DNA of 64,000 nucleotides, from positions 290 to 64,289 of the forward strand of contig CACWNR010000009.1 of NCBI GenBank assembly GCA_902762355.1. Reading direction: 5' to 3'. The notes beneath the pieces were generated by a model that was given only the letters and a program-made list of their open reading frames with translations, was not told where the DNA came from and did no database searches. The position numbers were made by a program, and so were the translations under genes. This document shows positions 1-64,000 of the stretch, piece after piece. Position 1 is the stretch's first letter; every line of letters starts with the position of its first letter. The DNA is from an uncultured Bacteroidales bacterium (lineage in GTDB: Bacteria > Bacteroidota > Bacteroidia > Bacteroidales > Paludibacteraceae).

Positions 1-121
1 CTGAACTGACCAAATAATCTTGCAAAAAAAATTAAAAAACTATCACTTTTTTTCGTAAAGCACTGAAAATAGGCATTTTACATTTTTGGCGTTTTTTAGC
101 GCGAATTGAATAGCTGGACAC

Positions 122-150
122 AAAAATAGCCCCTTTCGCGAAAAGAGGCC
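122..150 (-). terminator. putative rho-independent terminator after the 459-aa lipoprotein gene
   Basis: On the minus strand, hairpin CCTCTTT-loop-AAAGGGG followed by CTATTTTT, just 3' of the stop at 179. Confidence 0.45.
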
Positions 151-178
151 ATTTATGCATATATATACGTGTGTATAT

Positions 179-1558
179 TTAAGGAACGCGTGCGTGTATA
201 CGCGCGGGCGCGTTTGTCTGCGTTTTATCCACGAGCGCCGCTCCGGTGAGATGGATCTCTGAACCGTTACGGGCATGTCCGTTGAGCGTCCAGCCTTCGT
301 CGGTAATGATCATCTCTCCATCTGTAATGAGCCATTCGGCAGTAGGATAAAAATAACCTTGGTTAAAATAAGACCGGTTGAGGAAATAGAAGATACTACC
401 GCCCAACTGCTGCGGATTATCGTTTCGGAAGCCGGCAATAACAGTTTCTGCCTCTTGTGTGGCATTGATGGGGAAGGTGCCGATAGGCAGTGCCGGACTA
501 TCGCTATATGCCGTGAGGAGATAGAGCTCTATAAACGGGATGCTCTTAACGCCGGAAACGGTTGCTGTCGTGCTCTTGTTATAGGCTTCAATGATCCAGC
601 GCGTGATGCCATAAGCCTCAAACTGGTCATAGTAAGCATTCGAAACCGTGAGGTTCTCCGCCTCTCTACCGGAGTATGTAGCCGGTCCGTCTGTCTCATT
701 GGGTTCGGGATAATAATCAGGAACAGCAACCGGCGTGATACCGCCATGGAGGATGTCTGCCCCACCCTTTGTTCCAGCCACGACCGGTTTCTCGGAAGCT
801 TGTACGACAACATTATCCTCCTCGGTGAGGAAAGCGACAACCATGCAGTTCTCCGGATTCCAAGTGCTCTTCAGTTTATACACAAAAGACTCCGTATAAC
901 GCTGGTTCCCCACCGTAATGGCATTGCCCATCGCGTTGGAGAGGAACGCGCGAGCCGCATTGGTATGACGGAACTCCTGCCAGCCTTCGAAGGTATTATA
1001 GTTATCTTGCTGCGAATCGATCATTCCGGACTCTTTGACCAGCACCGTGAGTTTGAGCGCGGGCGACTCTGTCTTGCAGATAGCACCGGTTACGACCACA
1101 CGTAACTCACGCGTTTCAGCATTGTATTCATTCTCGATATTGACCGATGCGTAGGTGGTTTTCTCAAACTGATCGGGATCGACAGAATACATATAGATCG
1201 GGTTGAAGATGATCATGTTTCCATCCACAGATTTCGTTTTGGACCGATCCACACAGGCCTGCGGCGCTGCATCCACACCGTAAGCAGAAGCAATCGTCTT
1301 ACTACCGGAGACTGTGAAATGGTCGGTTCCATAGGTATGGTGCATAACGAGCACATAGTTCGGATTCTCATCCATATACGCATGAACCTCATCCATGCCT
1401 CTGGGGCAATAACCACAACCCTGTCCGGTAAATTCCTCAATGAGGTGCGTTTTGGGGAAGGATTCAGGAATCGGATCGGGTTCGTTCTCTGATTTACAGC
1501 CAACAAAGCACAGTGTAGTCATTGCCATCGCAATGAGAGAGAGTTTGTACAGTTTCAT
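179..1558 (-). CDS. Omp28-related surface lipoprotein with thioredoxin-like CxxC
   Basis: Lipoprotein signal peptide (..LCFVGC). The motif EEFTGQGCGYCPRG is typical of Omp28-related thioredoxin-fold proteins of Bacteroidales. 4-nt overlap with the upstream ORF. Confidence 0.6.
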   Translation of the reverse strand: MKLYKLSLIAMAMTTLCFVGCKSENEPDPIPESFPKTHLIEEFTGQGCGYCPRGMDEVHAYMDENPNYVLVMHHTYGTDHFTVSGSKTIASAYGVDAAPQACVDRSKTKSVDGNMIIFNPIYMYSVDPDQFEKTTYASVNIENEYNAETRELRVVVTGAICKTESPALKLTVLVKESGMIDSQQDNYNTFEGWQEFRHTNAARAFLSNAMGNAITVGNQRYTESFVYKLKSTWNPENCMVVAFLTEEDNVVVQASEKPVVAGTKGGADILHGGITPVAVPDYYPEPNETDGPATYSGREAENLTVSNAYYDQFEAYGITRWIIEAYNKSTTATVSGVKSIPFIELYLLTAYSDSPALPIGTFPINATQEAETVIAGFRNDNPQQLGGSIFYFLNRSYFNQGYFYPTAEWLITDGEMIITDEGWTLNGHARNGSEIHLTGAALVDKTQTNAPARIHARVP

Positions 1559-2049
1559 AATAATTGGTATATTTGGTGATTACTAATGATATAGACATGT
1601 CCGTCCAGAAGGATCTTTTGAACTTCTGGTTTCTGATTTTTGATGGTTTCTATGCCTTGTGCGGAATAGATATAGTGCACGCGCAGTTCGCGTGATTCCT
1701 CACTATCGGCGAAATGATAGGTAATCTGCACGTCGGAGTTCGCAGTCGGATAATAATGGACATTCCAGTCGGTAGGTCCCTGCGGTGAGAGCTGGAGGAT
1801 CTGTTCGGTCTGACCGTTACCATAGAGACATTCTCCGCAGCAGAACTGATCGGTCAGCCCGCTTTGGGAACGGGTGATAGTCACATTGAGCGGACCATCC
1901 GCCATCAAGTCACCCTCCAGCGACATGACCGGTTTATCGGTCGTCAGATCGATTTCCGTCTCTGTTACCACGAGATCCAAGCCCTCTTCGGGAATCTCAC
2001 CGTAGCCGGCAAGATTAAGGATTAGTGCTAAAATCAAGAAAAGTTTCAT
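1555..2049 (-). CDS. small secreted hypothetical protein
   Basis: N-terminal hydrophobic signal. Overlaps both neighbours (operon packing). The C-terminal ..ILLDGHVYIISNHQIYQLL loosely resembles a sorting-tail motif. Confidence 0.45.
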   Translation of the reverse strand: MKLFLILALILNLAGYGEIPEEGLDLVVTETEIDLTTDKPVMSLEGDLMADGPLNVTITRSQSGLTDQFCCGECLYGNGQTEQILQLSPQGPTDWNVHYYPTANSDVQITYHFADSEESRELRVHYIYSAQGIETIKNQKPEVQKILLDGHVYIISNHQIYQLL

Positions 2050-2767
2050 AAGCTTGTAGTATATAATTATCGTTTATATCGTATAGAACAGCCACTACGG
2101 TGCAGTATGCAGGCCGACATCCGTCGGGAATGGGAAAAGTCGATTGGTCTGACACCGCGCGCAAGAGATGGCGATGGTAATAGTTCATGTTGATCGATCC
2201 GTCGGACATAGCTTGTACGCCGAGAACACTGTCCTCAACGAGCCAGTACGAGAGCTGGAGATTGTCCTTAGCGGTATATTGCGAGGTCATATGAATCTCG
2301 CGTTGGGTGCTATCGGCTTTCGCCGAGACAAAGAGGTACGGCGCCACGGTATCGGTCATGGTTTCATAGACCATTGTCGCCCATTGCTCCGAACCGGACA
2401 AATAAGATCCTTCGAAAAGGTCGAGGTCGATATTGCCCGCGGGGAAAGGTGTTGTAGATGTACCTTCGAGCAGTTGGTAAATACTGTCCGCAGCGGGACA
2501 GGTGTAGTCGTATTTGCCTTGGGTAAAGGGATTGGAGGCGGGGTGCATGGTCACGACGTAGAGTTGATCCGGATATGCCTCTTGGAGCGAGTGGGCAATC
2601 TCGGAAGCGGCGGGACAGTTGACACAGCGGAAGCCGGTGAACTCGATGAGCACATGCCGATGCTCGCTATTCGCGGGTAGCGGCACGGGGATGAGCCGAT
2701 CGGCTTCGTGGATCACTTCACAACTGCAAAGCGCCAAGGTTAATATGATATACAGATATCGTTTCAT
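2015..2767 (-). CDS. Omp28-related lipoprotein with CxxC (CVNC)
   Basis: Lipobox LALCSC. IEFTGFRCVNCPAA is a thioredoxin-like motif paralogous to the 459-aa protein. Confidence 0.6.
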   Translation of the reverse strand: MKRYLYIILTLALCSCEVIHEADRLIPVPLPANSEHRHVLIEFTGFRCVNCPAASEIAHSLQEAYPDQLYVVTMHPASNPFTQGKYDYTCPAADSIYQLLEGTSTTPFPAGNIDLDLFEGSYLSGSEQWATMVYETMTDTVAPYLFVSAKADSTQREIHMTSQYTAKDNLQLSYWLVEDSVLGVQAMSDGSINMNYYHRHLLRAVSDQSTFPIPDGCRPAYCTVVAVLYDINDNYILQAYETFLDFSTNP

Positions 2768-4443
2768 TACCAGTTGAAATTATAGCTAAGGGTCAGGCCA
2801 TGTTGCTTGGGCACATAGCGGCATACACCGCCGGCGCAGTTATAACCGTCTTTGGTTTTGCAATAGCCCAGTTGAAGGCGGTGAGCACCGTTGGTATACA
2901 CAGCCGCGACGGTATAGTAATGTTCGTTCATCGCTAAGGGTGCATGCCCGATATTATACATATATTCGCCGCTGAGGGTAAGGGCATGGAAGAGACTGAG
3001 TTCGTAAAGGGCAAAGATATACTGCCCTTCGTAATCAGGGGTGTAGAGATATTGCAGTTCGCCGCGCATCGACACTTTGTCATTCACGCGAAAACGTGCT
3101 TCGAGGACGGCTATCCCGGCACGCATAAAACCGCCTTCTCCCTCGACCACCGTGATATTCTCCGCCTGATACATGAGCATCGCATTGAGCCACCAGCGTT
3201 TGGAGAGGCGTTTATTGAGTTCGATATTGATATCGGTGTAATACTCTCCTTCGGAGCGGGGACTGACATCCCAACTACCGGGAGAAGCGAGTCCGCGGAT
3301 GTGCGCGGCAGAGAGAGCTAGGGTCGTGCCGTACCGACCTCCCATGCGTGTCTTACGCGCCCATGTGTAGCGGAGTTCTGTTTGGAACGCCCACTCTCCG
3401 TTCGCGTATTGGGTAGCGTACTGATTGAGCGCGGGAAGAGCGTAGGTATGCTGGCGTCCGAAGACAGGGAGCAGGTTGAGCCGTCCTTCGAGCCCTGACA
3501 TACCCGATCGCACGCGGGATGAGAAGAAGGACATGTTATAGGAGCGCTTGATCTGGGCGAGGACAGAGAGTCCTTTGCGCGAATAGCTGACCGAAGCCAG
3601 CATGGCATTGCCGGGATCGTAAGAGAAATTATTCTCTTCGCAAGGGTCATTGGCCTTGTGGGCGTACTCGAAGAGGACATCCCAGCCTTTGTACTGCCAC
3701 TCGGCACGCACATCGCCGGCACCGACCCAGCGCGGTAGGTTGTATATGAACAATCCCGCGTCAGTCATGGTATAAATAGAGTCAAACCGCTCGTATTTGC
3801 TGACATAAGAGGCTCCGAGCGAAAGGTTCATGTCCATCTCTTGCATTCGCTTGGACCACTGCTCGATATGCAGTTCGAGATCGGCACCGAGAACGGCATC
3901 ACGGGAGTAGTTCCATCCCCATGCACGATCGGAATAGCAGTTCCAATAGCGGCGTTGCTTACCGCCAAGAAGGGTGAGGTTGATGCCTTTATAGGGTTCG
4001 AGATCGAATTTCGCGCCGCGTAAAGCGCCATCGATACCAAGAAAACGATCCTCGTAGAGGTTGAGGATGAGTCCGGAGCCGAACTGCGCATAACAATCGC
4101 CGACGGTGATCTCGCCGAAGTCGAAAGTTGCTGCCACGCTCAAGTGCCCTACTCCATGGCCGGCAAAAGCCTCGTCAAAACCTGGCAAAGGCCACTGGTT
4201 CATCTCCAGACGCGTGGTAGCGCGGAGTTCGCGGAAATGGGCGCTATTGGAATCGTTGAGGTAATGAACGGACAAGTCCAGATAGGAGTTCGAGCCGTAA
4301 TGCCACTTGGGACTCCACTCCAATAGACCGTCATGCTGCACAGCGCCGCTGACATAAGTGGTGTCAGCGGCGAGTGCCTTGGGAACAACGAATAAGGAAC
4401 AAAGAACCAGGCTACTTAAGATATTTCGGCAGTTCCTCCTCAT
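2767..4443 (-). CDS. predicted outer-membrane beta-barrel protein (DUF6029-like by recollection)
   Basis: Signal peptide, alternating aromatic/Gly-rich strands, C-terminal ..SYNFNW. Overlaps tlpA-like and Omp28-like genes. Confidence 0.5.
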   Translation of the reverse strand: MRRNCRNILSSLVLCSLFVVPKALAADTTYVSGAVQHDGLLEWSPKWHYGSNSYLDLSVHYLNDSNSAHFRELRATTRLEMNQWPLPGFDEAFAGHGVGHLSVAATFDFGEITVGDCYAQFGSGLILNLYEDRFLGIDGALRGAKFDLEPYKGINLTLLGGKQRRYWNCYSDRAWGWNYSRDAVLGADLELHIEQWSKRMQEMDMNLSLGASYVSKYERFDSIYTMTDAGLFIYNLPRWVGAGDVRAEWQYKGWDVLFEYAHKANDPCEENNFSYDPGNAMLASVSYSRKGLSVLAQIKRSYNMSFFSSRVRSGMSGLEGRLNLLPVFGRQHTYALPALNQYATQYANGEWAFQTELRYTWARKTRMGGRYGTTLALSAAHIRGLASPGSWDVSPRSEGEYYTDINIELNKRLSKRWWLNAMLMYQAENITVVEGEGGFMRAGIAVLEARFRVNDKVSMRGELQYLYTPDYEGQYIFALYELSLFHALTLSGEYMYNIGHAPLAMNEHYYTVAAVYTNGAHRLQLGYCKTKDGYNCAGGVCRYVPKQHGLTLSYNFNW

Positions 4444-4882
4444 CCCCCTCCGTATAGCCTACGTGGTTATAGATGATCTCTCCTTGACGATTGAGCACAA
4501 ACATATGCGGGATATTCTGTACGTTCATGGCGCGTTTGAACGTGCCGTTCGGGTCTAAGAGCACATGATAACTCCAGCCGTTGCCATCCACAAGTGGCTT
4601 CACTTTATGGGAGTCCTGCGCCTGATCGACCGAGACAATATACATCTCCACGCCCAAGTCCTCATGCCAATCCTCGTAGAGATCATCGAGGGCTTTGAGT
4701 TCGCGCATACAGGGTTTACACCAGGTGGCAAAGAAAGAGATGATGACGGGCTTCCCTGTTTGCGCCAAGGAAGCCACGTTCACTGCGTGACCGTCTACAT
4801 CATGTATCGTCACCTCCGGGAGAACTGCCCATGCGGACAGGTTCGCCCAGAGTAAGAGTGCTATAAAAAGAATCTTTTTCAT
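4412..4882 (-). CDS. TlpA-family thiol:disulfide oxidoreductase
   Basis: Signal peptide plus FFATWCKPCMRE (WCxxC thioredoxin active site) and TlpA/ResA-like length. Confidence 0.85.
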   Translation of the reverse strand: MKKILFIALLLWANLSAWAVLPEVTIHDVDGHAVNVASLAQTGKPVIISFFATWCKPCMRELKALDDLYEDWHEDLGVEMYIVSVDQAQDSHKVKPLVDGNGWSYHVLLDPNGTFKRAMNVQNIPHMFVLNRQGEIIYNHVGYTEGDEEELPKYLK

Positions 4883-5613
4883 TTCTTTGCTGCAGTTTTC
4901 TTTGCTTTCGGAGCCTCTACAACAGGAGCTTCTTCTGCTTTCGGTGCCTCTGCAACAGGAGCCTTAGGAGCTTCAGCTTTGGGAGCTTCTTCGCCGAGGA
5001 TGTTACCTGTGGTCAGCTGTTTGTAGATAGAAGCCTCTACACCGTAGATAGCGGGAACCACGAAGATGATAATAACGACGTTGATGATCGTACCGATCGC
5101 CTCGAGCCAGTTTACATTGCCGATACCGAAGAGACCACCGATGATAGCTACCACGATACCCAGCGCGAAAGCAATCAGGAACTCCGCGCCGAAGATACGC
5201 CATTTATTGCCATAGGTCAGGCGATTCGACTCGCGGAGGGAATCGAGCGCAGACATGTCTTTGTCCACAAAGAGAACCGTCGCAAACGACCAAGCCACAG
5301 AGATTACCATGCCCGGGATACCCATAAACATGAAACCGACACCGATGGCACCCATCATAAGAGACATGAGGATAAAGAACTCACCCATGTTCTTGCGGTA
5401 CTTGCCGTCGAAGATGAAGAGCGGATTAACCATGTTGCCTTTTGCCAACTCTGCGGGCAGAGAAGACATAGCGATCGTCGTGCCGACGTTGAGGTACGGA
5501 ATCCAGATGGTAACGAGGTAGAGAACCGTTACGAGGATCAAGCTTACAAAGTTAACAAGCGCAATAGCCAAACCATCCTTGATGGTCGCCATAATGTTGA
5601 TTTTTTTGTCCAT
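4879..5613 (-). CDS. multi-pass membrane protein with Ala/Pro/Lys/Glu-rich repeat tail
   Basis: Several hydrophobic helices. C-terminal EAPKAEAPKAPVAEAPKAEEAPVVEAPKAKK is encoded by DNA repeats at about 4890-5000. Start moved to the ATG at 5613 (MDKKIN..), downstream of a -7 box at 5654-5661. Confidence 0.6.
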   Translation of the reverse strand: MDKKINIMATIKDGLAIALVNFVSLILVTVLYLVTIWIPYLNVGTTIAMSSLPAELAKGNMVNPLFIFDGKYRKNMGEFFILMSLMMGAIGVGFMFMGIPGMVISVAWSFATVLFVDKDMSALDSLRESNRLTYGNKWRIFGAEFLIAFALGIVVAIIGGLFGIGNVNWLEAIGTIINVVIIIFVVPAIYGVEASIYKQLTTGNILGEEAPKAEAPKAPVAEAPKAEEAPVVEAPKAKKTAAKK

Positions 5614-5653
5614 AATAATAAGTTTTTTAGGGGTTAAACATACCTTTGCGGCG

Positions 5654-5661
5654 CAAAGGTA
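5654..5661 (-). promoter_or_regulatory. Bacteroidetes -7 box TACCTTTG
   Basis: Minus-strand TACCTTTG about 40 nt upstream of the ATG at 5613. It is part of the perfect palindrome TACCTTTGCgGCGCAAAGGTA (5641-5661). Confidence 0.5.
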
Positions 5662-5742
5662 CGAAAAAAAAATGACATGTGCAAGTGCACACGCCATTTT
5701 TTATTAAATTAGGTCATTTTTACTTCTTAGCCGAAGGCACGA

Positions 5743-7662
5743 TTATTTCACTTCCTCGAAGTCAACGTCTTCAGCGGTAGGGCCGTTGGAGCCATTGTTG
5801 TCAGTAGGACCGTTGGTCGGGCCTTGTTGCGGGCCGGCTTGGCCTTGCTGTGCTTGCTGTTGAGCTGCGTACATCTCAGCAGAAGCGGCTTGGAAAGCGG
5901 ACATCAACTCGTTGTTGTACTTCTCGCAGGCATCGGCGTCACGTTTTGCGTAGGCGTCTTTGAGGTCAGCGAGAGCTTTCTCGATCGGTGCTTTCTTGTC
6001 AGCCGGGATCTTATCGCCGAGTTCAGCGAGTTGTTTCTCGGTCTGGAAGATCGTAGCGTCGGCCTTGTTGAGTTTGTCAGCCTGCTCTTTCGCCTTCTTA
6101 TCGGCCTCAGCGTTAGCTTCTGCCTCGGCTTTCATTCGCTTGATCTCGTCGTCAGACAGACCGGACGATGCTTCGATACGGATCTTCTGCTCCTTGCCGG
6201 TAGCTTTGTCCTTGGCAGTCACATTAAGGATACCGTTCGCATCGATATCGAAGGTCACTTCGATCTGCGGCTCGCCACGACGGGCAGGCATGATTCCATC
6301 GAGGTGGAAGATACCGATCTGCTTGTTCTGCGCCGCCATCGGACGCTCGCCTTGGAGCACTTTGATCTCAACGGAAGGCTGGTTATCCACAGCAGTCGTG
6401 AAGGTCTCGGTCTTCTTGGTCGGGATGGTGGTGTTGGCTTCGATCATCTTGGTCATGACACCGCCCATGGTCTCGATACCAAGGCTCAGCGGGGTTACAT
6501 CGAGCAGAAGGACATCCTTGACATCGCCTGTGAGGACACCGCCTTGGATCGCTGCACCTACGGCTACTACCTCGTCCGGGTTAACGCCCTTCGACGGAGC
6601 CTTACCGAAGAATTTCTGTACAGCATCCTGGATAGCCGGGATACGTGTCGAACCACCTACGAGGATGATCTCGTCGATATCGCTGGTCGTGAGGCCTGCG
6701 TTCTGCAGGGCAGTGCGGCACGGTGCGATGGTACGTTGGATCAGATCGTCGATCAGTTGCTCGAATTTAGCACGTGTCAGGGTCTTAACCAAGTGTGCGG
6801 GCACACCGTTTACCGGCATGATATACGGGAGGTTGATCTCCGTGGTCGTAGCAGACGAGAGCTCGATCTTAGCCTTTTCTGCTGCCTCTTTCAGACGCTG
6901 CATAGCCATCGGGTCTTTGCTGAGGTCAGCGCCGCCGTTCTCGTTCTTGAACTCCTGAACGAGCCAATCGATGATACGATGATCGAAATCGTCACCGCCG
7001 AGGTGGGTATCACCGTCGGTTGCTTTTACTTCGAACACGCCGTCGCCCAACTCGAGGACAGAAACATCGTGGGTACCACCACCGCAGTCGAAGACAACGA
7101 TCTTCATATCTTTGTTCGACTTGTCAAGGCCATAAGCCAGGGCAGCTGCGGTCGGCTCATTGACGATACGACGTACGTTGAGACCTGCGATCTCGCCAGC
7201 TTCCTTGGTAGCCTGACGTTGGCTGTCGTTGAAGTAAGCAGGCACTGTGATCACAGCTTCGGTAACCTCTTGACCGAGATAGTCCTCAGCGGTCTTCTTC
7301 ATCTTCTGAAGGATGATGGCGCTGATCTCCTGCGGGGTGTAGAGACGTCCGTCGATATCCACACGCGGGGTGTTGTTGTCGCCTTTGGTTACTTTATACG
7401 GAACGCGGGCGATCTCAGATTGCAAGCGATCGTAGGTCTCACCCATGAAACGCTTGATCGAATAGATAGTTTTGGTCGGGTTCGTAATGGCTTGACGTTT
7501 AGCAGGGTCACCTACTTTACGCTCACCGCCGTCGATGAATCCAACAACAGAAGGGGTTGTACGCTTACCTTCAGCGTTAGCAATGACGATAGGTTCGTTA
7601 CCCTCCATTACGGCTACACACGAGTTCGTGGTACCGAGGTCAATTCCAATAATCTTAGACAT
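5743..7662 (-). CDS. dnaK: molecular chaperone DnaK (Hsp70)
   Basis: [18 protein letters not shown].., DLGGGTFD-type motifs, full length 639 aa. Confidence 0.99.
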
Positions 7663-7695
7663 AGTATAGTTCCTTTCTTTAGTTAATTTCTGTTT

Positions 7696-7736
7696 TTAGG
7701 GTTCTAGGAGCCTAGGGATACTAGGAACCTAGTCAC
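7696..7736. repeat. tandem array, 8-mer CTAGGNNN x5
   Basis: ttagggtt ctaggagc ctagggata ctaggaac ctagtcac in the dnaK leader. Confidence 0.75.
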
Positions 7737-7763
7737 CCAAAGAATGACAAATACTATGCCACA

Positions 7764-7788
7764 TAAAAAAACCTGCCAATTTGGCAGG
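7764..7788 (-). terminator. rho-independent terminator of era
   Basis: Minus strand CCTGCCA-AAT-TGGCAGG followed by TTTTTTTAT, 3' of the era stop at 7826. Confidence 0.7.
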
Positions 7789-7825
7789 TCGAGAGGCTCG
7801 ACACCCGGATATTCCATGCGGCGTG

Positions 7826-8746
7826 TCATGTCAAATCGTAGCCGTAGTGCTTGAGGCGACCGGTGTTGGAGCGCCAATCGCGGTCCACTTTGACGTATAA
7901 TTGGAGGAAGACCTGTTTTTGGAAGAAGTCCTCTATCTCGCGGCGTGCCTGGCTCCCTACCCGCTTGAGGGCTGAGCCGGCTTTGCCGATGATGATGCCT
8001 TTTTGGCTATCGCGCTCGCAGTAGATAACCGCAGAGATACGAATGATCAGTTCTTCTTCAACGAACGACTCGACTTCCACTTCGACAGAGTACGGGATCT
8101 CTTTGTCGTAGTTCTGGAGGATCTTCTCGCGGATGATCTCGTTGACAAAGAACCGTTCGGACTTGTCGGTGAGTTGATCTTTGGGGAAGAACGGCGGTCC
8201 GACGGGAAGTGCCTCTTTGATGGCCTCGAAGAGTTGATCCACGCCAAAACGCTCTTGGGCAGAGATGGGGAAGATCTCAGCTTCCGGCAATTGAGCATGC
8301 CAGAAAGCAACGAGGTTCTCGAGGGTCTCCTGAGTCGTGAGGTCGATCTTATTTATTATAAGGAACACGCGCGTGCCTGAGGCTGCCATTCGCTTCACTT
8401 TCTCGAGGAAGTCGGCATTCCGTTCGGGGTTGTCTTGTACTTCGGTGACGTAGAGCAGCACATCGGCATCTACGAGGGCCGAGCGCGAGAACTCGAGCAT
8501 TTTCTCCTGCAAGCGATAATTAGGCGAAAGGACTCCCGGCGTGTCGGAATAGACCATCTGGAAGTCCTCGCCATTGACGATGCCCATGATACGGTGACGC
8601 GTGGTTTGCGCCTTGGATGTGATGATCGAGAGGCGCTCGCCAACGAGGGCGTTCATGAGCGTGGACTTGCCAACATTGGGGTTGCCCACAATGTTGACAA
8701 ATCCGCTTTTATGATTATTACATGATTGCGTCATAGAGCTCGTCAA
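7826..8746 (-). CDS. era: GTPase Era
   Basis: G1 motif GNPNVGKST, DTPG, NKID, and a C-terminal KH domain. Confidence 0.95.
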   Translation of the reverse strand: MTSSMTQSCNNHKSGFVNIVGNPNVGKSTLMNALVGERLSIITSKAQTTRHRIMGIVNGEDFQMVYSDTPGVLSPNYRLQEKMLEFSRSALVDADVLLYVTEVQDNPERNADFLEKVKRMAASGTRVFLIINKIDLTTQETLENLVAFWHAQLPEAEIFPISAQERFGVDQLFEAIKEALPVGPPFFPKDQLTDKSERFFVNEIIREKILQNYDKEIPYSVEVEVESFVEEELIIRISAVIYCERDSQKGIIIGKAGSALKRVGSQARREIEDFFQKQVFLQLYVKVDRDWRSNTGRLKHYGYDLT

Positions 8747-11630
8747 CCGAGTTGAAGATTTTAGCCGGTGAGAGTTTGGTTACCTTGCAACCCATCTTTG
8801 CCTCGATCTCCTTGAGGTTGATTTTCTTCGGATCGCCCATGAGGATGACAGTGACAGGTTTACCCTTGATGTTAGCCTCATAGAACTTCTCGATATCCTC
8901 GAAGGTTAGGTTGTCGATCGCAGCAGCATTGACCTTAGCAGGGTCATCCTTGTAACCGAGACGTTGCCAGTACTCGAAGGTCGAAGCCATACCACGCATG
9001 GACGGTTTAGCCGTTTGTCCGGCCTGCTTGAGAGCAGCCTTGAGGGCTACGAGGTTGGTCGAGTCTTTCGGCATGTCGGTGATGATATCCATGTACGCCT
9101 TGATAGCATCTACGACCTTGTCACTCTGGGTTCCGATGTAGCCGTAGAAATAGCACTCTTTACCCGGGAGTTGCGGTGTAGCATCCACACCGTAAGCGGT
9201 ATATGCCATGGAGCGTTTCTCACGGATCTCATACATGATCAAGCCCGTGAAACCGCCGGACATATACTGGTTGAAAGCGTCAGACTGTACATCCGAAGCG
9301 ATGTCGTACGGACGGCCGTTGATATAGAAATAGATATCAGCCTGCTGTACGTTGCTGTTCGGCAAGAAGAGAACAGTCGGTTTGTCATAGGACTGACGAT
9401 CCTGTACGAACGGCGAGTTCGACGGACGCATACCCTCTGTCAACGGCAGTTCGGGAACGAGTTTGTCCTCGGGCAGTGTACCGCAGTAATATACGTCAAG
9501 CGCATAAGTACGTGCGGAAGCAACGAGTTGCTGCACTTTGATTCCGTCGAGGTTCCAGATGTCGATGAACTTCACCTCATCTAAGTAGGCGGATTTCTTG
9601 CCATAGAGGGCATATTGCAGCAATGCAGACTTCTGCACGGCCGTACGTTTCTGACGACTGAGACGGCTAAAGAACTCGCCACCCTTGAGGTTGTCGAGCT
9701 GTTTCTGCTCAAGGTACGGCATGAGGAGCTGGCGGTTAACCAGATTCATGATCTTATCGAGGTTCTCGTCCTCACCGGATATGGAGATCGTGAAATACGA
9801 ATCGTTGCAACCATAGGAAACAGCACCGCCGAGTTCAGCGATCTGCTGGTCAAAGTCCTTACCTTCCGTAGCGGGGCTACCCATGATACCGGCATCTTCC
9901 ATGAGCGATGTAGCGTACGGAAGGAGCGGCATCTCGTGTGCTCCAACGCCGTAACGCAGGTTGAGCGTGAAGACGTCGTTCTTAGTATTCGGCGTATAAT
10001 GCAGCGTCACGTTCTCAGCAATCGTCGATACCTTCACATCGTTGAAGTTATTGAAGGTCTGCTTGAGTTGCTCGTTCGGCAGTTGTTTGAATGCCTTAGC
10101 ATACTGAGTTTCCTCGTGCGAAGGCTCTACCGGCTTGATATTCGGCTTCGGCAGGGTCTTGGGTTTCGGAGTCTTGGTATCCTCATCGAAGGAGATGGTC
10201 ATATACGGTGCATCGAAATATTTCTTTGCTACACGTACGATCTCTTCTTTGGTAAGCTTCTGGATACGCTCGTTCTCAGTGAAGATATCCTCTGTCGGCT
10301 TGTTGTAAACAAACGAGTACAACAGGCTGTTGATCTTGGACTCGGGGTTCTCTTCCTGTACCTTATAGGACTGCGCATAGAGGCGTTTCACGTTCGCAAT
10401 CATCGCGTCGTCGATCTCACCTCTCTTGATCTTCTCCAGTTCCTTCATGACGATGGCCTTGGTAGCCTTGTCGGACTCGAACTGCTGTTGGTTAGCATCA
10501 TAGTACGGGATAGCCGCTACGATGATACGTCCGGTATTACGACGAGAATCGCTGTAAGCGTACGAAGCGGTCACGTCACCCTTGGTGTTCACTTTATCGA
10601 GCAGACCGATCTGGCCGTTGTAAAGGAGCGCACACACGAAATCGAGTACTTCCTCGTCCGGGTCACCTTCTTTGACACCCTGGTAGATCCATGCCACCTC
10701 TGGGTTATAACCGAGGTTATAGTGCTTGGAGGGGTTGCCAGCGAACGAAACCTCCGGATACGACGGGCGCTCAGGCAGTGCCTTCGGCTGCAAACGACCG
10801 AAAGTCTCAGCAATCATCGGCTTCGTTTTCTCCGTCTCAAAGTCACCCACGATGATGAGCGCCATGTTGTTCGGCACATACCAAGTCTCATAGAACTCAA
10901 TCAGTTTGGACAGACGCGGGTTCTTGAGGTGCTCGGGCAGACCGATCACGTCACGCTCGTACGGCGAACCTTTGTAGATATCCGCCAGCAGTTGTTTCTG
11001 CACTTGAGAAGAAGGATCGTTGGCGTACATATTGTACTCCTCGAACACGTTCTCCAACTCAGCTTGGAACGTACGGAACACCGGATCAATAAGACGATCG
11101 GAGAAGATGGTTAACCAACGGTACATCTCAGCAGCAGGGAAAGAGTTGTGGTAGGCTGTGAGGTCATAGGAGGTGAAGGCATTGACGCCCTCTGCTCCGA
11201 TAAGATCGAGCAGTACAAAGAAGTCCTCGAGCGAAGAGATCTCTGCCTGACGCATAGAAGCCTCGTTGATCTGGGTAGCGAGTTGCTCGCGTACTTTCGG
11301 ATCCGTTGCCTCGCTATACTGGTCGTAGAGCGCAATGATCGAATCGTAGATCGGTTTCTCTTTCTCCCAATCGAGGGCACCGATTTTTTGTGTACCCTTG
11401 AACAACATGTGTTCGAGGTAGTGAGCAAGTCCGGTGTACTCAGCCGGTTCATCCACTGCACCTGCACGGACAGCGATGTAACCGGTTACATCCGGTGCAT
11501 CATGGTCTTCCCACAAGAGCACCGTGAGGCCATTGTCTAACTTGTACTCAGTCAGGCCCTCTCGGGTGAGGGCTGAGCTCATGGCGATGCTGCCTATCAG
11601 CAGCAGAGCGCTAAGTAAAATCTTTTTCAT
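8718..11630 (-). CDS. M16 (insulinase/pitrilysin) family zinc peptidase, secreted
   Basis: Signal peptide, inverted zinc motif HYLEHMLF (HxxEH), 970 aa with a duplicated M16 architecture. Confidence 0.9.
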   Translation of the reverse strand: MKKILLSALLLIGSIAMSSALTREGLTEYKLDNGLTVLLWEDHDAPDVTGYIAVRAGAVDEPAEYTGLAHYLEHMLFKGTQKIGALDWEKEKPIYDSIIALYDQYSEATDPKVREQLATQINEASMRQAEISSLEDFFVLLDLIGAEGVNAFTSYDLTAYHNSFPAAEMYRWLTIFSDRLIDPVFRTFQAELENVFEEYNMYANDPSSQVQKQLLADIYKGSPYERDVIGLPEHLKNPRLSKLIEFYETWYVPNNMALIIVGDFETEKTKPMIAETFGRLQPKALPERPSYPEVSFAGNPSKHYNLGYNPEVAWIYQGVKEGDPDEEVLDFVCALLYNGQIGLLDKVNTKGDVTASYAYSDSRRNTGRIIVAAIPYYDANQQQFESDKATKAIVMKELEKIKRGEIDDAMIANVKRLYAQSYKVQEENPESKINSLLYSFVYNKPTEDIFTENERIQKLTKEEIVRVAKKYFDAPYMTISFDEDTKTPKPKTLPKPNIKPVEPSHEETQYAKAFKQLPNEQLKQTFNNFNDVKVSTIAENVTLHYTPNTKNDVFTLNLRYGVGAHEMPLLPYATSLMEDAGIMGSPATEGKDFDQQIAELGGAVSYGCNDSYFTISISGEDENLDKIMNLVNRQLLMPYLEQKQLDNLKGGEFFSRLSRQKRTAVQKSALLQYALYGKKSAYLDEVKFIDIWNLDGIKVQQLVASARTYALDVYYCGTLPEDKLVPELPLTEGMRPSNSPFVQDRQSYDKPTVLFLPNSNVQQADIYFYINGRPYDIASDVQSDAFNQYMSGGFTGLIMYEIREKRSMAYTAYGVDATPQLPGKECYFYGYIGTQSDKVVDAIKAYMDIITDMPKDSTNLVALKAALKQAGQTAKPSMRGMASTFEYWQRLGYKDDPAKVNAAAIDNLTFEDIEKFYEANIKGKPVTVILMGDPKKINLKEIEAKMGCKVTKLSPAKIFNSVDELYDAIM

Positions 11631-11646
11631 TCTTTTAATTATTTAG

Positions 11647-12672
11647 TTACCATTCCAGTAATACTTTGCCACATTGACCGCTTACCATGACGTCGAAGCC
11701 TTGTTGGAAATCGCGGAAGTTATAGCGGTGGGTGATCACGGGCGAGAGATCGAGTCCACCGAGGAGCATCTGCTCCATCTGATACCAAGTCTCCCACATG
11801 CGACGTCCTGTAATACCTTTGATCGTAAGGGCGTTGAAGATGACATCCGACCAATTCACCTGGGTGTTCGAGGGGAGGATACCAAGTTGGGCGATGTTGG
11901 CTCCCTTGTACATATGCTCGATCATGTCGTTGAAGGCCGCGGGGGCACCGGACATCTCGAGTCCCACATCGAAACCACGAATACCGAGTTGGAACATAGC
12001 ATCTTCTATCGTTTCTCCTTTGGATCCATCGACAGTGAGGGTTGCACCCATTTTCTTGGCAATCTCCAATCGGAGAGGATTGATGTCAGTTACCACAATA
12101 TTTTTCGCGCCTGCATAACGGCATATACCTGCTGCCATCGTACCGATGAGACCTGCGCCGGTGATGAGGACATCTTCGCCCAGAAGCGGAAAAGCCAGGG
12201 CGGTATGGGTCGCGTTGCCGAAGGGATCCATAATAGCCGCAAAGTCATCGGGAATCTGCGGGTGTACGCGTACCACATTCGATTCGGGTACAGAGACATA
12301 TTCAGCAAAACAGCCGTCACGTCCCATGATACCGAGTGAGATCGTGTTCTCACACACATGCCCCATGCCGCGTCGGCAGTTACGACAATGTCCACAGACG
12401 ATATGTCCTTCGGCCGTAACGCGGTCGCCGATCTTGAAGTTCCGCACACCGGGGCCACAGTCAGCTACAATACCCACGAACTCATGTCCCATGGTGTAAG
12501 GCGGTTTGCAGTGCGCTTGAGACCACTCGTCCCATTTGTACATGTGCAAATCGGTACCGCAGATAGCGGCTTTCGTGACCTTGATGATCACGTCGTTCAC
12601 TCCCATCTCCGGCGTTGGGACATCTTCCATCCAGATACCCGGTTCGGCATATTTTTTAACTAATGCTTTCAT
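11647..12672 (-). CDS. tdh: L-threonine 3-dehydrogenase
   Basis: Near-colinear with E. coli Tdh (ICGTDLHMYKWDEWSQ.., GHIVCGHCRNCRRG). Confidence 0.93.
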   Translation of the reverse strand: MKALVKKYAEPGIWMEDVPTPEMGVNDVIIKVTKAAICGTDLHMYKWDEWSQAHCKPPYTMGHEFVGIVADCGPGVRNFKIGDRVTAEGHIVCGHCRNCRRGMGHVCENTISLGIMGRDGCFAEYVSVPESNVVRVHPQIPDDFAAIMDPFGNATHTALAFPLLGEDVLITGAGLIGTMAAGICRYAGAKNIVVTDINPLRLEIAKKMGATLTVDGSKGETIEDAMFQLGIRGFDVGLEMSGAPAAFNDMIEHMYKGANIAQLGILPSNTQVNWSDVIFNALTIKGITGRRMWETWYQMEQMLLGGLDLSPVITHRYNFRDFQQGFDVMVSGQCGKVLLEW

Positions 12673-12676
12673 AATG

Positions 12677-13867
12677 TTACTTTAATACAGCAAGTTTCGT
12701 GCCAATCTTCGTGAAGGCCGCGATACATTTGTCGAGTTGTTCGCGTGTGTGGGCTGCAGAAACCTGCACGCGGATACGTGCTTGGCCTTTCGGCACAACC
12801 GGATAATAGAAGCCCGTAACGTAGATGCCCTCTTTCTGCAGTTCGGCCGCAAACACCTGACTGAGTTTGGCGTCATAGAGCATCACGGCGCAGATAGCGG
12901 ACTGTGTGGGTTTGATATCGAAACCAGCCGCTTTCATCTTCTCTACGAAATACGCCGTGTTGGCATGGAGCCGATCCTGCAGTTCGTTGGAACGCGTGAG
13001 GATCTCGAAAGTCTTGATACCTGCCGCTGCAATCATCGGCGGGATCGAGTTCGAGAACAGATACGGACGCGAGCGCTGACGAAGGAGGTCGATGATCTCC
13101 TTGCGACCCGTAGTGAAACCGCCTACCGAGCCGCCAAACGCTTTGCCTAGCGTACCGGTAATAATCTCAATCTTACCGCGCATATCATACAGTTCTGTCA
13201 CACCATGTCCGGTCTTACCAACTACACCTGCGGAGTGCGACTCATCCACCATAACGAGTGCGTTGTACTTCTGCGCCAGTTCGTAGATCTTATCAAGCGG
13301 ACACACATTGCCGTCCATCGAGAAGACACCGTCGGTGGCGATGATACGGAAACGCTGTGCTTGCGCCTTTTTGAGTTGTTCCTCGAGGTCTGCCATATCG
13401 CCGTTCGCGTAGCGGTAACGCACAGCCTTGCAGAGGCGTACGCCATCGATGATCGATGCGTGGTTAAGGGCATCAGAGATAATGGCATCCTCTTCGGTCA
13501 ACAGCGGTTCAAACAAACCACCGTTCGCATCGAAGCATGCCGCATAGAGGATGGTATCTTCGGTACCGAAGAAGTCCGAAATAACACGCTCGAGCTCTTT
13601 GTGGGTATCCTGCGTTCCGCATATAAAACGTACGGAAGCCATGCCGTAACCACGCGCGTCCATGCGGGCTTTAGCAGCCTCGATGAGTTCCTTGTTATCG
13701 GCCAAGCCGAGGTAGTTGTTCGCACAGAAGTTGATCACTTCTTGCCCACCCTCTACGGCAATACCGGATGACTGCGGCGTGATAATCACGCGCTCGTTCT
13801 TATATAAACCTGCCTCCTTGATCTCATTCAAGGTCGATTGCAGATGTTTTTGAAAATCCTGATACAT
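12677..13867 (-). CDS. kbl: glycine C-acetyltransferase (2-amino-3-ketobutyrate CoA ligase)
   Basis: PLP aminotransferase class II, NFCANNYLGL.., adjacent to tdh. The ATG at 13867 is preferred over the TTG at 13876. Confidence 0.93.
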   Translation of the reverse strand: MYQDFQKHLQSTLNEIKEAGLYKNERVIITPQSSGIAVEGGQEVINFCANNYLGLADNKELIEAAKARMDARGYGMASVRFICGTQDTHKELERVISDFFGTEDTILYAACFDANGGLFEPLLTEEDAIISDALNHASIIDGVRLCKAVRYRYANGDMADLEEQLKKAQAQRFRIIATDGVFSMDGNVCPLDKIYELAQKYNALVMVDESHSAGVVGKTGHGVTELYDMRGKIEIITGTLGKAFGGSVGGFTTGRKEIIDLLRQRSRPYLFSNSIPPMIAAAGIKTFEILTRSNELQDRLHANTAYFVEKMKAAGFDIKPTQSAICAVMLYDAKLSQVFAAELQKEGIYVTGFYYPVVPKGQARIRVQVSAAHTREQLDKCIAAFTKIGTKLAVLK

Positions 13868-13871
13868 AATT

Positions 13872-13893
13872 ATCAATCATCAATCAAATGATC
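13872..13893. repeat. tandem array, 7-mer ATCAATC x2-3
   Basis: atcaatc atcaatc aaatgatc immediately upstream of the kbl ATG. Confidence 0.5.
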
Positions 13894-13928
13894 CCCTGCT
13901 CCAGTAATAAATTACCTTGAACAGGCTA

Positions 13929-15272
13929 TTAAATAATACCCTGTTCGAGCATTGCTGTTGCAACCTTCATAAATCCCGCTATATTAGCGCCTTTGACATA
14001 GTCAATGTGTCCATCGGCTTGGCGTCCGAACTTGACGCACTGCTCGTGGATGGACTCCATGATATGATGCAAGCGAGCATCTACCTCTTCGGCTTTCCAA
14101 CTGAGGTGCTCAGCATTCTGGGTCATCTCAAGACCGGAGGTAGCTACACCACCTGCGTTAACTGCCTTACCCGGCGCAAAGAGCACGCCGTTATTCTGGA
14201 AGAAATGGATAGCGCCCGGTTGGCATCCCATGTTCGATACCTCGCAGCAGCACCAGCAACCGTTTGCTTTGAGTTGCTTTGCATCGTCTTCGGAGAGTTC
14301 GTTCTGGAAGGCACACGGCAGGGCGATGTCGCACGGGATCGACCACGCTTTCTTGTCAGCCGTGAAAATGCACTCTTTCGGGAACTTATCCGCCATGTCT
14401 TGCACTTTATTGCGGTTGGAAGCACGCATAACGAGCATGTAGTCGATCATCTCTTTGGTGATACCGTTCTTGATGGCTACGACACCGTCCGGCCCACTGA
14501 TTGCAACCACTTTGGCACCGAGTTCAACAGCTTTCGTTGCCGCACCCCATGCTACGTTTCCGAAACCTGAGATAGCTACGGTCTTACCTTTGATATCCTT
14601 GCCGGCCTCGTGGAGGAGGTGTTGCGTGAAATAGAGGGCACCGAAGCCGGTAGCTTCAGGACGCAAGATGGAACCACCCCAAGTCATGCCTTTTCCGGTA
14701 AGCACACCGGTGTGGTACTCGCGCGCGAGTTTCTGGTACATACCATTGAGAAAACCTATCTCGCGGCCGCCTACGCCTACGTCACCTGCCGGGATATCCT
14801 GATCGGGGCCGATGCAGCGCCAGAGCTCGAGCATAAAGGCTTGACAGAAACGCATTATCTCGGCATCGGATTTACCAACCGGGTCAAAGTCCGAACCTCC
14901 TTTCGCACCACCCATCGGCAGGGTTGTCAGTGCATTTTTGAAAGTCTGCTCGAAGCCCAAGAACTTGAGCATGGACGGCGTCACGGCACGGTGGAAACGC
15001 AAACCGCCTTTGTACGGGCCGATAGCGCTATTGAACTGAACGCGGTAACCGAGGTTCGTTTGCACCTCACCCTGGTCATCGATCCACGTCACACGGAACG
15101 TGAAGATACGGTCGGGCTCTACCATCCGCTCCACGATCTTAGCTGCCTCAAACTCGGGGTGCTGATTGTACACCTCTTCAATCGACTCCAATACTTCTTG
15201 AACCGCCTGCAGGTACTCTGCTTCCCCCGGGTGCTTTGCAGCTAACTGCTGCATAATTGTTTGTACTTTCAT
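13929..15272 (-). CDS. gdhA: NADP-specific glutamate dehydrogenase
   Basis: 447 aa, GGAKGGSDFDP and GFGNVAWGAA motifs. Confidence 0.95.
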   Translation of the reverse strand: MKVQTIMQQLAAKHPGEAEYLQAVQEVLESIEEVYNQHPEFEAAKIVERMVEPDRIFTFRVTWIDDQGEVQTNLGYRVQFNSAIGPYKGGLRFHRAVTPSMLKFLGFEQTFKNALTTLPMGGAKGGSDFDPVGKSDAEIMRFCQAFMLELWRCIGPDQDIPAGDVGVGGREIGFLNGMYQKLAREYHTGVLTGKGMTWGGSILRPEATGFGALYFTQHLLHEAGKDIKGKTVAISGFGNVAWGAATKAVELGAKVVAISGPDGVVAIKNGITKEMIDYMLVMRASNRNKVQDMADKFPKECIFTADKKAWSIPCDIALPCAFQNELSEDDAKQLKANGCWCCCEVSNMGCQPGAIHFFQNNGVLFAPGKAVNAGGVATSGLEMTQNAEHLSWKAEEVDARLHHIMESIHEQCVKFGRQADGHIDYVKGANIAGFMKVATAMLEQGII

Positions 15273-15314
15273 TGTTTTATGTGTTTTTCTGGTTGTTTAA
15301 TTCAATTTTGCTCG

Positions 15315-15322
15315 CAAAATTA
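15315..15322 (-). promoter_or_regulatory. -7 box TAATTTTG for gdhA
   Basis: Minus-strand GTAATTTTGCGAGC about 45 nt upstream of the gdhA ATG. Confidence 0.5.
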
Positions 15323-15384
15323 CAAAAAAAAAATGACATACACAATAGTGTATGCCACTTTTCGTAATTTTTTCTCATTTTTTC

Positions 15385-17856
15385 TTAGTTTGCGCCCCCT
15401 ACTCCGCCGCCTCCACCGAGACGGTTGAGTTCGTCCATATCACCTACTTTACGGTGCTTATGCTGCTGATACTGACCGAACATCCAGGTGAGTGACAACA
15501 TCACCCGTTGCTGACGAACGGTATTCTTGTACCAACTGTGATAGCCGGCTCCTTGACTCATATCTTCGGTGCTGAAGGACAGCGAACGCGCGAGATCCTG
15601 GATATTGAGATTGAAGATCAAGCCCTTTGCCATGTACATCTTCCGTACACCGAAACTGAGGAAATACGTACTTCCCTGCTTGTTATAACCGGTCGTCATC
15701 GGCGATGACCAGTTACCGTCGAAGGTGAGCGTCCAGTCTTTGGGCAGGTAGGCAGAGAGTGTTCCGCCGGCATAGCCGTAATGACTGCGGTTCTCATAGA
15801 CAGGTTTGCCATCCGCTTGTTTCTCGTAGGATTTATTGATAAAATGCAGCCAACCGGCATTGACCGTAAGAGCAAGCCAAGCACCGTTCACTTTGTGTTC
15901 GTCATCGAACTTGGGCACGAGCGGCAGTTCGGTAAGCGATATATTACCACCATGGGTGGTGCAGGTACCGAAATTGATCCATTTTGAGTAGCCCATACCA
16001 TCGGGCATGATCGTCATCTTCGATGAGAACATATCCTGGGTGTGTGCGAAATTGAAGGTCATATTCAGGTACTGAGTCCACGAGAAATGCACCTCTACAT
16101 CGTTATTGAACTCAGGCTTCAGGTCTGTATTACCCATTTGGACAGAATAGGCATCGACATAACTCTTGAACGGATTCAACATCCAGTAGTTCGGTCGCTT
16201 GATACGGCGCGTGTAACTGGCGCTGACAGCAATCGGTTGTTGCAGTTTGCCCAGCGGTTTGCTTGTGTAGCCGACATAGACCGTCGGGAAGGGATCAAAA
16301 TAGGACTTATTGGTGATCGAGTCCGCCGATTTCCAATTTCCGTGGCTGTAGGTATATTCGCCACGCAGACCGAGCTTGACCGACCAATGTTCGCCAAACT
16401 GTTTTCCGACGGATATATACGCGGCTGCGACATGCTCATCGTAGATGAAGTCCGAAGGTGTGGTCGGAATGCGAACTCCGTCTATGATCGAATCCGTGGT
16501 CATATTGTTGTTCGTGGTCGAAAGACCGTACTTGACGCCGCACTCAATCATACCGGTATTCCAGAACTTGGTCTGAAAATCCAGTTTGGCACTGTAGATA
16601 TCCACGATCTGACGGCTATTGATATCGAGTCCGAGCGATTGGTAACCGTAGCCGGCAAGCGGCTTGCTATAATCCGTCTTCTGGTAATTGGTCGCGCCGT
16701 TATTATAGCGGTTATAGTCCACGTTCACCGTGATCTCGCGTTCCAGCGCCTCGTTGAACGTGTGCGTAAAGTTGAGGTTCGCTGTGTGTTGCGGTGCTTT
16801 CAGACGATTGCTCGAATTCGTGATACTGGTCGTCGTATCGGCAAGCATCTTATCAATCGTGTAAGCAGCGTTATCATCGGGAACGATACTCTGATTCACA
16901 TTCATGTACGGCACTTGCAGAATAAAACCGAGCGTGTTCACCGAGTCAATATACCAGTCGTTACCCACTTTGAGCATGTAATACTGGAATCTCACATCGT
17001 AATGCGAGTACGAATAGTTCTTGAGTAGCGGTGTCTCGCGGTAACTCTCAAAATCGATATCATTCTCGGCATAGACCTGCGTGAACTGGCCAAAAGTATA
17101 GGTTTTCTCGCCACGGTAGTTGAGCATGAGCGAGAACATCTCCTGACTCAGCCAGCGCTTGACATCGCTGAAATACATGCCACCATAACCGGCAGAAAGC
17201 ATTCCGTTGAGGCCTTTCATCATATTGCGTTTGGTCTTGATATTAATGATACCCCCTTGACCGCTTGCATCATATTTGGCTGAAGGATTGGAGATGATCT
17301 CGATCTTCTCGATCGTGTTGCCATCCGTTCCGTCAAGCATGGCTTTGAGTTGTTGTCCGCTGAGGTAGGAAGGCTTGCCATCGACATATATCTCCACAGA
17401 CTTACCGTTGACGGTGATGTTTCCGTCTTTATCAATACGAACACCCGGTGCACGGCGCAAGATATCGTTTCCGTTACTTCCTGCTGCCAGAGGCGATGCA
17501 CTCACATTGACCACCAGTTTGTCCATCTGGCGTTCAATAAGCGGTTTCTTAGCCTTCACTTCGACTTCCTCGAGCCGTTCAGTCTCTTCGCGGAGCACGA
17601 AGTTCGGTCCGCCAAACGCGGTATGATAACCTACGTACGATGCCTGAATGATATAGTTCGGCACGTTCACTTCGAGGGCATATTTACCATCATCATCGGT
17701 GATAGCACCGGTGAGCAAAGTCGAGTCTTGCGTCAGCACGGAGATGGTAACAAACGGCATAGGTTCGCCCTTGGTATCCTTGACATTACCACTGATTGTC
17801 TCGGCCGAAATAACCACCGAAATCATCATTAAGAATCCGAAAATAATCTTTCTCAT
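15385..17856 (-). CDS. TonB-dependent-receptor-like outer membrane beta-barrel protein with carboxypeptidase-regulatory-like N-domain
   Basis: Signal peptide, TISGNVKDTKGEPMPFVTISVL (CarbopepD_reg-like), plug-like region, long beta-barrel. Confidence 0.8.
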   Translation of the reverse strand: MRKIIFGFLMMISVVISAETISGNVKDTKGEPMPFVTISVLTQDSTLLTGAITDDDGKYALEVNVPNYIIQASYVGYHTAFGGPNFVLREETERLEEVEVKAKKPLIERQMDKLVVNVSASPLAAGSNGNDILRRAPGVRIDKDGNITVNGKSVEIYVDGKPSYLSGQQLKAMLDGTDGNTIEKIEIISNPSAKYDASGQGGIINIKTKRNMMKGLNGMLSAGYGGMYFSDVKRWLSQEMFSLMLNYRGEKTYTFGQFTQVYAENDIDFESYRETPLLKNYSYSHYDVRFQYYMLKVGNDWYIDSVNTLGFILQVPYMNVNQSIVPDDNAAYTIDKMLADTTTSITNSSNRLKAPQHTANLNFTHTFNEALEREITVNVDYNRYNNGATNYQKTDYSKPLAGYGYQSLGLDINSRQIVDIYSAKLDFQTKFWNTGMIECGVKYGLSTTNNNMTTDSIIDGVRIPTTPSDFIYDEHVAAAYISVGKQFGEHWSVKLGLRGEYTYSHGNWKSADSITNKSYFDPFPTVYVGYTSKPLGKLQQPIAVSASYTRRIKRPNYWMLNPFKSYVDAYSVQMGNTDLKPEFNNDVEVHFSWTQYLNMTFNFAHTQDMFSSKMTIMPDGMGYSKWINFGTCTTHGGNISLTELPLVPKFDDEHKVNGAWLALTVNAGWLHFINKSYEKQADGKPVYENRSHYGYAGGTLSAYLPKDWTLTFDGNWSSPMTTGYNKQGSTYFLSFGVRKMYMAKGLIFNLNIQDLARSLSFSTEDMSQGAGYHSWYKNTVRQQRVMLSLTWMFGQYQQHKHRKVGDMDELNRLGGGGGVGGAN

Positions 17857-17929
17857 TACGTGTCAGTTTTAAAATCCGGTGCTATATAAGGTCGCAGTGA
17901 CGGTGTGGGTTGTATAATTTGGAAGAACA

Positions 17930-19912
17930 TTACTTCTTTCTCAAATAAATGTAAAACGTCGTGCCCTTAGGAGATGTTTCGAACTCTATTCGTCCACCTG
18001 ATCCTTCGACGATATGCTTCGAGATGGCGAGTCCGAGACCGTTGCCATTGGACTTCGTGGTGAAGTTCGGTTGGAAGATTCGGGCTTGAATGTCTTCCGG
18101 TATGCCTGCGCCATCGTCGGAGATAGAAATTTGCACTTCTCGTTCTGAATAGGCAGCGTTCAGCACGACGATGATATCCGTCGGCGAAGCCTGAAGGGCA
18201 TTTTTAATGATATTGACGAACACTTGTGAAATCTGCTCTTTGTCTGCCCGTACGATGACACCCGAATCAGCACCGACATAGCGAACCGGAATCTGCTCAT
18301 CGTTCTCACGCTGCAGGGTAATGACATTCGACAGTTTCTCCGCTACATCCACTTCGGTCGTCACCACTTCGGGCTGCTTGGCAAAGGCAGAGAAGGACTG
18401 CGCTATATGCGCGAGGTTGTCAATTTCCGCCACAAGCATCTTGGTGGTCTTGTCGAAATACTCGTCGAAACTATCCGTACCACGCTTGAGTTGAAGCTTT
18501 TGAACCGACAGTTTCATCGGCGTGAGCGGATTGTTGATCTCGTGGGCTATCTGCCGCGCCATCGTCCGCCATGCGCCTTCGCGTTCCGAGTTCGCCAACT
18601 GTTCCGCACTCTCCTCTACCCGATCGACCAGCATATTATACCGCTCCACAAGTGCACCGAGTTCATCGTGATACGGATAGTCGATATGATTGTCGTTGGC
18701 TCCCATCTTAAACCGGCGCATTTTATCGGTAAGCATAGATATCGGCGATGTCATCGATTTGGCAGCCATAAAGGCAAAGAACAGCGCCAATAAGAGCACG
18801 ATGATATACGGCGGTAACAGGCGTGCTAACAAGGCATCCACCTCTTCATTCCGTTTCTGTTCGCTCAAGAAAGAAGGTACAGCGATGTAACCGATTGTGA
18901 CGAACGAACCGTTATGGAAGGGAATATACGATACCAAGTACGGATGGGAGGCTATCTGCTCGTAACAAACCACCGAATGTGCCTCTGTATAGAGGGCTTC
19001 CGGCGCCATGCGACGTGAGAGCACACCGTTATTGAAGAGTGCCGGCGAAGAAGAGGCTATCAGCTCGCCGTTCAGGCCGTACACGTGGATATCCTGATTC
19101 ATATCGTAGCCCAAATCATGCAGATCGACAGCCAAGCCCTGCGACTGCGATGAGGTGAGCGACACGTCCCAGTAATAGAGCGAACGCAAGTACGACTGAA
19201 TATACTCCGATCGCATCTGCAGATCGTGCCGCTGATGCTGTTCATAGTTCCGCTTCACGTACTCGATCGACATGAAAAAGACATAGATGAACACCGCCAA
19301 AACGGGCGTCAGAATGATATACATGATACGCGTGGAGAGGCGCATGTTCCGAATACCGCGATTGCGTATCAAACCGATAATACCGATGAGTATCACCAAA
19401 ATAAAGAGCGCGTGACAGAGGAAGAACGACAAGCGCGAACGGGCATAAGGTTGTTGGTCGTACGTCAACATCTCGCGAAACGAGAAGGTCTGCGAAGCGA
19501 TCGTATTGATGTCCGTAAAGTCCTCTAATTCCGTGTATTGCGTAGGAATAACCGTCAACACATTATACATCCCCGATTTCGTCCAACGCACCAATCCCTT
19601 GGCATTGCGGAAGGTCTGCTCACGCCACGTGTCGTACGAAAACAGATAGATATCGTCCGATGCCAAACGATTCGATGACCAATAGACCATCTGCTGGGCG
19701 TCGAAGACATAAAACAGGGTGTTCTTGCCTTCCGCGATCGCACGTATACTATCCAAGGATGCGTTATGCAGCAGCGCCTCGCACAAGACTGCAGTCTGCT
19801 GCTCTGCCTCTTGTTGCCGCTCCGCCAGCGACGCGCCGCGACATGCAGAGAGCAAGACTACCAATGCTAAAAACAATATGTTCCTAAACCATTTCGTCAT
19901 TTGCGACTGCAA
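17930..19912 (-). CDS. membrane sensor histidine kinase (NtrY-like)
   Basis: H-box AHEINNPLTPMKLS, HATPase N/G boxes (NGNGLGLAISKHIV), two TM regions. No response regulator is adjacent. Confidence 0.85.
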   Translation of the reverse strand: MQSQMTKWFRNILFLALVVLLSACRGASLAERQQEAEQQTAVLCEALLHNASLDSIRAIAEGKNTLFYVFDAQQMVYWSSNRLASDDIYLFSYDTWREQTFRNAKGLVRWTKSGMYNVLTVIPTQYTELEDFTDINTIASQTFSFREMLTYDQQPYARSRLSFFLCHALFILVILIGIIGLIRNRGIRNMRLSTRIMYIILTPVLAVFIYVFFMSIEYVKRNYEQHQRHDLQMRSEYIQSYLRSLYYWDVSLTSSQSQGLAVDLHDLGYDMNQDIHVYGLNGELIASSSPALFNNGVLSRRMAPEALYTEAHSVVCYEQIASHPYLVSYIPFHNGSFVTIGYIAVPSFLSEQKRNEEVDALLARLLPPYIIVLLLALFFAFMAAKSMTSPISMLTDKMRRFKMGANDNHIDYPYHDELGALVERYNMLVDRVEESAEQLANSEREGAWRTMARQIAHEINNPLTPMKLSVQKLQLKRGTDSFDEYFDKTTKMLVAEIDNLAHIAQSFSAFAKQPEVVTTEVDVAEKLSNVITLQRENDEQIPVRYVGADSGVIVRADKEQISQVFVNIIKNALQASPTDIIVVLNAAYSEREVQISISDDGAGIPEDIQARIFQPNFTTKSNGNGLGLAISKHIVEGSGGRIEFETSPKGTTFYIYLRKK

Positions 19913-19990
19913 AATTAGCTAAAATTTTCTAAATACACAAGTATTACGATTAAATTTTAACAAATTTTTTGACATATGCAAAAATTTTCG

Positions 19991-19998
19991 TATCTTTG
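19991..19998 (+). promoter_or_regulatory. -7 box TATCTTTG
   Basis: TATCTTTGCAGCC about 30 nt upstream of the ATG at 20027. Confidence 0.5.
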
Positions 19999-20026
19999 CA
20001 GCCGTTTTTGAGACAAGAGGTATTCT

Positions 20027-20755
20027 ATGATACAGATTTTAACGGCATTACTGCTGGGATTACTGACCATTTTAGACCCGTGTACGCTGATGACGAGTAT
20101 CACGGCCATCGGGTATATCGATAAGGAAATCAACAACAAACGGCTCGTGTTGACGAACGGTTTGATGTTCGTGCTGGGTAAGTTGGCGACCTACGTGCTG
20201 CTGAGTATTCCGTTCCTGATGGGCGCCCAGACAGAAGGAATACAGCACGTGCTGAGTCATTGGGGTGAGCCTATTCTAGCGGGCTTTATGCTGATCTGCG
20301 GTGTGGTACTGCTCTTTAGCGGTCACCATCATCACGAGCACGATCACGGGATCAGTAAATGGCTCAAAGAGACGGACAGCAAAGAGAGTTGGCTATGGTC
20401 GTTTATCCTCGGTATTTTCTTTGCGATCGCATTCTGTCCGCACCGACTCGTATATTTCTTGACGATGATCGATATCACGCTGACCTTGCCGAGCAGTTGG
20501 AACTGGTTAATGCCGATTGTGTTCGGTTTGGGAACAGGTCTGCCCATCATGCTGATTGCTTGGCTGGTTAGTTACAGCGCTGTCAGCATCGGTAATTTGA
20601 CCCAGAAGATGGGTACTTTCGAGAAATGGTTCCGGCATATCTGCGCAATATTGTTCCTGGTATTGGGCGTATATCTGACCATTCATTGCGTGATAGAGTA
20701 TCACGAACACGAACACGGTTGTTGCGACCATCCCCACTATGAGCTTCCGCTTTAA
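20027..20755 (+). CDS. DsbD_2/CcdA-like membrane protein with His-rich loops (putative metal or thiol transporter)
   Basis: Six hydrophobic helices, N-terminal DPC motif, GHHHHEHDHG loop and a C-terminal EYHEHEHGCCDHPH tail. Confidence 0.45.
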   Translation: MIQILTALLLGLLTILDPCTLMTSITAIGYIDKEINNKRLVLTNGLMFVLGKLATYVLLSIPFLMGAQTEGIQHVLSHWGEPILAGFMLICGVVLLFSGHHHHEHDHGISKWLKETDSKESWLWSFILGIFFAIAFCPHRLVYFLTMIDITLTLPSSWNWLMPIVFGLGTGLPIMLIAWLVSYSAVSIGNLTQKMGTFEKWFRHICAILFLVLGVYLTIHCVIEYHEHEHGCCDHPHYELPL

Positions 20756-21410
20756 GCAGTTCTTCATTGAGGACAGTAAATGCGCCATGAAGGTAGGAAC
20801 CGATGGCGTACTTCTTGGTGCGTGGGCGCCTACAGGTTCACGTATTCTCGATGTCGGAACGGGTAGCGGGTTGATTGCACGCATGTTGATGCAACGCTGT
20901 CCGGAAGCCGAAGTGGAAGGCATTGATATTGACGAAGCTGCAGTAGAGCAGGCATGTGAGAATGGGGTAAAGGCTTTTTGTGCGAGACTGCAAGAATGGC
21001 AGGGCATGTACGACCTCATCGTTTCTAACCCACCCTATTTTCAGAATAGTCTTAAGAACCCCGATGAGGGAAGAAAGACCGCACGACATACCGATACACT
21101 GAGTTATGCAGAACTGATTCATCACAGTACTAGATTATTGACCATGCACGGTCAATTAGCCCTTATCCTGCCTGCTGAAGCGGAGAACGAAGTACGGCAA
21201 CTGGCTGCTGCAGAGGACCTCTTCCTCACGCACGTTACGCGCGTATTTAGTAAGGAGTCGAAGCCGGCGAGGCGGGTATTACTTTGCTTTGCAAAATTGG
21301 AAATTAGAGATTGGAAATTGGAGAGTTTGGAAGACACCCTTGTTTTAGAAGACGAAAAAGGAGGCCGAAGCCTCCCTTATCAAAATCTCTGTCGCGATTT
21401 CTATCTTTGA
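20739..21410 (+). CDS. tRNA (adenine37-N6)-methyltransferase (TrmN6/YfiC-like)
   Basis: SAM motif ILDVGTGSGLIA, catalytic NPPY, FKQF N-terminus. 17-nt overlap with the upstream gene. Confidence 0.8.
   Translation: MSFRFKQFFIEDSKCAMKVGTDGVLLGAWAPTGSRILDVGTGSGLIARMLMQRCPEAEVEGIDIDEAAVEQACENGVKAFCARLQEWQGMYDLIVSNPPYFQNSLKNPDEGRKTARHTDTLSYAELIHHSTRLLTMHGQLALILPAEAENEVRQLAAAEDLFLTHVTRVFSKESKPARRVLLCFAKLEIRDWKLESLEDTLVLEDEKGGRSLPYQNLCRDFYL
21294..21328. repeat. tandem array, 7-mer AAATTGG x4-5, inside the methyltransferase CDS
   Basis: aaattgg aaattag agattgg aaattgg agagttt, encoding KLEIRDWKLESL. Confidence 0.75.
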
Positions 21411-22934
21411 TTATTTCGCTACATTAACTGCTCTAACCTCACGGATGACGGTCACCTTGACTTGTCCCGGATAGGTCATCTCGTCTTGGATACGTTTCGC
21501 GAGGTCGAACGAGAGCAGTTCAGTATCCTTATCGGAGATCTTGTCTGCGCCTACAATAACACGTAACTCACGACCGGCCTGGAGTGCGTACGTCTTCACT
21601 ACGCCCGGGAACGACATTGCGAGGTTCTCGAGGTCGTTCAAACGCTTCACATAACTCTCCACTATCTCACGACGGGCACCCGGACGGGCACCGGAGATAG
21701 CATCACACGCTTGTACGATCGGTGCGATAAGCGATTTCATCTCACACTCGTCATGGTGGGCACCGACGGCATTGCAGATATCAGGTTTCTCGCCGTATTT
21801 CTCACACAGTTTCATACCGAGCTCTGCGTGCGGCAGTTCGACATCGTCGTCCGACACCTTACCGATATCGTGCAACAGACCAGCCCGTTTGGCAGCCTTC
21901 ACGTTGAGTCCTAACTCGCCGGCCATTGCCGCACAGAGGTTAGCGGTCTCGCGGCTGTGTTGGAGCAAGTTCTGTCCGTAGGACGAACGGTATTTCATCT
22001 TACCTACCAGACGAATCAGTTCGGGATGCAAACCGTGAATACCAAGGTCGATAGTCGTACGTTTACCTACTTCAACGATCTCGTCTTCCACTTGTTTGGT
22101 CACTTTCGCAACCACCTCCTCGATACGTGCAGGGTGGATACGTCCGTCTTGAACGAGTTGGTGAAGCGCCAAACGCGCGATCTCACGACGTACAGGATCG
22201 TACGCAGAAAGGGTGATTGCTTCGGGGGTATCGTCTACGACGATCTCCACACCGGTAGCGGCCTCGAGTGCACGGATATTACGTCCTTCGCGACCGATGA
22301 TACGACCTTTGACTTCGTCATTCTCAATATGGAAGACAGATACAGTCGATTCAGCTGCGGTCTCGGAAGCCACACGCTGGATGGTCTGGATGATGATCTT
22401 CTTTGCCTCTTTGTTAGCCTCCAGACGGGCGTTGTCCATGATCTCATTGATGTACGACATCGCCGAAGTCTTGGCCTCGTCCTTGAGGGCTTCCACGAGT
22501 TGCTTTTTAGCCTCCTCAGCCGACATGCCGCTCAATTGCTCGAGTTGTTTTTCGGCCTGCTGATGCATTTTCTCTACTTCTTGCTGCTTATAGTCCAACG
22601 CCTGTTGACGCTGCTCTACCTGCTGCACTTTCTGATTTACTTCGTTGAGGGCTCGTTGTACATCTCCTTGACGCTGATTGAGCTGTTGCTCGCGTTGTTG
22701 CAAGCGTTGCTCTTGCTGCTGCAAGCGCTTGTCTTGCTCACGCACACTATTGTCGTGCTCCAACTTCAGGGCGATGAATTTCTCCTTAGCCTCAACAATC
22801 TTGTTTTTCTTCACCACTTCCGCCTCTTCGGTTGCTTTCCTTACCAGGTCAGCACCCATCAGACGAGCGATGAGGTAGTAGCCACCGGCTCCCACCAGGA
22901 GTCCGACTACTGCACAAATAATTGCTGTGATCAT
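21411..22934 (-). CDS. rny: ribonuclease Y
   Basis: N-terminal TM, coiled coil, KH domain ([12 protein letters not shown]), HD domain (HDIGK). Confidence 0.95.
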
Positions 22935-23221
22935 TTTGTTAGTTTTTCTGTTATTAATTGATTTAGCTCTTTGAGCTCTTTCTCTACGGGTGCGAGACTC
23001 TTCTCGCGGGCATCCGACTGCAGCGCCACCGCGATCTCAAGCGCCGTGTACATCCACAACTGCTCTGCCGAGGCATTCGGACGCAACTTGAGATAGTACT
23101 GATAACGCTTATTGAGCAACTCCGCCGCGAAACGATAGTTGGGTTCCTGATCGCGCGGTACATCGAGGCCCACCGTGTGGGCGTCGAGATGAAGGTTTAT
23201 ATGTTGCTTGTCGGACATCAT
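22931..23221 (-). CDS. zapA: cell division protein ZapA
   Basis: 96 aa located directly upstream of rny, as is typical in Bacteroidetes. ZapA-like N-terminus. Confidence 0.7.
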
Positions 23222-23493
23222 TTCTTTAATGCGGCTATAGCGCGATCGACTTGGGCAATAAGGGCGTTAAGCCGTTTAGTGGCCTCTTCGCTGTTCTCCG
23301 CCGACGTCATCGAGTTAACGACTGCCAAACGACGGTTCTTCTGCTGCAACTCGACCAGTTCGCTATGCGTACGAATCAGTTCCTGCCGCTGACGCTCGTT
23401 GTCTTCACGTAATTGCGCATTCTCCCGCTGTAACGCTTCATAGCGTTCCAGAAGAAGGCGCACATTTTGCGAAAGATCATCTAAAGCCTGCAT
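23218..23493 (-). CDS. coiled-coil protein (ZapB-like)
   Basis: 91 aa, heptad-rich (LERYEALQRENAQLREDNERQRQEL), overlaps zapA. Confidence 0.45.
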   Translation of the reverse strand: MQALDDLSQNVRLLLERYEALQRENAQLREDNERQRQELIRTHSELVELQQKNRRLAVVNSMTSAENSEEATKRLNALIAQVDRAIAALKK

Positions 23494-24713
23494 CAGAAAC
23501 TATAGCCTACGCCTATACCGAGAATACCTTTGAACTGCACGCGCTCTTTTTCAACGGGATTACCGCCTTCCTCGGCAGCGATCAGCGTGCCCGGATAGTA
23601 CTTGAGGCTCGTTTGAAGCGTTACCTGCAGACATTTGAGGAACTGATAACTCAGCGCTACATCCCAGTCTACATCGAACATTCCGAAGAAACGGTTGTTG
23701 TTCGAATAATCGAAGTAATAGCCCGCTTGATTATAATCATCCCTGCCTTTACCGGGGTTGTTCTCCAGCCATTTCTCATACACATTGAATCCCTTGCCTT
23801 GGTACGGGGTGAAGAGAGCCAGCGTCGTGCTGAGCTTGAAATCCTTGTAGGCATATGCAATAGAGCCCTTGAAGCTTAAACCGAACTCCGCACGGGCATT
23901 ACGGTATAACTTGTCACCGTTCTCGTCATACTTGACCGTTCCGTGCTCATCCTGAAGCATACTGCGCAAGTCCAGATGTTTGTCCATCAGCTCCTGATAA
24001 ACAGCCTGTGTCCAGTCGGCTTCCGTCTGCGAGGTGTTGCCCTCTAACCACATCTGTTTGGTATAACGCTCGTTCCATGTATTCCCGGTGTATGCCGTGG
24101 TAATACGCCCCGCAATAGGCGACAGGTATACCGAGAAATCCGCACCCTTCACGCTGTGCTTGTAGTCAATACCGACAGAGATGTCGGTGTACGAAGGTGC
24201 CAGCCATTTTGAGACGATCGGGTTATAGCCGTCCTGATATTGACGACCCAGCGCATACTGGCTCTGGAACGAACCGAGAACAGTCAGGTAGAAATCCTTA
24301 TGGAACTCCCATCCGAATTTCGTAGCGAGTTTGATATTATCGCTGGATTTCTGGAACGGATCCTCTTTCTGCTGAATCCATGTCAATCCAAAATCGGTGT
24401 CGAAATTCGTCTCCCATGCAATCGCATCCTTATGATAAAGTAAATGCAACTTGGCATATGCTATACCGTTCACATTATTCTTACCGCCGGCTGTCCAGTT
24501 CACGAGCCCTGTGGCAGCGGCGTTAAGGCCGACAATGCCATCAAACTTCCAGGCTTTCTCACCCGCTTCAAGTTTCTTCAGATCGTCACCTGCTTTAGCA
24601 GCTGCATCCGCGTTCTTGGTTACTTTGGCTTTATCCACCTCTTGCGCGGTCATTGTGAGCGCTGCCAAAAGGCATAACGCTACAGATAAAAATTTCTTTT
24701 GCATTGTATTCAA
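23493..24713 (-). CDS. DUF3078-like outer membrane beta-barrel protein
   Basis: Signal peptide, NWTAGGKNN motif, C-terminal ..GVGYSF. Confidence 0.6.
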   Translation of the reverse strand: MNTMQKKFLSVALCLLAALTMTAQEVDKAKVTKNADAAAKAGDDLKKLEAGEKAWKFDGIVGLNAAATGLVNWTAGGKNNVNGIAYAKLHLLYHKDAIAWETNFDTDFGLTWIQQKEDPFQKSSDNIKLATKFGWEFHKDFYLTVLGSFQSQYALGRQYQDGYNPIVSKWLAPSYTDISVGIDYKHSVKGADFSVYLSPIAGRITTAYTGNTWNERYTKQMWLEGNTSQTEADWTQAVYQELMDKHLDLRSMLQDEHGTVKYDENGDKLYRNARAEFGLSFKGSIAYAYKDFKLSTTLALFTPYQGKGFNVYEKWLENNPGKGRDDYNQAGYYFDYSNNNRFFGMFDVDWDVALSYQFLKCLQVTLQTSLKYYPGTLIAAEEGGNPVEKERVQFKGILGIGVGYSF

Positions 24714-24762
24714 TAAAATTGTTTGTTATACGTTTGTTGTTCGGTTTTCTAAAAAAACCGCA

Positions 24763-24770
24763 CAAAGGTA
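24763..24770 (-). promoter_or_regulatory. -7 box TACCTTTG
   Basis: Minus-strand GTACCTTTGTGCGG about 50 nt upstream of the ATG at 24713. Confidence 0.5.
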
Positions 24771-24887
24771 CTAAAAAAAAATCATATACGCAAATAAATA
24801 ATGTACGCGCGCGAAAAAATTTGCCATTTGTGTCAATTTTTACACATTTTTTTTGAATATCTGCACATACATGTGCAAAAAAAGCAG

Positions 24888-24895
24888 TAATTTTG
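24888..24895 (+). promoter_or_regulatory. -7 box TAATTTTG
   Basis: GCAGTAATTTTGCAGCG about 60 nt upstream of the ATG at 24954. Confidence 0.55.
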
Positions 24896-24953
24896 CAGCG
24901 TGATTTAATATCCCCTAATGTGGGCATATAAACGAAACTAAAAATACACAAAT

Positions 24954-27900
24954 ATGAGAAACATTAGATTGTTTACGTTAGCAATTGCTTTACTTTGTAC
25001 TTACAGCGTATTTGCTGCAACAGAGAAAAACCCCGTACCATCCAATTCTGATGTAGTTATTACCGGCACCAGTTATTCTATCCCTTCGACCTATGTTGCA
25101 GGAGCTGGAACTATGGTGTCTCCGATGGCAACAAAAGGCGTAAAGTTTCGTGCCAACCGCAATGCCTCCGGAGTAACTAATGGTGTTGAATTTACTGTCA
25201 CTTCCGGCTACACTATTTCGAGCATAGAATTCTGTGGTACAACCAATGATAACACGGCAACAGGCAGTGTTACTGGAGTATATATTGACGGGACCGACGA
25301 TGCTCATAAGTTGGCAAATACTCCCACCGTTACCATCCCCAACAAGAAAGCATCATCCGCTGCTACATTTACCATTAGCGGATTTAGTGCTACGCAAAAA
25401 GTCATTGTTGCGTTTAGTGGTGCCAACCAAATCAATTTGGAATACACCGTAACGTATTCTACCGGCGGTGGTGAAGAGCAGACAGAGGTTGCTGTAACGG
25501 GTGTTTCTCTCAATAAAACATCGACGACTATCGACGTGGGTAATTCAGAGACTTTGACGGCTACGGTGTCGCCCTCCGATGCTACCGATAAAAGTCTGAC
25601 TTGGACGACAAGTAACTCAGCCGTAGCAACCGTCAATAACGGTGTTGTCACTGCTGTTGCGGCCGGTACTGCAACGATTACCGCCAAATCGAATGCGGAT
25701 AACACGAAGTCTGCTTCTTGCACGGTGACAGTACCTACTCCTTCTTCGGATCCGGTGGCAGTAACAGGTGTCACCTTAAGCAAAACGGCTACTTCGCTCA
25801 ATGTAGGTGCTACGGAGACCTTAACTGCTACCGTTCAGCCAGCTAACGCTACAAATAAAGCGGTAAACTGGAGTAGTGACGCTCCCACAGTAGCAACGGT
25901 TTCCAATGGAACGATCACCGGTGTTAGTGCAGGTACGGCCCATATCACCGTCACAACGGTGGACGGCAACTTCTCTGAACAATGTACAGTAGCCGTTTCT
26001 GCTGCTTCAACGAATGTTGAAACTACTTTGGATTTACATGAGCCCGGCTTATACGAAGCAGATGAATTTGAAGGCGGATACGGACTTGCCTTAGCAACAT
26101 TGACCGAAGATAACGTAACTCGTGAATATGAGGTTTATTATCTATCCAACAACAATGGAGATTTCATCTCTGCCGGAAATCCGCAATATGACATTGATAA
26201 ATCACAAGCTCCCGGACATAAATTAGCGTCAGGCAATGGTGGTAGTGTAGATGCCGGTTGGGTTAAGACAATTGGCAGTGGTAACTTCACCAGCAAGGCA
26301 CCATTGAATATGGGCGAATTCCAGGCTGCAAATAGTAACTATATGAACATTAATGAGACCCACTATATTGAATTGCACATCAAAGGTTTCGATCAATTCT
26401 CTATGATTGCCAATGATAAAAGTACCGTTCAACCAAATAAAACGGGGCAGGACAATAAAGCGGGTGAACACTTGAAAATTTTTATTGATGACACCCCGCT
26501 TGAACGCGAAGCGTCAGATATGAAGACCGAGGATCCGTCCCTCTTCCGCTTCCCCATTTCCACAGGAGAGCACGTTATTAAGATTGCCGGTACAGGAAGT
26601 ACCAATAACCGTTTCCGTGCCTTCTCTCTCCGCGTAGCGCAAGAGCCGAGAACGAAATACGTTGATGGTAACGACAGTACACAGGAAGTACTGCAAACCA
26701 CAGCGCCGCAAGCGGTTTATTATTATACGAAGTATAATAGCCTTGGTGAGACACGTCTGGACTGGGATGGTGCACAAGGAACAGGCTTTACGTTGGAGAC
26801 CGTGGGTTCAAGTAAGGTAGGCGATACCTTGGCTTTGGGAGGAACGGCGCAATGCCCCGTAGGAGAGTATCATTATTTCGTAAAAACCTATTTCAACGGT
26901 GTAGAGACCAGTAGCGTACCGGGTAAGATCAAGGTAACATCGCTGATCAAGCCTAAAGGTGCAACAAGATGCGAGGCATACCAGAACGAGGCCATCGATG
27001 ATATCCGCTTCACCTACTATGCGCTCTCAGGAGATGATATCACGTTGACTTGGGAGAACAACAAGATTCCGGCAGGTATCAGCGGACACGGCGCTAACGG
27101 TACCTATATTATTTCCGGTACTCCGACTCAGGTAGATACGTTCGTTTATACCATTTCCGTTTTAGGCGGCAACAGCATATCCGATACCCTCTTTGTAGAT
27201 AAGTTGGATCTGGGTAACGATCCTATTCTGTACCTTTACAAGAACGATGGTGCCAAAGCAAAGGACGGTACCTACAAGTACCTGACTTCAGCTGGAGGCG
27301 GAAATAAGAATCTCGTTGCCCGCAAAGCAAAAGCAGATGGTAAGCGTTCAACAGACCAATACAGCAAGTATAAATGGATTTTGATCTCCGAAGATGTCGA
27401 TGCCAACAATGAAGAAGTATTGGCAATTGCCCGCGGAGAGGTGGATCTTCCCGTCCTCAACATGAAGTCCTTCACCTACGCTCCGGGTCGTTTGAACTGG
27501 GGAGAACCGGATAATGGTTCGTTGACAGATAGAGGTCGTTTCATTACCGTTTATCGCGATGACCACCCGATCTTCCAAGCGCTGAACAAGCATAAAGGCG
27601 ATAGTATCATGGTTCTGGATCCGGTGGAAGGCAAGGGTCTGATGCCTATTGATATCAATTATGGCGGTGTCTGTCTGGCAACTGCTTTGACCCGTGATAT
27701 CGACGACTACTACGGTGACGGCCCGGAAAGAACCATTATGCACGAGGTAGAGCGTTTGAACGGCAAGAAATACATCTGCTTCCCGATCGGTATGGAAGGC
27801 AGCAACCACTTGACCGCCGACGGCAAGAGACTGCTTAATCAAACGATCACCTACCTGCTCAGCAACGATGCTACGATTAAGGCTCCTTCGCTGGCTATTA

Positions 27901-28319
27901 CGCAATTCCGCATAGGTTCGTACGATGGTGTTATTGATGACGAGAACAGTGTCATCACACTCAATGTAAAGGAAGAGGATAGCGAACTGATGAAGGCTGC
28001 TGAACCGGTGATTACACTGGCAAGTCCCATGACGTTTGTTACGCCGAACTCCGGTGAAGCGGTGAACTTCATAGAAGCGCCCTACGGTATTCGTTATACC
28101 GTCAGCGATTACGTCACCAAGCGCAATTACAATGTGATCGTTCGTCTCTATAACCCGCAAGGCATCGACAATATCGAGGTGGGTACGTGGTTGAACATCT
28201 TTGATGTATATGGTCGCAAGGTAGCTACCACGAATCAAGACATCCGCACAATGGATCTGCCGCACGGCATGTATATCGTCGTTACGGAGAGTGGTCAAAC
28301 GATTAAGATAATGCGATAA
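24954..28319 (+). CDS. large secreted Big_2 (bacterial Ig-like) domain protein with T9SS C-terminal sorting domain
   Basis: Signal peptide, two tandem Big_2 repeats ([13 protein letters not shown] / [13 protein letters not shown]), C-terminal ..[33 protein letters not shown] Por-tail pattern. Confidence 0.8.
25488..25997 (+). repeat. tandem duplication encoding two Big_2 domains
   Basis: aa 179-260 and 268-348 of the 1121-aa protein are clear paralogous repeats. Confidence 0.8.
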
Positions 28320-28322
28320 TGC
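28307..28322. repeat. 8-mer GATAATGC x2 spanning the stop/start overlap
   Basis: gataatgc gataatgc. The second copy carries the TAATG stop-start overlap of the Big_2 gene and queF. Confidence 0.7.
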
Positions 28323-28795
28323 GTACAGAGAAAGAATTGGAAGGCGTGACGCTCTTGGGTAACCAAGGCACACACTACAGCGATAACTACAACCCGGAGG
28401 TACTCGAGACCTTCGAGAACAAACACCCGGAGAACGAGTATCTGGTGACCTTCAATTGTCCTGAGTTCACGACCCTGTGTCCCAAGACCGGACAACCGGA
28501 TTTCGGGCATATCTATATCAGCTATATCCCGCGGGAACGGATGGTGGAGAGCAAGAGCCTCAAACTCTACCTCTTCTCCTTCCGCAATCACGGCGATTTT
28601 CACGAGGACTGCGTGAATATTATCATGAAGGATCTTGTCAAACTGATGGATCCCAAGTATCTCGAGGTCACCGGTTGGTTCATGCCCCGCGGCGGAATCA
28701 GCATCTATCCTTTCGCCAACTACGCAGACAAAGAGCACGAACAACTCAAGCAACAACGTCTGCGCGAGCAGTTTACGCTAAACATTAAACACTAA
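28319..28795 (+). CDS. queF: NADPH-dependent 7-cyano-7-deazaguanine reductase
   Basis: Type I QueF: [11 protein letters not shown] catalytic Cys region, [18 protein letters not shown]. Confidence 0.93.
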
Positions 28796-28808
28796 ACCTT
28801 CAACATTA

Positions 28809-29462
28809 ATGAAAGATAGTCTGATCGTTCTTTCCGGTGGTCTGGACTCGACCACGATGCTCTACGAGTATCAGTATCGTATCGGCATGGCGGTGTCGTT
28901 TCACTACGGCTCCAACCATAACGACCGCGAATTGGAATTCGCCAAGATGCATTGCGAACGACTCGGCATTCCTCATCTGGTCATTCGTTTGCCCTTCATC
29001 AAGCAGTTCTTTAAGTCTTCGCTCTTAGAAGGCGCAGACGCTATTCCCGAAGGCAATTATGACGATGAGAACATGAAATCAACCGTCGTTCCGTTCCGTA
29101 ACGGAATCATGTTGTCGATTGCCGCCGGTATCGCAGAGAACAATAAGATGCAGTATATCATGTTGGCCAACCATGCCGGTGACCACACAATCTACCCGGA
29201 TTGCCGACCGGAGTTCGTGGAGGCCATGAATAATGCCGTTCATTTCGGTACATGGAACGGCGTACAACTACTGACGCCGTATACCCACCTCACGAAGGCA
29301 GAGATAGCCGCAAAAGGCAAAGACCTCAACCTCGACTATTCCGAGACCTGGAGCTGCTACAAAGGAGGAGAACACCACTGCGGTGTGTGCGGCACGTGTC
29401 GCGAGCGCAAAGAGGCATTAGCACAGGCCGGCATAAAGGATACAACAATCTATGATTGTTAA
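28809..29462 (+). CDS. queC: 7-cyano-7-deazaguanine synthase
   Basis: SGGLDSTT PP-loop, C-terminal zinc cluster CGVCGTCRERKEA. Confidence 0.93.
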   Translation: MKDSLIVLSGGLDSTTMLYEYQYRIGMAVSFHYGSNHNDRELEFAKMHCERLGIPHLVIRLPFIKQFFKSSLLEGADAIPEGNYDDENMKSTVVPFRNGIMLSIAAGIAENNKMQYIMLANHAGDHTIYPDCRPEFVEAMNNAVHFGTWNGVQLLTPYTHLTKAEIAAKGKDLNLDYSETWSCYKGGEHHCGVCGTCRERKEALAQAGIKDTTIYDC

Positions 29463-29484
29463 TTGGTAATTGTTAATTGCTTAT
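29457..29484. repeat. tandem array, 7-mer TTGNTAA x4
   Basis: ttgttaa ttggtaa ttgttaa ttgctta between the queC stop and the queD ATG. Confidence 0.8.
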
Positions 29485-29488
29485 TGGG

Positions 29489-29821
29489 ATGTATTACGTA
29501 GAAAAACGAATAGAGATATCGGCGGCGCATAACTTAATGCTGTCGTACGAGAGCAAGTGCGAGAACCTGCATGGCCACAACTGGATCATCGTGGTGTATT
29601 GCCGCGCCAAAGAACTGAACGCGGATGGCATGGTGACCGACTTCACGCATATAAAGAAAGTAGTAAAGAACACTTTCGATCACAAATACATCAACGAGAT
29701 ACTGGACGTCAACCCGTCGGCGGAGAACATCGCACGCTGGATCTGCGACCATGTAGAGAACTGCTACAAAGTGAGCGTTCAGGAGAGCGAAGGAAATACC
29801 GCTATTTACGAGAAAGACTAG
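29489..29821 (+). CDS. queD: 6-carboxytetrahydropterin synthase
   Basis: PTPS fold motifs: SAAH, CENLHGHNW, FDHKYIN. The ATG at 29489 is preferred over the TTG at 29477. Confidence 0.9.
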   Translation: MYYVEKRIEISAAHNLMLSYESKCENLHGHNWIIVVYCRAKELNADGMVTDFTHIKKVVKNTFDHKYINEILDVNPSAENIARWICDHVENCYKVSVQESEGNTAIYEKD

Positions 29822-29850
29822 AACTCTAGAATTCTAGATTTCTAGATATC
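29818..29850. repeat. tandem array, 8-mer CTAGANNT x4
   Basis: ctagaact ctagaatt ctagattt ctagatat between the queD stop and the queE ATG. Confidence 0.85.
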
Positions 29851-29855
29851 TGGTA

Positions 29856-30479
29856 ATGTATAAAGTTAACGAAATATTCTTTACCTTGCAGGGCGAGGGA
29901 GCACACAGCGGGATTCCTGCTGTGTTTGTTCGTTTTAGCGGTTGTAACCTCAAATGTCCGTGGTGTGACACGGAGTTTGCGGACTACACGGAGATGACGG
30001 CGGAGCAGATTGTGAAGGAGATGCTACATCTGTATGACGTACCCAACGAGCGCCGTAAGATGTGTGTGCTCACGGGCGGTGAACCGAGTCTGCAGGTGGA
30101 TAAAGAACTGATCGACGCACTCCATCAAGCGGGATTCTATATCTGTATTGAGACCAACGGCACACGTCCCCTACCCGACGGCATCGATTGGATCACCTGT
30201 TCGCCCAAAGAGGGCACGAAGCTCGCGCTAAAGAAAGTTAATGAAGTAAAGGTTGTCTTTACCGGCACGTACGATCCGGAGATCTGGCGCAAAAAATTAG
30301 AGGCGGAGCACTGGATGCTCCAACCTCTACGGTATAACGGCGAGTGGTTGCTGATCAGCGGAATAGACGATTTCGAGATCGACAGCAACGATAACTTGGA
30401 CGACACCGTTCGCTACATCCTCGCCCATCCTTTCTGGCGACTCAGCGTACAACTACATAAAATAGCAGGCCTCCGATAA
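29856..30479 (+). CDS. queE: 7-carboxy-7-deazaguanine synthase (radical SAM)
   Basis: F.TLQGEG, CNLKCPWCDT cluster motif. Confidence 0.9.
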   Translation: MYKVNEIFFTLQGEGAHSGIPAVFVRFSGCNLKCPWCDTEFADYTEMTAEQIVKEMLHLYDVPNERRKMCVLTGGEPSLQVDKELIDALHQAGFYICIETNGTRPLPDGIDWITCSPKEGTKLALKKVNEVKVVFTGTYDPEIWRKKLEAEHWMLQPLRYNGEWLLISGIDDFEIDSNDNLDDTVRYILAHPFWRLSVQLHKIAGLR

Positions 30480-30497
30480 GAAGCCTGCTATTATTTT
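30463..30497. terminator. bidirectional hairpin terminator between queE and the DJ-1 gene
   Basis: TAGCAGGC-12 nt-GCCTGCTA followed by TTATTTTT. The stem overlaps the queE stop. Confidence 0.65.
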
Positions 30498-30510
30498 TCA
30501 CTTCTCGCCA

Positions 30511-31038
30511 TTAATACTGCGCTGCATCGTAAACGGCATCAGCGGCATCAGAGCCTTTAATATGCTCGATGATACAGAAGGCGAAGTCGGAACTCAGACC
30601 GGGACCCTTCGCGGTGATAATATTCTTCGATTCAACCACCAGACCACCTACATAACTCTCGCCCAGAGCATCCTGGAAGCCCGGATAGCAAGTAGCCTGT
30701 TTGCCTTTGAGGATGCCGAGTTTACCGAGCACTGCCGGCGCTGCACAAATAGCCGAGATGGGTTTGTCGGCCTCGTTATGCGCTACTAACAAATCACACA
30801 ATGCGGAGCACTCACCGAGTTTCGTTTGTCCGCCCGGGAGAATGAGCATCTCAGCGTCCGAGAAATCGATACGCTCGATCAAGCCATCGGCCTCGACTGC
30901 GATGTTATGTGCACCGAGAACCATTGGATTGCCCGTTATGGAGACTGTTGTCACCGCGATGTTCGCGCGGCGTAATAAATCGATAGTCGTGATTGCTTCG
31001 ATTTCTTCGAAACCATTGTCTAAAAATAGATAATTCAT
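30511..31038 (-). CDS. DJ-1/PfpI family protein
   Basis: 175 aa, nucleophile elbow AICAAP, ThiJ/DJ-1 layout. Confidence 0.85.
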   Translation of the reverse strand: MNYLFLDNGFEEIEAITTIDLLRRANIAVTTVSITGNPMVLGAHNIAVEADGLIERIDFSDAEMLILPGGQTKLGECSALCDLLVAHNEADKPISAICAAPAVLGKLGILKGKQATCYPGFQDALGESYVGGLVVESKNIITAKGPGLSSDFAFCIIEHIKGSDAADAVYDAAQY

Positions 31039-31042
31039 AAAT

Positions 31043-31070
31043 CGATTAGCGATTAGTAATTAACGATTAG
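31043..31070. repeat. tandem array, 7-mer CGATTAG x4
   Basis: cgattag cgattag taattaa cgattag between the tonB stop and the DJ-1 start. Confidence 0.8.
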
Positions 31071-31831
31071 TTGAATTTGAAATTATAGGTGATTGTTCCG
31101 ATCTGATCATGGTCGCCCTCGGTGAACTTCGCCTTCTTGGCGGCATCGAGTGCGAGTTGTTGGGTTTGCTTGTCGGAGATGTTACCGCCCTTGATCGTGG
31201 CGCTGATCACATTTCCTGCCGCATTGACGCGGATCTCAATGATGACGCGTCCTTCCTGGTTGAAGGTGTTTGCCGGTTGAGGCAAGGTCCCCCGAATACC
31301 ACGTCCGGAGAGGCTCCATGAGTTACCTCCCGATGAACCGTGTCCTACAGGATTACCTTTTTGTCCTGCTCCCTGCGTATCTCCTCCGCCGGCACTGGTT
31401 CCGTCTGTCTTACCGAACAGATTACCCATTTGCTGGGCTCTTGCGATCGCCTCCGCCTCTTTCTGCTTACGTGCCCGTTCGGCTGCCTCGCGTTCCTCTT
31501 TTTCTTTGCGCGCACGCTCGAGCGCTAAGGTCTCTTCTTCCGAGACGATATGCTCAGGAGGCGAAGCGGGCGTCGGGCTCGTTGCTATTTCCGGCGCAGG
31601 AGAAGCGGGCGCCGCTGGCGCTGCCTCAGAGGGCTCTTCCGCATAAGCTGCCGCTGCAGCCTCTGCCGGTTCCTCCAATTCCTCCACTTCCGCGAATTCT
31701 ATCTCCACGCCTTCTGCCTGCTCCGGGGCTACTGCATTGAGGCGAATCAGCCACAACAGCAGAAAGACCAGCAGCATAAACAAAACCGTGCCGATAGTCG
31801 CTATGGTATGTCGTTGTTGTTTCTTAGTCAC
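31067..31831 (-). CDS. tonB: energy transducer TonB
   Basis: N-terminal TM, Pro/Ala/Glu-rich spacer, C-terminal TonB domain. Follows exbB-exbD. Confidence 0.8.
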   Translation of the reverse strand: MTKKQQRHTIATIGTVLFMLLVFLLLWLIRLNAVAPEQAEGVEIEFAEVEELEEPAEAAAAAYAEEPSEAAPAAPASPAPEIATSPTPASPPEHIVSEEETLALERARKEKEEREAAERARKQKEAEAIARAQQMGNLFGKTDGTSAGGGDTQGAGQKGNPVGHGSSGGNSWSLSGRGIRGTLPQPANTFNQEGRVIIEIRVNAAGNVISATIKGGNISDKQTQQLALDAAKKAKFTEGDHDQIGTITYNFKFN

Positions 31832-32238
31832 TGTTTCTTCGTCGCTACCACCAACTTAATCTGGTGTTCATTCGCAATATCCAGCACACGTACTACCTCT
31901 TTGTACGCTACATCCTCATCGGCATGCAGGGCGATGTACATCGTCGAGTCCGAAGCCTGAATGGTACTCAGGTACGCCTCCAGACTCTCCGGATCGATCT
32001 GAACCGGTTTCTCCTTGCCCAGCGCCACGAAATAATTGCCTAAGTTGTCTATGGACACCTTGGCTACCTGCGGCCGCGTCACTTTGGTCGCGCGCGAAGT
32101 CGGCAGGTTGATCTTGATATCATTCGGGGACGACATCGTAGATGCCATGACGAAGAAAAGGAGTAAGAGGAACACCAAGTCCGTCATGGAGCTCATCGCG
32201 AACGTCGCTTCTACCCTATTGCGTTTCTTTAGTGCCAT
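31828..32238 (-). CDS. exbD: biopolymer transporter ExbD
   Basis: 136 aa, single TM, ExbD/TolR pattern (MSSMTDLVFLLLLFF). Confidence 0.9.
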   Translation of the reverse strand: MALKKRNRVEATFAMSSMTDLVFLLLLFFVMASTMSSPNDIKINLPTSRATKVTRPQVAKVSIDNLGNYFVALGKEKPVQIDPESLEAYLSTIQASDSTMYIALHADEDVAYKEVVRVLDIANEHQIKLVVATKKQ

Positions 32239-32240
32239 AG

Positions 32241-32936
32241 TTATGCGGGCTCATTAAGAAGATCCATGAATTCGAGTGTACGGCTCTCGAGCAGACGAAC
32301 CACACGGTCAATGCGGGAAACGAGGTAGTTGTATGCAAACATCGCCAGAATACCTACGATCAAACCGCCGATGGTCGTTACCATGGCCTGATACATACCC
32401 GTCGAAAGAGCACTCATCTCGATCATTCCGCCCGAGGTCTGCGCCATGTTATAGAAGGTCTGAACCATACCGAGTACCGTTCCGAGGAAACCGAGCATCG
32501 GAGCACCGCCAGCGATAGTAGCCATGATCACAAGGCCTTTCTCCAGACGACCTACCTCGAGGTTTCCCACGTTCTCAACCGCTACCTGTACATCCTGCAT
32601 CGGACGACCGATACGCGTGATACCTTTCTCGATCATGTGTGCGGAGGGGGTGTCGGTCTGCTTGCACAGATTCAACGCCGAGTCAATCTTGCCCTCATGG
32701 ATATAATCGCGGATACGATCCATGAACGACTTGTCCTCGCGCGTAGCCTGCTTGATAACGACCAGACGGGCAATGAAAATATAACAAGCGATAGCCAGCA
32801 GGATAGCCAGGATGATCATGATCCAACCACCATACTGCGCCATTTCCCATAAGTTGATAGACGTGTCTTGAACAGGAGCTTCAGCCTCCATGATTGCCTC
32901 TTCGATAACGGCAACGGTGTCAATTTGTAAAAGCAT
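32241..32936 (-). CDS. exbB: MotA/TolQ/ExbB proton channel protein
   Basis: Three TMs, GGAPMLGFLGTVLGM signature. Confidence 0.9.
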   Translation of the reverse strand: MLLQIDTVAVIEEAIMEAEAPVQDTSINLWEMAQYGGWIMIILAILLAIACYIFIARLVVIKQATREDKSFMDRIRDYIHEGKIDSALNLCKQTDTPSAHMIEKGITRIGRPMQDVQVAVENVGNLEVGRLEKGLVIMATIAGGAPMLGFLGTVLGMVQTFYNMAQTSGGMIEMSALSTGMYQAMVTTIGGLIVGILAMFAYNYLVSRIDRVVRLLESRTLEFMDLLNEPA

Positions 32937-32937
32937 A

Positions 32938-33654
32938 TTATTTCTTAAGTAATTCTAAATATTCCTGAATTGTTTCTTGGATGCCCAGATAGAGCGAGTC
33001 GCAGATGATGGCGTGTCCAATCGACACTTCCGCTGTCCATGGGAAAGCCTTGATGAACGGCTTGAGGTTCTTGAGGTTGAGATCATGACCGGCGTTCATA
33101 CCCAGACCCAACTCGTGCGCTTTCTCTGCCGCAGGACGGTACTTCTCGATAGCGCGTTTCGGATCGCTCTCGAACAGCTCCGCATAGGGACCCGTATAGA
33201 GCTCCACACGGTCAGCGCCTGTACGCAGTGCGTACTCGACCATCACCGGATCCGGATCCACAAAAATGCTCACGCGGATACGATACGAGTGCAATTGGTT
33301 CACCACGCCCTTGAGGAAATTGAGGTTCCTGCGCGTGTCCCAGCCGTGGTTAGACGTCAACTGACTCGGATCGTCAGGCACCAGCGTCACCTGCGTCGGA
33401 CGGATATCCGTTACCAGCGCCAAGAACTCGTCCGTCGGATTACCCTCCACGTTCAGTTCGGTCGTCACCATCGACTTGAGTTGATACACATCTTCCTTGC
33501 GGATATGACGCTCATCGGGACGCGGATGAACCGTTATTCCTTGCGCTCCGAACAACTCGCAATCCACCGCAAAACGCTGCACATCAGGCAGATTACCGCC
33601 ACGCGCATTACGCAGCGTTGCGACCTTATTGATATTTACACTCAGTTTCGTCAT
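32938..33654 (-). CDS. pdxJ: pyridoxine 5'-phosphate synthase
   Basis: LSVNINKVATLRNARGG.. The ATG at 33654 is preferred because a -7 box lies at 33678-33685. Confidence 0.93.
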   Translation of the reverse strand: MTKLSVNINKVATLRNARGGNLPDVQRFAVDCELFGAQGITVHPRPDERHIRKEDVYQLKSMVTTELNVEGNPTDEFLALVTDIRPTQVTLVPDDPSQLTSNHGWDTRRNLNFLKGVVNQLHSYRIRVSIFVDPDPVMVEYALRTGADRVELYTGPYAELFESDPKRAIEKYRPAAEKAHELGLGMNAGHDLNLKNLKPFIKAFPWTAEVSIGHAIICDSLYLGIQETIQEYLELLKK

Positions 33655-33677
33655 GTCGAGTATTTTGAAAATCGCTG

Positions 33678-33685
33678 CAAAGATA
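33678..33685 (-). promoter_or_regulatory. -7 box TATCTTTG for pdxJ
   Basis: Minus-strand GTATCTTTGCAGCG about 25 nt upstream of the ATG at 33654. Confidence 0.5.
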
Positions 33686-33730
33686 CAACAAAAATTGCAT
33701 ATATGCAAGAAAAAACAAAAAAATCACAAT

Positions 33731-34078
33731 TTATTGTTCAAAGGGGTGTGCTTGTTTGTAATCGTGAATGAGCGAATTATATTTCCACGCACGGACAGTG
33801 GTGTAGGTTTTGCCGTTGGAGGCGATGTGGTTTGCTGCCTCGAAGTCGGCAGCCAGTTGCGCCTTGGCTTCCGGAGAGGTTAGGAGTTTGAGTTGGGAAT
33901 TGGCATATTTAAAGGCAGCAGAGTTCCATTTCTGGCGAGGAGACTGATTCTTTTGATAGTCTTCGTCACGTTCACGATAAAATTGTCTGCCATTTCGCAT
34001 GTAAAAATAACCTCTGTCGCGGTTATACGTCTTACCGTGGATCTGTTCGATACCTGAAGATGCTATTATTCTTGACAT
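33731..34078 (-). CDS. hypothetical small basic protein
   Basis: 115-aa ORF with its own -7 box (34245-34252) and a leader of about 160 nt. I recognise no family. Confidence 0.45.
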   Translation of the reverse strand: MSRIIASSGIEQIHGKTYNRDRGYFYMRNGRQFYRERDEDYQKNQSPRQKWNSAAFKYANSQLKLLTSPEAKAQLAADFEAANHIASNGKTYTTVRAWKYNSLIHDYKQAHPFEQ

Positions 34079-34180
34079 AAAAAAGATTGTTTTAAAAAGT
34101 ATATTATATATAAATATATAATATAGTATTGTACATAAATTTGGGCTTCTTTTCGGGTCGACGTGGGCTAAACGTAGGCT

Positions 34181-34224
34181 TTAACTGTCGCTTCACCGTC
34201 GCTTGACCGTCGTTTGACCGTCGT
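34181..34224. repeat. 11-bp phased tandem repeat x4 (TTGACCGTCGY)
   Basis: ttaactgtcgc ttcaccgtcgc ttgaccgtcgt ttgaccgtcgt. Weaker 11-bp phasing (GGGCT/AGGCT) extends back to about 34160. Confidence 0.8.
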
Positions 34225-34244
34225 TCAAAGTCCCTTTTTCGGGT

Positions 34245-34252
34245 GCAAAGGT
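34245..34252 (-). promoter_or_regulatory. -7 box TACCTTTG
   Basis: Minus-strand AGTACCTTTGCACC upstream of the repeat-containing leader of ORF 33731..34078. Confidence 0.5.
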
Positions 34253-34540
34253 ACTGCTTTTCTTTGATATATGCAAATAAAATCCACTCAAAATATCATT
34301 TTTTTTAAAAATTGCATTATCCCACAAATTTTTGGAGCCAAAACATGCACTATCCCCAAAATGTTTCGAAGCAAGATATACACTGAGCGTAAAATTGGTA
34401 GGAGAGAAATATTCTCTGAGCGCAAGATTTACATCATGTCCCTCTGTTGGATGACATCCAACTCAATGAACGATGTAACCGGAATCAGATTCCGGGCTAA
34501 TGAACGAACTATATTAAAAAAGTGACAAAAAAATGATTTT

Positions 34541-35536
34541 TTATGCTAATGTTGATACATATCCATCTATATATGGTCGATTGTTAGTAACAACAGCGAA
34601 AGCTATGCGGATAAGTTTATTAGCGACAGCAATGATAGCAGCTTTGCCGGATTTGCCTCTCTCGCGTAAACGTACGAATGTATCTCGACAAGCCGCATTA
34701 CACTTTATAGATGCAACCGCGACAATATACAATTGACTGCGTAGATGTGTATCTCCGTTACGATTAATGTGACCTTTGAAATTAACTGACGTACCTGATT
34801 GCTGGTAGGTGGGACAAAGTCCTAGGAACCGCGAGATCTGTTTAGCACTGCTAAAGTACGTAAAGCCTCCTGTTGCCATTATGAGTGCAGAAGCGATATT
34901 TTCGCCGATTCCCTTAATGGACGTGAGTAACTCCATTTGGCGCTTAAACTCCTTGTTAGATAGATGGGTAATCTCGTCTTCTAACTTAGAAATTTGCTTA
35001 CGCAGGAACTTAATGGTTTGCTCGGTTGCAACTTTAGCCGTAGGGTCTTGCTTGGGTAGAACCGACAAGGAGTGCTGTAGATTGATCATCATCGTAAGTT
35101 GCTTCTTAAGTTGCCGAAGGACAGTGCGTTTCTGCTTTAGCTGAATGATGCTCTCTGACGGGATTTTATAGGGCGCTGGCTCCATTTTCTCACCATACAT
35201 AGCAATCAGTTTAGCATCGATCTCGTCTGTCTTGGTAGTGGACAACATGGCACGAGCAAAATGCTTAATCTTCTGCGGGTTCTCCATGCTAACGGTAATA
35301 TTAGCCTGTTGAAGCAGATAGAGGAGAAGCATACTATAGTTGCCGGTTGCCTCCATCACACAATGACATTCAGCCGGAAGCGATTGAATGAACTTACGCA
35401 CACCACTAGTGGTGTTAGGGAACTTTTGGGTTTTGTAATCTCCCTTAGTCGGATAGGCTGCTACGAACGAATCCTTGCTTACGTCAATACCAATGTAGGT
35501 CATAATGCTATTTGATTTATTGCGCTGATTAAACAT
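34541..35536 (-). CDS. IS110-family transposase/recombinase
   Basis: YIGIDVSKDSF (DEDD RuvC-like N-domain), C-terminal Transposase_20-like ..SIKGIGENIASALI..GLCPTYQQSG. Alternative start at ATG 35503. Confidence 0.9.
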   Translation of the reverse strand: MFNQRNKSNSIMTYIGIDVSKDSFVAAYPTKGDYKTQKFPNTTSGVRKFIQSLPAECHCVMEATGNYSMLLLYLLQQANITVSMENPQKIKHFARAMLSTTKTDEIDAKLIAMYGEKMEPAPYKIPSESIIQLKQKRTVLRQLKKQLTMMINLQHSLSVLPKQDPTAKVATEQTIKFLRKQISKLEDEITHLSNKEFKRQMELLTSIKGIGENIASALIMATGGFTYFSSAKQISRFLGLCPTYQQSGTSVNFKGHINRNGDTHLRSQLYIVAVASIKCNAACRDTFVRLRERGKSGKAAIIAVANKLIRIAFAVVTNNRPYIDGYVSTLA

Positions 35537-35690
35537 CGATACATCTGAACACTATCGTTGCAAATGCGGGGTCTGTGCCCTAATGAACTATCCAGTTTTT
35601 AGATGTATAAAGTATGGGGGCAAAACGTCCATTACGGTCTTGTGACAAACAAAGGATCGGCCTTACTCCATACTTTAGATGTCAAATCGG
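35504..35690 (-). ncRNA. candidate IS110 bridge RNA / structured 5' leader
   Basis: The -7 box at 35694-35701 predicts a leader of about 185 nt. A 10-bp stem (35608-35617 with 35668-35677) and a 6-bp stem (35541-35546 with 35601-35606) each enclose about 50-55 nt. ACATCTAAA occurs twice. Confidence 0.35.
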
Positions 35691-35693
35691 CTG

Positions 35694-35701
35694 CAAAGGT
35701 A
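35694..35701 (-). promoter_or_regulatory. -7 box TACCTTTG inside the IS110 element
   Basis: Minus-strand TACCTTTGCAGCC with an upstream TTTG at about 35725. Confidence 0.5.
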
Positions 35702-35739
35702 CAAAAAATATTTTGAATATACAACAAAGGACAGTTAGT

Positions 35740-35969
35740 GTTGGCAGGATGTGGCGGAGCGGTATCCTGCCAACACGGAACACCGGAATCCCGAAGGGAG
35801 AGCGGGCTATCCGATTGCCCTGCAATGGAAGAAAAATATTGCGGTGATACAATCACCGCGAAATGGACATACATTATGAACCAGAATACAATTTCTGGAA
35901 ATGGAAGAAGGTGGGATGTCGGAATTATATTCCGACGCAATAGACAAAGCTATGCCGATTGACAATCGG
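35740..35969. repeat. cluster of REP-like short hairpins
   Basis: Stems at 35740-35774 (11 bp), 35841-35859 (8 bp), 35881-35898 (6 bp), 35918-35936 (8 bp, CGGAAT tat ATTCCG) and 35955-35969 (6 bp). Confidence 0.7.
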
Positions 35970-35980
35970 TGGAATACAAA

Positions 35981-36009
35981 GAAAAACACCACGCTTTGCA
36001 GGCGTGGTG
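35981..36009 (-). terminator. rho-independent terminator of the island cassette
   Basis: Minus strand CACCACGC-CTGCAAA-GCGTGGTG followed by TTTTTC, 25 nt after the stop at 36034. Confidence 0.75.
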
Positions 36010-36033
36010 TGAAGTTAAATCGTCGTTGAGGAA

Positions 36034-36720
36034 TTACCAATCTTCCTCGCTGTCAGTGTTCTTAGGAGCGTAATGCTCGTTTAACCACGTAAGATAATAT
36101 GACGGATAACTCATCGTCTTTGCAAGCACATTGATCATTGCCTTTGCATGGACGTCTCTATCGTTTTTAGAGAAGTTCTTATAGTGCATAAACGGGTCTA
36201 AACGAGTGAGAGAATAGTTGAATAACTGATTCCCTATATGATAAGTCAAGTATGGTACATTAACTTTCATCTTCACTCTGTCGTCTTTGAACTTGAAATC
36301 AAAGATGATGTCTGCATCGAAGAAATATGTTGAGAGCATTACCTGTTGATATGCCAAATTTTGGTAATGTCCTTGAAAGAAAATGGACTTTTCTGTGCTT
36401 CCTTGTACTACGTTCGCACGGACGGTAGGAGTGAATTTGAAATAGTACTGCAAGAAATCCAGCGTCACATCTTTTATCTTTGCAATATCCAAGGTGTCGG
36501 ACGATTTAATTACAAACTCATACTCTATTTCTCCTTTCTCGTTGATACGATACGCGGCACTATCCACAATTGATTTTGCCCACGCTACATCCGAAGGATG
36601 ATTTTGCATAACACGGTTCCATTGTGCGATAGTTTCAGAAATCTTATCGCACGTGAATTGTTGTGCAAAACAACTGATACTTAGCCAACTAAGGCACAAG
36701 ATAAAAAATGTTCTTTTCAT
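36034..36720 (-). CDS. secreted hypothetical protein (DUF4468-like by pattern only)
   Basis: Signal peptide MKRTFFILCLSWLSISCFAQ, AT-rich codon usage, last gene of a 3-gene cassette. Confidence 0.55.
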   Translation of the reverse strand: MKRTFFILCLSWLSISCFAQQFTCDKISETIAQWNRVMQNHPSDVAWAKSIVDSAAYRINEKGEIEYEFVIKSSDTLDIAKIKDVTLDFLQYYFKFTPTVRANVVQGSTEKSIFFQGHYQNLAYQQVMLSTYFFDADIIFDFKFKDDRVKMKVNVPYLTYHIGNQLFNYSLTRLDPFMHYKNFSKNDRDVHAKAMINVLAKTMSYPSYYLTWLNEHYAPKNTDSEEDW

Positions 36721-36725
36721 TATCG

Positions 36726-37406
36726 TTAATTTTCTGTTATTCCTTTCATCATAAAATTCAGAAATTCACTCCCTAGGCGGCTTCGTTTATATAAACGCAC
36801 ACGTTCAGGATTACGGAATCGAATGTTTCCCCGTCTTCTACTGGCCATTTTCATGTATTCTTCACCATCAATCTCATCAACGAGACCAAGATATTTGAGA
36901 TTCAATAGATGCACAGGAATTATATCTGAATTATACTTACTTCCTATTTTCTCAACTAGTTGTCTCTCGTATATATAATTCTCAACGGCATTAAGAATGT
37001 ATATACTAAAATAATCTAATCGGTCCAGATAATTTGCAAATATTAGTTTGTTGCTGCAATTCAAACTATCAGGATGGATGCAAGCAGCTAAAAATGTAGC
37101 ATATAGTTTGCGTTTCTGTGCATTGAATTCATCTTTCGACTTTTGTAGTATCGGCAAAATATCATCCGTAAATGTTTGTATGTCAATATATGGCTTTATT
37201 CCTATTTGTCTCTCAATGCAATCTATTTTCAAATTTAACTCATTTAGAACCTCAATAATATTATTAACTTGTGAAGTGTTAATACCATCGCAGAAAGCAG
37301 TTATAGTAGCAGCTATAGGATTGGGATTGGCAACAAACTTTAACAACTGAATTGATATAAATTCAGCTCCAGTTGTTTTTGAAACTCTAATCTCTCCCAT
37401 AATCAA
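36726..37406 (-). CDS. hypothetical cytoplasmic protein (weak Abi-alpha-like feel)
   Basis: 226-aa ORF with no signal peptide, AT-rich, 6 nt from the downstream gene and 15 nt from the upstream gene. Confidence 0.5.
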   Translation of the reverse strand: MIMGEIRVSKTTGAEFISIQLLKFVANPNPIAATITAFCDGINTSQVNNIIEVLNELNLKIDCIERQIGIKPYIDIQTFTDDILPILQKSKDEFNAQKRKLYATFLAACIHPDSLNCSNKLIFANYLDRLDYFSIYILNAVENYIYERQLVEKIGSKYNSDIIPVHLLNLKYLGLVDEIDGEEYMKMASRRRGNIRFRNPERVRLYKRSRLGSEFLNFMMKGITEN

Positions 37407-37420
37407 AATATATCCGTGAT

Positions 37421-38215
37421 TTAGTCTTTGTAATCAATAATCATTTTAATCAGTTCCAGCTTGTCTGGTTCGATCTCTAAAATTTTCTTAATCATAGGCT
37501 TTATTTTCCAATGTCTCAATTTTCGTTCTATTCCTAATTGTTTCTTCTTTATCGTTTCTTCGTTAACATATTGCTCAGATTGATCCACCCAACGCAAATT
37601 TGTCGCGTCATTATTAAGCGGGTTACTATCTATATGGTCAACTTGTTGCTTGTTTTCAGGATTTGGAATAAAAGCTTGTGCTACTAATCTATGTACAGCA
37701 TAATGATGATTGTTTCCTTCCGTATCCGTAAGAAGAATATATCTATACCCATGAGCCATATGCCCATATATGATTTGATTTGTCACCTTTACATATATTC
37801 TCCCTCTATTACTCACTTGATGAGTATTATATCCTTCAATATCTTTCCACTCCTCTCCTTCAAGAGATGCTTTAATTTTAGGAAGTTTTCCTCCATAGTA
37901 ATCACGAAGATAATCGCGAACGGTATCTACCCCACGATTATATTTTTCCGCAATTTCTTTTATGGTTAATCCACTTTCATATTCTTGTTTAAATGATAAT
38001 ATCTCTTTTTCTCCCAAACGTTTTTGCTTTTTGTTTCTCACCTTGCCTTCTTCACGCAATCTTTTTGCAACAATATCAGTAGCGATAAAACTTAATCCAA
38101 GTTTATCACGAATGATCACATGGGCTAAATAGCTGATATTATTTTCCCATGTATCAATAAAAAACTGCTCTTGTTCTTCTGTGAGAACGATAGGTGTTTT
38201 CCTTTCTGGTCTCAT
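37421..38215 (-). CDS. HTH + NUMOD4 + HNH_3 homing-type endonuclease
   Basis: EEWKDIEGYNTHQVSNRGRI (NUMOD4); HRLVAQAFIPNPENKQQVDHIDSNPLNNDATNLRW (HNH_3); N-terminal LTIKEIAEKYNRGVDTVRDYL is HTH-like. Confidence 0.8.
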   Translation of the reverse strand: MRPERKTPIVLTEEQEQFFIDTWENNISYLAHVIIRDKLGLSFIATDIVAKRLREEGKVRNKKQKRLGEKEILSFKQEYESGLTIKEIAEKYNRGVDTVRDYLRDYYGGKLPKIKASLEGEEWKDIEGYNTHQVSNRGRIYVKVTNQIIYGHMAHGYRYILLTDTEGNNHHYAVHRLVAQAFIPNPENKQQVDHIDSNPLNNDATNLRWVDQSEQYVNEETIKKKQLGIERKLRHWKIKPMIKKILEIEPDKLELIKMIIDYKD

Positions 38216-38266
38216 ATCATTAATTATTAAATAATCGCTTGAAGAAAGAGAATAAGCCTGTTAAAA

Positions 38267-38512
38267 TTATTTTTTTAGATAATGTCTTAATTGTATAATA
38301 TCTATACCAGGAGGTAATGTCATTTCAAAAGACAGATTGTGCTCCGCTAGCCATTGTTCTATTTCCTCGATAGATTTCTGACCCATTGAGCGAGCGGCTC
38401 TCAGATCATTACGTCTACATTGTACAAGATCCCAAACGGTATTAATATTAGCATAGTATAATCCACGTTCTGTACGTGTAGAGAAATGCAGTGCACTATT
38501 TGTGTCTATTAG
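38267..38512 (-). pseudogene. stand-alone RNA polymerase alpha C-terminal-domain-like ORF lacking an ATG/GTG/TTG start
   Basis: Open frame LIDTNSALHFSTRTERGLYYANINTVWDLVQCRRNDLRAARSMGQKSIEEIEQWLAEHNLSFEMTL.. aligns position-for-position with E. coli alpha-CTD ([46 protein letters not shown]). The frame opens right after a stop at 38513-38515. Confidence 0.55.
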
Positions 38513-38631
38513 TCAATCGAGGCTCTGCAAAGCCCAACAACAAGTAATATACACGAATAGTCCACGCTGAACACGTGGAACTTTCGCTTCTTACTATCTT
38601 GTTGTTTGTGAAACTTGCAGATTTCGATTGG
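38513..38631. other. nested-stem structured element (unknown RNA or DNA structure)
   Basis: Four nested stems: 38514-38520/38624-38630 (7 bp), 38525-38530/38615-38620 (6 bp), 38536-38544/38598-38606 (9 bp) and the inner hairpin 38561-38566/38574-38579 (6 bp). Confidence 0.5.
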
Positions 38632-38744
38632 CAAGATAAAAAGCTAAAGTTCAATATTTTCAATATATCTGCGCAACACTTTGCGCTTATCCTTCCTGTT
38701 TAACGTCGGGAAGCGACGGCCGGTTTTTACGCTGGCGGGGCAGC

Positions 38745-38757
38745 GAGGGGTTATTTA
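38745..38757. repeat. left arm of the perfect 13-bp inverted repeat GAGGGGTTATTTA
   Basis: Exact reverse complement of 39178-39190. Confidence 0.85.
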
Positions 38758-38945
38758 TCGTTATAGTGCTCCTCTAATTGAATGACGAGCACGTAAACAT
38801 ATTCATCGTAAATGTCGTAAATAATACCGCGTACATCATAGACTCGCAAAGTATTGTTCCATTTCTGCTTTACTATTGCACCGAATCGTTTCACCACGTT
38901 CGGATTCTTTCCGCGCTGCGTTAATACGACGACGCAAGGCGGGAG
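38751..38945 (-). pseudogene. RelE/ParE-like toxin remnant (no start codon, overlaps the antitoxin-like ORF out of frame)
   Basis: Frame reads ..NTLRVYDVRGIIYDIYDEYVYVLVIQLEEHYNDK*, resembling the C-terminal RVGDYRIIY.I.DE.VYVL.I core of RelE/ParE toxins. The frame is open only from 38945. Confidence 0.35.
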
Positions 38946-39069
38946 TTATCTCCTGCCGAGCCTCTTCTTCTGCAACATCTTTGCGCGTGAAAGTCCAGCC
39001 CATGGTTCGTACCATTTGCTCAAACCAACCTATTTGAGCAGTCGGAACTTGTAATGTCACTGTTGCCAT
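38836..39069 (-). CDS. putative antitoxin-like small protein
   Basis: 77 aa with a -7 box at 39096-39103. N-terminal MATVTLQVP..GW and C-terminal ..EMEQYFASL resemble small Bacteroidetes antitoxin partners. Assigned mainly by context. Confidence 0.4.
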   Translation of the reverse strand: MATVTLQVPTAQIGWFEQMVRTMGWTFTRKDVAEEEARQEITPALRRRINAARKESERGETIRCNSKAEMEQYFASL

Positions 39070-39095
39070 AATGGTATTATTTTTATTTTACGCTG

Positions 39096-39103
39096 CAAAA
39101 TTA
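39096..39103 (-). promoter_or_regulatory. -7 box TAATTTTG
   Basis: Minus-strand GTAATTTTGCAGCG about 27 nt upstream of the ATG at 39069. Confidence 0.5.
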
Positions 39104-39155
39104 CATAAAATATTTGATATATGCAAATAAATTTGCACAATTCAAAAAAAAGCAG

Positions 39156-39163
39156 TAAATTTG
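39156..39163 (+). promoter_or_regulatory. -7 box TAAATTTG (nadK promoter candidate)
   Basis: GCAGTAAATTTGCAGCC. A second TAAATTTG lies at 39128-39135. Confidence 0.45.
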
Positions 39164-39177
39164 CAGCCGCAAATGAG

Positions 39178-39190
39178 TAAATAACCCCTC
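39178..39190. repeat. right arm of the perfect 13-bp inverted repeat
   Basis: TAAATAACCCCTC is the reverse complement of 38745-38757. Confidence 0.85.
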
Positions 39191-39340
39191 TAGGCTTAGA
39201 GGAGCTCCCGCTTGATTCCATAACGATGACTTCGTGAGTCCGAGTTAAGAGCGAGGGCATGACGCGGAGCGTCCTTCCGCTTTCGGAAGGAGCGGCTTCC
39301 GCCTAGGATGGTTTCCTGGGTGAGTCATAGCCAGCAGCGA

Positions 39341-40234
39341 ATGACGATAGCTATTTTTGGAAATGCAATGAAATCGCGTACCTTGACAGAGGTACGACAC
39401 ATACTGGACTTTATGGCCGAGAAGGGCATCAATGTCCTGTTATCGCAAGAGTTACGGCAAGAATTAGACCTGCGTGAGTATCCGGGCTTCCCGGAGAACT
39501 GGGACGGTGAGACCCAGCCGGAGAACGTGTATGGCGAGCCGATAGACTTTGCGCTGTCTGTAGGCGGTGATGGTACCTTCCTTACCAGTGCAGCAGCCAT
39601 CGGAAACAAGAACATCCCTATTCTGGGTGTCAACTGCGGTCATTTGGGTTTCCTGGCAGAAGTGCAGACTGACGATTTGGATGAGATTCTCAAGCAGCTC
39701 ATCGAAGGACAATACACCATTGAGCGTCGTACATTGCTGAATGTGACGATATTGGACAAAGACGGTATTGCCCGTGAGGGGTTAATCATGTCTCCGAACG
39801 CGCTGAACGAGATCGCTATCCTCAAGCAAGGTCTGACAAACATGTTGACCATCGAGACGAAGATCAACGGCGAGTTATTGCACACCTATCATTCCGACGG
39901 ACTCGTCATCGCGACGCCTACCGGAAGTACAGCGTATAACCTCTCTATCGGTGGCCCGCTGCTCGTGCCGCAGAGCCGTGGCATCATCCTCACGCCTATC
40001 GCGCCGCACAGCCTGACTGTTCGTCCGATCGTTATTCTGGACGAATGGAAGATCGACATCAAGGTAAGTAGCCGTTATGACGCGTATATGGTGTCGGTCG
40101 ATGGTCGCAGTCAGAGTCTGAGTACCGACCTGAGCCTGCATATCGAGCGCGCGCCGTACACCACGAAGGTCGTGCAGATAGGCGATAACGGATTCTTGAA
40201 ATCTCTTCGGAATAAACTCAATTGGGGAAAATGA
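39341..40234 (+). CDS. nadK: NAD+ kinase
   Basis: GGDGTFL, NCGHLGFL, DGLVIATPTGSTAYNLS motifs. The ATG at 39341 (MTIAIFG) is preferred. Confidence 0.9.
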   Translation: MTIAIFGNAMKSRTLTEVRHILDFMAEKGINVLLSQELRQELDLREYPGFPENWDGETQPENVYGEPIDFALSVGGDGTFLTSAAAIGNKNIPILGVNCGHLGFLAEVQTDDLDEILKQLIEGQYTIERRTLLNVTILDKDGIAREGLIMSPNALNEIAILKQGLTNMLTIETKINGELLHTYHSDGLVIATPTGSTAYNLSIGGPLLVPQSRGIILTPIAPHSLTVRPIVILDEWKIDIKVSSRYDAYMVSVDGRSQSLSTDLSLHIERAPYTTKVVQIGDNGFLKSLRNKLNWGK

Positions 40235-41163
40235 TGCTGGATTTTATTACTTGGGACGTTGACCCGATATTGATTCATTTCGGGGACGGAGGTATTCGTT
40301 GGTACGGTCTGTTATGGGCGATCGGTCTGTATATATGCTGGATCGTGAACGAACGGATGTACAAGCACGAGAACTGCCCGGCAGAATGGGCGGATTACAT
40401 GTTCTTTTACATGGCGGCAGGCGTGATCATCGGCGCACGAATAGGACATTGTTGGTTCTATGAATGGCATCAATACGGTCAACCCTGGCACCTGTTCGGA
40501 TGGGAGTTCACCTACCGCAATCCGTATATCGAGAACCCGTTGCGTTTGCTTAAGATCTGGGAAGGCGGACTAAGCAGTCACGGCGGTGCGATTGGTCTGA
40601 TCATCGCCGCTTTTCTGCTTAACAAGAACAAGATGGCGCGCTATCCGCAGTTTGGTACGTCCTGGCTCTGGATCCTCGATCGCCTGTGTATTGGCGTCTG
40701 CTTCACGGCGATGCTCATTCGTCTGGGTAACCTCTTCAACAGCGAGATTTACGGCGGTCCGACCGATCTGCCGTGGGGCTTCATCTTCGTGCGCGACGGA
40801 CAAACGGTGCCGTGTCACCCCACGCAGATTTACGAGATGCTGTACTGCTTCGCCGCGCTGTGCGTGGTGTGGCCGCTGTATTGGTATACGGAAGCCCGCC
40901 GACGCGAAGGACTGCTGCTCGGAATCTTCTTCGAGATTATCTTCGTTACCCGCTTCCTGCTGGAGTTTATCAAGAACGATCAGGAAGCATTCGAAGCCGG
41001 ACATATACTGAACATGGGACAGTTGTTAAGCTTACCGTTCATCCTCCTCGGCATATTCCTTATTATACGCGCGTACAAGAGACCACTCTCGCCTGTAGTG
41101 GACAAACAACCCGAGAGCCTTGAGCCGAAATACAGAAATCAAAATGACAAAAAAAGATCTTAG
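40231..41163 (+). CDS. lgt: prolipoprotein diacylglyceryl transferase
   Basis: IRWYGLLWAIGL.., multi-TM, LWGFIF-like core. ATGA overlap with the nadK stop. Confidence 0.88.
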   Translation: MMLDFITWDVDPILIHFGDGGIRWYGLLWAIGLYICWIVNERMYKHENCPAEWADYMFFYMAAGVIIGARIGHCWFYEWHQYGQPWHLFGWEFTYRNPYIENPLRLLKIWEGGLSSHGGAIGLIIAAFLLNKNKMARYPQFGTSWLWILDRLCIGVCFTAMLIRLGNLFNSEIYGGPTDLPWGFIFVRDGQTVPCHPTQIYEMLYCFAALCVVWPLYWYTEARRREGLLLGIFFEIIFVTRFLLEFIKNDQEAFEAGHILNMGQLLSLPFILLGIFLIIRAYKRPLSPVVDKQPESLEPKYRNQNDKKRS

Positions 41164-42055
41164 AATAGTTTATTTAGGTACGCCGGAATTTGCGGTAGCG
41201 AGCCTGAAGGCGCTGGTAGAAGGCGGTTATAACATCGTGGCGGTTGTTACGATGCCGGACAAACCTGCCGGTCGTGGACACCAACTGCAGTTCTCTGACG
41301 TCAAGAAATATGCCCTCGAAGTGGGACTGCCCGTTCTCCAACCGGAGAAACTCAAAGACGAAGCCTTCGTGGAAGAGTTACGTTCGTACAAGGCGGACTT
41401 ACAGATTGTGGTGGCTTTCCGCATGTTACCGGAGATCGTATGGGCGATGCCGCGTCTGGGTACATTTAACATACACGGTTCGTTACTCCCCCATTATCGC
41501 GGTGCAGCGCCGATTAACTGGGCAGTGATAAACGGAGAGAAAGAAACAGGGCTGACTACCTTCATGCTTAAGCATGAGATCGACACGGGCAACATGATTC
41601 TGCAAGAGCGGATACCTATCGGTGAGGATGAAAATGTCGGTTCGGTTCATGACCGCCTGATGGAATTGAGCAAAAGTATGGTACTGCGCACCGTAGATCT
41701 GATCATCGATTGTGAGAACAAGGGTATCGAAGTACCGACCACTCCTCAACCGGAGATTGCCGAGTTACGCCCTGCGCCGAAGATCTTCAAAGAAGACTGC
41801 GAGATTAAGTTCAACGAGAAAACGGCGCAAGAGGTACATAATTTCGTGCGTGGTTTGAGTCCCTACCCCGCTGCGTGGGCGAACCTTACCATCAACGGGC
41901 AGGAGTTTGAGAACGTCAAGATCTATTCGGTCGAGGTATCCGATAAGGGAGCGCTCGTAGTGCCATGCAAAGAAGGCGCAGTGAGCATTCTGGAACTGCA
42001 AGTGCCCGGCAAGAAACGAATGGACATCAAGTCTTTCCTCAATGGATTACATTAA
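41144..42055 (+). CDS. fmt: methionyl-tRNA formyltransferase
   Basis: RIVYLGTPEFAV.., HGSLLPHYRGAAPINWA. Confidence 0.93.
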   Translation: MTKKDLRIVYLGTPEFAVASLKALVEGGYNIVAVVTMPDKPAGRGHQLQFSDVKKYALEVGLPVLQPEKLKDEAFVEELRSYKADLQIVVAFRMLPEIVWAMPRLGTFNIHGSLLPHYRGAAPINWAVINGEKETGLTTFMLKHEIDTGNMILQERIPIGEDENVGSVHDRLMELSKSMVLRTVDLIIDCENKGIEVPTTPQPEIAELRPAPKIFKEDCEIKFNEKTAQEVHNFVRGLSPYPAAWANLTINGQEFENVKIYSVEVSDKGALVVPCKEGAVSILELQVPGKKRMDIKSFLNGLH

Positions 42056-42590
42056 ACTCATCGACAAGTACTACGGCAATTATCCGGAGTTACGCAACGT
42101 CTTGGTGACACATAGCCGCCAAGTAGCGGATCGTGCGCTGAAGATCGTCGATGCCCATCCCGAGTGGACGGAAAAAGGACTGGTAGATCGGCAATTTGTC
42201 GAGGAAGCGGCGATGTTACACGATATCGGAATCATCTTCTGCGATGCCCCGAAAATTTTCTGCAACGGTCCGCATAAGTATATCGAGCACGGCTATTTAG
42301 GCGCCGAGCTATTGCGCAAAGAGGGTCTGCCCAAGCATGCCTTGGTAGCAGAGCGTCACACAGGTGCGGGGATCACCATTGAGCAGGTAGAACGCGAAGA
42401 ACTGCCTATTCCCGAGCGGGATTACTGCCCGCAGAGCCTCGAAGAGAAGATCATCTGTTACGCCGATAAGTTCTATTCAAAAAGCCACCTCGGCGAAGAA
42501 GTGGCTTTAGACAAAATCAAGTATAACATATGGAAATACGGTCACGAAGGTTTTATGCGCTGGCAAGCGCTGGAGAAACTCTGTTCGTAA
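42042..42590 (+). CDS. HD-domain phosphohydrolase
   Basis: H..HD motif (MLHDIG), 182 aa. Confidence 0.75.
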   Translation: MDYIKLIDKYYGNYPELRNVLVTHSRQVADRALKIVDAHPEWTEKGLVDRQFVEEAAMLHDIGIIFCDAPKIFCNGPHKYIEHGYLGAELLRKEGLPKHALVAERHTGAGITIEQVEREELPIPERDYCPQSLEEKIICYADKFYSKSHLGEEVALDKIKYNIWKYGHEGFMRWQALEKLCS

Positions 42591-42602
42591 CACTTCCCTT
42601 TC

Positions 42603-43250
42603 TTAGAAATGCACACCTAAACCGGCTTTGATAAACGATTCGTACCCCACGTTCGTTTCCACGTATCCGTACACCTGCCAAATACCGAAGGCTACACCTA
42701 TCGGTGTGATATTTACAGCCGGCAACCATGTACCCTGTGGCTGTTGTTTGTCCCCCGTATAATCCGGTTCATAACGTGTATTGGCAAAATGCGCTCCTAC
42801 ACCTACGTCTGCACCTGAATAGAGTTGTACATGCGGACGATTCAGATAAGTGAATTGCACACTGGCTACAAGCGAGACGGTGTTGTTACGCGTGACACCT
42901 TTCTTCTTAGCATCTTCTGCCTTACTCTCATAGATATCATACGCATCAATCTCCCAGTTTAACTTACCACCTACACGGCAATACCAGTTAACCTGATAAT
43001 AATACTGCAGACCATAGTTACCGAAATAATCCCAATTACGAGAATGCCCTGCAGCGGCAGGAATCCATGCAAAGAGTTGCTTACAACACCAGAATCCGCT
43101 GACCCAACCGGCACTAATCTGCAGCGTGTTGCGCTGATTCCGCCAATGCTCTGTCTTTACTTCCTGTGTCCCTTCTGCGACGACTTCTTGAGCCATTACA
43201 GAAGCGCAACCAAGCATTGCTACCATCAAAAAAATAACTATTCTTTTCAT
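42603..43250 (-). CDS. small outer membrane beta-barrel protein
   Basis: Signal peptide, aromatic-rich strands, terminal ..GLGVHF. Confidence 0.6.
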   Translation of the reverse strand: MKRIVIFLMVAMLGCASVMAQEVVAEGTQEVKTEHWRNQRNTLQISAGWVSGFWCCKQLFAWIPAAAGHSRNWDYFGNYGLQYYYQVNWYCRVGGKLNWEIDAYDIYESKAEDAKKKGVTRNNTVSLVASVQFTYLNRPHVQLYSGADVGVGAHFANTRYEPDYTGDKQQPQGTWLPAVNITPIGVAFGIWQVYGYVETNVGYESFIKAGLGVHF

Positions 43251-43259
43251 AACTTATTA

Positions 43260-44468
43260 TTAGTAGAACTTATGGGCGAAGCCGATAGAGAGTAACTCGC
43301 GGAACTGAATCTTCGCCTTCGTATCCCCCTCCAAAATAACGGAAGTATCGTATCTCGGGTGCAGCGTCAGGCGCGCCGAGAGCCATCGATTGATGATAAA
43401 ATCGCAGTTAACCTCGAGGTCTAATTCGACGTCGTGGTAATTGGTGTATAGATAGAACTTCGTCTCCAACGCCACCTCACGCACAGGTTTCCACAGATAC
43501 TCCACGCGCACGGACGAACCGATATTATGCTGGGTCCGCTGTCCTTCTTTCAAACCGAAATCGGTCGCTTTCACGCGCGCCGTGTCGGCTATATGAATAA
43601 CCTTGTAGGAGATCGGTGACACCGAGATAGAGAGGCCTTTGACGGGCTTGTAGTCAATACCGAAAGCCGCATTGAAACGGAAGGGCGAGAAGGGCGCAGA
43701 CTTCAGCTCCATCGAATTGGACTTATAGGTCGGGAACAATCGCGTGTCGATCTCCGCAGAGAGGGATGTAAACCATTTCGGCACGATTCGTAAGTTCGCT
43801 TTGGAGTAAATCTTAAACTGATCGTCCGTGGTATTCATCTTGTGCAAACTGTCCGCTGAGACCGTTGAACCGCCTATACGCCATTCGCCGAAATTCTCCC
43901 ATGTAAACCGCTCGCTGATGTAACTGATCTGACCTTTGGCGATGCCTAACGCAGCAAAAGAAGATGATCCGCCCTGATACCAGTTGTCGGTGACGTAGTT
44001 CTGCGTTATCTGCGCCATGAGCGTGGCTTCTCTACGCCAAGGCGAACGCATTTCGCGGATTGCACGGAGCACGTCATTGCGGTCTTCCACCTCATCCTTG
44101 ACCCATGATTTCTCAATAACGATCGTGGGTATGCGACTCATCGATTGCACTTCCAATGAGGCGTTCAAGGTACGCAACGAGTCCACTTCCCGCATTTCCC
44201 GTTCAATCGAATCGAGTCGCTGTAATTCCGCTAAAGTCAGCGTATCCACGGTATCGTTGGCATGGAGCATCTCCGCTTGCTGATTCACCAGATCCAACAG
44301 GTACGCGTCCATCGAAGCGGTGTTCTGCTGCTCCGCCAACTTGAACGTGTCCGTATAGACTTGTTGCGCTGCCAGATTAGTGACAGCGCAAACAATAAAT
44401 AATATGAGAATTTTTGATTTCAGATTTTTGATTTTTGATTTAAACGCCGGCTGCGCCGAGTTTGCCAT
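43260..44468 (-). CDS. DUF3078-like outer membrane protein
   Basis: NWYQGGSSS motif, terminal ..GFAHKFY. Start set at ATG 44468 ([24 protein letters not shown]..), which overlaps the secA 3' end by 29 nt. Confidence 0.6.
44412..44439. repeat. tandem array, 7-mer TTTTGAT x4
   Basis: ttttgat ttcagat ttttgat ttttgat abutting the secA stop. Encodes [11 protein letters not shown] on the minus strand. Confidence 0.85.
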
Positions 44469-47400
44469 GACATTGTTTGTACTTCTTACCGCTTCCACAC
44501 GGACACGGATCATTCGGGCGCGGTTTCTTGTCCGCGATGATCGGTCCCTGATGAACCTGTTCGCGGGTGTCGCGACCGGCGGCAGCTGCTGCACCCGAAG
44601 CCTGTGCCGCTTGTTGTACGGCATCTTTCTGCGAACGATAACGGCTGTAGTCCGTTCGACGCTGCTGCTGTGCCTGCTGCACATGATCGGGTTCCTGTTG
44701 GTGGATCTGACCACGGAGCAGAATAGCGATCGCACGGCGGTTGAGGGCATCGAGCATCTCTTTGAAGATGTGGAAGGACTCCAACTTGTATATCAACAGC
44801 GGGTCTTTCTGCTCGTACGATGCGTTCTGTACGCTCTGCTTGAGGTCGTCCAACTGACGAAGATGCTCTTTCCATTCGTCGTCGATCACAAAGAGCAACA
44901 TTCGTTTCTCGAACTCCTTCACTACCTCTTTGCAATGCGTCTCAGCAGCCGCTTTGAGGTTCACGGCGATGTTATACACTTTCTTGCCGTCCGTAATCGG
45001 AATCAAGATGTTCTCGTACATCTGCCCCTTGGTCTCATAGATCTGTTGGATCACCGGATCAGCCACGGTCATCAACTTATCCATGCGGCGCTTGAAACTC
45101 TCCAGCGCAGCCTCAGCCAGTTGTTCGCTCAGCAAATCCCGCTTGCCGTGGCTGAAGGTATCCTCATCGAACGGCACTTCAATCGCGAAGGTCTGCATCA
45201 CGTCGAACTTAAGACCTTCGTAGTCGTTTGCTGCACGAGCATCAGCAAAGATGTTCTCTGCCGTCTCGTAGATCATGTTCGTGATATCCACGCCGATACG
45301 CTCTCCCATCAGGGCGTGACGACGCTTCGCGTAAATCAAGTTACGCTGCTGATTCATCACGTCATCGTACTCAATCAAACGCTTACGGATACCGAAGTTA
45401 TTCTCTTCGACCTTCTTCTGCGCGCGCTCGATGGAACTCGAGATCATGTTATGCTCGATCATCTCGCCTTCCTGGAAGCCCATTCGGTCCATTACAGACG
45501 CGATACGCTCGGAGCCGAACATTCGCATCAGGTCATCCTCAAGCGAGACATAGAAAACAGAACTACCCGGGTCTCCTTGACGACCGGCACGACCACGTAA
45601 CTGACGATCCACACGACGGCTCTCGTGACGCTCCGTACCGATGATAGCCAGACCACCGGCCTCTTTGACCTCGGGTGTCAACTTGATATCCGTACCACGA
45701 CCGGCCATGTTGGTGGCGATCGTTACTACACCCGGACGACCGGCCTCAGCTACGATCTGCGCCTCTTGCTGGTGTAACTTCGCGTTGAGGACGTTATGTT
45801 TGATCTTACGGAGCGTCAACATGCGGCTCAAGAGCTCGGAGATCTCGACACTCGTCGTACCTACCAACGCAGGACGACCTTGGTTAACCATCTCCACGAT
45901 CTCGTCAATGACAGCATTGTATTTCTCGCGTTTGGTGCGGTAGATACGGTCGTTCATATCGATACGCGCGATCGGTTTGTTAGTCGGGATAACGACTACA
46001 TCGAGCTTGTAGATATTCCAGAACTCACCTGCCTCTGTCTCCGCTGTACCGGTCATACCGGAGAGCTTGTTGTACATGCGGAAGTAGTTCTGCAGCGTGA
46101 TGGTAGCAAAAGTCTGGGTAGCACCCTCCACCTTCACGTTCTCCTTTGCCTCCACGGCCTGATGCAAACCGTCAGACCAGCGACGACCTTCCATAATACG
46201 GCCGGTCTGCTCATCGACAATCTTCACCTCGCCGCCATCGATGATATAATCGACATCTTTCTCAAAGAGCGTATAGGCCTTGAGCAACTGATGCACGGTG
46301 TGAACGCGCTCCGACTTGATCGAATAGTTAGTGAGGATATCGTCTTTCTTCTGCTGTTTCTCGTCGGGCGTCAGACCGGTCTCGTGCTCGAGTTCCGCCA
46401 TCTCACTTCCCACATCAGGCAACACGAAGAAATTCGGATCGTCGGTTGTACCGGTCAGGGCATCAATACCCTTGTCGGTCAACTCGATGGACTTGTTCTT
46501 CTCATCGATGACGAAATAGAGCTCATCCGTCGCGATATGCATGTTTTTCTCGTTCTCCTGCAGATAGAACTCCTCTGTCTTCTGCAACCGCACTTTGATA
46601 CCCGGCTCGGAGAGGTACTTAATCAAGGCTTTGCTCTTCGGCATTCCCTTGAACGTACGGAACAGCGCCAACTCACCGGCTTCGCGCACTTTCTCGTCCT
46701 CCGATCCCATCTTCGCTTTCGCTTCCGCGAGCAGGCTGGTGGTCAAGGTCGTCTGCTGACGAACGAGGTTCGCCACACGGTCTTTGTACTCATCGAACAT
46801 CTGATCCTCGCCGCGCGGCACAGGTCCACTGATGATGAGCGGCGTACGGGCATCATCGATCAAGACAGAGTCCACCTCATCGACGATAGCGAAGTTATGT
46901 CCGCGTTGTACGAGATCGAGCGGCGAGATGGCCATATTATCACGCAGGTAGTCAAAACCGAACTCGTTATTCGTACCAAACGTGATATCGCAAGCATAAG
47001 CCTTACGACGCTCATCGCTATTGGGTTTATGCTTATCGATACAATCGACGGTCAAGCCGAGGAACATATAGATCGGACCATTCCATTCCGAGTCACGTTT
47101 CGCCAAATAGTCATTGACGGTCACTACGTGCACACCTTCGTGGGTCAGGGCGTTCAGATAAACAGGCAAGGTAGCCACGAGGGTCTTACCTTCACCGGTT
47201 GCCATCTCGGCAATCGATCCGCGCTGCTCTTTGTCGTTCTTAACCGCACCGTGGAGAACCACACCACCGAACAACTGCACGTCATAGTGGATCATGTCCC
47301 ACTTGATCTCGTTACCGCCGGCCATCCAGTGGTTGACGTAGATCGCTTTGTCGCCTTCGATGGTCACGAAATCAAAACGCGGATCGGCTGCGAGGTTTTT

Positions 47401-47805
47401 ATCCATCTCGGTTGCCGTCACTTCAATCGTATCGTTCTCGGCAAAACGACGGGCTGTCGATTTGACAATCGCAAAAGCCTCCGGAAGCATCTCGGTCAAC
47501 TTAACCTCGTATATCTCGCGGATCTCTTTCTCCAGCTTATCGACTTCGTTGTAGATCTTCTCACGCTTCTCAATAGGCGTACCTTCGATGGAAGCCTTCA
47601 ACTCCGCAATACGGTTCTTCTTCTCTTTCACCGCCTCTTGGAGCGCGTCCATCAAGGCCTGCGAGTGTGCACGAAGTTCATCGTGCGAGAGCGCGTCAAT
47701 ACGCTCGTATTCCGCTTTAATCTTGTCCACGTACGGCTGAATAGCGCGCATATCTTTCTGCGCCTTGTTGCCGAATAGTTTCGTAATAACTTCTAAAAAA
47801 TTCAT
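44440..47805 (-). CDS. secA: preprotein translocase ATPase SecA
   Basis: 1121 aa, [13 protein letters not shown] Walker A, C-terminal zinc motif [14 protein letters not shown]. Confidence 0.99.
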
Positions 47806-47837
47806 ATCTTGTTTCAGTATTTACACAAAATGCGCTG

Positions 47838-47845
47838 CAAAAGTA
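47838..47845 (-). promoter_or_regulatory. -7 box TACTTTTG for secA
   Basis: Minus-strand GTACTTTTGCAGCG about 33 nt upstream of the secA ATG. Confidence 0.5.
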
Positions 47846-47950
47846 CAAAAAAAAATCCATATATACAAGAACAAAATGCGTACCACGCGTTTTTTTCTGC
47901 CAAAATGACAGATTCTTGCGCGCGCACTTGCGTATATGAAAACTTTTTTG

Positions 47951-47958
47951 TAATTTTG
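47951..47958 (+). promoter_or_regulatory. -7 box TAATTTTG
   Basis: About 32 nt upstream of the ATG at 47990. Confidence 0.5.
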
Positions 47959-47989
47959 TGGCCGAATTAGTTTGCATAAATATGGACTT

Positions 47990-48910
47990 ATGAAAAATAT
48001 AGCATTTATCATCAATCCCGTATCGGGGAGTAAGGAGACGCAAAACGCGAAGCGTAAGTTGCCGAAACTGATCATGCAGACGCTGGATGCGGAGCAGTGG
48101 TTGCCGAACATCGTGTTCACGGAGCGTCCGGGTCATGCTACAGAGATGGCGTACCAGTTTGCCCGCATGGGCTTTGACGCCGTGGTGGCTGTCGGCGGTG
48201 ACGGCACGGTGAATGAAGTAGCACGTGGCCTGGTGAAAGGGAATGGCCGCATGGCGAATGGCGAACGGGCTACTGCACTCGGCATCATCCCGATGGGTAG
48301 CGGAAACGGTTTTGCCCGTCACCTCAATATCCCCATCAAGCCGCAGAAGGCGCTGGAGATGATCAACCACAGCGAGCCTATCTCCGTGGACTACGGTTTG
48401 GCAAACGGCAAGCTGTTCGTCAGCACCTGTGGCACGGGTTTTGATGCCGTGATAGCAGATCATTTTGCGGGCAGTAACAAACGCGGGTTTGCGACCTATT
48501 TCCAGAATATCATCAAGGACGTGTTCTCGTATCACCCGCAGACCTATCATATCGTCGGCGACGGTTTGGACGTGACACACAAAGCCTTCCTGATCACGTT
48601 CGCCAATGCCAACCAATGGGGCTACGAAGCGATGATTGCGCCGAAAGCAAGTCTGCAGGATGGCAAGATGGATATTATGATGATGTCGAGCAACGCGCTG
48701 TTGGGTAGTGCGAGTCTGGCGTTACGTCTGTTCACGGGCAGCATCGATGACAGCCATTTCATGGACACAATCCGCGCGAAAGAAGTGACGCTCGAGCGCG
48801 AGGAGGCAGCGCCGTTCCATATTGACGGCGATCCCGTGGAGATGGAGAAAGATATACACATCAAAATCGTTGCCGACGGAATGCGCGTGCTTGTAGAAAA
48901 AAGATTCTAA
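47990..48910 (+). CDS. diacylglycerol-kinase-family lipid kinase (YegS-like)
   Basis: [21 protein letters not shown] motifs. Confidence 0.85.
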
Positions 48911-48912
48911 AA

Positions 48913-49347
48913 ATGACATTAAAAATCATCAATAAGAGTACGAATCCGCTGCCGAAATATGAGAGTGAACAGGCGGCGGGAATGGATATACGGTGTAACA
49001 TCGCGGAGCCGATTATCTTGGCACCCATGGAGCGGAAATTGATTCCGACAGGTTTGTTCATTGAGTTGCCGGCGGGCTATGAGGCACAGATTCGTCCGCG
49101 TAGCGGTTTGGCACTCAAACGTGGTCTGACAGTATTGAACACCCCGGGTACGATTGACGCGGACTACCGTGGAGAGGTAGGCGTGATACTGATCAACCTC
49201 AGTGGTGAACCGCAAACGATTGAACCGGGTGAGCGTATATGCCAGATGGTCATCGCCAAACATGAGACACCGGAGGTAGTGGAAGTAGAAGCGTTGAGCG
49301 ACACGGAGCGTGGCGCAGGAGGATTCGGACATTCCGGTCGTAAATGA
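48913..49347 (+). CDS. dut: dUTP diphosphatase
   Basis: [27 protein letters not shown] motifs. Confidence 0.95.
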
Positions 49348-50189
49348 GAAGAGCATTCTATATAGTATTATTGCTACTGTTTCTCGTTCCGCTACATGCG
49401 GAGCAAGATGAGCAGTTCATGTACTATTGGTACGCGGCGAAAGAGGCGATACAGAACGAGCAGTATCCGGAGGCGTACGTGTTGCTCCAGTTCTGCGATG
49501 AGTTGAAACCGAACGACGTACAGACGCTCTATTACTTAGGAGTCATGCACGAGGCGCTTAAGCACGAGCAGGAAGCCAAAGTATATTACGAGCGGGCGTA
49601 TAAATTAGTGGGAAAGGGAAAGATGCCGGAAGACCTGCCGGAACGGTTAAAGATAATTTACATCCACGAGGAGCAGTGGGACAAAGCCATTCAAATGCAG
49701 GACGCCATCGATAAGATCAACGGCTACGACGGCTACAGCGCGATCACCCGATACCGGATCTACGCACTGGCCAACCAACCGAAGAAAGCCATCAAGGCCG
49801 TAGACGATTACCTCAAGACCGACCCCGACAATATCCGGTTTCTGATGTTCCGAATCGACCTGACAGAACAGACGAACGGCAAGAAAAAAACGCTTTATGC
49901 GTTGTATGAGCGGGTATTGGAACTCGATCCATACAACACGATGGTACTCAATAACTACGCCTATCATCTGGCGACCCACGGCGGGGACTTGACCAAAGCC
50001 GAACAGATGAGTGCGATCACGATTCGCGAAGAACCGAACAACCCGACGTTCTTGGATACCTACGGTTGGATCATGCACCTCAAAGGACAAGACGAGTTGG
50101 CGAAGTTCTACCTGAGCAAAGCACTGTGGAACGTGACCAGCGAGGCAAATAGAGAAGTAATAAAGAAACATCTTGAAGCGATTAAATAA
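49344..50189 (+). CDS. TPR-repeat protein
   Basis: Signal peptide, repeated A..Y..AL TPR-like helices. Confidence 0.65.
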
Positions 50190-50730
50190 CATAGTATTGT
50201 TGCTGGCGGTACTGGTGCTGGTGGGCTGCGGAACAAAAAAGAAAATCACCAATCACCAATCACCAATCACCGATCAGGCTCCTGCCTGGCACACCTGCCT
50301 GATACAAGGAGCGAACGCGACCGTGAGCACAAATGAAGACCGTCTCAGCGCGAGTGTGACCATGCAGACCGTGCGGGACTCGATGCTCGTCATCAGCGTG
50401 ATGCCGTTGCTGGGCATGGAGATGATGAGGTTGGAGGCGACACCCACAGAGTTGATCGCGATCGATAAAATCCACGGCCGCTATGCCAAAGCAACGTTCG
50501 CGGACTTGAACCGTCGACTGACGCCGAGTCTTAACTGGGACATCCTGCAGCAACTATGCGCTGCGGAGTTACCCACGGGCAGCGAACGGGCGCGCCTATT
50601 ATACGCGTTCGGCAACGAGACCATCGAACTCGTGATCGACTACCCGCCACGCAGATTAGACGTACCGGTGCGCGTAAAGAACCAACCGCTCAAGAATTAC
50701 ACAGAAGTAGATATCAGTAAATGGCTATGA
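50173..50730 (+). CDS. DUF4292-like (LolB-like) lipoprotein
   Basis: Lipobox LVGCG; beta-rich body. Confidence 0.55.
   Translation: MKRLNNIVLLLAVLVLVGCGTKKKITNHQSPITDQAPAWHTCLIQGANATVSTNEDRLSASVTMQTVRDSMLVISVMPLLGMEMMRLEATPTELIAIDKIHGRYAKATFADLNRRLTPSLNWDILQQLCAAELPTGSERARLLYAFGNETIELVIDYPPRRLDVPVRVKNQPLKNYTEVDISKWL
50244..50271. repeat. perfect tandem array, 7-mer AATCACC x4, inside a CDS
   Basis: aatcacc x4 exact, directly after the lipobox codons. Encodes ITNHQSPIT. Confidence 0.9.
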
Positions 50731-51935
50731 TAAAGGTGAAAGGTGAAAGGATAAAGGTGAAAGGAGAAAGACTGCTCGTCTTTCTTATAGCCATGCTCCT
50801 CTGTCTCCCTGCCTTCGGCGAGAGTGTGAAGGACTTGCAGAAGAAGCAGAAAAAACTGCAGCAGGAGATCGAGCAAACGAACAAGATGCTCAAGCAGACG
50901 AAGAAAGACGAGAAGGCGACGCTCAATAAGTTGAATCTGATCGGTCAGAACATCAAGAATCAGAAACAACTCATTCGCACGCTGGACAACGAGATCACGG
51001 CACTCAACCGCGAGATGACGCAGTTGAGTAACACGCGTGACTCGTTACAGGTCGTGCTGGAGCGCTATAAAGCGGACTACGCTCAGATGGTTCGTCAGAG
51101 CCATTACGCCCGAATGCAACAATCGCCGTTATTGTTCCTGTTGAGCAGCGACAGTTTTCAGCAACTTGCCCGCCGTGCGCGGTACTTACAGGAGTTCGCA
51201 CATTTCCGTCAACAACAAGTGCGTCGTATAGAGAACACCCAGGCGGAGATCGACATACAGAACGATTTGTTGCAAGCCAATAAGGCTGACAAACAGACGG
51301 CTTTGAGTACGCGCAAACGTGAGCAGGAGAACCTCAAACGCGATGAGCGGAAGCAGCAGAACATGCTCAACCAACTCAAGTCCAAAGAGAAAGACCTGAG
51401 CAAGCAACTCAAGCAGAAACAGAAGAAAGTGGATGAACTGAACCGCAAGATCGATGAGATGGTTCGTAAGCAGACCGAGAAAGCGTCCAAGACCACGCTC
51501 ACCAAAGAGCAACAACTGATTGCCGGCGGATTCGAGGCCAACAAAGGACGGTTGCCGTGGCCGGTGGAGAAAGGCATGATCAGCGGACATTTCGGCAAGC
51601 AACAACACCCCGTTTATTCGCAAGTCGTGACGGACAACAAAGGTATCTACCTGCAGACTGTCGCCAATGCCAAGGCGCGTGCTGTCTATAAAGGCGAGGT
51701 GACAAGTTGTTTCATGGTGGCCGGCACGTACGCCGTAATCATCCAACACGGTAATTACCGTACCGTCTATTCGAACCTCAGCAAACTGAGTGTCAAGCAA
51801 GGCGACAAAGTAGAGACCAAACAAACCATCGGAACGATCTACACCGACGCCGAACAAGATCAGAAAACGGAACTCTATTTCCAAATATATCAAGACAGAA
51901 ACATTTTAAATCCTGAATTATGGATAGCAAAATAA
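50721..51935 (+). CDS. M23 peptidase-domain murein hydrolase activator (EnvC-like)
   Basis: Long coiled coil followed by a C-terminal M23/LytM domain (GIYLQT..VIIQHGNYRTVYSNL). Confidence 0.85.
   Translation: MAMIKVKGERIKVKGERLLVFLIAMLLCLPAFGESVKDLQKKQKKLQQEIEQTNKMLKQTKKDEKATLNKLNLIGQNIKNQKQLIRTLDNEITALNREMTQLSNTRDSLQVVLERYKADYAQMVRQSHYARMQQSPLLFLLSSDSFQQLARRARYLQEFAHFRQQQVRRIENTQAEIDIQNDLLQANKADKQTALSTRKREQENLKRDERKQQNMLNQLKSKEKDLSKQLKQKQKKVDELNRKIDEMVRKQTEKASKTTLTKEQQLIAGGFEANKGRLPWPVEKGMISGHFGKQQHPVYSQVVTDNKGIYLQTVANAKARAVYKGEVTSCFMVAGTYAVIIQHGNYRTVYSNLSKLSVKQGDKVETKQTIGTIYTDAEQDQKTELYFQIYQDRNILNPELWIAK
50732..50770. repeat. tandem array, 7-mer AAAGGTG x5
   Basis: aaaggtg aaaggtg aaaggat aaaggtg aaaggag at the stop/start junction. 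Encodes IKVKGERIKVKGER. Confidence 0.9.
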
Positions 51936-52486
51936 TCATACAGCGAAGCGGTCTTACAGCAAAGCGGTCTTACAGGCGATTCATCGCCGGTCTTACAGTG
52001 CTAACGGTCATAGCGCTATGCGCTACATCCTGCAAGAAGAACAACTGGACGGAATGGAAGGTGCAGAACGAGTTATGGTTGGAGCAGAAAGCGCAGGAAG
52101 CGGGCGTGGTCAAGACGAGCAGCGGTTTGCTCTATAAGATCATCGCCGACCCTACGCCCAATGACGCGCAGCCGAACTACAACAGTTATGTCACCTGCGA
52201 TTATTCGGTCAAACTGATTAACGGATACCAGGTGGATGGCGGTACTCATATATCGTTCTCTCTAACTAACACCATCCCGGGCTTTAGCGAAGGATGCCAT
52301 AAGATCCATAACAACGGCGATATAGAACTCTATATCCCGGCGTACCTGAGCTACGACTACACGAAATATCAATCCGACGAATACGATGAGGCGGAAGGAA
52401 CCGGTACCGAAGGTACATCCAGTTATATACCGCCCTACTCGACCCTCATCTATACGATCCATCTATGCGGCGTTTCGGGCAATTAA
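51920..52486 (+). CDS. FKBP-type peptidyl-prolyl isomerase lipoprotein
   Basis: Lipobox ALCATSC, FKBP core (VTCDYSVKLINGYQVDG..IPGFSEG). Confidence 0.8.
   Translation: MDSKIIIQRSGLTAKRSYRRFIAGLTVLTVIALCATSCKKNNWTEWKVQNELWLEQKAQEAGVVKTSSGLLYKIIADPTPNDAQPNYNSYVTCDYSVKLINGYQVDGGTHISFSLTNTIPGFSEGCHKIHNNGDIELYIPAYLSYDYTKYQSDEYDEAEGTGTEGTSSYIPPYSTLIYTIHLCGVSGN
51940..52035 (+). repeat. copy 1 of the 96-bp lipoprotein signal-peptide module
   Basis: About 88 percent identical by eye to 58444-58540. Contains an internal 16-mer AGCNAAGCGGTCTTAC x2. Confidence 0.85.
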
Positions 52487-52488
52487 AG

Positions 52489-52983
52489 ATGAAAGGTTAT
52501 AGGTTAAAGGTTATAGGGGTTTGCCTTATGGCACTTATCCTCGCTTCCTGTGAAGACACCACGTTCCGTTCGAGTGTGCCTACCTACCCCGTGAATGTGG
52601 TGATCAACATGGATCTGGGGTCGTTTGTACATTTCCAAAATCAGGTGCAAGGCGAGCATATAGACGTGCTGCCAGACGGTTTTTATTACAATGACGAGTG
52701 GGTTCTTCCGCTCGGCACCAATGCCTGCGGGTACGGCGGCGTATTGGTATACGTGAGCGTGAACGGCTACGATGCCTATGACTTGGCTTGTCCTTATTGC
52801 GCGAGCAAAGGACACTGCTCCACCTGCATAATAGACGGCATGTTCGCTAAATGTACGGAGTGTGGCGAGGAGTACGACGTGGCGTCCGGAACCGCTGCAC
52901 CGCAGAATGGACTCATTCGTGAGACCCTCCGACGACTCAAAGTGATCCGTTCGGGTAACACACTAACCATCACACACCTATGA
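52489..52983 (+). CDS. Cys-rich lipoprotein (CxxC..CxxC, Rieske-like feel)
   Basis: Lipobox LILASC; CPYC and CTEC pairs. Confidence 0.5.
   Translation: MKGYRLKVIGVCLMALILASCEDTTFRSSVPTYPVNVVINMDLGSFVHFQNQVQGEHIDVLPDGFYYNDEWVLPLGTNACGYGGVLVYVSVNGYDAYDLACPYCASKGHCSTCIIDGMFAKCTECGEEYDVASGTAAPQNGLIRETLRRLKVIRSGNTLTITHL
52493..52520. repeat. tandem array, 7-mer WAGGTTA x4
   Basis: aaggtta taggtta aaggtta taggggt just after the ATG at 52489. Confidence 0.85.
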
Positions 52984-53366
52984 TAACAGCACAAGACCTC
53001 ATATCCATCGGAGTCCTCAAACGGACGCACTACAAAGACCTGCCGGAATTTGTTTTCGTACAGCGCGACGGTTTGTTCGTGCCCTTCCGCTCGGAGAACA
53101 TCGCCGACATCAAGGGCGAAGAAGGGTTTGTGTTACGAAGCGAGATACAGACGAACGAAGACGAGATGGCATGGGTGGATTTTGAAGGATGGACGCTGCA
53201 GGAAGGTGATCAGACGATAGGCAAGATCGTGCGCGTAGATGACAGCACGATGAATATTTTCGCAGAACTCGAAGACGGACGAATGATACCGTTGCACGAA
53301 GATTTCATTACCGAGATAGACGAAGATGCCAAGATTCTTCGCGTCCATTTACCGTTTGCGCTATGA
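52980..53366 (+). CDS. RimM-like PRC-barrel protein
   Basis: IGVLKRTH.. N-terminus and C-terminal G.IV.VDD....F.E...G..IPLHEDFI.EID...K.L.V.LP pattern. Short and divergent. Confidence 0.4.
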   Translation: MITAQDLISIGVLKRTHYKDLPEFVFVQRDGLFVPFRSENIADIKGEEGFVLRSEIQTNEDEMAWVDFEGWTLQEGDQTIGKIVRVDDSTMNIFAELEDGRMIPLHEDFITEIDEDAKILRVHLPFAL

Positions 53367-53926
53367 GTAAAAAACTGACCACAGCCGAGATGGGTCGCAT
53401 GAACGTGGACCAATACCGCGAGGCGGACAAACTGCCGCTGGTCGTGGTGCTCGATAACGTGCGCAGTCAGCATAACGTGGGTGCGGTCTTTCGCACCGCC
53501 GACGCCATGCGCATAGAACGCGTGGTGCTCTGCGGTATCTGTTGCTGCCCACCGAATCAGGAGATTCACAAGACCGCCCTCGGCGCCGAAGAATCCGTCG
53601 AATGGCAGTATTACAAAGAGACGCTCGATGCCGTCAAAGACCTACAGGCACAAGGTTATACCGTTTATGCCGTTGAGCAGGCCCATGACTCGATCACACT
53701 CGAAGAGGCGGCGGAACAAATGGTAAATGGTAAATGGTCAAATGGTAAATTGGCTGTGATACTCGGACACGAAGTGTTTGGAGTACAACAGGCCGTTGTA
53801 GATAACTGCAGTCAATGCATAGAGATACCCCAATACGGAACGAAGCACTCAATGAACGTGTCGGTAACGGCAGGCATTGTGATGTACCGCTTAGCCTCCT
53901 CGCTCCGGCTCGCGACAAAGAAGTAG
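53363..53926 (+). CDS. TrmH/SpoU-family RNA 2'-O-methyltransferase
   Basis: LDNVRSQHNVGAVFRTADA, ILGHEVFGV, SMNVSVTAGIVMY motifs. Confidence 0.85.
   Translation: MSKKLTTAEMGRMNVDQYREADKLPLVVVLDNVRSQHNVGAVFRTADAMRIERVVLCGICCCPPNQEIHKTALGAEESVEWQYYKETLDAVKDLQAQGYTVYAVEQAHDSITLEEAAEQMVNGKWSNGKLAVILGHEVFGVQQAVVDNCSQCIEIPQYGTKHSMNVSVTAGIVMYRLASSLRLATKK
53718..53753. repeat. tandem array, 7-mer AAATGGT x5, in-frame 36-nt block inside the TrmH-family methyltransferase gene
   Basis: aaatggt aaatggt aaatggt caaatggt aaattgg, encoding QMVNGKWSNGKL. Confidence 0.9.
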
Positions 53927-54681
53927 CCGTTGCGGCGATACAGGCCGGTGCGGACGCCATCTATATCGGTGCACCTGCTTACGGTGCGCGACAGGCGGCC
54001 GGCAACTCGCTGGAGGACTTGGCAGAAGTGGTTCGCTATGCTCACACCTACGGTGTACAGGTACTTGTCACACTCAACACCCTACTCCATGATGAGGAGT
54101 ACGCAGACGCGGTCGCGCTCGCGCACGCGTTATATAAAATAGGTGTCGATGCCCTTATCATTCAGGATCTGCACCTGCTCGATTGCGATCTTCCGCCTAT
54201 CCGTTTGCACGCTTCCACGCAATGCGACAACCGTACACCCGAACACGTAGCCCACCTGCTGGACTTGGGTTTCAAACGGGTCGTACTGGCACGCGAACTC
54301 AGTATTGACGAGATACGCGCTATCCATGAAGCCGTGCCCGATATCGAATTGGAGGCCTTCGTGCATGGCGCTTTGTGTGTTTCGTACTCGGGGCGGTGCT
54401 ATATATCCGAAGTACTCGCTAACCGCAGTGCCAACCGTGGGGCGTGTGCGCAGTTCTGCCGCATGGCGTACGATGTGTTGGACGAATCGATGAATGAGGT
54501 GTTGAACGATGCCGGTCAACCGATTCATCAGCAGCACGTGCTGTCCCTACAAGACCTGGATCGCTCGGCTTATCTGAACGAACTCATCGATGCCGGTGTG
54601 ACGACCTTCAAGATCGAAGGCCGCCTCAAAGATGCCGATTACGTGACCAATATCACAGCTTACTATCGCGAGAAATTGGAT

Positions 54682-54714
54682 TCCATCATCCCATCATTCC
54701 ACCATTCCATCATT
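54682..54714. repeat. tandem array, 8-mer CCATCATT x4 inside the U32 gene
   Basis: tccatcat cccatcat tccaccat tccatcat, encoding SIIPSFHHSII. Confidence 0.85.
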
Positions 54715-55123
54715 CGTTCCTTTGTTCCCGATCCGTCCAAGACGTTTCACCGTGGAGCCACCGATTATTTCCTTCATGGCCGCACACGTCCTATGGCCAA
54801 CTGGAACACCCCCAAATCAACCGGTGAGTACGTAGGTGAGGTACTTGAAGCCCGCGGAAACACCTTGCGCGTTCGCCTCAAAGAAGGCGTTGTGCTCCAT
54901 AACGGAGACGGTCTCACGATAGGCAGTGAAGGCTTCTCGGTCAACGGTGTGGAAGGAAATATCATCAAGATCAATAAAACTATCACCAATAACCCATCAC
55001 CGATAATCTTTGCCCCGCTATACCGCAATCTCGACACCGAGTTTACGAAGAATCTGCATAGCGAGCGGCGTATTCCCGTCGATATCGTCTTCCGCGAGAC
55101 CAAAGAAGGATTTGAGTTGGCTT

Positions 55124-55158
55124 ATCATTCTATCATCTCATCATTCCATCATTCATTC
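55124..55158. repeat. tandem array, 8-mer ATCATTCN x4 inside the U32 gene
   Basis: atcattct atcatctc atcattcc atcattca, encoding HSIISSFHHSF. Confidence 0.85.
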
Positions 55159-55489
55159 TCATATCCGCACGAACCGGCGAAGAATGAAGCGAAAGCACTC
55201 GATACGATCCGCACGCAGTTATCCAAATTGGGTGACACACCGTACATCGCCCGTGAGATAACGCTTGATACCAAGCCCTATTTCATACCCATTAGCATTT
55301 TGAACGAATGGAGACGCAATACGATCATCTGATGACTTGCCGCTACTGCCTGCTGTTCGAACTCGGGCACTGTAGAAAAACGGCTCCTTATCCGAGAGAT
55401 AAGGAACCGCGTTACTTGCGTCTGCGCACCGGTAAGATCTTGCGTCTTACCTTCGATTGCAAAAACTGTCAGATGTTAGTGGACGAAGC

Positions 55490-56359
55490 TTAACCCTTCA
55501 CCGCCTTAAAACTCATATCGAGGCTCTTGTAGCTGTGGGTCAACGCACCTACGGACACAAAGTCCACGCCCTGAATCGCGTAGTCACGGAGCGTATCAAT
55601 CGTGATGCCACCACTCGACTCAATCTCCATATGACGACCGGCTTTCTTCTCCCACGCACGGATCAGATCCACCGCCTCTTTCGTCTTCGCAGGCGTGAAA
55701 TTATCGAGCATGATACGATCCGGGATATTGGTTGCCAAGGCCTCGTTGATCTCATCGAAATTACGCACCTCGATCTCAATCTTGAGGTTCTTTCCCTTCT
55801 CCTTACAATAATCACGTGCTCGCGTAAGGGCGTTCGTGATACCGCCTGCGAAGTCCACGTGGTTGTCCTTCAGCAGAATCATATCGAAGAGGCCGATACG
55901 GTGGTTCATGCCGCCGCCTAAAGCTACCGCTTCTTTCTCCAGATAACGGAGTCCCGGTGTGGTCTTACGGGTATCCAGCACATGACAACCCGTGTCCTCA
56001 ATCAGACTCTGGTACTTATGTGCCGTGGTCGCTACTCCCGACATTCGTTGCATGATATTGAGCATCGTGCGCTCGATCTGCAGAAGACTCAACTCCTTGC
56101 CATAGACCTTAAACGCCACATCGCCCGGTTTAACATGATCGCCATCGTGCAAAAACTGCTCAAAGCGGCACTCGGGATCGAAATAATTGATGATCTCCTT
56201 CGCCACCTCAACGCCGGCGAGCACACCCGTGTCCTTGATAATGAGTTGCTGGCAACCCATCTGAGTCGGCGGAATACAACTGAGCGAGGTGTGGTCACCA
56301 TCGCGGATATCCTCTTCAAACCAAATAGCAATAAGCTTACGAAGTTCTTGTTTTTCCAT
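55490..56359 (-). CDS. nadC: nicotinate-nucleotide diphosphorylase (carboxylating)
   Basis: QPRTase motifs (DTRKTTPGLR, MILLKDNH, LDN). ATG at 56359. Confidence 0.93.
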   Translation of the reverse strand: MEKQELRKLIAIWFEEDIRDGDHTSLSCIPPTQMGCQQLIIKDTGVLAGVEVAKEIINYFDPECRFEQFLHDGDHVKPGDVAFKVYGKELSLLQIERTMLNIMQRMSGVATTAHKYQSLIEDTGCHVLDTRKTTPGLRYLEKEAVALGGGMNHRIGLFDMILLKDNHVDFAGGITNALTRARDYCKEKGKNLKIEIEVRNFDEINEALATNIPDRIMLDNFTPAKTKEAVDLIRAWEKKAGRHMEIESSGGITIDTLRDYAIQGVDFVSVGALTHSYKSLDMSFKAVKG

Positions 56360-56379
56360 AATTTTCACGATTTACGGCA

Positions 56380-56387
56380 CAAAATTA
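56380..56387 (-). promoter_or_regulatory. -7 box TAATTTTG for nadC
   Basis: Minus-strand GTAATTTTGTGCCG about 21 nt upstream of the ATG. Confidence 0.5.
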
Positions 56388-56419
56388 CACTTTTTTTTGC
56401 ATATATACAAATTTTTTAC

Positions 56420-56427
56420 TAAATTTG
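56420..56427 (+). promoter_or_regulatory. -7 box TAAATTTG
   Basis: TAAATTTGCAGCG about 11 nt upstream of the ATG at 56438. Confidence 0.5.
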
Positions 56428-56437
56428 CAGCGTGAAA

Positions 56438-57088
56438 ATGAAATTTTACATATTCATTCTCCTTTGCGGCATAGCCACCTCGGCTTTTGCAGAGGACAAA
56501 ATGGCTTACCTCGACCGCCGAAATGAAATCCGTATCGGCTGGGGCGACCAGCTCTTCGAGACGCTGATGTGGCATAAGCCATTATCGGTTGTACAAACGA
56601 TGCCCGCCACCTATGAGCAGGTCTATCACGAGAACTTCAAGTACTACCAGCATCTCTGGATCGAGTACCAATGGCGCTTCAACCACTGGTTCTCTCTGGG
56701 CGGTATGCTCGACGGTAGCGGCGTGAGTTGGGATAACGTGACCCGCAACGGCAAAGGACAAGAAGTTGCGAGACAAGGCGGAGAACATTTCTACAACCTC
56801 GTGATCATGCCGACCGTCCGCTTCACGTACTACCACCATGAGTACGTCAATCTCTTTTCCGGACTCGGTTTCGGTATGGATATCAACGGCGGAACGGAGA
56901 CGAACGCCAAGGGATGGCACACGGACGTAGGAGCGGCGGTTAACATCACCGTCTTCGGCGTCAGCGCTAACTACGACCGCTGGTTCGCCACAGTGGAGTT
57001 CGGTGGCTTATATGCCCTCAAGAATGCCAATACCATCTTCATGGCCAGTTCACGAATAATCAATGTCAGTATAGGTGCGCGGTTCTAA
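56438..57088 (+). CDS. small outer membrane beta-barrel protein
   Basis: Signal peptide, terminal ..SIGARF. Confidence 0.6.
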   Translation: MKFYIFILLCGIATSAFAEDKMAYLDRRNEIRIGWGDQLFETLMWHKPLSVVQTMPATYEQVYHENFKYYQHLWIEYQWRFNHWFSLGGMLDGSGVSWDNVTRNGKGQEVARQGGEHFYNLVIMPTVRFTYYHHEYVNLFSGLGFGMDINGGTETNAKGWHTDVGAAVNITVFGVSANYDRWFATVEFGGLYALKNANTIFMASSRIINVSIGARF

Positions 57089-58438
57089 ATGAAATCATAC
57101 ATTATACATCATACATCATACATCGTGCTATTGTTTACAATAGCACTCTCTTCTTGCCACTTCCGCGAGCAGGAGTTCGTGGACTTCGCCAATATCGAGG
57201 CGGCAAAGGGTTTATCCTTCAAGGTGATCGGGCAACATGAGACCAATCTTGAAGAAGGCCTGCCTACCAATTGTTACCTGCCCGACGGTAGCAGCGTGAA
57301 TGAGTGGTCGGAGGAGTCGGAAGAATCAACCGAATCCGCTAGCCCGGCTATCCGTAAGACCAGTAGTGTCACCGGTACAGCCATCGTGCAGGAGTTGCTT
57401 CGGTACGGTAACCAGTGTCACGTCACGGAGATAGCGGGTACCTACCCCAGCATCGATCTGAACTGGGACACGGTCATCCTCTCCGGTAAGGTCATGCTCC
57501 CCCGCGGACAACGTCCCAAACGACTCATCCTCGTCAGTCACTATACCGTTTGCTCCAATGCCGAAGCACCCTCTAACTGCTTCTCGCTCGAGGGTATTCT
57601 CGTCAAGCAAGGCTACGGTCTGATCATCCCCGATTACATGGGCTACGGCGTCACGGCGAATGAAGTGCACCCGTACCTCGTCATGGATCTCACGGCGCGG
57701 AACGTACTCGACATGTACCTCGCTGTCAAACCCTGGCTCAAAGCGGTCGACATGGAACCCGAGCACGATGAACTCATCCTCATGGGATATAGCCAGGGCG
57801 GCGCGAACACGATGGCGGTTGAGCACCTCATCGAGACCGAATACTGGGCAGACGAAGACCCCGATCAGATCAAGATCCACCGTGTCTTTGCCGGAGGTGG
57901 TCCGTATGATGTGAAGGCGACCTACGAGCGTTTCGTCAATACCGATACCGCCAGCTATCCGGTCGCTGTACCACTCGTTGTACAAGGCATGATCAAGGGC
58001 AACAACCTCAATATCGACATGCGCGATCTGATGCAGGATTGGCTCTACGACCACCTCGATGATTGGATCAACTCCAAGAAATACACCTCCGGTCAGATCA
58101 ATAAACTCATCGGCACCAAAGTGACGCATGAACTGCTCACGCCCAAAGCGCTGGATCAGACCTCGTGGGAGGTGTCGGAACTCCAGAAAGCCATGGTCGC
58201 TAACTCCATCACGTCCTTCAACTGGCTTCCGGAAGCAGCCATTTATATGTGCCATTCCATCGACGATGAGACCGTTCCATTTGCCAATGCCTCCAATGCC
58301 AAGGCCAAATGGCACATGGCGAATATAACCTATAACTTCGGCCATTACGGCGGACATGTCATGACCTGTCTCCGCTTTATCGGTTCCGTCCAAGAACTCC
58401 TCAAGCAGGAAGAGGAAGAAAGGAAGCAATATGAGTAA
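57089..58438 (+). CDS. alpha/beta-hydrolase lipoprotein (lipase-like)
   Basis: Lipobox ALSSC, nucleophile elbow GYSQGG, later D and H candidates (SIDDETVPF, GGH). Confidence 0.7.
   Translation: MKSYIIHHTSYIVLLFTIALSSCHFREQEFVDFANIEAAKGLSFKVIGQHETNLEEGLPTNCYLPDGSSVNEWSEESEESTESASPAIRKTSSVTGTAIVQELLRYGNQCHVTEIAGTYPSIDLNWDTVILSGKVMLPRGQRPKRLILVSHYTVCSNAEAPSNCFSLEGILVKQGYGLIIPDYMGYGVTANEVHPYLVMDLTARNVLDMYLAVKPWLKAVDMEPEHDELILMGYSQGGANTMAVEHLIETEYWADEDPDQIKIHRVFAGGGPYDVKATYERFVNTDTASYPVAVPLVVQGMIKGNNLNIDMRDLMQDWLYDHLDDWINSKKYTSGQINKLIGTKVTHELLTPKALDQTSWEVSELQKAMVANSITSFNWLPEAAIYMCHSIDDETVPFANASNAKAKWHMANITYNFGHYGGHVMTCLRFIGSVQELLKQEEEERKQYE
57094..57128. repeat. tandem array, 7-mer ATCATAC x5
   Basis: atcatac attatac atcatac atcatac atcgtgc right after the ATG at 57089. 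Encodes SYIIHHTSYI. Confidence 0.9.
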
Positions 58439-59378
58439 GTCTTACAGCGATAGCGGTCTAACAGCAAAGCGGTCTAACAGGCTGTTTACAGCCGGTCTTA
58501 TAGTGCTAACGGTCGTAGCGCTTTGCGCTACATCCTGCAACCCCGACGCCAGTTGGACTACCAAAGATGTGACGATACAGATTGCACCTTATACCGTCTC
58601 CGCCGGTTATATAGAGTGCGCTTTCACGCCCAACGAAGACGCCTATTACCTCGTAGCTTGTGTACCTGCGCGCAAAGGATACGATCCTTTGGATCCGAAG
58701 AACCAGAAACAGTTCATGAACCTGGCGCTCGACTCCGCCGATATCGAATACAAAGAATGGCGGCATGACTTGTGGGAGGAAGGCGAATTTAACGTCGCAC
58801 CCTTCGCCAGCCATAGTCTGCAGTACGGAAACATCGTCAAGTTCTTCACGAACCTCAAACCCTCTACCGACTACTGGATCTATGCTTTTGTAGTCGATCC
58901 GGTTAAAGAGCAGCCAGCCGGCAAACTGTACCTCAAGACCATCAGCACCCCGGATACCAGCGTAGTCGATGTGCATTTTGAGTACCGCGTCAAAGGCCTT
59001 TGGGACTTTATCTACCCGCTTAACCCGGATGACAAGATCAATAGCCACTTCCCCTATCTTGCTGCCACGGTTGACAGCCTCACGCTCGCGGTGTCCTTCG
59101 AAGGTATATCTCCGGAAGATTTCTTCAATGACTATTTCACAGATATCGCTAAGGACAATCGAACGGACGAAGTGCGGTATGGTGTCAATGTGGTCAAGAA
59201 TGACGGTAGCGGAAAGAGTATCCCGTTCGTAGAAGGACACACTTTCTACACCGCCATCGTCAGCTTTGACGGATTTATCGGCAATAATGTCATCTATAAG
59301 TTCACCTGGACGGGAGAGGATTTCGAAGCCTATTTCACCGATGAAAATTCAATTGTTAATTACGGGGAAGACGACTGA
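58431..59378 (+). CDS. hypothetical lipoprotein
   Basis: Lipobox ALCATSC. The N-terminus is paralogous to the FKBP gene N-terminus. No family recognised. Confidence 0.55.
   Translation: MSKSYSDSGLTAKRSNRLFTAGLIVLTVVALCATSCNPDASWTTKDVTIQIAPYTVSAGYIECAFTPNEDAYYLVACVPARKGYDPLDPKNQKQFMNLALDSADIEYKEWRHDLWEEGEFNVAPFASHSLQYGNIVKFFTNLKPSTDYWIYAFVVDPVKEQPAGKLYLKTISTPDTSVVDVHFEYRVKGLWDFIYPLNPDDKINSHFPYLAATVDSLTLAVSFEGISPEDFFNDYFTDIAKDNRTDEVRYGVNVVKNDGSGKSIPFVEGHTFYTAIVSFDGFIGNNVIYKFTWTGEDFEAYFTDENSIVNYGEDD
58444..58540 (+). repeat. copy 2 of the 96-bp lipoprotein signal-peptide module
   Basis: Aligns with 51940-52035 in the same reading frame. Confidence 0.85.
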
Positions 59379-59811
59379 TCCGCGAATCCAATCCCTTATC
59401 GACGACTACCAGCAACGGCTCAAACACTATCTGCCGTTCGAGCTCGTTGTCCTGCCGGATCTGAAGAACGCCAAGTCGCTCACGGAAGAGCAAGTCAAAC
59501 TCGCCGAAGGCGAAGCACTTCTGGCGCGTCTCAACCCGTCCATGGATGTCATCCTTCTCGACGAGCACGGCAAAGAGTTTCGTTCGATTGAGTTCGCCGA
59601 TTACCTCCAGAAGAAGATGTCCTCCGGTCGGGATCTGGCACTCGTAATCGGTGGTCCTTACGGTTTCTCACAAGCCGTTTATGACCGTGCTAACGGCAAA
59701 CTGTCCCTCAGCCAGATGACTTTCTCCCACCAGATGATACGAATAATGGCCATCGAGCAGATCTACCGCGCAATGACCATTCTTCGCAACGAGCCTTACC
59801 ACCATGAATAA
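59341..59811 (+). CDS. rlmH: 23S rRNA (pseudouridine1915-N3)-methyltransferase
   Basis: MKIQLLITGKT.., LVIGGPYGFS, SPOUT knot, C-terminal ..NEPYHHE. 38-nt overlap with the upstream gene. Confidence 0.93.
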   Translation: MKIQLLITGKTTDPRIQSLIDDYQQRLKHYLPFELVVLPDLKNAKSLTEEQVKLAEGEALLARLNPSMDVILLDEHGKEFRSIEFADYLQKKMSSGRDLALVIGGPYGFSQAVYDRANGKLSLSQMTFSHQMIRIMAIEQIYRAMTILRNEPYHHE

Positions 59812-59991
59812 GAGGTAAGATATTTTTGAAATTTTATTTATGTTTTTGGTATAATTATTAATTGGGCTCTGCAAGAGTGAAGCTTTGGACAAGCAAGTTA
59901 TTGTAAATTTATTTATGAATAAGTTGATTGTACAAAGGTTTGAGGGTACGTAGTACCACCATTAATAATTATACATTTTTTTTGTTTTTTT

Positions 59992-61017
59992 CTACCTCAC
60001 CCGTATCTTCTGTCCGATCTGGAGCACTTTCGTCTCCTTAATCTTATTCAGCGCACAAAGTTTCTTGACCGTCGTACCGTATTTTTTTGCGATACCGCTC
60101 AGCGTGTCGCCTTGACGCACCTTATGGTACTTCATCGCGGCAGCCTCAGCACGCGCCTGTTTCATAGCCTTGATGCCGATCACGTACTCTTCGCTGTTAC
60201 GCAACTGACCCGTCGCGAAATTAACCACACTCTCCGGGTTCATCGCTTCGCCCAGATAACGGATCTCCCAGTGCAGGTGACTACCTGTCGAACGACCTGT
60301 GTTACCGCCCAGACCTAACACATAGCCTGCCGGAACCATCTCGTACTCGTCCACCATCGGACGGCTCAGGTGACCATAGACCGTCTCCAGACCGTTGTCA
60401 TGACGAACGACTACGAAATAACCGTATCCTCTCGGATCCCAGCCTACGATACGCACCTGACCGCCCCATGCCGAACGAATACTATCGCCCACTTGCACCT
60501 TGATATCCGTACCCTTGTGCATTCGGCTTCGGCGCCAACCGAACGGACTCGTCACGTAGCCCGGAGCCGGCAGTACAAAGCCCGCCATCGGGATATGAAC
60601 GTCGTTCTTCAAGCTATCAAACAGCGTTCCGTACGGGTTCACACGCTCGTCTGTCCAGATGAAATAATAGAGGCTATCCGCAGGGTGATGATTGATGAGG
60701 TTGGTATCGAGCATGAACTGCGGTGCGATCTTATACACCACGTCGCCGTCCTTCGTCTTTACCACGATCTTCTGCGGCAGCAAGTCCAAGTCGCAGCCCA
60801 GAATCAACGTATCATGCGAGAACAAACCTGCCAGACATTCCGGCAACTGACTTGCCCGAACGTCGATATCGTCCAATTCCTCCAACTCATCGCCGCTGTC
60901 TGCGGACGTCGTGTCAATAGGCGTATTCAGCCCTAAGTCTTCGGTGAAGACATTATCTGCCTTTAATGAAAGCACAGACAGTGCCAGCAGAATCCACAAA
61001 GATGTAATATACCGCAT
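59992..61017 (-). CDS. M23 metallopeptidase with C-terminal LysM domain
   Basis: HKGTDI and GSHLHWEI M23 motifs; LysM YHKVRQGDTLSGIAKKYGTTVKKLCALN. Confidence 0.88.
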   Translation of the reverse strand: MRYITSLWILLALSVLSLKADNVFTEDLGLNTPIDTTSADSGDELEELDDIDVRASQLPECLAGLFSHDTLILGCDLDLLPQKIVVKTKDGDVVYKIAPQFMLDTNLINHHPADSLYYFIWTDERVNPYGTLFDSLKNDVHIPMAGFVLPAPGYVTSPFGWRRSRMHKGTDIKVQVGDSIRSAWGGQVRIVGWDPRGYGYFVVVRHDNGLETVYGHLSRPMVDEYEMVPAGYVLGLGGNTGRSTGSHLHWEIRYLGEAMNPESVVNFATGQLRNSEEYVIGIKAMKQARAEAAAMKYHKVRQGDTLSGIAKKYGTTVKKLCALNKIKETKVLQIGQKIRVR

Positions 61018-62603
61018 ACAATTGCTAATCCAACTAAAATACTACAAATAGCGATCAACCACTTCTTCCAAGCGGTCATGCCTTTCTTTACCTTCGGTAA
61101 CTTCACGATCGGGAATGCCACCTGCTCGGTCAGCGTACGTCCGAACGGTACACTGATGATCGCGTCAGCGTTGATTGCCCAGCCGTTCGCGTTCAGAACC
61201 GGTGCCAGATTACGACGACGCAGTTTGAGGTACGCCATGATCATACTCGGGCCACTAATCACGAGCAAGATACAAACGAACACGATCACGTATTGCCACC
61301 AGTGGAAACCACTCATGCCTTCTGCTACGCTCACCAGCGCTGCACCGATCATGCCTAAGGCCATACCGATGGCAGCAAAGATACCGGCGAACTTAGCAAT
61401 ATCGAACGCTTGTTGCTTCTCTGCATTCGGATCGGTAGCCGCGTCAGCCTTTGCCGTCAGATCACCAAATGCTTTTGCGTCTTTCTCGGCAGCGGACTTA
61501 TTGATCTTCTCTTCGATCCACTTGGAGAACTTACGATACGGTGTCCAGAACGCCTGACGAATCGAGATCGGGTTGTCGATGATCTTCGTCACCGTTGCAT
61601 CGTAGTCGAGGCCGTCGTTATCGTAGAACACGGCGTTCTTGCCGATACTCAAGTTGCTCACCTCACCTTGCGTCATAGCCGCTACGATCTGTGCCGTCTT
61701 GCCGGTCTTCTGGTTCACGCAGTTGCAATAAATCAGGTACATACCGCTCAACGGTGCCTGAGCATCGTGTTTCGCCATGTCGTGCACACGGATACACAAC
61801 TTGCACGCACGCTGATCAATAATGAGTGTACCGGCCTCGAACGAAGCCACGGTAGCATCATCACGATCATAGAAATCCTCCAGTGTCACGAAGTTACGCA
61901 ACAGCCGGTAGAAATCGCGGTGGATCAACAGCAATTTGCGCAGCGGCATAAACTCTGCCTTAGCGGCAGCAAGTGCATCGGCATTCGCCGTCTCAGCAGC
62001 CGCTTTAGCTGCTTCCCAGTCCGCAATCTGCTTGCCCATCTCGAGGAATTTCTTCTCTGTCATACCGGGTTTCGGTGCATCTTCCGGAATAAGCGCCAGA
62101 CCCAATTTCTGCAGTTTCTCCTGCTCAAAATAAGCGGTGTACTCCGCACTCTTCTCCTTATAAGCCGCAATCACATCTGCCTCTAACGGTGCCGCCGGAA
62201 TAGCCTGCTCCTCGATGGTCACAGCATCAATAGCTGCCTGCACAGCCGCAAGGCTTATCTTGCCGTTTTCCTGTAACCTGTCACCTATAACCCGTAGCCC
62301 CTCGTCGGCGATGTTCTCCACATCGATGACGTCGCTCTGCTCGAACAAACTCTTCGGTTCTTTCAACGCCGCGCACAAGTAATTCGCCGTAGCGATCACC
62401 TCTTCCACACGCAGTTTGCCGTCGCCGTCAAGGTCCATCAGACTCAACGAATCGGAACTGATCTCCAAGCCTGTGGTCGGACAACTCAGTACCGTCCACA
62501 TCTTCTTATCCAACTCGCCTAAATGGCGGATATCCTCCGCCGATTGAATACGTACGCGGGTCACACCACCCACATTCGCAAAACTCCAGTTATAACCAGC
62601 CAT
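60963..62603 (-). CDS. uncharacterised protein with an EF-hand-like loop and a C-terminal multi-TM anchor
   Basis: DLDGDGKLRVEEV calcium-loop pattern, a large soluble region, then 3-4 hydrophobic helices and a Cys-rich end. ATG at 62603, downstream of the -7 box at 62642-62649. Confidence 0.6.
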   Translation of the reverse strand: MAGYNWSFANVGGVTRVRIQSAEDIRHLGELDKKMWTVLSCPTTGLEISSDSLSLMDLDGDGKLRVEEVIATANYLCAALKEPKSLFEQSDVIDVENIADEGLRVIGDRLQENGKISLAAVQAAIDAVTIEEQAIPAAPLEADVIAAYKEKSAEYTAYFEQEKLQKLGLALIPEDAPKPGMTEKKFLEMGKQIADWEAAKAAAETANADALAAAKAEFMPLRKLLLIHRDFYRLLRNFVTLEDFYDRDDATVASFEAGTLIIDQRACKLCIRVHDMAKHDAQAPLSGMYLIYCNCVNQKTGKTAQIVAAMTQGEVSNLSIGKNAVFYDNDGLDYDATVTKIIDNPISIRQAFWTPYRKFSKWIEEKINKSAAEKDAKAFGDLTAKADAATDPNAEKQQAFDIAKFAGIFAAIGMALGMIGAALVSVAEGMSGFHWWQYVIVFVCILLVISGPSMIMAYLKLRRRNLAPVLNANGWAINADAIISVPFGRTLTEQVAFPIVKLPKVKKGMTAWKKWLIAICSILVGLAIVCGILHLCGFCWHCLCFH

Positions 62604-62641
62604 AATATATAGTTTATTGATCAATTTTCACAAAATCGCTG

Positions 62642-62649
62642 CAAAATTA
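62642..62649 (-). promoter_or_regulatory. -7 box TAATTTTG
   Basis: Minus-strand GTAATTTTGCAGCG about 39 nt upstream of the ATG at 62603. Confidence 0.5.
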
Positions 62650-62681
62650 CAAAAAAATTTGCACATATCCAAAAAAAATCG

Positions 62682-62689
62682 TACCTTTG
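62682..62689 (+). promoter_or_regulatory. -7 box TACCTTTG for rpsA
   Basis: CGTACCTTTGCACGC about 95 nt upstream of the rpsA ATG. Confidence 0.5.
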
Positions 62690-62784
62690 CACGCTTTTTT
62701 CGCTGAGATAGTGAAAAGAGGCTAACTGAAGTTTAATTTTTAACGCTTGGTAAGCCAAGGCTGAGCCAAGCACATTCTACCACA

Positions 62785-64000
62785 ATGGCAGAAAATCTTT
62801 CTCTCCAGAACTTCGACTGGGATGCCTATGAAGCACAACAGCAAGGCACAAAAAACGAAGAAGAAATCCAAAAGTATAATGACACCCTGAGCGCCATCAA
62901 GGACAACGAAGTCGTTGAGGGTACCGTCATCAGTATCAACAAACGCGAAGTCGTTGTTAACGTAGGCTACAAGTCGGACGGTATCGTTCCGGCTTCTGAG
63001 TTCCGTTACAACCCCGAGCTTAAGGTAGGCGACAAAGTAGAAGTCTACATCAAGAGCCAGGAGGACAAGAAGGGCCAACTCGTGCTCTCCCACAACGAGG
63101 CACGCACCGCTCGCGCTTGGGACCGCGTTAACGAGGCTTACAACGCAGGTGAGATCGTTACCGGTTACATCAAATGGCGTTCGAAAGGCGGCATGATCGT
63201 AGACGTTCTCGGTATGGAAGCTTTCCTCCCGGGTAGCCAGATCGACGTGAAGCCGGTTCGCGATTACGACATCCTCGTCGGCAAGACGATGGAGTTCAAG
63301 ATCGTCAAACTCAATCCGGAATTCCGCAACGTCGTTGTTTCCCACAAAGCACTCATCGAGGCTGAACTCGAGGCTCAAAAGGCTGAGATCGTCGGCAAAC
63401 TCGAGAAGGGTCAGGTACTCGAAGGTACGGTTAAGAACATCACCAACTACGGTGTCTTCATCGACCTCCTCAAGGTTGGCGACAAGGTTCACGGTAAGGT
63501 AGTCGTTATGGCTGATTACGGCGCATTCGTGGAGATCGCCGAAGGCGTAGAAGGCCTCGTTCACGTATCCGAGATGAGCTGGAGCCAGCACCTCCGTTCC
63601 GCTAACGACTTCCTGAAAGTCGGCGACGAAGTAGATGCTGTCATCCTCACTCTCGACCGCGCTGAGCGTAAGATGAGCCTCGGTATCAAGCAACTCAAGG
63701 CTGATCCGTGGGCTAACGTGGAGACCAAGTACGCAGTTGGTACCCGTCACTGGGCTAAGGTTCGTAACTTCACCAACTTCGGTGTCTTTGTAGAGATCGA
63801 GGAAGGCGTTGACGGCCTCATCCACATCAGCGACCTCAGCTGGACCAAGAAGATCAAACACCCGAATGAGTTCACTCAGATCGGTGCACAGATCGAGGTT
63901 GTCGTACTCGACATCGACGTAGCTAACCGTCGTCTGAGCCTGGGCCACAAGCAGCTCGAGGAGAATCCTTGGGAAGAGCTCGAGGCTAAGTTCGGCGTTG
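62785..64000 (+). CDS. rpsA: 30S ribosomal protein S1 (3'-truncated by the window end)
   Basis: My translation from the ATG at 62785: MAENLSLQNFDWDAYEAQ..VVEGTVISINKREVVVNVGYKSDGIVPASEF.., with repeated S1 domains. It is not in the ORF track because no stop lies in the window. Confidence 0.95.
   Translation, partial: MAENLSLQNFDWDAYEAQQQGTKNEEEIQKYNDTLSAIKDNEVVEGTVISINKREVVVNVGYKSDGIVPASEFRYNPELKVGDKVEVYIKSQEDKKGQLVLSHNEARTARAWDRVNEAYNAGEIVTGYIKWRSKGGMIVDVLGMEAFLPGSQIDVKPVRDYDILVGKTMEFKIVKLNPEFRNVVVSHKALIEAELEAQKAEIVGKLEKGQVLEGTVKNITNYGVFIDLLKVGDKVHGKVVVMADYGAFVEIAEGVEGLVHVSEMSWSQHLRSANDFLKVGDEVDAVILTLDRAERKMSLGIKQLKADPWANVETKYAVGTRHWAKVRNFTNFGVFVEIEEGVDGLIHISDLSWTKKIKHPNEFTQIGAQIEVVVLDIDVANRRLSLGHKQLEENPWEELEAKFGV

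Follow-up and report, generated by a model that had tools for sequence, protein, structure and literature searches.

The cassette formed by ORF1, ORF2 and ORF3 (positions 36034–38215 of the window, the 64,000-nucleotide stretch of DNA analysed here) was acquired horizontally, and combines three accessory genes that have been shuffled independently of one another. It occupies a hotspot, variable between strains, in the chromosome of a Bacteroidales bacterium from the ruminant gut. The cassette probably represents a fragment of a defence island, in which a recurrent pair (an HNH endonuclease gene and an Abi-alpha-like gene) is joined by a passenger gene, and not an obligate three-component system. 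ORF2 is a rare, distant relative of Abi-alpha that is almost always located directly behind a DNA-cutting enzyme.

Organisation of the locus and its hotspot

ORF1, ORF2 and ORF3 are three co-directional, tightly packed ORFs on the minus strand (264, 224/226, and 228 aa), at a site with nadK and an orphan YoeB antitoxin on one side and pdxJ on the other. The features of this region are:

34280..38689, no strand assigned: strain-variable segment comprising an IS110 element, ORF3, ORF2, ORF1, and an alpha-CTD gene remnant (breakpoints against loci L051, L053, and L055–L057)
34541..35536, minus strand: IS110-family (RNA-guided) transposase gene, adjoining the cassette in the variable segment (Pfam DEDD_Tnp_IS110 and Transposase_20; NCBIfam transpos_IS110, 6.8e-68)
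35976..36010, minus strand: intrinsic terminator closing the three-gene array (stem and T-run, fold energy)
36034..36720, minus strand: ORF3, 228 aa, Sec signal peptide and predicted DUF4468/TBP-like alpha/beta fold (family alignment, AF2, Foldseek)
36726..37400, minus strand: ORF2, 224 aa, likely divergent member of the Abi_alpha (DUF4393) superfamily (homologues, AF2, Foldseek, Abi_alpha link, domain mosaic)
37421..38215, minus strand: ORF1, 264 aa, I-HmuI-like HTH-NUMOD4-HNH_3 endonuclease (Pfam, PADLOC, PHROG, PDB 1U3E alignment)
38267..38500, minus strand: remnant (last ~77 codons) of a 291-aa HTH_17 / Sigma70_r4 / RNA_pol_A_CTD gene (Pfam RNA_pol_A_CTD, 9e-11)
38751..38839, minus strand: yoeB toxin gene remnant (blastn against L051, L055, and L056)
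38836..39069, minus strand: intact 77-aa antitoxin-like gene, partner of the decayed yoeB and conserved right edge of the hotspot
39092..39135, minus strand: Bacteroidetes-type promoter (TTTG ... TAnnTTTG), the nearest upstream consensus promoter on the cassette strand

All three ORFs are genuine genes, because full-length, intact homologues (50–99% identity) are present on many independent contigs and rumen metatranscriptome contigs cover each of them. The spacer between ORF2 and ORF3 is 5 nt, as stated in an earlier note on this DNA. The 14-nt spacer between ORF1 and ORF2 and the 226-aa length of ORF2 given there hold from a TTG start at 37406 (36726–37406); all ORF2 homologues begin at the equivalent of the ATG at 37400, so that a 20-nt gap and a protein of 224 aa are more likely. 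The GC content of ORF1 (0.338), ORF2 (0.330), and ORF3 (0.384), compared with 0.50–0.51 in the flanks, agrees with the low-GC island reported previously; the variable segment as a whole has a mean GC of 0.379.

The strong terminator proposed to follow the array consists of a 9-bp stem (36010–35986) and a T-run, with a folding energy of -15 kcal/mol (z = -4.1 vs. shuffles), and an RNA contig ends beside it at 36019. The cassette is transcribed as a unit, or at least ORF2 is together with ORF3, which shares one contig with the 3' end of ORF2; this RNA evidence consists of assembled metatranscriptome contigs, which can contain DNA. The minus strand has no TAnnTTTG motif between 38216 and 39095. 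Read-through from the antitoxin promoter probably drives transcription, which would end at the terminator (36010–35976).

At L051, L053, and L055–L057, the flanks are 90–100% identical to those of the window and the cargo is different. The cargo after the antitoxin flank includes:

L051: LRR/Flg_new protein
L053: M4 peptidase
L055: 233-aa protein
L056: RNase_T-BRCT protein

The yoeB remnant carries a 187-nt internal frameshifting deletion, whereas L051, L055, and L056 have an intact YoeB_toxin gene (90–91 aa). The alpha-CTD remnant has 78% nucleotide identity to the 3' end of the L027 gene; in the related cassettes L027 and L028, the 291-aa alpha-CTD gene precedes ORF1. Comparison of the 291-aa protein with the N-terminal domain of ORF1 found no similarity. 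In the DNA-read layout, inspected for alleles lacking the cassette, promoter-like repeats at 34240–34280, 35690–35724, and 39092–39173 draw thousands of unrelated contigs, giving spurious joints. Rfam and tRNA scans of the window were empty, and a tRNA-linked integration site is accordingly absent. A prophage location, which the earlier note had named as grounds for rejecting its reading, does not apply: the flanks are housekeeping genes with no prophage context, and neither ORF2 nor ORF3 has relatives in IMG/VR.

Predicted properties of the three proteins

ORF1 is predicted to be a free-standing I-HmuI-type HNH DNA endonuclease, probably a nickase, with a DNA-binding HTH at its N-terminus. 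The HTH-NUMOD4-HNH architecture first read from its translation was recovered with Pfam, by matches to HNH_3 (1.1e-10; 41.5 bits, gathering score 24.8) and NUMOD4 (2.3e-5; 25.0 bits, gathering score 23.4) and by weak matches of the N-terminus to HTH models; the HTH region spans residues ~50–107, the NUMOD4 motif 121–145, and the HNH_3 nuclease 172–215. Residues 122–254 align to I-HmuI (PDB 1U3E; E 1.1e-14), and the catalytic motif is intact (H194, N202, and N206 align with the I-HmuI motif), such that ORF1 combines NUMOD4 with an HNH_3 domain that retains the catalytic His and metal-binding Asn, as expected of an I-HmuI-like enzyme. ORF1 also matches PHROG HNH families and the PADLOC "HEase" model (1.6e-24), the latter being generic.

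For ORF2 and ORF3, the profile and structure searches proposed in the earlier note gave no direct profile match; instead, a winged helix was predicted for ORF2 and a DUF4468/TBP-like fold for ORF3. ORF2 is cytoplasmic, as claimed, with an all-helical N-terminal half and a winged-helix-like C-terminal half. In its AF2 model (pLDDT 71; <50 for residues 1–35), residues ~118–218 match MarR/PadR-type winged helices in Foldseek (E ~0.04). Nothing significant was found for ORF2 in Pfam, PHROGs, PADLOC, NCBIfam, or PDB sequence searches, nor did 30 members of its family give a meaningful match in PADLOC. The wider family amounts to 56 clusters at 50% identity among 1.84 billion proteins, and is confined to Bacteroidales (Prevotellaceae MAGs); a genome scan with the close relatives of ORF2 (set A1) retrieved three Prevotellaceae MAGs only.

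The resemblance to Abi-alpha that the earlier note saw in the helical pattern of ORF2 finds support in its relatives. Three distant family members match Abi_alpha (PF14337) over the full model length: P0072 (26.3 bits, E 8.5e-6), P0070 (24.5 bits, E 3.1e-5), and P0069 (16.2 bits, E 0.011), against a gathering score of 29 bits. The majority consensus of the broad family (set A3) reaches 31.2 bits (E 2.7e-7; model positions 8–190 of 196), in a consensus-sequence scan used in place of a profile-profile comparison; the consensus of the close relatives (A1) has no match. A second word-indexed homologue search with A3 did not reach annotated Abi_alpha proteins, and tblastn of P0072, the most Abi_alpha-like member, against plasmid and phage collections yielded nothing usable. 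The link between ORF2 and Abi_alpha is transitive and near threshold: ORF2 itself falls short of curated PF14337 membership, and is likely to belong to the Abi_alpha superfamily on sequence grounds.

In the ORF2 family, domains have clearly been swapped, with the switch at the border that separates the two halves. P0002 shares 99% identity with ORF2 of the window in the N-terminal half and 57% in the C-terminal half, and its C-terminal half is 99–100% identical to that of proteins with N-terminal halves only ~60% identical. We suggest that ORF2 is triggered by phage and acts by itself, as a single-protein abortive-infection or defence factor, with the C-terminal winged helix as the variable recognition part, and that it would share an operon with a DNA-cleaving enzyme so that both are transferred and expressed together.

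ORF3 has a Sec-type signal peptide, in line with the secreted protein proposed previously. Assignment as a lipoprotein was rejected: family members do not conserve the Cys at residue 17, and for this reason cleavage by signal peptidase I after A19 is likelier than lipidation. The AF2 model (pLDDT only 74) suggests that a TBP-like fold follows the N-terminal signal peptide; the top three Foldseek matches are 4e6f_B, 4e6f_A, and 4jhy (E 3.9e-4 to 2.7e-3; probability 1.0; TM 0.40–0.56, up to 0.56 on target), of which 4e6f is a DUF4468 protein of Bacteroides ovatus (E 3.9e-4) and 4jhy a TBP-like protein of Parabacteroides distasonis. Neither ORF3 nor the family consensus nor distant members match the DUF4468 model or any other Pfam family, and PHROGs, PADLOC, NCBIfam, and PDB sequence searches with ORF3 gave nothing significant. 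ORF3 would be an unrelated secreted DUF4468-like passenger at the end of such arrays; whether it takes part in surface exclusion can only be guessed.

Gene neighbourhoods and competing explanations

Co-occurrence of the three genes was mapped by tblastn across ~90 loci. The earlier note had proposed that they form one anti-phage system, a reading in which ORF1, ORF2, and ORF3 would be the dedicated components of an unnamed three-component machinery. Tight spacing (20 and 5 nt), the single terminator, and the contig that joins ORF2 and ORF3 are compatible with such a system, as is a Paludibacteraceae MAG (L015) in which relatives of ORF1 and ORF3 are <1 kb apart. However, the full triple was found only at L050, L052, and L054, which are the same locus (99.6–100% identical to the window), and the same-order triple was absent from unrelated genomes among the loci mapped. 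ORF3 is absent from the three other contexts of the ORF1–ORF2 pair, ORF2 is absent from all five other contexts of ORF3, and the gene order in L015 differs (ORF3 homologue, RNase_T, ORF1 homologue, unrelated 230-aa protein). Where other loci share DNA homology with the cassette, it ends precisely at gene borders, separating an ORF3 block (36024–36741) from an ORF1–ORF2 block (36738–38262). The combination does not correspond to a named system, as the earlier note had suspected: no multi-gene anti-phage system in PADLOC-DB v2 was matched, with ORF1 alone recognised and neither ORF2 nor ORF3 hit by any model. Because co-occurrence is lacking, the three-component reading is largely refuted and we consider it highly improbable; only the ORF1–ORF2 pair recurs.

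This pair is present in four contexts: the window; L016–19 and L058, where it follows a DUF723-RNase_T gene; L027 and L028, where it follows the 291-aa alpha-CTD gene and Abi_2; and L029. The enzymes encoded upstream of ORF2 relatives are:

L001, L024: Type IIG RM
L005: MmeI-like RM
L008, L023, L025: GmrSD_N-HNH
four ORF1–ORF2 pair contexts: HNH_3

The partners of ORF3 relatives are other nuclease or exonuclease genes:

L026, L030: GmrSD-HNH with T5orf172
L009: RNase_T-BRCT plus a 245-aa protein
L012: DUF723-RNase_T, with the ORF3 homologue upstream
L015: RNase_T and an ORF1 homologue, with the ORF3 homologue upstream

A nuclease or RM gene in the same orientation precedes the ORF2 relative, which either overlaps it or lies 0–24 nt downstream, in 10 of the 11 distinct contexts among the matches listed, a small sample (~11 contexts for ORF2 and ~6 for ORF3). 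A shared downstream partner was sought in the 385-aa and 392-aa downstream genes, which proved unrelated. No integron-like attC or conserved recombination site was seen at the cassette borders, where only gene-proximal bases are common.

For an autonomous gene, the near-constant placement of ORF2 relatives directly behind a nuclease is more regular than would be expected, and it may reflect functional coupling. In a coupled two-gene module, the ORF2-family protein would act with the upstream DNA-cleaving enzyme (here ORF1), with ORF3 as a passenger; it might act as a guard or sensor, setting off abortive infection upon nuclease inhibition, detect cleavage products, or assist as a DNA-binding regulator or specificity helper. 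Such a module accords with the 20-nt ORF1–ORF2 spacer, which stays identical even next to an ORF1 variant of only 49% identity, and with the DNA-binding winged-helix fold predicted for the C-terminal half of ORF2. Yet the upstream partners are structurally and mechanistically unrelated (264-aa HNH_3, ~390-aa GmrSD-HNH, and 1200–1300-aa Type IIG/L enzymes), which makes it difficult to envisage a specific protein-protein interaction. Which C-terminal variant is present is also independent of the partner type, with P0002 (behind HNH_3) being 92% identical in this part to P0020 (behind an MmeI-like RM), and at L020–22 an ORF2 relative has only TnpB alongside and no adjacent nuclease. Characterised Abi-alpha, moreover, acts as a single gene (PMC6356687). 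We regard the coupled module as unlikely. More speculative, and quite unlikely, is a version in which the ORF2 family is a partner-agnostic "nuclease rider": an Abi-alpha-like winged-helix protein that sits behind any DNA-cleaving defence enzyme (HNH_3, GmrSD-HNH, or Type IIG/L RM) and translates the enzyme's state into abortive infection. Either phage inhibition of the enzyme, or the DNA ends or nicks that it makes, could set off this response, and specificity would be set by the swappable C-terminal domain.

Alternatively, the cassette could be purely selfish, with ORF1 as a homing endonuclease whose cleavage induces the gene conversion by which it and its neighbours spread, and ORF2 and ORF3 as hitch-hikers without a defence role. 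The ORF1 core is homologous to phage homing endonucleases: by tblastn it is matched in 1524 phage records, among them the SPO1 I-HmuI region, and it also matches PDB 1U3E; a 99%-identical ORF1 occurs in another genomic context (L016, L058), and ORF1 relatives are found amid homing-endonuclease-like genes (DUF723-RNase_T, a GIY-YIG/NUMOD-like 505-aa protein, and T5orf172). Against this, tblastn found no full-length ORF1 relative (>=80% coverage) in phages, and ORF1 is free-standing in a bacterial chromosomal hotspot with variable neighbours, with no intron or intein evident, nor a cognate target gene beside it in a phage or mobile genome. ORF2 relatives also occur without ORF1, behind bona fide restriction enzymes and beside AbiH or Abi_2, and must therefore have selective value of their own there. 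We consider the purely selfish reading decidedly improbable.

The defence-island fragment that we favour fits the neighbours of the homologues (Type IIG and MmeI-like RM, GmrSD-HNH, AbiH, Abi_2, and T5orf172), and to that extent the general defence reading of the earlier note stands. The 2.2-kb segment would be a fragment of a defence or selfish-nuclease island, recombined from a pool of small accessory genes that appears to circulate among ruminant-gut Prevotellaceae/Bacteroidales.

Significance and comparison with known systems

Since the stand-alone three-gene system fails, the value of the finding is that of a lead and not of a discovery. Abi-alpha is a widespread abortive-infection protein that has so far been studied only in Firmicutes prophages. 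New for Abi-alpha in this rare Bacteroidales branch are the winged-helix half, the domain swapping, and the near-constant position behind very different restriction nucleases; these features offer testable hints on how Abi-alpha-like proteins sense infection. If true, the nuclease rider would give immunity a modular second layer of a kind that has so far not been described for Abi-alpha proteins. In addition, the locus provides a record of a chromosomal hotspot and of a common pool of homing-endonuclease-like and defence genes in rumen Prevotellaceae, a group with very few characterised defence systems.

ORF3 resembles the secreted DUF4468/TBP-like proteins of Bacteroides and Parabacteroides (PDB 4E6F and 4JHY) in signal peptide, size class, fold, and Bacteroidales distribution. 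With a sequence identity of 9%, it differs from them by an extra N-terminal helical pair, a long C-terminal helix, and the location of its family in nuclease-rich islands. ORF1 shares the NUMOD4 and HNH_3 core and the VDH..N..NLRW motif with I-HmuI, the HNH nicking homing endonuclease of the phage SPO1 DNA-polymerase intron, and with free-standing phage NUMOD4-HNH_3 endonucleases; its phage homologues are many. Unlike I-HmuI, ORF1 carries an additional HTH domain (~110 aa) at the N-terminus instead of a NUMOD3/HTH tail at the C-terminus, resides in a chromosomal hotspot rather than an intron or phage, and is paired with an Abi-alpha-like gene.

Restriction enzymes with an embedded abortive-infection partner are known, such as EcoprrI-PrrC, which by analogy also has an Abi-type gene sharing an operon with a restriction nuclease. 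To our knowledge, ORF2 has no sequence or fold similarity to PrrC or RloC, and it differs from EcoprrI-PrrC in that its partners belong to several unrelated nuclease classes.

The closest known counterpart of ORF2 is Abi-alpha itself (EF2833, from prophage 6 of Enterococcus faecalis V583), a single-gene abortive-infection protein (PMC6356687). Abi-alpha proteins are mostly prophage-encoded and found in Firmicutes, and the single-gene phenotype, premature lysis of infected cells, is known only for EF2833 (PMC6356687). EF2833 (272 aa) and ORF2 (224 aa) are both single, small, cytoplasmic, and mostly helical proteins, and both Abi-alpha and the ORF2 family are found among other defence genes, with ORF2 homologues in RM- and Abi-rich islands. 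Unlike Abi-alpha, ORF2 represents a rare Bacteroidales family that is located outside prophages and is almost always translationally linked to an upstream nuclease.

The gene array and its products

The three genes of the array lie on the minus strand and are closed by a terminator:

37421-38215, minus: ORF1, 264 aa, HTH-NUMOD4-HNH_3 endonuclease
36726-37406, minus: ORF2, 226 aa from TTG or 224 aa from ATG at 37400, Abi-alpha-like protein
36034-36720, minus: ORF3, 228 aa, predicted secreted protein
36010-35976, minus: terminator, 9-bp GC-rich hairpin with a T-run

The ATG at 37400 is the equivalent start in all ORF2 homologues, giving 224 aa. The spacers are 14 nt (TTG start) or 20 nt (ATG start) between ORF1 and ORF2, and 5 nt between ORF2 and ORF3. 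The terminator hairpin has a folding energy of -15 kcal/mol (z = -4.1 vs. shuffles), and GC content is 0.338, 0.330, and 0.384 for ORF1, ORF2, and ORF3, compared with 0.50-0.51 in the 20 kb on each side. The earlier note's description of a tightly spaced, co-directional, low-GC trio ending at a strong terminator therefore stands. A second GC dip (0.434-0.456 vs. ~0.50) occurs at 24001-27000.

ORF1 had been read as an HTH-NUMOD4-HNH endonuclease, which is borne out by Pfam matches to HNH_3 (E 1.1e-10), to NUMOD4 (above gathering score), and to several weak HTH models (residues 69-127), as well as by alignment of residues 122-254 with the nicking homing endonuclease I-HmuI (PDB 1U3E; E 1.1e-14). 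The PADLOC "homing endonuclease" model (1.6e-24) and PHROG HNH families also match, and the VDH..NN..NLRW motif is intact (H194, N202, N206). As a nuclease ORF1 is unremarkable, belonging to a known family; what is unusual is where it is found. By tblastn, 1524 phage records match the NUMOD4-HNH core, none of them over at least 80% of ORF1; thus, the N-terminal HTH extension (~110 aa) is not the form seen in phages.

ORF2 belongs to a small family: a word-indexed search of 5.8 billion proteins gave 33 proteins, an HMM search run exhaustively over 1.84 billion representatives gave 56 clusters, and among 185,579 species genomes only three Prevotellaceae MAGs had members. The resemblance to Abi-alpha proposed for ORF2 is partly upheld. 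ORF2 itself has no direct match in Pfam, PHROGs, PADLOC, NCBIfam, or PDB sequences; of 30 family members scanned individually against Pfam, three, all distant, match Abi_alpha (PF14337) across essentially the whole model (P0072, 8.5e-6, 26.3 bits; P0070, 3.1e-5; P0069, 0.011). A majority consensus drawn from the broad alignment of the family also matches PF14337 (31.2 bits, gathering score 29; E 2.7e-7), spanning model positions 8-190 of 196. The AF2 model of ORF2 (pLDDT 71; residues 1-35 unreliable) is all-helical to about residue 110, followed by a helix-helix-helix-strand-strand unit, which Foldseek places among MarR/PadR-type winged-helix domains (probability 1.0, E only ~0.04, target TM ~0.5); a viral structure library gives the same picture. 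ORF2 is best described as a putative divergent member of the Abi-alpha superfamily with a winged-helix-looking C-terminal half.

ORF2 is also an intragenic mosaic, its two halves (residues 1-135 and 136-224) having different nearest relatives. The family members P0002 and P0004 are 94-99% identical to ORF2 over residues 1-135 and 56-57% over residues 136-224. In its C-terminal half, P0002 shares 99-100% identity with P0015 and P0017 and 92% with P0020, but just 60-62% with these three in the N-terminal half. The point of recombination falls on a domain border, the start of the winged-helix half, and the swapped half does not follow the type of upstream nuclease (P0002 lies behind HNH_3, P0020 behind an MmeI-like RM enzyme). 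Domain shuffling of this sort is typical of defence genes, which argues for a possible recognition role of the C-terminal half.

ORF3 carries a predicted Sec signal peptide, in keeping with its earlier description as secreted. Relatives have S, T, or A in place of Cys17, which makes signal peptidase I cleavage after A19 likelier than lipidation and disfavours a lipoprotein reading. ORF3 has no Pfam match at sequence level; the nearest folds to its AF2 model (pLDDT 74) are the DUF4468/TBP-like structures 4e6f (Bacteroides ovatus) and 4jhy (Parabacteroides distasonis) (Foldseek E 3.9e-4 to 2.7e-3). By sequence it constitutes a new family, and its predicted fold is one already known from functionally uncharacterised proteins.

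Genomic contexts of relatives

By tblastn, 27 reference proteins were mapped onto ~90 loci collected by contig look-ups (ORF2 and ORF3 relatives, neighbouring antitoxin), a genome scan, and a metagenome scan with ORF1. Three loci alone, L050, L052, and L054, had the full triple, each matching the window at 99.6-100% identity, so that co-occurrence of the trio elsewhere, as envisaged in the earlier note, was not found among the ~90 loci. The ORF1-ORF2 pair was seen in four contexts, with the same 20-nt spacer sequence in all four.

Contexts of the ORF1-ORF2 pair and of ORF2 and ORF3 relatives (L numbers denote compared loci)
Pair: window
Pair: L016-19, L058; u72-u148-DUF723/RNase_T-ORF1(99%)-ORF2(79%), then TetR gene
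Pair: L027, L028; Abi_2, 291-aa HTH/Sigma70_r4/alpha-CTD gene, ORF1(49%), ORF2(82%)
Pair: L029; DUF723/RNase_T-ORF1(49%)-ORF2(82%)
ORF2: L001, L024; 3-4 nt behind 1300-aa Type IIG RM enzymes
ORF2: L005; 24 nt behind MmeI-like enzyme, AbiH also on this locus
ORF2: L008, L023, L025; overlapping, or 2 nt behind, GmrSD_N-HNH genes
ORF2: L020-22; only TnpB nearby
ORF3: L026, L030-32; behind EcoRI-like methylase, GmrSD-HNH and T5orf172 or 144-aa protein
ORF3: L009; behind RNase_T-BRCT and 245-aa protein
ORF3: L012-14; upstream of DUF723/RNase_T
ORF3: L015; upstream of RNase_T and an ORF1 homologue

Other ORF1 relatives have an unrelated 230-aa protein or DUF723/GIY-YIG/NUMOD-like proteins as downstream neighbours, and upstream of these ORF1 relatives there are often RNase_T-type exonuclease genes. 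The downstream genes of ORF2 relatives showed no conservation when compared. DNA homology to the window ends at gene borders (ORF3 block, 36024-36741; ORF1-ORF2 block, 36738-38262). Given the confinement of the triple to near-identical loci, the varied contexts, and these breakpoints, the cassette is a mosaic, made up of a recurrent module, the ORF1-ORF2 pair, and a separate passenger, ORF3.

Directly 3' of the ORF2 relatives at L023:1044-2222 and L025:1249-2427 is a 392-aa protein with no Pfam match and an apparent PD-(D/E)xK-like motif (..HPDIVGVEF..YELKRK..), which may be another uncharacterised restriction-type nuclease. Prevotellaceae islands share a pool of recurring homing-endonuclease-like genes (L012:8799-13527, L016:928-2562, L060, L062, L067, L069, L073), including DUF723 fused to an RNase_T (DEDD) exonuclease (~544 aa), a 505-aa treble-clef/GIY-YIG/I-HmuI-NUMOD-like protein, a 324-aa DUF5677-like protein, T5orf172 proteins, and RNase_T-BRCT proteins, in an order that varies around ORF1 relatives.

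Chromosomal site and transcription

The site is flanked by secA, fmt, lgt, and nadK on one side and by a 115-aa ORF, pdxJ, exbBD, and tonB on the other, and includes:

33731-34078, minus: conserved 115-aa ORF at the hotspot left edge beside pdxJ, with a promoter motif of its own
34541-35536, minus, within the interval 34280-35800: IS110-family transposase gene, between cassette terminator and left border
38267-38500, minus: alpha-CTD gene remnant, pseudogene 5' of ORF1
38751-39069, minus: intact 77-aa antitoxin-like gene and broken downstream yoeB
39096-39103, minus: antitoxin promoter
33674-33717, 34242-34285, 35690-35733, and 39092-39135, minus-strand sense, and 39131-39173, plus: copies of a ~44-nt motif

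Sequence shared with other contigs stops at ~38690 and ~34279, leaving a variable segment (34280-38689). Contigs with an identical antitoxin gene beside nadK carry other cargo at the same place: an 881-aa LRR/Flg_new surface protein (L051), a 128-aa protein and M4 peptidase (L053), a 233-aa unknown protein (L055), or an RNase_T-BRCT gene (L056). The nadK/antitoxin-pdxJ interval is a strain-variable hotspot. The yoeB gene has a 187-nt frameshifting internal deletion, which also occurs in L053 and L057 with different cargo and is thus independent of the cassette; YoeB is intact in L051, L055, and L056 (90-91 aa, Pfam YoeB_toxin). The translation of 38267-38500 matches RNA_pol_A_CTD (Pfam, 9e-11) and its DNA is 78% identical to L027; judged by these matches, it is the C-terminal helix-hairpin-helix remnant of the 291-aa HTH_17/Sigma70_r4/alpha-CTD gene that is the 5' neighbour of ORF1 in L027 and L028.

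The earlier note had named prophage cargo as a contrary outcome. That reading is rejected: the flanks are housekeeping genes, window annotation and a tRNA scan revealed no tRNA, integrase, or phage structural gene near the cassette, and no member of the ORF2 or ORF3 family turned up in 2.9 million IMG/VR contigs.

The 115-aa ORF has no family match. The IS110 gene is labelled RNA-guided transposase by NCBIfam; its 5' leader is structured (inverted repeats 35599-35617/35668-35686 and 35738-35750/35764-35776), has no Rfam match, and could encode a bridge or guide RNA. The element is multi-copy in metagenomes, with depth above its flanks.

Gut or rumen metagenomes of cattle, goats, and sheep contain the cassette. 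The promoter motifs and the origins of the homologues point to a ruminal Bacteroidales as host, probably one of the Prevotellaceae. Among metatranscriptome contigs, which may include DNA carry-over, one comprises ORF3 and the last 180 nt of ORF2, ending 9 nt before the terminator stem; others cover the rest of ORF2 and both halves of ORF1. Between the antitoxin promoter and ORF1 there is neither a Bacteroidetes -7 motif (TAnnTTTG) on the cassette strand nor a minus-strand terminator; thus, we infer that the cassette is transcribed by read-through from the antitoxin promoter. The ~44-nt motif contains TTTG ... TAnnTTTG, the Bacteroidetes promoter consensus, and its copies precede pdxJ, the 115-aa ORF, the IS110 transposase, the antitoxin, and nadK; these motifs draw thousands-fold depth in metagenome contigs, giving spurious joints.

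Possible function and comparison with Abi-alpha

We consider it fairly probable that the cassette is an islet of defence or of a selfish nuclease, in which ORF1 would be an active I-HmuI-like DNA endonuclease and ORF2 an autonomous Abi-alpha-like abortive-infection factor, kept within the nuclease operon for co-transfer and co-expression. ORF3 would be a secreted passenger, for which superinfection exclusion is a guess. Functional coupling of ORF2 to whichever nuclease sits upstream is favoured by its near-constant position behind a nuclease, but the diversity of those nucleases and the failure of the C-terminal domain to track partner type count against it, and we regard it as doubtful. The related idea that the ORF2 family is a partner-agnostic "nuclease rider" Abi module seems unlikely to us, and a purely selfish homing cassette slightly more so. 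The original proposal of one dedicated three-component anti-phage system is very improbable, as the triple is found only in near-identical copies of the window locus and only the ORF1-ORF2 pair recurs.

A literature search found no description of the ORF1-3 families or of their combination. In E. faecalis, the abortive-infection protein Abi-alpha (EF2833) works as a single gene and causes premature lysis through an unknown mechanism (PMC6356687). It is prophage-borne, whereas the ORF2 family, with no IMG/VR members, is found here between housekeeping genes. As a variant of Abi-alpha, ORF2 is new, rare, and from Bacteroidales, and the consistent link of its family to nucleases is unreported for Abi-alpha.
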